A stretch of 25,102 nucleotides of DNA from Clostridia bacterium (GCA_045545475.1 JAZQAZ010000025.1:1-25102); one strand, 5' to 3'; positions 1-25,102 are shown, counted from the stretch's first letter. Made by a program: numbers and translations. Notes: generated by a model from the sequence alone, not told the origin.

Positions 1-57
1 GTAGTTCTCCCCGTCTGTAAGAATCATTCCTTCTTCAGCTCTTATCGTTATTTTCAT
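1..57 (-). CDS. 5' part of small phage hypothetical protein (runs off window edge)
   Basis: ATG at 57 with AGGCGGTGA RBS just after the stop of the upstream ORF; reads MKITIRAEEGMILTDGENY, open to position 1. Confidence 0.7.
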   Translation of the reverse strand, partial: MKITIRAEEGMILTDGENY

Positions 58-69
58 TTAATCACCGCC

Positions 70-819
70 TTAATTGTAAGCAAATGTCCAATTTGCCTTT
101 GAATTTCTAAGTGTGTTCCATTCTTCTGTATACGTTGATTCATCATCAATATCTATGCCGAAAGCATTGTTTACTGCCTCTTTTGAAAACGTAACCGTAA
201 GTCCGCTTGTAGTTGCGGACAATGCATTGATGATACTTTCAATACTTGTCCTGTTAAGCTTTGTACTCCATTGCACGTTAAAGTTTGGTTTTCCTATAAC
301 GCCTTCCACAATAAGTTCTTCCAAAGCATTACAACCATTGAATGTTGTAGATTGGTAAGGTGTATTTTCACTTACTGTTAGTTTTTCAATCTTCTTTAGG
401 TGGGAGGCTTGATAAAATACATGATGCATATTTGTTGCGTTACTTGCATTTATCACACCAATTCTTGTAGACTTAATGTTTGCAAAGCAATATTGCAAAC
501 TGCCACACTCCGAAAAATCTAAAGTAACACCACATTCATTCAATCGGTCAAAGAGTTCGGTACACTGATTATATCTAAACATCATATATGCATCGGTAGG
601 TTTCATATCGTATCGGGGATAGAAATTTGTATCCGTCCAATAGCGACCATAAAAGCCGGAAGAATAATTATCTCTTCTTCCTTCGTCTTGCAATGAATCC
701 CAAAGGACATCATATTCCGCCGCCTTGCCTTCCTCGAATCCTACCTTGTATCCCGACTCATAAACCTTCGGAGCATTTTCCGCAATTTTTACGAGATCTT
801 CTTCTAAAATTTTATCCAT
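70..819 (-). CDS. Phage hypothetical protein with BspA/LRR-like beta-helical repeats (putative receptor-binding/accessory fibre protein)
   Basis: 249 aa, GAGGAGGT RBS; repeats such as SLQYCFAN, NMHHVFYQASHLKKI, TFNGCNALEEL; C-terminal LNRTSIESIINALS motif. Confidence 0.6.
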   Translation of the reverse strand: MDKILEEDLVKIAENAPKVYESGYKVGFEEGKAAEYDVLWDSLQDEGRRDNYSSGFYGRYWTDTNFYPRYDMKPTDAYMMFRYNQCTELFDRLNECGVTLDFSECGSLQYCFANIKSTRIGVINASNATNMHHVFYQASHLKKIEKLTVSENTPYQSTTFNGCNALEELIVEGVIGKPNFNVQWSTKLNRTSIESIINALSATTSGLTVTFSKEAVNNAFGIDIDDESTYTEEWNTLRNSKANWTFAYN

Positions 820-831
820 TTAAAAACCTCC

Positions 832-2151
<1,320 letters not shown>

Positions 2152-2644
2152 ATCTCTTTCCTTTCTCTGACGGCTCCGTTTTCCGCAGATTAGGCTTTGC
2201 CAAATCTGCTCCAACTACCGCCGACTGTGGTACTCGCCTTGCGGCTCCGTTCCTCGCTGGCTCATGTCCACTGTGCCTTTATATCATCCGAATATGAATT
2301 CGGATTTAATTCATCTGCCAATTTTATTATTTCTTTTAGTGTTTTATTTTTCATATCTCTTTCCTTTCTCTGACGGCTCCGTTTTCCGCAGATTAGGCTT
2401 TGCCAAATCTGCTCCAACTACCGCCGACTGTGGTACTCGCCTTGCGGCTCCGTTCCTCGCTGGCTCATGTCCACTGCGCCTTTATATCATCCGAATATGA
2501 ATTCGGATTTAATTCATCTGCCAATTCTATTATTTCTTCCAGTGTTTTATTTTTCATTTCTTTTTCCTTTCATGTTTTTAGTCCCTTTCAAAACTTTGTT
2601 TCGTAATTAGTATAAAACCGTTTCAGCCAAGAGAAAGTTTTCAC

Positions 2645-2794
2645 TCAAAATTCTTCTTGCTCTTCAGTTGCTTTAGAAGAATTTTTATCACATAAACCAT
2701 TGTTGATTTTACTCCACTCGTAAAGCCAGTCATAAATTATTCTGATTTTTTCCTCCGTACTTTCCTCTCCGGAAATTCTCGGTAAATCTCTCAT
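2645..2794 (-). CDS. Small phage hypothetical protein (paralogue of 23268-23459)
   Basis: ATG 2794 with AGGAAGGGTGGTG RBS; LPRISGEE..IYDWLYE resembles FPQLTGDE..LRRWAFE. Confidence 0.65.
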   Translation of the reverse strand: MRDLPRISGEESTEEKIRIIYDWLYEWSKINNGLCDKNSSKATEEQEEF

Positions 2795-2813
2795 ATTTAA
2801 TTCACCACCCTTC

Positions 2814-4739
2814 CTAATATTCTGATCCAAAGTATCTCTCCCGGCCGATGCCGTATAAGGTAAATCCCCCTTTGGCCATAATCTTCAGCTGATAAAAGCC
2901 ACATCGTCTTACGATCAAGGGTATGTTAAAGTTTCGCCTGATTGTCGGCGAAATCTTCATAACCTCTTTGTAGTCTCCTCCGTCATAACTTATAAAAATC
3001 TTTACTTCCGCTCCCGATTCCGCCTTAAGGCTTAAATGAATCCTGGATACACCCTTCTTTTTAAGGTGTCCGTCATATATGGGAGCAAACTCCAGAACGC
3101 TCTCAATATCTCCCTCGGCTTCTCCCTCATCCTTCACAGAATCAAGAAGATATATGCCGCCTTCTGACATTGCATAAAGGTCCCGGCCTATGTGGGCAAA
3201 GCTTACAGCACCAATCTTTTCTTCCTTTGTCCAATATCCAATGGATGAATCGTAAACGTAAAGCCACACTTCATCGTTAAGATCCCTTGCTTCCAAAAAA
3301 TACTTATCCGCACCTGCTCCGCCAACCCCTTTTACCAGCACCCTTCCGGTTTCTTCTCCGATAACCGTAGGATAGCTTCCTGTATAACGGCAAGCTCCCT
3401 CGGGTGAAAGATAATATAAAACGCCGTCTGCTATGGCTAAGCTCTTTCCGCTGCCCTTCAGTACGCCGGGAACGGAAGCCGTCTCATAGGTGGAATACTG
3501 TGATGGATAATCCCCCGATACTCTTATTATCCTGTCTTCCTTAAAAAACGTAGGATAACCGTTGTAGGCAATGCCGCCCGTAAAAGGACCGCTAGAAGCA
3601 ACAGCCACCTGCCAGGCTGCATCCGCTATGGTTGAAAAATCCTGAAAATTAAAAGGATCTCCAATCTTTGAAGCACAAATCTTGTCTCCGTCAATGCCCC
3701 ACAGCCTGTTATCGTGACAGAACGTGTGCGTAAGGTCCGGAATAACCCTTTCTACAGTTAGCTCAACTTCTTTCTTTCCTCCGCCATTTACCTCCGCATT
3801 TATGTAAAAAAAGTGATAGTCCTTTCCGTCTCTGTACTCCCTGACAGTTTCCTTTTCCGTAACAGTTACATAATGCTTTGATATAGTCCCGTCTTCTGTC
3901 TTAAGGCTTACAAGTAATATGTCGTCGGTTCTTATCCACTTAAGCCTTTTATTCATAGGGGTAAGAACTGCAAAATAATATTTTCCCTCATCCTTCGTAC
4001 CTGTTAAAAACGTATCTGTTGTTGTGGATGTATTATTTTCTACAGTCTCACACCCTGAAAGCTTCCCCCAGGAATCCATAAGGTATATCCATTTTGTCTG
4101 CACAGCATGATTCTCTACAGTTGCATCAGTATCCCACTTCCCCTGGGAATTATACTGGAAGAATGAATAAGGCTCCGTAAGCCCTACGGCATACACATCA
4201 CCGTCTTTTATATCCTCACTTTCCTCCATAGCCTCATTAAGAAGCTCAAGGCTCTCATACAGCGTGACTCCTTCTTCTGTAGTGTCATTCTGAGGCGTAG
4301 CCGAAGAATCTCCTACCTTCAAATTTACCGCCTCATCGCCCCACAGAGAAAAATACATTTTGTCCGGGAATATGCAAATGTATTTGTTCATAACCGAAAA
4401 GGTTTTCTCCGTCGCCGAAACCGGGAACTTTGCCTCTCCGTCATAATAAAACCGCACTCCTTCATTACTGTCTTCGACCTGAATCGAAGACGAAGAATCT
4501 CCGCTGCACCAAAAAAGCTTGTCTGCACTTCCTATGCCGTAAACTTCTCCTTCAATCTCAAAGGGAAGCCTTCTTCGCTTCTTTCTCACCGTAACTGACG
4601 GATAATCATCAAAGCTTATGTTCTCGGCATCATATATGTCTCCGTCCCTTGCTCCCTCCGAATGCTTCATACCTTTGAAGCTGAACTGCTCTGCTGTACT
4701 TTTTCTAATGCTTTGTTTAACTATTGGTAATTTCAACAT
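2814..4739 (-). CDS. Phage structural protein, probable podovirus tail nozzle / DNA-stabilisation (P22 gp10 / tail tubular B-like)
   Basis: Start at ATG 4739 (GAGGGGG RBS); beta-rich ~640 aa with NRLWG, ASKIGDPFNF and FFKED motifs; clear paralogue of 21410-23254. Function is inferred from size and context. Confidence 0.65.
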   Translation of the reverse strand: MLKLPIVKQSIRKSTAEQFSFKGMKHSEGARDGDIYDAENISFDDYPSVTVRKKRRRLPFEIEGEVYGIGSADKLFWCSGDSSSSIQVEDSNEGVRFYYDGEAKFPVSATEKTFSVMNKYICIFPDKMYFSLWGDEAVNLKVGDSSATPQNDTTEEGVTLYESLELLNEAMEESEDIKDGDVYAVGLTEPYSFFQYNSQGKWDTDATVENHAVQTKWIYLMDSWGKLSGCETVENNTSTTTDTFLTGTKDEGKYYFAVLTPMNKRLKWIRTDDILLVSLKTEDGTISKHYVTVTEKETVREYRDGKDYHFFYINAEVNGGGKKEVELTVERVIPDLTHTFCHDNRLWGIDGDKICASKIGDPFNFQDFSTIADAAWQVAVASSGPFTGGIAYNGYPTFFKEDRIIRVSGDYPSQYSTYETASVPGVLKGSGKSLAIADGVLYYLSPEGACRYTGSYPTVIGEETGRVLVKGVGGAGADKYFLEARDLNDEVWLYVYDSSIGYWTKEEKIGAVSFAHIGRDLYAMSEGGIYLLDSVKDEGEAEGDIESVLEFAPIYDGHLKKKGVSRIHLSLKAESGAEVKIFISYDGGDYKEVMKISPTIRRNFNIPLIVRRCGFYQLKIMAKGGFTLYGIGRERYFGSEY

Positions 4740-4889
4740 TACGCCCCCTCTTTTAACTTTTACATTCATTTCTCTTTTTTAATTAACCTATATAGTTATT
4801 TTTAGGCGAAAAAAATTAGACCGTTACCAAAGCTACGTTTATAACAGACTTGATACGGTATTAAATTCTTTTCTATCCGGCACAATAAT

Positions 4890-4918
4890 ATTATACCACA
4901 CTTTTTAACGCTTGTCAA
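4890..4918 (-). promoter_or_regulatory. sigma-A promoter for the leftward phage-like operon
   Basis: Minus strand TTGACA-17 nt-TATAAT with TGn extended -10 (perfect consensus). Confidence 0.85.
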
Positions 4919-4958
4919 GTTATTTTTTACTTTTAAGTCAAATATTTTCAAAATTCTC

Positions 4959-4987
4959 TTGACTTTTCAAACTTTTAATGTTAAAAT
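4959..4987 (+). promoter_or_regulatory. sigma-A promoter for the repressor gene
   Basis: TTGACT-17 nt-TAAAAT with TGn extension; GAGGTG RBS at 4995-5000. Confidence 0.75.
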
Positions 4988-5007
4988 AACACCTGAGGTG
5001 ATTAAAA

Positions 5008-5634
5008 ATGACAATGGGCGAAAGAATTTATTATTTGCGTAAATCTAAAAAAATGACACAGGAAGACGTAGCCAAGAGATTAAATGTTGCAGTTCAGACA
5101 ATATATAAGTATGAAAAAGGAATAGTTACCAACATTCCTCTCGATAAGCTGGAAATACTTGCAAAGGTTCTTGACACTACAACAACCTATATAACCGGAT
5201 GGAGCGATTCCGCTTCAGAAGCTAATATTCCCAATGTGTTTTCATTTGAAACAAAAAAAATCCCGCTGCTTGGTAAAATAGCCGCAGGCGAGCCTATCTT
5301 TGCAGAAGAAGATCATGAATCCTTTGTGGAAACAGGTGCAGGAATTCATGCAGATTTTTGTTTAAAGGTGCAGGGCGACTCCATGATAAACGCCAGAATC
5401 AATGATGGGGATATAGTATTTATCCGCAAACAGCCTTCCGTTGAAAACGGAGAAATCGCTGCGGTAATAATAGACAATGAAGCAACACTTAAAAGAGTTT
5501 ATTTTTATCCCGAAGACAGCAAGCTGGTACTTAGCCCCGAAAATCCCAAATACGCTCCCTTTGTGTATGTCGGAATGGAGCTTCAGGGTGTAAGAATCCT
5601 CGGTAAAGCTGTAGCATTCCAGAGCATGATCTAA
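5008..5634 (+). CDS. XRE-family HTH plus S24 peptidase repressor (phage cI/LexA-like)
   Basis: N-terminal HTH (MTQEDVAKRLNVAVQTIYKYEKG); IAAG cleavage site; VQGDSM catalytic Ser; ATLKR catalytic Lys. Confidence 0.93.
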   Translation: MTMGERIYYLRKSKKMTQEDVAKRLNVAVQTIYKYEKGIVTNIPLDKLEILAKVLDTTTTYITGWSDSASEANIPNVFSFETKKIPLLGKIAAGEPIFAEEDHESFVETGAGIHADFCLKVQGDSMINARINDGDIVFIRKQPSVENGEIAAVIIDNEATLKRVYFYPEDSKLVLSPENPKYAPFVYVGMELQGVRILGKAVAFQSMI

Positions 5635-5646
5635 GGAGTGATACCT

Positions 5647-6636
5647 TTGGCTAACTATCCCTGGAAATCACGGGCACTTTGCATGTTTGCTCCCCACCCC
5701 GATGAGGTTGACAAGTTTTCCTCTTTTGTTGAAAAGGTGCTTGTTCCGGATAAAATTGACACCGTCGTAATGATTATCCGCTATAATTACATGTTTATAT
5801 CCCATCCCGAATGCAGAGGGGACTATCCGCTATCTTCCTCAGATATTAAAAAAATAGTTGATGTCTGCAAAAAGCATAACATAAATCTCGTTCCCGATAT
5901 GAACCTTTTAGGTCATCAGGATAATCAGTTTAAAGATGACTGCCTTGATGGACTTTTGAGAGCACATCCGGAGCTTGACGAAACTCCCGACCTTGAAAAA
6001 GTTGAATATTGCAGAAGCATATGTCCAAACCATCCTGATGCATTAAAAATTGTGACGGACCTTATGGACGAGGTAGCAGATGCATTCTCGTGCAATATGT
6101 TCCACATAGGCATGGATGAAGTTTTTGAGATCGGAAGCTGCCCTCGCTGCAGAGATAAAGACCCGGGTGAGATTTTTGCCAATTGGGTAAATAAATTGGC
6201 AGAGCATTTGAAAAAACGCGGAATCACCACCATGATGTGGGGAGATCGCCTCTTAAACAGCTACGAATGTTGTCATGGGCCATGGGATGCCAGTCAGAAC
6301 GGAACATGGACAGCACTTGATAAAGTTTCAAAGGACATCATCATAACAGACTGGCACTATCATAACTGGGCATCATTCCCTTCTGTTGACATTTTTGCCC
6401 AAAAGGGATTCAAGATTTATCTATGCCCCTTCAACAACGCGGATAATGCCAAGCTTTTCCTTGACTATGCAAAGGAGCACGATAAGGGACATATCTTAGG
6501 CATTATGGAAACCACTTGGACCCCGGGAAGCTACATAATGAACGCTCTTTTAGATTTGCCTCTTGAAGACACCGACTCCTGGTATAAGGACGGAATGCCC
6601 GAAATATTAAACTGCTATAAATTCCTGTTCAGATAA
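5647..6636 (+). CDS. Glycoside hydrolase family 20 (beta-N-acetylhexosaminidase-like)
   Basis: VPDMNLLGH, FHIGMDEV (GH20 H-x-G-x-D-E), MMWGD and DWHY motifs; start is TTG 5647 (AGGAG RBS) or GTG 5638. Confidence 0.85.
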   Translation: MANYPWKSRALCMFAPHPDEVDKFSSFVEKVLVPDKIDTVVMIIRYNYMFISHPECRGDYPLSSSDIKKIVDVCKKHNINLVPDMNLLGHQDNQFKDDCLDGLLRAHPELDETPDLEKVEYCRSICPNHPDALKIVTDLMDEVADAFSCNMFHIGMDEVFEIGSCPRCRDKDPGEIFANWVNKLAEHLKKRGITTMMWGDRLLNSYECCHGPWDASQNGTWTALDKVSKDIIITDWHYHNWASFPSVDIFAQKGFKIYLCPFNNADNAKLFLDYAKEHDKGHILGIMETTWTPGSYIMNALLDLPLEDTDSWYKDGMPEILNCYKFLFR

Positions 6637-6681
6637 TCAATCTTATACGGCACAAATTATATTTTTCCGGAGGAAACAATA

Positions 6682-7896
6682 ATGCAAAAACGATTAACTG
6701 CACTTATATTATGCCTTATGATGCATTTCTCTGTTATTTACACTTTTTGCAGTGACATTAACGATACTCCCGTCAAAGAAAAAACCGAATCCGGCACCAT
6801 AAATATAATGGAAGCGATGGAAGAATTCAGCAACTTGGTTGTACGCTTCAACAACGCAGAAACCAATGATGAGAAAAAAGAGATATTCGCAGAGGCAAAG
6901 GCCATTAACGATGCATTCTTCGGAGACTCCGATGTCTACTTTGACGGATACCAATCCATGCTAATTGAAATAGAGCGCATAGAAGCTGAGGAAAGTACTC
7001 TGTCATCTATTGCCTGGAAACTATCCGGTTATACCACCTTTACAAGTGTGGGAGGTGGCATGACCGTGAATGGAGTAGAGCAAATACCGGATAAAAAAGT
7101 TCTTACTGATGCAGAACGACTTGAAATCATATCTCTTTTGGAAAAAAGCCTCGTTTCAGGATGTATCAAAAACTCAGATGCAACAGATAAAAGCTATTTT
7201 TTGAATGCCGCCAGAGGGGTTTATGCCATTCGTGGTGAAGGCGAACTAGGCGAACGCATAGAAGAACTTTATAATGATATCATTAATCATCCACTCCTCA
7301 AAAGCGATGAAGATATTATCTCAGATTCTGCTATCACCTTTTCAGATGTTTCAGAATCAGACTGGTTTTATAAATATGTTATGGTAATGGCCGGACGGGG
7401 TTTCGTCAACGGCAAAACTATACCTGTAAATGGCGTTGGAACATTCTGCCCTAATGCTACCATTACCCGAGGGGAGTTTATTACCGTAATAATGAGAATC
7501 CTGTATCCGGAAAACGACTACACTGCAAACGATGGCGATCCCTGGTGGCAAGATAGTTACAATGTAGCTTTGCAGAACAGCCTTATTCTCAAAGAGGATA
7601 AAGATTTAAGCGGAAATATTCCCATTTCCCGCCAGGAAATGGCATCGATAGCCTATAAAGCATTAAGTCTAAGAATGAAAGCACCGGAAGGCTACGATAT
7701 TACACGTGTAAAAGATTACGATGAAGTTGAAGAGCGTTATAAAACTTCCGTATACAACACTTTTAATGCACTTTTAGTCCAGGGTGATACCGAAGGATAT
7801 TTTCACCCAAAGGACAACCTCACAAGAGCCGAGGCTTCAACCGTACTCTATCGGCTTTCATACTTTCTTGATGAGGGTTCATATGTTCTGACCTAA
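6682..7896 (+). CDS. Secreted S-layer homology (SLH) domain protein
   Basis: Signal-peptide-like N-terminus; three SLH repeats (FSDVSESDWF..ITRGEF, ISRQEMA, FHPKDNLTRAEA). Confidence 0.9.
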   Translation: MQKRLTALILCLMMHFSVIYTFCSDINDTPVKEKTESGTINIMEAMEEFSNLVVRFNNAETNDEKKEIFAEAKAINDAFFGDSDVYFDGYQSMLIEIERIEAEESTLSSIAWKLSGYTTFTSVGGGMTVNGVEQIPDKKVLTDAERLEIISLLEKSLVSGCIKNSDATDKSYFLNAARGVYAIRGEGELGERIEELYNDIINHPLLKSDEDIISDSAITFSDVSESDWFYKYVMVMAGRGFVNGKTIPVNGVGTFCPNATITRGEFITVIMRILYPENDYTANDGDPWWQDSYNVALQNSLILKEDKDLSGNIPISRQEMASIAYKALSLRMKAPEGYDITRVKDYDEVEERYKTSVYNTFNALLVQGDTEGYFHPKDNLTRAEASTVLYRLSYFLDEGSYVLT

Positions 7897-7899
7897 AAT

Positions 7900-7928
7900 A
7901 AAAAAGCGGTGCAATGCACCGCTTTTTT
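7900..7928. terminator. Bidirectional rho-independent terminator
   Basis: AAAAAAGCGGTGC-AAT-GCACCGCTTTTTT between convergent genes. Confidence 0.9.
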
Positions 7929-8433
7929 ATTTTCCGAACATTTTTTCCATTTTTTCATAATCTCTTATAATTTCTTTATTCAACTCAATGAATTCTTTTG
8001 TTATCTTAATCTTGGAAAGCCTCTTAAATACCTTTTCAACATTAGCCACAAATTCAGGATTGTACTCTGAAAGAGCGATTTTGATCTGTGCCAAAGGACA
8101 CATTGCATTTGCCCTTTTGTCCACAGTAACTTTTCCGTCATCACCGATAAAAAGCGGAAAAATCCTGCAGGACAAGGGGCGTTTTTTCCTGTCGCATTTA
8201 CCCTTACAAACAAGAATTTTTATGTTATCTCCCCTTAAATCAATATCACTATCAAAAATTTCCATCCATTCTTCATTCCCCTGATACATTACTTCTTCGT
8301 GGGGAAAAAGATACATTCCTGCATCTTCTCCCTTGCAGCAGGCGCCGTTGCACAGTCTGCCACAGTCACCCCTGAGTGGCGTCACCTCATCAAGCAATGA
8401 ATATAAATGGGAATAAAACATTTTAATGTCCAT
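7927..8433 (-). CDS. Cys-cluster protein (YkgJ / CxxCxxCC-like, putative Zn/Fe-binding)
   Basis: DCGRLCNGACC and RPLSCRIFP motifs. Confidence 0.7.
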   Translation of the reverse strand: MDIKMFYSHLYSLLDEVTPLRGDCGRLCNGACCKGEDAGMYLFPHEEVMYQGNEEWMEIFDSDIDLRGDNIKILVCKGKCDRKKRPLSCRIFPLFIGDDGKVTVDKRANAMCPLAQIKIALSEYNPEFVANVEKVFKRLSKIKITKEFIELNKEIIRDYEKMEKMFGK

Positions 8434-8443
8434 AATAATCTCC

Positions 8444-9115
8444 TTATATAATTCCGAAAAGAATAAATCCCACGGTGTTTATGGCAAAATTGGCACACAT
8501 ATGTATCAGCCACGAAGGATATACCGTTCCGCTTTTTTCATTAAAATAATTGAAGATAAGTCCTCCGGCAAAAAGCCCTGCCATAACAATTATAAAAACA
8601 GGGGCCGAAAACCAACCTATCATCATCGCCACATGATAAAGTGCAAAAACACCTGCACTGAAGATATAAGCAAACTTCCTTGAAGATATATTTTTAAGTG
8701 TCAGAAAAGCAAAACCACGGAAGAAAAATTCCTCAAGCAGGGAATTTATTAAAGAAATGTAAATTGAAACATAAATAAAATTTTTTCCGTTAACTCCGAT
8801 ATTTTTTGTAAGAGCTCCCGTAATATTACTAAAATCAAACACATCTTTAAGTAACATGTATCCGCATAAAATAACCGCATAAACCCCGATTCCAATCAGA
8901 ACAGCAGAAAGAATTCCCTTTCCATTAAGAATAAATAAAGGCTTTAGAGAAAATTCCTTGTCAAAGAGTATATAAATTGCAGGAAACCCTAAAAACAACA
9001 CCAGTTTTATGGCCGATTTGGTAAAATAATCAGCTTTCAACACTCCGTCAACTATTGCCATGATAATGCAAAAAAGCACCACCAATGAGCTTATTACGAA
9101 AACTTTATTTTTCAT
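8444..9115 (-). CDS. CPBP (Abi/CAAX) family intramembrane metalloprotease
   Basis: Multiple TM segments; EEFFFRG, FALYH and IHMCAN motifs. Confidence 0.92.
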   Translation of the reverse strand: MKNKVFVISSLVVLFCIIMAIVDGVLKADYFTKSAIKLVLFLGFPAIYILFDKEFSLKPLFILNGKGILSAVLIGIGVYAVILCGYMLLKDVFDFSNITGALTKNIGVNGKNFIYVSIYISLINSLLEEFFFRGFAFLTLKNISSRKFAYIFSAGVFALYHVAMMIGWFSAPVFIIVMAGLFAGGLIFNYFNEKSGTVYPSWLIHMCANFAINTVGFILFGII

Positions 9116-9129
9116 ATACCCTCCGTTTT

Positions 9130-9843
9130 TTACACTTCAATATACTCACAGCCATATACACTTTTTTCTAAAGTGCCGTTGGAATAACATTTCTTATAGG
9201 ACTTATGTATATGACCGTGAATATGCCATCTAACACCGTTTTTATATACATAATGTGTAATTCCCGCCAGTCCCTGATGTGCCTTATCATATTGTTCTTT
9301 TTCAAACATACAGTCATGGCTGAGCAGAATATCTGCTTTTTCCGGCATAGAGGATGACATAATAAGACTCTCCTCCTGAGTGTAGGACGGAAACTCTCCG
9401 TTTTTATACTTAAAGCTACCCTCTATTCCGGCAAATCTTATTCCGTTATATTTTACTACTTTACCGTTTATATTTCTGATACCGAATTTATCATAGACAT
9501 CAAATCTGTCATGATTTCCCCTAAGAGCAATTATTCTCTCAGGCAGGATATACTCAAGAATTTTTTCAAGTTCATAACTGTAAATATCTCCCAGAATTAT
9601 ACATAGGTCATACTCTTCTACCCCGGATATAAACTCATCAAAACCATTTCCTAAAGCAAGCTCGCCGTGAGTATCAGATATAATTATAAGCTTAAGTCCG
9701 TAATGATGACTAATGACTTTTTCTGCCGTTACTTCACAAAGGGTTGAAAAATCCTTCCACTCATTACTGTCAGGTTTCAGGCCTTTTTTTACCTTTTTAA
9801 TAAAATTCTCAATTTTTCGGATTTTGTAATTGAAAAAAAACAT
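9130..9843 (-). CDS. Calcineurin-like metallophosphoesterase
   Basis: SDTHG, LGD, RGNHD, LSH and HGHIH motifs; start placed at ATG 9843 (AAGGAGG RBS). Confidence 0.9.
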   Translation of the reverse strand: MFFFNYKIRKIENFIKKVKKGLKPDSNEWKDFSTLCEVTAEKVISHHYGLKLIIISDTHGELALGNGFDEFISGVEEYDLCIILGDIYSYELEKILEYILPERIIALRGNHDRFDVYDKFGIRNINGKVVKYNGIRFAGIEGSFKYKNGEFPSYTQEESLIMSSSMPEKADILLSHDCMFEKEQYDKAHQGLAGITHYVYKNGVRWHIHGHIHKSYKKCYSNGTLEKSVYGCEYIEV

Positions 9844-9878
9844 ATATCCTCCTTGCGGCAAAGTATGATAATAAAAAC

Positions 9879-9907
9879 ATTTTAGCATAAAATATCATTA
9901 AAATCAA
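9879..9907 (-). promoter_or_regulatory. Putative sigma-A promoter for the 9843-7927 operon
   Basis: Minus strand TTGATT-17 nt-TAAAAT with TGn. Confidence 0.55.
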
Positions 9908-9949
9908 TAAATTTCCATACATAAAAACTCTGTCGCACTTTGCGGCAGC

Positions 9950-10570
9950 AAAGATTCGAGTATAGTGATTTCTCAAAGCAAAATCACTAACCCTACGTTG
10001 TTTTCTCCTATGCTCCCGAAAAACCAATGGCTTTTCGGGGCGAGGAGGAGCAATATTATGGGCGTATTTTTGTTTTGCAAAATGGAGCCCATGTTTACTC
10101 GCTCCGACGATCTACGTCGTTTTTTCCGCTTTGCGGACAAAAACTTCCTATGACACGTTCGAATTTCCTATTGTAAATTCAAACAAAAACACTACTTTGT
10201 AATTATGCTTTGCTATGGCGGAGATTCGATTTTGACTTCGGGGTCCCCGAAAAGCCAAGGGCTTTTTGGGGCGAGGAGGAGCAATATTATGGGCGTATTT
10301 TTGCTTTGCAAAATGGAGCCCATATTTACTCGCTCCGACGATCTACGTCGTTTTTTCCGCTTTGCGGACAAAAACTTCCTATGACGAGTTCGAATTTCCT
10401 ATTAGAAATTCAAACAAAAACATTACCTTGTAATTATGCTTTGCTATGGCGGAGATTCGATTTTGCATTTTTGCTTCGCAAATATGCAAAACTACGTCGT
10501 TTTTTCCGCTTTGCGGACAAAAACTTCCTATGACACGTTCGAATTTCCTATTAGAATTTCCAAACAAAAA
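9950..10570. repeat. tRNA-linked structured tandem repeats (periods 231 and 149 bp)
   Basis: CTACGTCGTTTTTTCCGCTTTGCGGACAAAAACTTCCTATGAC at 10112, 10343 and 10492; GAGGAGGAGCAATATTATGGGCG at 10042 and 10273; degenerate copy near 9950-10012. Confidence 0.92.
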
Positions 10571-10600
10571 GAACTGTCCAAAGGACAGTTCTTTTTGTTT
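10562..10600 (-). terminator. Terminator hairpin immediately downstream of the tRNA 3' end
   Basis: AAACAAAAAGAACTGTCC-AAA-GGACAGTTCTTTTTGTTT, perfect 18-bp stem. Confidence 0.88.
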
Positions 10601-10644
10601 GGTGACCCATCGGAGATTCGAACTCCGGACACCTTGATTAAAAG
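10600..10644 (-). other. 3' half of tRNA-Lys(UUU), interpreted as prophage att core
   Basis: Minus strand CTTTTAATCAAGGTGTCCGGAGTTCGAATCTCCGATGGGTCACCA gives anticodon loop, T-arm, acceptor 3' strand and CCA; the 5' half is absent. Confidence 0.9.
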
Positions 10645-10707
10645 GCTTATTTATCCGATTCCAGAAGTGCTTAATGCTCCGATTTATCTACACTTCAGTT
10701 CCTTTTC

Positions 10708-10725
10708 GTACCACGTTTGTACCAC
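10708..10725. promoter_or_regulatory. Putative integrase arm-type binding sites
   Basis: GTACCAC direct repeat at 10708 and 10719 (11-bp spacing), about 65 bp inside the att core. Confidence 0.5.
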
Positions 10726-10772
10726 ACCATGTAGTCTAAATGCATTTAAAAACATTATGTTTCATGAGGCCG

Positions 10773-13700
10773 TCACTTAAGTCCGCCGCCGGGACCGAGT
10801 CCACCTCCGGAGCCAAGACCTCCGCCGGAGCCTAAGCCGCCTCCGGAGCCGAGTCCGCCTCCGGAACCCAAGCCACCGCCGGATCCAAGCGTTTTCTTAG
10901 TTGTGCTTTTCGTGCTGCTCTTTTTCGTACTTCCACTCCTCGATGAACCGCCCGTAGAACCCACGCGAATGCTGCCTCCATGCCAGGGAGTATCCTTAAG
11001 CGTACTTTCGGCATAATTGCCTACGTTCAGATAAAGATAATCCTTTGCCTCCTCGGAAAATTCAAGAGAATCAATATAATCACAGACCTTCTTTTTCTTG
11101 CTGTTGGTGATTGTTTTTCCAGAAGAATCCTTGTCGGATTCAAATTCATAAATATCCCCGGACGCATCATAAAACTCCTGGCAAGTAAGTCCCGCATCAA
11201 CTGCACCCGCATATTCTGCCGCCTTCTTCTCTTTGCTTTCGGATCCGCTCCACAGCTTTTCAACCGTCGCAATTTTATCTTCTTCCGAAATACCCGACTG
11301 CATAAAGGTTCCCTCGTCAAACTTGCCGAATGCCGAGAATACTTCCGCCATCTCTGAAGGCTCCAGATCATATCCGAGAACTCTATCGGTAAACGCCGCC
11401 CTCTTTTCAGCATTTCTCTCATCGGCTTCCTCGTCAGTCTCCTCGACGTCCTCCGGCTTCTTATATCCCTCGTTTACCGCCTTTTCCGCCGCCGAAATTT
11501 CTAAAAACTCATCAAAGCTCATACCCGCCGAAAGTGCCGCCTCAATCTCATCCTCATGGGAATCCGATATAAGCTCACGATACATCGTACGCTTCGCCTC
11601 TTCCGAATCAAGCCCCTGAATGTAGTCAACCTTCGCAAAATCTTCCGCAAGCCCGGCAAGCTCTTCATCTCTCGAAATGTCCTTAAATCCGGCTACAACC
11701 TCATAAGCGTCCTCTTCCTTCATTCCCTGCTCTACAAGCATACGGTAAGTCGCTGTCTCATTGGCTGATAAATATCCCGCCTCAGATGCATAATAGTCGT
11801 CCGTCTCAGAGAGTGCCGACGGGCCAAACGCAAGCGCCTTCGCCCACTTAAGCGGATTCTTGTTGTCCACGGGATAATAAAGCTTTTCTTTGTCGCCCTC
11901 GCCCGAATACTTTCCGCCATCCGCCATAAGCTTCGCACCCTTTACGGTCTTCATAATCTGATTGCCGCCAGGAACAAACTCTGCAGCAGCACTTCCCGCA
12001 TCAATGAAAAATTCATCCGAGCCAAATCCCTTGCTTTTGCCGGTCTCATACGCCTTTTTTATTTTGGAAATGTCCGGAATCGGGAGCGACCTGTTACCAA
12101 AACCAAAAATCGCCGCAATGGATGATACCATGGGAATATCGTTTGCAAGTTCATATCCCACCTCGGAAAATCCCTTCGTCGCGTTAAATTCTCCGTCACG
12201 GTCAGAAACCTCCATATCCTCCGAAAGGAAAATGTTAAGTAAGTCCTTGCCTCGGTTCTTAAGAAACTCATTAACGGTTTCATCGTTACCGTTAGCAAAA
12301 TATCCTGCCGCCATACCAAGCACGTCAAAAGCTGCAGGTGTTCCGCCCGAAACCGTCTCGGTAAGCCTGTTAAGGATAAATGCAGAAATAAGATAGTTTA
12401 CAATATAGCCGATAAGCTTGCCCTTGTCTTCTTCAGGCCAGTCATAAACGAAATGCTCAAAGGTGTTAAGTGCTTCCGTCTGGAAAAAATGTATGCACTG
12501 ATTGACAAACGCCTTGTTTTCAAAAACAATAGGCCTTGCCCCCTTCATACGGGACGCCATAATGTCAATCGCTTTCTCGTCTGCAGCTTTCACCGCATCC
12601 TCGTGGCTCATTCCGTCTGATATAGCTTTGTTGTAAGCCACCCTGAATGCAAGGCTACTCATCATCCTGTCCATCATTTCAATGGGCTTAAAGCTTGCAT
12701 CAAGCACCTTTCCCGCCTTTGTCTGCTTAAGGAAATCTATGCCCTGTTTCTCCGTAAGTAAATCCGATTCCGTTTCAAGCTTGGTGCGAAGCTCGGGATT
12801 TGTAATAATGTCCCAAAGTGCCCTTGCCGTGTTCGCCTGCCCGTACTCCGCCATAATGATAGGAAGCTGGGACGTCTGATTAATCACTGTACTTAAATTT
12901 CCCGCCAGCTTACTCTTTGCAAACGTTCCGAGTATTTTGCTCGACCACTTAAGCGTCGCTCTGCCCGTCTCCGATTCCTGATTTCTCGCACCAAACGCCT
13001 GCTTTCCTGCAAGAATATTCGTATAATCGTCAAGCCAGGTAACAAAATTTCCAAGCTTTCCGTTTTCCTTGAAAGCCTCCATGTGCTTTTCAATAAGCCT
13101 TGAAATCTCCTCGTTGGCCATTTCATTGGTAATAACCGCGTCCTGTGTCACGCTGGATGCCGAATTTGCCGCAAGGTATGCCTTCTTACTTTCAAGCGGA
13201 GCATAATACAAATCGTAAAGCTTCGATATCTCCGTTTTGTTAATCTCCGGCGAATACATTTCACGAAGATAGTTGGAAAACGCTCTCACTCTCATTATGT
13301 CGTCCATATGGTAGAAAATATCCGCCATATGCATAACATAGCTTTCATAACCTTCCACTGCGTCATACTTCGTCTTGTTCGTCGTTCTCGTCTGGAAGAA
13401 AGGATTCCAACGCTTGTTTGGCTTATAGTCCTTCGTTCTTCCCGCAATGGATGTAGGAAGCTTGGAAACCCCGTCGGTAAATCCCATCCTTTTAAGCACC
13501 GAATCCAATAAATTAACCTGGTCCTCCTGCATATGGGGTGCATAACCCCTTATAAATCCGATGGGGTCCTCACCGTGTGCCACCAAAAATTCATTTATGG
13601 CATCATAGAAAAGGCTGTACTGCTTTTCGAATACCGGCACCGCATTTTTAACTCTTGTTAAATCAATGTGGCCGTTGTTGTTAAATTCCTCACTTGCAAT

Positions 13701-16700
13701 AAGGTGGTCGGCATATCTGCTCGCCAGGGCATAGTCTCCTTCGTCAAAGCCGTATTTTTTAAGGTCGGCTTCGTCTTTGCTCTTGGCAAATTCCGCTCCC
13801 GCCTTTTTAATAATGTCGGAAACACGGCTCTTTGCAAGGTCCGCAAATATCCCCTTGCCCTCAATTTCAAGCTGAACAGCTGCACTCTCCCACTTGTTCA
13901 GCGGTTTAGACTTTCCGTTTTCTCCCTCAAAGGACGAAACCGCAGAAAGTGCCTTGTTTATAAAGCGTATTCTCTCAGCACCATTCGATATTACGGGACG
14001 GAATATCTCTTCGTAAATCCTGCTTCCCGCCTCTCCGAAAATGCTTCGCACGTTTCTCTTCGCCGTTTTGTGCCTGATAACCGGCGCCGAAAGGTCCATC
14101 TTCTTTGCCTCGTCGGGGTTTGCTCCCTCCATAACCTGCTGAAGCTGTCGGCGTAAATCAAATTTAATGTCCCACTTCTTCTGTGTCCCTATCTTTGCCG
14201 CCTTAAAACCGTCCTGTGCTTTATACATTTCTGCAAGGTCCAAAATCAGGTCTCGGCGAAGACTCTCGGGAATATACTTCGCATCAATCTCACCACGGTT
14301 AACAAGCTTTGCAAACTTAATCTCATCGGGAGAAAGAACCCTCTCAACCTCTCTTATGGCTTTCTGGGCTTCTCTCGTTCCCTGCTTCTGCTCTATTGCC
14401 TGCTCCGTATGACCGTAAAGCCCCACACTTCCCGTTATGCCCGTAACGCCTGCAGCTTTAAGCTTCTCTGTTCCCTTCAGCGCATCAAAGTCCGCTTTGC
14501 TCTTGGTCTTAAGCATCTCACGGTGCTCCGCTGTCATTTCCGCCGTCACTTCATCAATGCTCTTAGCTTCGCCGTCTAATGGCTCCCCTGTGTAAGGGGA
14601 GCTGTCAGGCTCAGCCTGACTGAGGGGTTGTTTTTCTCCTTCCGAAGAATCTCCGAAAAAGCCTTCTGCAATTCCCTCTTGCTTTCTGTACCTTTCAAGT
14701 GTCTTTTCCGCAGATGTAACAGCTCTTTCAGAAACCGTCTCACCATTCTCGGGAATGTTCCACGCAATTTCTTCAGGTCCTTTCGCCAATTCAAGCTCTT
14801 CCGCCTTCTTTGCTTCAAGCTCTGCGCTGTATCCTTCAGGATCATCATATGCTCTCTGCCATATTGACTTAATTTCAGAAATTTCCTCTGCATTATACCC
14901 AAATGCACCGGGAACAAGCCTGTTAATTCCTCTAACAATTTCACCGCATACATCGTGGGCGTTTTCAGAGCATATAATTGCATACTCGGCATCAAGCAAT
15001 AATCCGTCCTTGTTAATGTCTTCAACCTGCCACCCTGCAGCATCGATGCTCTCCGCTACTTCTTCGGAAGTATAGCCGCTTGAATCCTCCACAAGTCCCA
15101 TAAGGAATAAAGCTTCGTCATAGGGTGCAGCATAGTCAAGGTTTCCTTCCTCTGCAATGGTGCGCTCTCCTTCAACAACATCACGAAGCATATTAAAAAG
15201 TGAAGGATCCTTTTTGTATATCTCTCGAAGTTTCTCCGCATCAGTAAGCTCTCCGTTATAGGTGAGGTCGTTAAAAAGCTTCTGAGCCTGCTCCATCGTC
15301 GCACCGCTCTTTCTCGCAATGGAATAACTTCCGCCATCCTGCATAGAATAGGTATTGACAACATTACGGCTTTGATGTATAATGGTGTCAAACCCTAAGT
15401 TGTCTAATCGGGTAAGCAATTGGAGCTTACTATCAGCATTCAACTTTAGGGTTTCATTTTTTTCGTCTAAAACCTTTTCAATTCTCGCCTTGTTTACATA
15501 TAAAACAGCATCTGAATCTATAATCTCCGAAAGATGGGATGCAAAATTCTTTTTGCCATACATAGATGTTGCATAATTGCTTTTATCTGTCTTTTGTACA
15601 TTAAATTCTACATCAAGATATTTGCTTCCTTTTTCACTGTATTTAATTGACACAATTATTGGTTCGCCTATGTCATTCTTGAAATTTGTGAGAATACATA
15701 CAGAATTATCTTTGTTGTCAACAGAAATAGAGTCATAAATCATTACAGGACTTTTCAGCATAGAAGGCAATTGCTTAACTATATCTTTATCTATTCCATG
15801 AAGATGAATATCCCCTTCTTCTCTATCTGCGGTAATAGTTCTTAAGTGTCCCTGATTTATCAGCATTGGCAAATCGGCAGGCAAACCTGCTTTTATAAGT
15901 AAATTCGGAGTTCGGCCAACATATACACTATAACCTGATTTTATAAATTCAGGCTTTTCCGAAAGAGCATCTTCAACCTGCTTGTTAAAAGGGAACTCCA
16001 CACTATAGCTAACTTCCCCCGTGCTTTCCCTCTCCTCACTTTCTCTTAGTGCCTGGGAAAGCAGTCTTCTCGCCTGCAGAACTGTCGCCTTCTCGTCGTT
16101 GCCTGTCAGCTTCGCCGAATAATGGGATAAAAAGTCAAAGAATCTGCCCGCCATACTCTGACGATTTTTAACAAGATACTCCACACTTTCAGCATCATTA
16201 AATAAAAGCTTTGCCGCCATCTGTGCCGTAAATTCTCTGTCAAGGTTATATTCAACGCCTGCACCGTCATATACTTGCTCTATCTCAGCCTTTTCCGCTT
16301 TAACATTAATGTCCTCTGTGTTTTCCGCAAGGTCTTTTACAAATTTCACAAATTCTGTATAGCTTTCTGTCCCTTCAATGCTGTGTATAAACTCTTCCGC
16401 CAAAACCTGGTTGCTGATATAGGTTCCGTTGTTCGGATTAACGTATATAACGCCGTCCTTCGCTCTGCCCTGAAGAGTATAAGCATTTCCATCCTCACCG
16501 ATGAAATCATTGTTGCCGCCTAAAAATATAACCTCTCTGCCCGTGGCTCTGCTCATTCGCTCCGCCTCGGCAATCTGTACCTCATTTGCTCCAACAGCTT
16601 CTCCGCTCTGACGGACACGAAGGCTCACGCCTCTGTATCGCTCTCCCTCTTCGGGTGTAATATAGCCCTCCTGAAGCATGGAATTATATAAGTTTCCCAC

Positions 16701-19700
16701 TTCCATAGGCTTTACGCTGTTGTTGTTTCGGTTATGTACAGAATATTCTCCGCCATCCTGCATATACTGGGTATTGACAGCATCACCTTTTGGTGCTATA
16801 CTGTTGCTATGAAGAGACGATTTTCCATTTTGGGCCTTTGAGCCGTTCACGGGGTTTCCCGGGAAAGTTGTCTCTTCTATTTTGTTTAAATTATACGCCA
16901 CCTTTTTCCCGTCGGTTATTCCAACACTAAGCATCATACGATAATATTTGCCGTCCAAATCTCGGAAATAAGCAGTACGATAATTCCATCCATCCTTGCC
17001 GAATCCGTCACTATGCTCCTTTTTAGCCTCACTAAATCCTCTTTTTCCCGGTTTCAGTTTCGATGTCTGCACAATTTCATCAATTACTCCTGCGGCATTC
17101 CCTTTAACAAGATATATATCATTTCCAAGCTTTCCCTGATCTCCCATTTTCCACGCTGTACGTCCTGTGATATAAATTGATTCCCCGTTATCAAGCTCAA
17201 TTTTCACATCCTCGCCATTGCGAACCTTGTTATTGATATAATTCATTATTTCGTACTGTCTGGTGTTTTTATCCTCACTATGTATTACCTGCTCCGTTGC
17301 CTGAACATATTTTCTTCCGTCAGGAAGTGTTTCAATAGAGAAAGCTCCCGCTCCTTCTTCCGAAGGGGCTTTTTCATTGTCTCGGAACTTTTCTGCAGCC
17401 TCAACCGCATTTTCATATGTTCTGCTTCCAAGAGGTGCCGTAAGCCCCTTGTCAATAAGTTCCTTTGTGTTTCCTCGGTAATTAATATCGTCGCCGGCAC
17501 TTTTATTCTTAAAGCCCTGATATACACTAACCATTCCTCCGCCAATACCACCGGAGAAAACTCCCGCAAAAGCTTCGCTTGCAATCGAAGTGGCTAAATC
17601 AGCTCCTGCCTTTCTCCTTGCCTCTTCCTCTGTCATTCCCTGTGCCATATATTCACGGACGGAAATGTTATACTGGCTCTTGTCAGCCATAACAAATGCA
17701 TCCGCCAGCGCATTGGAAATTGAAGTAAGTGCTTCCTCTGTTCCTTCCGTTGCTCCCTGCCTTAAAATGTTTTGGAAAATGCTTCTTGCCGCTTTTATAT
17801 CCTTCGCCTTCAAAAGTTCATCAATTCCGATTTTCTCAAAAACATACTCTGCTCCGCCTGCAAGGATGGAATAGGTTATAATTTGCCCGGTGCTTCCGCC
17901 TCGTTCTGTCGCATCAAGTGCCGCATCACTTGCCGCCGACATTGAAAGGAAAATGGGTGCATAAGCTCCGTAAACCGCCACCGTCGCATAACTTTCGGCA
18001 AAGCTCATTCCCGCATTGTATAGCCATACTGCAGCCTTGTTTAGCGGTTCATACTTAAAAGTTTCACCAATTCTGTCCGTTACACCTTCAGAGTTGGCTC
18101 TTAAAACATATGATGTTCTAAAGTCCTCCGGCTCCATCTCATCCCCGGTCACAATACTTGATGCCGCCGCATCAATAAAATCAACACCCTTTGCAATCGC
18201 TGTAAAAGGTGATGTTGCCACTCTTCCCACAGTAGATATAACAGGATGCTCTTCGCCGAATTCTTTTGCATACTCTGCTTTTTTTCTCGTTTGTCGTTTC
18301 TTTAGTATTTCTGACAACTCTTCAAAATATTCACTTGCCGCCTGCTCACCTTTCGTAAAATGATAATAATTGAAAAGTTCCTTTTCTTCCTCCGTCATAT
18401 ATTTTAAGAAAGAAAATTCTTGTTCATCTATAAAATCGCCTATATCATATTCACTAAACCCATAAAGCTTAGTCTCACCGGCGTCTCTATCCAACAACGT
18501 TCCGCTTTCCGAATCGTAAATGTACCCATCAAGATATCCGTTAACTCCAAGGTACATAAGAGATGCCCCATTTTCCACATTTGGCTCATACTTTGTCTTC
18601 CGGTTTATTAAAACCTGCCCTGCAGCATCTTTCCTTGCTTCCTCCAAAGGTTTTGTCACAAGGTCGGCATACTCCTTGTCATCAATTTCTGTCTTTAGAG
18701 CCTCCTTTTCTTCCATCAAGCGTGAACGTTCCCTCTGTAAAAGCTTTTTATAGCTTCCTTTGGGGGCATATCCGTTCATTTCCTTCCAGGCAATATCTGC
18801 AAGTTCTATCTGCAAATTAGTATAGTGGTGCTGCCGTAAAAAACCGCGGTTTATGTGTTCTCCCTGTTCCTCAAATCCTTCAGGATCGGCTGTTTGCATC
18901 GCTTCAAGTATCAATTCAAGATCTTTTTCAGGATTACCTTTTGCGCTTGTTACAAACTCTAAATCGCTCTCGTTATGTTCCTTCCATCTTGAATAAACGT
19001 CCTTTGCTGCATCGACACTTCTTGTTTCATTTGCCTTATCACGAAGCCAGCTCATCTCTTCCTGTAGCTCCGCCTGTGCTTCGGGTGAAAGAGAATACAC
19101 TTCCCCCGTCTGATAAAGTGCTTCAAGCTCATAAACAGCCGTTACATAATCAGCGTGGGAGGAAATATCTTTATACTTCTCAGAAAATCTTTTATCGTAA
19201 GCTTCCTTTGCCTTATTTAAAAGCCATTCTTTTTCCTTTTCATTTCCGGCAGTTTCAGCCGCAACAGAAAACTCCTCAGGCTCACTTAGATTATAATACT
19301 TCATACCGAACTCAGCATCACTCTTTGCCGCCTTATATTCGCCGATATAGTCTTTTCCGTCACGATTACTCCAAAAATCAAGTTCATTAAGAAGACCTTC
19401 TTCAATATTATCGGAATAGGTTTTCTTCCCGGTAAGAGAATAAAATATATTTTCAGCCTCTCCCTCATTTAGCCACATATCATTGTTCTTAAGGTATATT
19501 GCAAGTGCGCCTTCGCCACCCTGAAGGTATGTGGTTTCCGCTCTGTCTCTTACAAGCTCGGCCATTCTCCTTCCAATGCCTTCATTTTTTCTTCCGGCAG
19601 TTTCATAAAGCACCTTAGTGTTGTCATCATACATCTTTTCCGCCTGATCATATGTAAGATGTCCCCTCGCCGTATTGTCCACAAGAAAACCGATAAGCCC

Positions 19701-20252
19701 TTCTTCGCCCTTATCACGATAGGTGTCCTTTGCTCTGTTCCCCATTCTGAGCACACGGTTTTCTTCATAGTCCGAAGCACTTTCAGAAAAGCTCTTTTCA
19801 TCGGGAACATATTTTCTTCTTATTGAAAAAGCCTCATCCTCGGTTATGCTGCCATCAGAAACCTTGCTCTTGAGATATCCGGTAACGCCAAAATCCCCGT
19901 CCTGAAGGAAATACGTTCCGGCGGTCTTTTCAACTTCCTCAGCAACCGTGGGTTTTGTTTCAACCTTAGAATTGTTTATATAATATTCCGTCTGCTTTTC
20001 ATTTTCCTCATTCGAAAGTCCATTCCAGTATTTAGCTGTAGGCGAAGTGCTTGTAGACACAGCCTTCGGCTGCGGCAAAACTGCCGCAGCCGGATTATTC
20101 ACCGTCGAAGTGTCTAAGACAGAGGAATAGGATCTTTCAGGAAGTTCCTGTTGCTTTTCCCCTGATGACACCACTGGACCTTTTGCAACTCTTTCTTCAT
20201 CCTCTTCCTTTTTTGCAATCTTACCGATTAAAAAATCCCAAATCTTTCCCAT
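10773..20252 (-). CDS. Large polyvalent phage virion (ejection-type) protein with LPD3-like and MuF-C-like BECR domains and a degenerate zincin-like domain
   Basis: ~3160 aa; start ATG 20252 (GAGGTG RBS). MuF-C-like VGRTPNLL..LPMLINQGHL..H..KQLPSMLKSPVMIYDS (~15320-16007); LPD3-like domain (~16740-17342); VLAEEFIHSIE degenerate HExxH; Gly/Ala-rich helical segment. Confidence 0.8.
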   Translation of the reverse strand: MGKIWDFLIGKIAKKEEDEERVAKGPVVSSGEKQQELPERSYSSVLDTSTVNNPAAAVLPQPKAVSTSTSPTAKYWNGLSNEENEKQTEYYINNSKVETKPTVAEEVEKTAGTYFLQDGDFGVTGYLKSKVSDGSITEDEAFSIRRKYVPDEKSFSESASDYEENRVLRMGNRAKDTYRDKGEEGLIGFLVDNTARGHLTYDQAEKMYDDNTKVLYETAGRKNEGIGRRMAELVRDRAETTYLQGGEGALAIYLKNNDMWLNEGEAENIFYSLTGKKTYSDNIEEGLLNELDFWSNRDGKDYIGEYKAAKSDAEFGMKYYNLSEPEEFSVAAETAGNEKEKEWLLNKAKEAYDKRFSEKYKDISSHADYVTAVYELEALYQTGEVYSLSPEAQAELQEEMSWLRDKANETRSVDAAKDVYSRWKEHNESDLEFVTSAKGNPEKDLELILEAMQTADPEGFEEQGEHINRGFLRQHHYTNLQIELADIAWKEMNGYAPKGSYKKLLQRERSRLMEEKEALKTEIDDKEYADLVTKPLEEARKDAAGQVLINRKTKYEPNVENGASLMYLGVNGYLDGYIYDSESGTLLDRDAGETKLYGFSEYDIGDFIDEQEFSFLKYMTEEEKELFNYYHFTKGEQAASEYFEELSEILKKRQTRKKAEYAKEFGEEHPVISTVGRVATSPFTAIAKGVDFIDAAASSIVTGDEMEPEDFRTSYVLRANSEGVTDRIGETFKYEPLNKAAVWLYNAGMSFAESYATVAVYGAYAPIFLSMSAASDAALDATERGGSTGQIITYSILAGGAEYVFEKIGIDELLKAKDIKAARSIFQNILRQGATEGTEEALTSISNALADAFVMADKSQYNISVREYMAQGMTEEEARRKAGADLATSIASEAFAGVFSGGIGGGMVSVYQGFKNKSAGDDINYRGNTKELIDKGLTAPLGSRTYENAVEAAEKFRDNEKAPSEEGAGAFSIETLPDGRKYVQATEQVIHSEDKNTRQYEIMNYINNKVRNGEDVKIELDNGESIYITGRTAWKMGDQGKLGNDIYLVKGNAAGVIDEIVQTSKLKPGKRGFSEAKKEHSDGFGKDGWNYRTAYFRDLDGKYYRMMLSVGITDGKKVAYNLNKIEETTFPGNPVNGSKAQNGKSSLHSNSIAPKGDAVNTQYMQDGGEYSVHNRNNNSVKPMEVGNLYNSMLQEGYITPEEGERYRGVSLRVRQSGEAVGANEVQIAEAERMSRATGREVIFLGGNNDFIGEDGNAYTLQGRAKDGVIYVNPNNGTYISNQVLAEEFIHSIEGTESYTEFVKFVKDLAENTEDINVKAEKAEIEQVYDGAGVEYNLDREFTAQMAAKLLFNDAESVEYLVKNRQSMAGRFFDFLSHYSAKLTGNDEKATVLQARRLLSQALRESEERESTGEVSYSVEFPFNKQVEDALSEKPEFIKSGYSVYVGRTPNLLIKAGLPADLPMLINQGHLRTITADREEGDIHLHGIDKDIVKQLPSMLKSPVMIYDSISVDNKDNSVCILTNFKNDIGEPIIVSIKYSEKGSKYLDVEFNVQKTDKSNYATSMYGKKNFASHLSEIIDSDAVLYVNKARIEKVLDEKNETLKLNADSKLQLLTRLDNLGFDTIIHQSRNVVNTYSMQDGGSYSIARKSGATMEQAQKLFNDLTYNGELTDAEKLREIYKKDPSLFNMLRDVVEGERTIAEEGNLDYAAPYDEALFLMGLVEDSSGYTSEEVAESIDAAGWQVEDINKDGLLLDAEYAIICSENAHDVCGEIVRGINRLVPGAFGYNAEEISEIKSIWQRAYDDPEGYSAELEAKKAEELELAKGPEEIAWNIPENGETVSERAVTSAEKTLERYRKQEGIAEGFFGDSSEGEKQPLSQAEPDSSPYTGEPLDGEAKSIDEVTAEMTAEHREMLKTKSKADFDALKGTEKLKAAGVTGITGSVGLYGHTEQAIEQKQGTREAQKAIREVERVLSPDEIKFAKLVNRGEIDAKYIPESLRRDLILDLAEMYKAQDGFKAAKIGTQKKWDIKFDLRRQLQQVMEGANPDEAKKMDLSAPVIRHKTAKRNVRSIFGEAGSRIYEEIFRPVISNGAERIRFINKALSAVSSFEGENGKSKPLNKWESAAVQLEIEGKGIFADLAKSRVSDIIKKAGAEFAKSKDEADLKKYGFDEGDYALASRYADHLIASEEFNNNGHIDLTRVKNAVPVFEKQYSLFYDAINEFLVAHGEDPIGFIRGYAPHMQEDQVNLLDSVLKRMGFTDGVSKLPTSIAGRTKDYKPNKRWNPFFQTRTTNKTKYDAVEGYESYVMHMADIFYHMDDIMRVRAFSNYLREMYSPEINKTEISKLYDLYYAPLESKKAYLAANSASSVTQDAVITNEMANEEISRLIEKHMEAFKENGKLGNFVTWLDDYTNILAGKQAFGARNQESETGRATLKWSSKILGTFAKSKLAGNLSTVINQTSQLPIIMAEYGQANTARALWDIITNPELRTKLETESDLLTEKQGIDFLKQTKAGKVLDASFKPIEMMDRMMSSLAFRVAYNKAISDGMSHEDAVKAADEKAIDIMASRMKGARPIVFENKAFVNQCIHFFQTEALNTFEHFVYDWPEEDKGKLIGYIVNYLISAFILNRLTETVSGGTPAAFDVLGMAAGYFANGNDETVNEFLKNRGKDLLNIFLSEDMEVSDRDGEFNATKGFSEVGYELANDIPMVSSIAAIFGFGNRSLPIPDISKIKKAYETGKSKGFGSDEFFIDAGSAAAEFVPGGNQIMKTVKGAKLMADGGKYSGEGDKEKLYYPVDNKNPLKWAKALAFGPSALSETDDYYASEAGYLSANETATYRMLVEQGMKEEDAYEVVAGFKDISRDEELAGLAEDFAKVDYIQGLDSEEAKRTMYRELISDSHEDEIEAALSAGMSFDEFLEISAAEKAVNEGYKKPEDVEETDEEADERNAEKRAAFTDRVLGYDLEPSEMAEVFSAFGKFDEGTFMQSGISEEDKIATVEKLWSGSESKEKKAAEYAGAVDAGLTCQEFYDASGDIYEFESDKDSSGKTITNSKKKKVCDYIDSLEFSEEAKDYLYLNVGNYAESTLKDTPWHGGSIRVGSTGGSSRSGSTKKSSTKSTTKKTLGSGGGLGSGGGLGSGGGLGSGGGLGSGGGLGPGGGLK
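10782..10889 (-). repeat. (LGSGGG)x5 plus LGPGGG C-terminal hexapeptide repeat
   Basis: Six 18-bp units with divergent synonymous codons. Confidence 0.92.
14581..14630. repeat. REP-like palindromic element lying in-frame inside the giant CDS
   Basis: GCTCCCCT-GTGTA-AGGGGAGC and GTCAGGC-TCA-GCCTGAC hairpins followed by TGAGGGGTTG. Confidence 0.75.
15355..15383 (+). promoter_or_regulatory. Intragenic antisense sigma-A promoter 1
   Basis: TTGACA-ACATTACGGCTTTGATG (17 nt)-TATAAT, perfect consensus. Confidence 0.8.
15390..15463 (+). ncRNA. Putative small structured RNA antisense to the MuF-C-like domain C-terminus
   Basis: Starts 7 nt after the -10. AAACCCTAAGTTG (15390-15402) pairs with CAACTTTAGGGTTT (15441-15454, 1-nt bulge); inner hairpin GTAAGC-AATTGGA-GCTTAC; T7 tract at 15457-15463. 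Confidence 0.6.
16774..16802 (+). promoter_or_regulatory. Intragenic antisense sigma-A promoter 2
   Basis: TTGACA-GCATCACCTTTTGGTGC (17 nt)-TATACT with TGn extended -10. Confidence 0.75.
16809..16887 (+). ncRNA. Putative small structured RNA antisense to the LPD3-like domain C-terminus
   Basis: GAAGAGACGATTTTCC (16811-16826) pairs with GGAAAGTTGTCTCTTC (16862-16877), 16 bp with two G-U pairs; followed by TATTTTGTTT. Confidence 0.6.
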
Positions 20253-20260
20253 ACCACACC

Positions 20261-21409
20261 TCACAGTCCGGCAAGAGCCTTAATGTCTTCAATACTGTAC
20301 CCTTTAGCTAAAAGTTCTGTTATCAATTCTTTGTAAGCCGCATCGTCTTTATCTTCCTCACTTCCGAAGATTTCATCTGTATACTCATTAAGCTTGTCGT
20401 AGTCTCCCAGTTCCGCCCTTGTTTCAGCAAGGTTATACTTCACTTCATCATCATGCTGTCGGGCATCTTCGTCTAGTAAAGCTTTATTATGCGCCATTTC
20501 ATCATCATGCTGGCTGATTTCTTCGTCTAACACAGCTTGATTATGTGCCATTTCATCATCATGCTGGCTGATTTCTTCATCTAGTAAAGCTTTCTCATGT
20601 GCCATTTCATCATCATGCTGGCTGATTTCTTCATCTAGTAAAGCTTGATTATAGTTCTGCTCCCACACAGCATCGGCCCTTTCATCTTCATATTCTTTTT
20701 CGCTCCATTCTCTGTCATAGTCTTCAGCATAAACATCACGAAGATTCTCCAAATCCTGTTGCTTAAGTTCCTGTTCTTTAAGCCATCTTGAATAAGCATC
20801 TTCCTCAAGCTCAACAGCCTTATCCGCCATGTCCGACATATATTCAGCTTCAGTCTGTGCAGCTGCACGTGCTGCCGCCGTAGATATTCTTCCTCCGGAT
20901 GCCGATGCAATTCTCGCAAGGGTATCACTTCCTGCAGCTTCCATGGCATCGGTATATTGGCTTTTATAATTCGCCCACTTGGAATCATTTTCAATATCAT
21001 AGGAAAATTCATCACGATCCATAAGCTCCGAGCGTCGTTCTTTGTATATGTCTTCTGCGGTTTGCTGTTCACCGACATCTTCTGTGCTGTCAGTTGCTTT
21101 ATATTCAGTTCCGAGACCGTCAATTCCTCCCGAATAGCCGCCCTCCTGCTTTCTCACAGCATTTGCCGATTCATTTGCTACCGCTCTGCCTTCATCTGTT
21201 GTAGCATTATTATAATCAATCTTATAACCCATAAGCTTTTTTCCTGCCTCAGGGTTATTTTTCGCAAGTTCTAAATCCGCATCAGAAAAAGAGCCTGTAA
21301 GTCCGGCACTTTCCACATCCTTTGTAAAATCATCATAAGTATATTTCGTTTTAGGCTGTGGAAGCGTTGCATCTCCAAGTCCTAAAGTAATATTTCCTGC
21401 CACACTCAA
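20261..21409 (-). CDS. Acidic helical phage protein (probable internal virion/ejection protein)
   Basis: 382 aa between the structural gene and the giant gene; ARIASASGGRISTAAARAAAQ motif; start is TTG 21409 or GTG 21403. Confidence 0.7.
   Translation of the reverse strand: MSVAGNITLGLGDATLPQPKTKYTYDDFTKDVESAGLTGSFSDADLELAKNNPEAGKKLMGYKIDYNNATTDEGRAVANESANAVRKQEGGYSGGIDGLGTEYKATDSTEDVGEQQTAEDIYKERRSELMDRDEFSYDIENDSKWANYKSQYTDAMEAAGSDTLARIASASGGRISTAAARAAAQTEAEYMSDMADKAVELEEDAYSRWLKEQELKQQDLENLRDVYAEDYDREWSEKEYEDERADAVWEQNYNQALLDEEISQHDDEMAHEKALLDEEISQHDDEMAHNQAVLDEEISQHDDEMAHNKALLDEDARQHDDEVKYNLAETRAELGDYDKLNEYTDEIFGSEEDKDDAAYKELITELLAKGYSIEDIKALAGL
20435..20650 (-). repeat. 4 x 54-bp (18-aa) repeat NQALLDEEISQHDDEMAH
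   Basis: Four tandem units visible in both DNA and protein. Confidence 0.93.
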
Positions 21410-23254
21410 TCATCCTTTCTTACTGCGACGTGCATATTCTCTTGCCGCCGCATAAATTACATATTCTCCTGTTCCTTCAATTTTCAACGAATAGCTGTCG
21501 CCCCTATGCGGTGCACATCTTAAAAATACCGTTCCGGAAAAATTTTCCCCCACAGTTTTTTTAAGTATCCATGTTCCGTTTTCCTTCTTAAAAATTTTGA
21601 CAGATGCACCTTTATCCGTCTTTAGGCGGACAGAAATGTTCTTAAGCACCTTCTTATCAAGATAAACCTCATTTATCGGGCAAAACTCAGTGTAAGAGGA
21701 AACAATTTCTTCCTCCTTTCCCGGCATAATGCACTCATCAAGTGCGAAAATTTCATTTTCAAATGACGCAAACAGTGTATTTTCAAAAAATACGTATCTG
21801 GTAAAGTCCGTATCATCCTCTCTTAGCCATATGCCAAAAGACGGAGCGAATGTGTAAACTGTAACATCGCCATCCTCACTTCTTGCCGTCGTATAATATA
21901 TCTTGCCGTTATAGCCGGATACTGCCGAAGAAAATTCTTCATTAAGCGACTCCGAAATAATCATCGGAAAAACACCCGAATAATCTACAAACCCCTTCGG
22001 TGATAGATAAATAAGACTTCCGCCGAATGAAAGAAGACTATCGGGTGCAATACATCCCTGTCCCGGAACGGGCGTAATTGATAAACTGAAGTCCGATGGC
22101 AATCCTCCCGTAATTTTGAAAATATAATCTTCTTTGAAAAACACGGGATATCCGTTATAATTACATCCTGCCGTAATGTCTCCCGCCGTCTCAGTGTCTA
22201 TGCTCCAGGCTTCTAAATCATTGGAATAACTGCTCCACGTAAAAGGACTTCCGAGGCCGGATGCATAAATACTGTCGCCCTTATATCCCCAAAGTCTCAT
22301 ATTGCACTCAAACATCCCATCAAGCTCCGGGATCTCTCGCTCCATTGAAAATGATGTCGCTGTAGAAATTATATTTTTAAGCTCCTCGTCATGCGGAACA
22401 ACAAATATATCACTTTCTATATCTTTATAACTGTCGTAATATATTTCATTAATTTTTGTAAATGTCTCATATTTATTCTTGCCGTTTTCGTCCACGACAA
22501 AAATTCTTACAGAATCTCCGGCCTTTATGTCTGTAATACTTCGCATTGCCACAGCAATTCGAAGACCATTTTCCTCTGATGAAGTATCAAGCGCAAATAC
22601 ATCATCCAGACTTATTCCGGACTTTGCATGCTTCTCCGACATTTTCCCATAACGCTTTCCCATAAACACCCACCGTGAGTTAACATTTCTTGTAAGTGCA
22701 ACCCTTTTCAATGCCGCATCGTTGCTCGTACCTGTAATCCACTCTCCGTCGGAATTATGCATATATATTTCTTCGTCCGCCTGAAAATAGTCCCCGTCAG
22801 ATATATCAGCAGTCAGATTCGCCTCGTCCAGAAGCTTCAATGCGTCGGTATCGGAAGTGGAAACATACGTCCCCTTAACTTCTCCGGTAAAATAATACTT
22901 CATATCCGGGTAAATTATTATATAGTCTCCAAGGTTCACAAAGGTTTTCTCATCATTCGTCAGCTTAAACCCCTCTATCTTTTCGCCGTCATAATAAAAG
23001 TCGGCATATCCTTCGCCGTCCATTGCCGCATAATAGAGTTTGTTTCCGGCTCCGAGGCCTATGACCTTGCCGGGAGCCTCAATTATGCTCTTTCGTTTCT
23101 TCCTGGGTTTCAAAACCGGGTAAGCTTCGCTTGACATGTTTCCGGTGTCAAATATCTCTCCGCTTTTTATATATTCCGTTCTGTTAAGTCCGCCCGTAAA
23201 TGATTCCTGAATCATCTCTCTACCGCTGTCAGCATATTTTATCTTAGGAAGCAT
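21410..23254 (-). CDS. Phage structural protein, probable tail nozzle / DNA-stabilisation protein (paralogue of 2814-4739)
   Basis: Start ATG 23254 (AAAGGAG RBS); MRLWG, ASGLGSPFTW and YNGYPVFFKED motifs. Confidence 0.7.
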   Translation of the reverse strand: MLPKIKYADSGREMIQESFTGGLNRTEYIKSGEIFDTGNMSSEAYPVLKPRKKRKSIIEAPGKVIGLGAGNKLYYAAMDGEGYADFYYDGEKIEGFKLTNDEKTFVNLGDYIIIYPDMKYYFTGEVKGTYVSTSDTDALKLLDEANLTADISDGDYFQADEEIYMHNSDGEWITGTSNDAALKRVALTRNVNSRWVFMGKRYGKMSEKHAKSGISLDDVFALDTSSEENGLRIAVAMRSITDIKAGDSVRIFVVDENGKNKYETFTKINEIYYDSYKDIESDIFVVPHDEELKNIISTATSFSMEREIPELDGMFECNMRLWGYKGDSIYASGLGSPFTWSSYSNDLEAWSIDTETAGDITAGCNYNGYPVFFKEDYIFKITGGLPSDFSLSITPVPGQGCIAPDSLLSFGGSLIYLSPKGFVDYSGVFPMIISESLNEEFSSAVSGYNGKIYYTTARSEDGDVTVYTFAPSFGIWLREDDTDFTRYVFFENTLFASFENEIFALDECIMPGKEEEIVSSYTEFCPINEVYLDKKVLKNISVRLKTDKGASVKIFKKENGTWILKKTVGENFSGTVFLRCAPHRGDSYSLKIEGTGEYVIYAAAREYARRSKKG

Positions 23255-23267
23255 ACAACCACTCCTT

Positions 23268-23459
23268 TCATTCTGTCGTTTCCGCCGTATCACTCGGCTT
23301 GTCCAAAAGTTCAGAAAGCTTTTCCGATAACCTTATTATTTCCTGTTCAAAGCTGTCAGTAATTTCAAAGGCCCATCGCCTTAAGCTTTCTATATCCTTC
23401 TTTTCATCGCCCGTTAGCTGCGGAAATTTTCGCTTATCAAAAAGCTCACCGCTTTTCAT
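23268..23459 (-). CDS. Small phage hypothetical protein
   Basis: ATGA overlap with the amidase stop; similar to 2645-2794. Confidence 0.7.
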   Translation of the reverse strand: MKSGELFDKRKFPQLTGDEKKDIESLRRWAFEITDSFEQEIIRLSEKLSELLDKPSDTAETTE

Positions 23460-24046
23460 TCTTTCACCTTCTTCTGATACCGCTCCACAATTGTTCTCAC
23501 ATATTCTCCCGGCACCTTCGCCCTGCCGGATAAAAACACTTCCCAGTTAGGAACATTGGCAAGGGAAATAATTCCGTCGTCAAACATTTTCGTAACAGTA
23601 TCATCTTCTGAAACATTGCCGATATCATCAAAGGGAAAGTGTTTACCGGGGCAAGCCGTTGCCGAAAGGTCAGAATGTCTTTTTATTGGAAGCATCTTTC
23701 CATAACTCTCTCTTATGTGGGCAATAAGAAATCTTCCTGCCTCTTTCTGATAATCTGACATTCTTTCCTTTTCAAAATTTCCTTCAAAGCAAACACCTAT
23801 TGTTGAATCATTAAAACCTTCAGCGTGAGCACCCATCTTTTCTATGGGACGGCCACGGTAAATGCTTCCGTCCTTTCTCACGTAAAAGTGATATCCTATT
23901 CCGATCCATCCGTTCTGCTTTATATGCATATTATGTATATCGTAAATGCCTCCGTTTCCTGCCGCATGATGAAGCACAATAGCGTCGGTTCGTTTTCTTA
24001 CTGAAAGCCCCTTCGCCCACTTAAGCGAAACATCAATTATCTTCAT
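23456..24046 (-). CDS. Endolysin, N-acetylmuramoyl-L-alanine amidase (Amidase_2 / T7 lysozyme-like)
   Basis: IVLHHA, GWIGIGYHFYVRKDG, GAHAEGFN, IGVCFEGNF and RHSDLSATACPG motifs. Confidence 0.93.
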   Translation of the reverse strand: MKIIDVSLKWAKGLSVRKRTDAIVLHHAAGNGGIYDIHNMHIKQNGWIGIGYHFYVRKDGSIYRGRPIEKMGAHAEGFNDSTIGVCFEGNFEKERMSDYQKEAGRFLIAHIRESYGKMLPIKRHSDLSATACPGKHFPFDDIGNVSEDDTVTKMFDDGIISLANVPNWEVFLSGRAKVPGEYVRTIVERYQKKVKE

Positions 24047-24503
24047 CCAAATCGCCTTCTATCTCATGTTCTTTGTTTATAATCTCATCAACTACTGAAA
24101 GTCCCTTAATTAAAAACTCCGGAACATCCACTCCCAGAATAACCAAATTTTCAAGAATACTTCTTATCTCATTAACTATAAATGTGGCCAAAGTAAACCA
24201 CCCGAAAAGCTCAGTAAAAGCTAAATCAATGCCTATAAGCTTCCCCATCTCCGTAAAGCATACTGCGATAAAAAAACCTATTGCAATGCACACCCAATAG
24301 CCCACTTTCTTTACAATTCCCTGCCAGCCTTTATTCGAGTTCTCAGTCTTTGTAAATCTAGCCTTCAGTATGCCCGTTATGTAGTCAACCACATTAAGCA
24401 CCAAAAAGGCACAGAATAAATACCAAAACTGCCCAAATATTCCCGAAAGCAGTGCAACTATCGCACCGCCTATCAGATTAACCTTATGTAATATTTTTTC
24501 CAT
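24033..24503 (-). CDS. Phage holin (toxin secretion / phage lysis holin family)
   Basis: TM helices; VDYITG, GWQGIVKK and NEIRSILENL..LGVDVP motifs; directly upstream of the amidase. Confidence 0.92.
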   Translation of the reverse strand: MEKILHKVNLIGGAIVALLSGIFGQFWYLFCAFLVLNVVDYITGILKARFTKTENSNKGWQGIVKKVGYWVCIAIGFFIAVCFTEMGKLIGIDLAFTELFGWFTLATFIVNEIRSILENLVILGVDVPEFLIKGLSVVDEIINKEHEIEGDLDEDN

Positions 24504-24532
24504 AAAAAATTCTCCTTCAAATAAATGTGAAA

Positions 24533-25102
24533 TTAATTACTCATTTCCAATTTCTTAAGCTTTTCGTCAATATCCCGAAGCACCTCGTCAATCACCTTAG
24601 CCATTTCCGCCCTTGTTATCTGGCTATCTGGCTTAAATGTCCCGTCGGGATAGCCTTCCATCAATCCTGCGAAGTATACGTTCCTTATGCATTTCTCCGC
24701 CCAATGTCCCTCTGTGTCAGAGAAAGGAAGCTTCACCTTCTCCGCCAATACAAGATAAGTATCATCCAAGTTCTTTGTGGTAATGGGAATCCTGTGATAG
24801 CCTCCGTCGCAGTATTCCTTTCCGTAGGAATTTTGCAATATAAAGTTTTCTCCATCCCATCCCACAATTAATTCACAATGCGGTGTGGAAGTATTTCTCA
24901 CCGTCACAAGAGGAAGGTTAAACAGATATAACGCCTTCTTAACATCGGATACAAAATTGGCATTCTGCCTCATCTTGTAAAAGCTTCCCACCTTAAAAGC
25001 CATAGCATGGGGAAACCTTTGGGCGTAGTCCTTCGCCTTCTCTATTGCTTCGGGCACTTCTAAATTTTCGGGAGCAATCGTGCGAAAGCTTGTCCCAATC
25101 TC
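24533..25102 (-). CDS. Papain-like (C1) peptidase C-terminal part plus SLH domain (5'-truncated by window)
   Basis: Frame open to 25102; PHCELIVGWD..FILQNSYG..GGY matches the papain His/Asn motifs; FSDTEGHWA..GYPDGTFKPDSQITRAE is an SLH repeat. Confidence 0.8.
   Translation of the reverse strand, partial: EIGTSFRTIAPENLEVPEAIEKAKDYAQRFPHAMAFKVGSFYKMRQNANFVSDVKKALYLFNLPLVTVRNTSTPHCELIVGWDGENFILQNSYGKEYCDGGYHRIPITTKNLDDTYLVLAEKVKLPFSDTEGHWAEKCIRNVYFAGLMEGYPDGTFKPDSQITRAEMAKVIDEVLRDIDEKLKKLEMSN

Follow-up and report, generated by a model that had tools for sequence, protein, structure and literature searches.

The window analysed here is a stretch of 25,102 nucleotides from a Clostridia bacterium. 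It carries a 9.5-kb prophage gene for a giant protein, with holin and amidase genes upstream of it; this gene is the last one ahead of a partial tRNA, which is probably an att core. The Pfam domains in homologues of the giant ORF are ART-PolyVal, LPD3, PBECR3/5 and MuF_C, and the domain make-up of the ORF and its homologues is typical of the polyvalent class. Two segments of the + strand, antisense to the 3163-aa ORF, are termed module A (15355-15464) and module B (16774-16887). The features are as follows.

10773..20264, − strand: polyvalent-type giant protein ORF of 3163 aa, prophage gene of 9.5 kb
15322..15387, + strand: direct repeat copy 1, 66 nt, encoding ...TIIHQSRNVVNTYSMQDGGSYS on the − strand
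15355..15383, + strand: module A promoter-like site, TTGACA-17-TATAAT, 12/12 in consensus scoring
15390..15454, + strand: module A closed hairpin, 65 nt, found by folding, starting 6 nt after the -10
15455..15464, + strand: module A T-run CATTTTTTTC, terminator-like, directly 3' of the closing stem
15477..15818, − strand: MuF_C (PF18819) domain, aa 1483-1596, from a Pfam profile match
16741..16806, + strand: direct repeat copy 2, 66 nt, encoding ...NSIAPKGDAVNTQYMQDGGEYS on the − strand
16770..17342, − strand: second domain, aa 975-1165, no Pfam name, defined by homology to 13 other genomes
16774..16802, + strand: module B promoter-like site, TTGACA-17-TATACT, 11/12 in consensus scoring, with TG before the -10
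16811..16877, + strand: module B closed hairpin, 67 nt, found by folding, starting 8 nt after the -10
16878..16887, + strand: module B T-run TATTTTGTTT, directly 3' of the closing stem

Both modules have the same order: TTGACA, a 17-nt spacer, TATAAT or TATACT, 6-8 nt, a closed hairpin of 65-67 nt and a T-run. The repeat copies at 15322-15387 and 16741-16806 (family D2 in the repeat search) are 74% identical. In module A, the outer stem pairs 15390-15402 with 15441-15454 (a 13-pair closing stem with one bulge), the inner stem-loop has the apical loop AAUUGGA, and the sequence right behind the hairpin is CATTTTTTT. The closing stem of module B has 16 pairs, some of them G-U pairs that exist on the + strand only. 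An earlier note on this DNA had described repeat, promoter boxes, hairpin and T-tract, with stems of 13 and 16 bp in an open reading frame; all these elements were found where it had placed them, and the frame of the giant ORF is indeed open across both modules. The fold energy is -22.5 kcal/mol for module A (z -4.55) and -33.1 kcal/mol for module B (z -4.25), and 0/200 shuffles were as stable in either case; in a comparison of strands, module B gave -31.9 kcal/mol on the + strand and -23.9 on the − strand. As controls, a 10/12 promoter-like site at 12502 and a third partial repeat at 11905, both in the same gene, showed no structure (z +0.43 and +0.30). Of the 15 promoter-like sites that the giant gene contains, a total in line with shuffles (mean 14.7), those of modules A and B score best. 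In the whole genome, TTGACA-N17-TATANT occurs at 132 sites, where ~4 are estimated from base composition, and most among the matches listed sit before genes or tRNAs. At the sequence level, each module has a promoter of its own opposite its target and an intrinsic terminator, the hallmarks of a cis-antisense sRNA, and the RNA of either would be barely longer than its own terminator hairpin. Rfam covariance models gave 0 matches at gathering score in the window and chance-level matches only over 15300-16950 (E 3.7-7.7). The metatranscriptome runs X19 and X20 consist of contigs, which cannot show an RNA of ~75 nt, and leave 15176-15843 without cover.

The MuF_C (PF18819) profile scores are 53.6 and 58.9 bits, above the curated cut-off of 27.6. 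Both domains had been proposed to be predicted RNases, namely MuF-C and LPD3. This holds for MuF-C, a PBECR (predicted RNase) domain in the main text of Iyer et al. (2017; PMC5512222), where LPDs are listed as domains of elusive function and not as BECR RNases. The second domain is conserved at ~40% identity across 13 other genomes, and its assignment to LPD3 (PF18798) was rejected, as a Pfam search of aa 940-1165 returned no family at E<=1. LPD3 does match the homologue P0036, but at 1366-1480, outside the region homologous to the window's second domain (907-1100). The postulated BECR fold was not recovered for either domain: the AlphaFold models are of low to moderate confidence (pLDDT 63 and, for MuF_C, 56) and had no match in the PDB at E<=0.001, RelE-like toxins reaching only E 1.6-3.8 against the low-confidence MuF_C model. 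The protein tails that overlap the modules are predicted to be disordered (pLDDT 28-39). In the second domain, the disordered part (the last ~30 residues) is exactly the one overlapping module B, and the module A tail is conserved in sequence despite its predicted disorder.

An antisense promoter was found at the C-terminal end of MuF-C in 5/5 homologues from four other families (~30-36% protein identity), with scores of 12/12 (L033, L034), 10/12 plus TG (L035, L036) and 11/12 plus TG (L037). In four of the five, a hairpin starts 6 nt after the -10 and is followed by a U-run; L037 is partial and has no U-run immediately behind the hairpin. TTGACA is invariant in 9/9 aligned A-type copies, and the -10 is TATAAT in 8/9 (TAGTAT in L035). 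The codons at the hexamers are GTC for Val and ATA for Ile in 7/7 sequences compared, and the residues between the hexamers vary (HQSRNV, RKSNNI, RKTNAF, LPPNGV and others). In a gapless alignment of nine sequences with 500 shuffles and slid controls, 86.7% of the stem cells were paired versus 70.8% in shuffles, with 0/500 shuffles attaining the observed value and 22-59% pairing in the slid controls. Both sides change in 12 of 15 pairs; stem covariation, for which the earlier note had suggested a test, is present. The residues on either side of the conserved 'LQL' (K..L, E..L, G..P, G..S, R..P, R..S) are always encodable by reverse-complementary codons (29/29 protein rows by hand count, plus 7/7 rows), and some amino-acid changes in the MuF-C tail follow the RNA stem. 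A covariance model detects the A-type unit in 7/12 genomes of the genus. The peptide IIHQSRN[IV]VN is a widely conserved end of MuF-C domains and, like LQL, is frequent in polyvalent proteins; part of the DNA conservation is therefore at the protein level. The linkers had been regarded as simply reverse-complemented promoters, which is only half of the matter, as TIIHQSRNVVNT is also this conserved peptide. Over the 15 core A-type pairs, pairing is nearly equal on the sense strand (84.4%) and the antisense strand (86.7%); for the A-type unit, the strand is therefore assigned from the promoter, the U-run and the broader comparison of folds.

For the B-type unit, the antisense pattern TTGACA-N17-TANNNT stands at the expected spot in 10/15 homologous loci from at least eight families; the exact pattern is missing in four (L047, L049, L052, L054) and the promoter-like site is displaced in L051. 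Antisense -35 and -10 boxes thus recur in homologues of both units. All 11 folded B loci (the 10 and L051) have a closed hairpin 6-9 nt after the -10 with a U-run at its end, and their stem sequences differ. The hexamers are kept with unrelated peptides (SIAPKGDAVN in module B, SISYEGQNVN in G004, TIPQKKTVVK in L016a and SIKPSGDSVN in L016c). The promoter strand folds more stably in 10/14 modules (mean difference -4.07 kcal/mol) and in 9/11 distant B loci (mean about -3.6 kcal/mol), and over the 14 modules it has 30 G-U pairs versus 14 on the other strand. Judging from these comparative data, modules A and B appear to be under selection as antisense units.

The units also occur outside ORFs, and at least two copies are intergenic. 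L013 (genome G003) matches the window at 97% over 15355-15471 only, from the -35 to the T-run, and lies in the intergenic space between MarR and Tag; L021 sits between two his-operon ORFs, and at L016 three units stand in tandem and their frames are broken. In their own genome, only the two window copies are found at E<0.01 (the covariance model finds one copy in G000), and many near-identical scattered copies, as in palindromic mobile repeats, were not seen there. A giant gene in G227 has one unit only, so that some domains lack it, and none was found in gene F of phage Mu. Conserved hexamers, 17-nt spacing, covarying stems and non-coding copies agree with the earlier proposal that each unit has the appearance of a self-contained antisense transcription unit.

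Since these hidden units recur in distant relatives, each module is probably a genuine gene for a small antisense RNA. We favour, at roughly balanced chances, the explanation that the modules lie antisense over the codons for two C-terminal tails, each belonging to a domain cassette of the polyvalent phage protein. With the same even confidence, we regard them as selected cis-antisense sRNA genes (countertranscripts) that ride with these cassettes; an sRNA gene within the cassette would move with the domain during cassette shuffling. We infer transcription, base-pairing control and biological purpose as follows. The housekeeping sigma factor would initiate ~7 nt past the -10 box, at the foot of the hairpin, and the U-run would stop transcription, yielding a 65-75-nt RNA with its 5' end paired to its 3' end. 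Complementarity of this RNA to the giant mRNA would be perfect, and the mRNA would bear the hairpin in mirror image. Such a countertranscript would most likely act by a loop-loop contact leading to a duplex and then to cleavage or a translational block of the giant mRNA. Potentially, a gene with a predicted nuclease would thereby stay off in the lysogen until the antisense RNA is overtaken by late transcription.

The txpA/RatA and bsrG/SR4 pairs of Bacillus prophage regions are type I toxin-antitoxin systems with 3'-overlapping antisense RNAs, and SymE/SymR and RalR/RalA are type I systems with nuclease toxins. The modules resemble them in the constitutive-looking promoter, the intrinsic terminator, the complementarity of the putative sRNA to part of a putative toxin mRNA and the prophage location. 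However, they lie wholly within a 9.5-kb ORF, at internal domain ends and two per gene, and the candidate toxin forms one domain of a polyvalent protein, the target being a 3163-aa multi-domain ORF and not a small hydrophobic membrane peptide. Phage and plasmid countertranscripts such as lambda OOP, P22 sar, R1 CopA and ColE1 RNA I offer a second comparison; those of the lambda OOP class regulate lysogeny or replication genes. Here, the likeness is in the size (~70-100 nt), the own promoter and terminator, the antisense position to a coding region and hairpin loops of a kind fit for kissing contacts, with a YUNR-like UUGG in the A-type loop AAUUGGA. We know of no countertranscript that is embedded where the domains of a multi-domain effector meet, or that is conserved with a protein domain family. 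No description of an embedded antisense RNA arrangement was found in the literature searched, and the main text of Iyer et al. (2017; PMC5512222) describes no embedded RNA gene and contains neither the word 'antisense' nor 'promoter'.

The intergenic orphans have no cis target, and a purely cis-antisense role therefore fails to account for them. It is tempting to speculate, as a possible but doubtful extension, that domain cassettes of polyvalent effectors carry their own RNA partner, overprinted opposite the last ~40 codons, as a cassette-specific antitoxin or immunity factor or as a co-packaged cofactor of the RNase-like domain. The chromosomal orphans would then be host-captured RNA immunity genes against injected phage effectors, an RNA-based counterpart of orphan immunity proteins, and the C-terminal MuF-C motif (I-I-x6-V-N, x-LQL-x') would largely be the shadow of promoter and RNA stem.

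Rather unlikely is a protein-binding antitoxin or decoy similar to type III systems, the function proposed in the earlier note, in which the hairpin RNA would inhibit the overlapped RNase-like domain or mimic its substrate and orphans would protect against injected homologues. In favour of this, the A-type unit accompanies the predicted PBECR RNase MuF-C, the closed hairpin and apical loop AAUUGGA of the unit are kept across families, orphans retain promoter, hairpin and U-run without an opposing target gene, and Pfam recognised no protein immunity gene among the neighbours of the giant gene, as the note had also remarked. However, the loop also represents the conserved LQL codons, so that its conservation need not be at the RNA level, and the B-domain has no recognisable nuclease fold. 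Type III systems (ToxIN, CptIN, TenpIN) pair an RNase-type toxin with a structured RNA, but their RNAs are tandem, upstream and on the toxin strand, whereas each module occurs singly within the gene and is encoded on the opposite strand. No tandem antitoxin-repeat array was found in the repeat search of the window; the type III-like layout is thus not seen, and the arrangement matches a cis-antisense RNA.

It is unlikely that the promoter or the mirror hairpin is what matters, with a head-on promoter and immediate terminator acting as a brake or roadblock at cassette ends, or the sense hairpin as a ribosome pause or RNase site for separate domains. Such a role would suit the location of the units exactly at domain ends, over tails predicted to be disordered, an RNA that hardly exceeds its terminator hairpin and the equally good folding of the A-type sense strand; yet in most modules the promoter strand gains from G-U pairs, the U-run is present on the antisense strand alone and intergenic orphans retain the whole unit without a sense gene.

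A recombination junction or small mobile element, in which repeat and hairpin mark a cassette border or an in-frame palindromic insertion and the promoter look is secondary, seems very unlikely. Rickettsia palindromic elements are in-frame palindromic insertions. One promoter does occur with different hairpins (window B and G004_B are identical over 32 nt, C40 D and F 97% over 34 nt), a DNA contig from run X1 retains 16560-16805 and continues with 569 different letters in place of 16806-17344, short contigs match 15355-15442 only or 16793-16895 only, and intergenic copies lie at variable sites. However, the own genome has just two related copies, terminal inverted repeats and clear target duplications were not seen at the copies, and perfect hexamers at a fixed 17-nt spacing and a U-run held across ~30% protein identity are left unexplained.

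That conserved peptides (I-I...V-N, LQL, TLKL/NLGF) merely happen to read as promoter and hairpin is highly improbable, for although many polyvalent proteins have IIHQSRN[IV]VN in conserved form and the genome is AT-rich (40.8% G+C), the codons are fixed in every lineage compared (GTC, ATA and T as the last base of the preceding codon; a chance of 1/12 per lineage for Val and Ile, assuming equal synonymous use), hexamers persist with unrelated peptides, amino acids shift in step with the stem, the tails are predicted to be disordered and non-coding copies retain the unit.

If the antisense RNAs are made, the modules represent two conserved sRNA families concealed in protein-coding sequence, which occur in several families of Clostridia among the genomes sampled and are entirely missed by genome annotation. 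RNA stem and promoter would dictate which amino acids are permitted in the protein tail, and this overprinting would change the reading of the 'conserved' C-terminal MuF-C motif. The orphan copies suggest that RNA-level protection is maybe kept by hosts. In summary, cis-antisense sRNA genes within domain cassettes would provide a testable explanation of the way in which phages and conjugative elements restrain nuclease-type polyvalent domains without a protein immunity gene.

Two modules, each consisting of a promoter-like site, a closed hairpin and a T-run, lie antisense within the giant gene of the window (G000:C25, a complete contig of 25.1 kb in a genome, G000, of 2.74 Mb and 40.8% G+C). 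Based on sequence comparison, it is likely that these modules are selected antisense transcription units. Module A lies at the end of the MuF-C domain and module B at the end of a second domain.

Features of the giant gene and its antisense modules (window coordinates)
20264 to 10773, minus strand: giant ORF, 3163 aa
15355-15464, plus strand, antisense to the ORF: module A, with promoter-like site TTGACA-17-TATAAT (12/12)
16774-16887, plus strand, antisense to the ORF: module B, with promoter-like site TTGACA-17-TATACT (11/12, TG-extended)
10598-10644, minus strand: tRNA 3' half (T-arm and acceptor end), about 130 nt beyond the stop of the giant ORF

The antisense promoter and hairpin architecture that the earlier note read at both sites held in repeat, promoter and fold searches. 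The promoter-like sites of modules A and B, which rank highest in the gene, lie in the two copies (15322-15387 and 16741-16806) of a 66-nt direct repeat with 74% identity. TTGACA-N17-TATANT occurs at 132 sites genome-wide compared to about 4 estimated from base composition, and most of the sites listed precede genes and tRNAs; thus, the consensus predicts real promoters well in this organism. The hairpins of 65 nt (A) and 67 nt (B) begin 6 nt and 8 nt past the -10 box, respectively. In both, the 5'-most bases pair with the 3'-most and a T-run follows immediately, with fold z-scores of -4.55 (A) and -4.25 (B). Two controls, a 10/12 promoter-like site at 12502 in the same gene and a promoter-less third repeat copy at 11905, fold no better than shuffles. 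No Rfam family matched the modules.

Using a covariance model from nine copies, A-type units (relatives of module A at other loci) were detected in 7/12 genomes of the genus. Five MuF-C homologues from other families of the class, with about 30-36% protein identity, all have a consensus-like antisense promoter where the domain reaches its C-terminus; in two of them this promoter is 12/12. At L033, L034 and L035 (and by eye at L036), a closed, roughly 65-nt hairpin starts 6 nt past the -10 box and is followed by a U-run; L037 has promoter and hairpin, but no U-run directly behind the hairpin. The nine best A-type copies align without gaps. Among these sequences, which are related to each other and from which the structure itself was derived, 86.7% of the cells in 15 core pairs are paired compared to 70.8% in column shuffles (0/500 shuffles reach the observed value), whereas sliding the partner by 1-3 columns as a control gives 22-59%. 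Both sides change in 12 of the 15 pairs. Antisense boxes and stem covariation, which the earlier note named as a check, were found in MuF-C homologues, and module A is, judged by these comparisons, an old, conserved unit linked to the MuF-C end. Such units are not present on every domain. In another genome (G227), the gene for a 2165-aa homologue contains a single antisense 12/12 site over its full length, and gene F of phage Mu, the MuF archetype, lacks both the motif and, at its 3' end, any promoter-like site. A solo 213-aa ORF (L063, G011:C2, 1501-1619) also carries an A-type unit antisense at its 3' end, made up of TTGACG-17-TATAAT, a closed hairpin and a T-run. If this ORF is a MuF-C homologue, the A-type unit extends beyond giant genes.

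The peptide opposite module A had been regarded as a mere linker. This is not the case, as the same motif, '...LQL...LGFD.IIHQSRN[IV]VN', recurs at the MuF-C domain ends of many polyvalent proteins (29 rows), with two or three occurrences in some of these proteins. In all cases among the lineages with DNA compared, Val at the -35 box is encoded by GTC, Ile at the -10 box by ATA, and T is the last base of the codon preceding GTC. Between the A-type hexamers, the encoded residues vary (HQSRNV, RKSNNI, RKTNAF, LPPNGV, RNISEN), and hexamers and 17-nt spacing are kept under unrelated peptides (SIAPKGDAVN in module B, SISYEGQNVN in G004, TIPQKKTVVK in L016a, SIKPSGDSVN in L016c). The residues flanking 'LQL', which correspond to the inner stem, are only K..L, E..L, G..P, G..S, R..P and R..S. 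By hand count, these pairs can be encoded by reverse-complementary codons in 29/29 and 7/7 rows, counts that carry no probability because the rows are related, the 29-row set being protein sequence only. Together, the fixed codons, the hexamers under unrelated peptides and the LQL-flanking pairs argue for selection at the nucleic-acid level. Both module-overlapping protein tails are unstructured in AlphaFold models of low to moderate confidence (pLDDT 28-39). The models of the two domains had no PDB match at E<=0.001, and neither matched a solved nuclease fold.

The second domain (aa 975-1165) was previously labelled LPD3. No Pfam family matches it at E<=1, and therefore this label is not confirmed. 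The domain is conserved, with about 40% identity, across 13 further genomes from at least 8 families. Antisense TTGACA-N17-TANNNT is found at the expected C-terminal position in 10 of 15 homologous loci; the pattern is displaced at L051, and L047, L049, L052 and L054 lack the exact pattern. All 11 folded loci, namely the ten with the pattern in place and L051, show a closed hairpin 6-9 nt past the -10 box that ends in '...CUUCUUUU' and a U-run. Their stem sequences differ widely, and module B of the window and its G004 counterpart have an identical 32-nt promoter with different hairpins attached. RNAalifold on a MAFFT alignment of the B-type RNAs yielded no consensus fold because the alignment is not structural, so that the B-type case rests on single folds. 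Judged by these loci, module B behaves like module A, behind another domain.

With regard to the strand, the promoter strand is more stable in 10 of 14 modules (mean difference -4.07 kcal/mol), and 30 G-U pairs fall on this strand compared to 14 on the opposite one. The same holds for 9 of the 11 distant B-type loci (mean difference about -3.6 kcal/mol). For the 15 A-type core pairs the strands are nearly equal (86.7% on the promoter strand versus 84.4%) and therefore the A-type strand call rests on promoter and U-run.

Units were also found outside genes. In genome G003, L013 matches the window at 97% identity, but the match is confined to 15355-15471, beginning with the first -35 base and finishing where the T-run ends. 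L013 is flanked by genes for a MarR-like protein and a Tag glycosylase. The syntenic MarR-Tag space of G000 harbors another unit of the same design. At L021, two his-operon ORFs flank an A-type promoter whose closed hairpin is a different one. In G009:C17 (L016/L022, 103-555), three promoter-hairpin-terminator units with broken reading frames are arranged in tandem directly before the start of a polyvalent ORF that is truncated and continues on another contig. These copies argue that it is the unit that is retained and not the protein, and they are not explained by a purely cis-acting role. Separately, three intergenic units with consensus promoter, closed hairpin and T-run were observed in G000:C40 (32068-32330 and 36752-36881). 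A 34-nt promoter is common to two of these units at 97% identity, but their hairpins are not alike. At neither site do G000 and G003 agree, and no similarity to polyvalent proteins was found.

Holin and N-acetylmuramoyl-L-alanine amidase genes are located upstream of the giant ORF on the same strand. MuF_C (aa 1483-1596) is the sole Pfam domain recognised in this ORF, and homologues of 1.9-4 kb contain ART-PolyVal, LPD3, PBECR3/5 and MuF_C domains. This domain make-up identifies the product as a polyvalent protein in the sense of the main text of Iyer et al. (2017; PMC5512222), in which MuF-C is classed as a PBECR (predicted RNase) domain. No complete tRNA gene was found at the tRNA 3' half, which is probably a prophage attachment core, and the giant gene would then be the final gene of the prophage. 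Depth at this tRNA half is very high in 4/4 runs (DNA runs X1 and X3, RNA runs X19 and X20). Other repeats were noticed as well: five 18-nt tandem repeats (10779-10886) encode (GSGGGL)n at the extreme C-terminus of the giant protein, and a 20-mer is repeated three times (20492-20600) within a 382-aa ORF upstream. Two neighbouring short palindromes (about 14575-14632), in frame within the giant ORF, reach depths of 200-900 in metagenome contigs with many 1-nt indels, have two partial copies in G000:C40 (16764-16862) and resemble a short repeat of wide distribution.

The region had no match in the phage collection at either the nucleotide or the protein level, protein searches of the plasmid collection gave none or one distant match (Opitutaceae), and a protein scan of viral contigs gave no relative. 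The promoter pattern was present once in viral contigs, at an unrelated site (L023), and at six metagenome sites (L024-L029), none of which is an A-type unit: L025, L026 and L029 precede ORFs and look like ordinary promoters, and L024 is intragenic and antisense, with a sequence nearly matching that of L023. Of six sites in genome contigs, five belong to A-type units, of which four had already been seen in the genus; the remaining site, L019, is a promoter that precedes an apparent S21 ribosomal protein gene. A conjugative-type MuF-C segment was found in 0/400 other genomes at phylum level. Twenty sequencing runs are listed with part of the stretch, including 2 RNA runs. X19, X20, X1 and X3 consist of contigs only; those of X19 and X20 do not cover 15176-15843, and contigs are uninformative on a 75-nt RNA.

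The simplest mechanism fitting this anatomy is a countertranscript, a reading in which we place about even confidence. A constitutive promoter would yield a small, stable RNA fully complementary to the giant mRNA, and this antisense RNA would pair with the mirror hairpin of the giant mRNA. Comparable countertranscripts are the 3'-overlapping type I antitoxins and lambda OOP RNA. That the hairpin RNA acts as a protein-binding antitoxin or decoy is unlikely. A role residing in the promoter or in mRNA structure seems decidedly unlikely, and a recombination junction or mobile element is very doubtful. A mere by-product of coding, set beside the codon and hexamer evidence, is hardly credible. These five readings are not mutually exclusive. 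Three other ideas were rejected. An RNA anti-CRISPR was dismissed, as a rough scan of G000 revealed no CRISPR array; the sole candidate (G000:C12, 23917-24200) comprises about nine copies of a G+C-rich 36-nt tandem repeat without spacers and is not CRISPR. For ribosomal frameshifting, an A-run precedes the sense hairpin, yet the spacer is just 2-3 nt, and promoter and orphan copies are left unexplained. Mimicry of a tRNA anticodon loop was discarded because, by eye, nothing U33-like is present in the apical loop of either strand.

The literature searched, including the main text of PMC5512222 and PMC5576092, contains no description of polyvalent or MuF genes with antisense promoters or RNAs, in line with the earlier impression of an undescribed arrangement. 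Cis-antisense RNA itself is known; new here would be a cis-antisense RNA that overprints domain cassettes and is inherited along with them.
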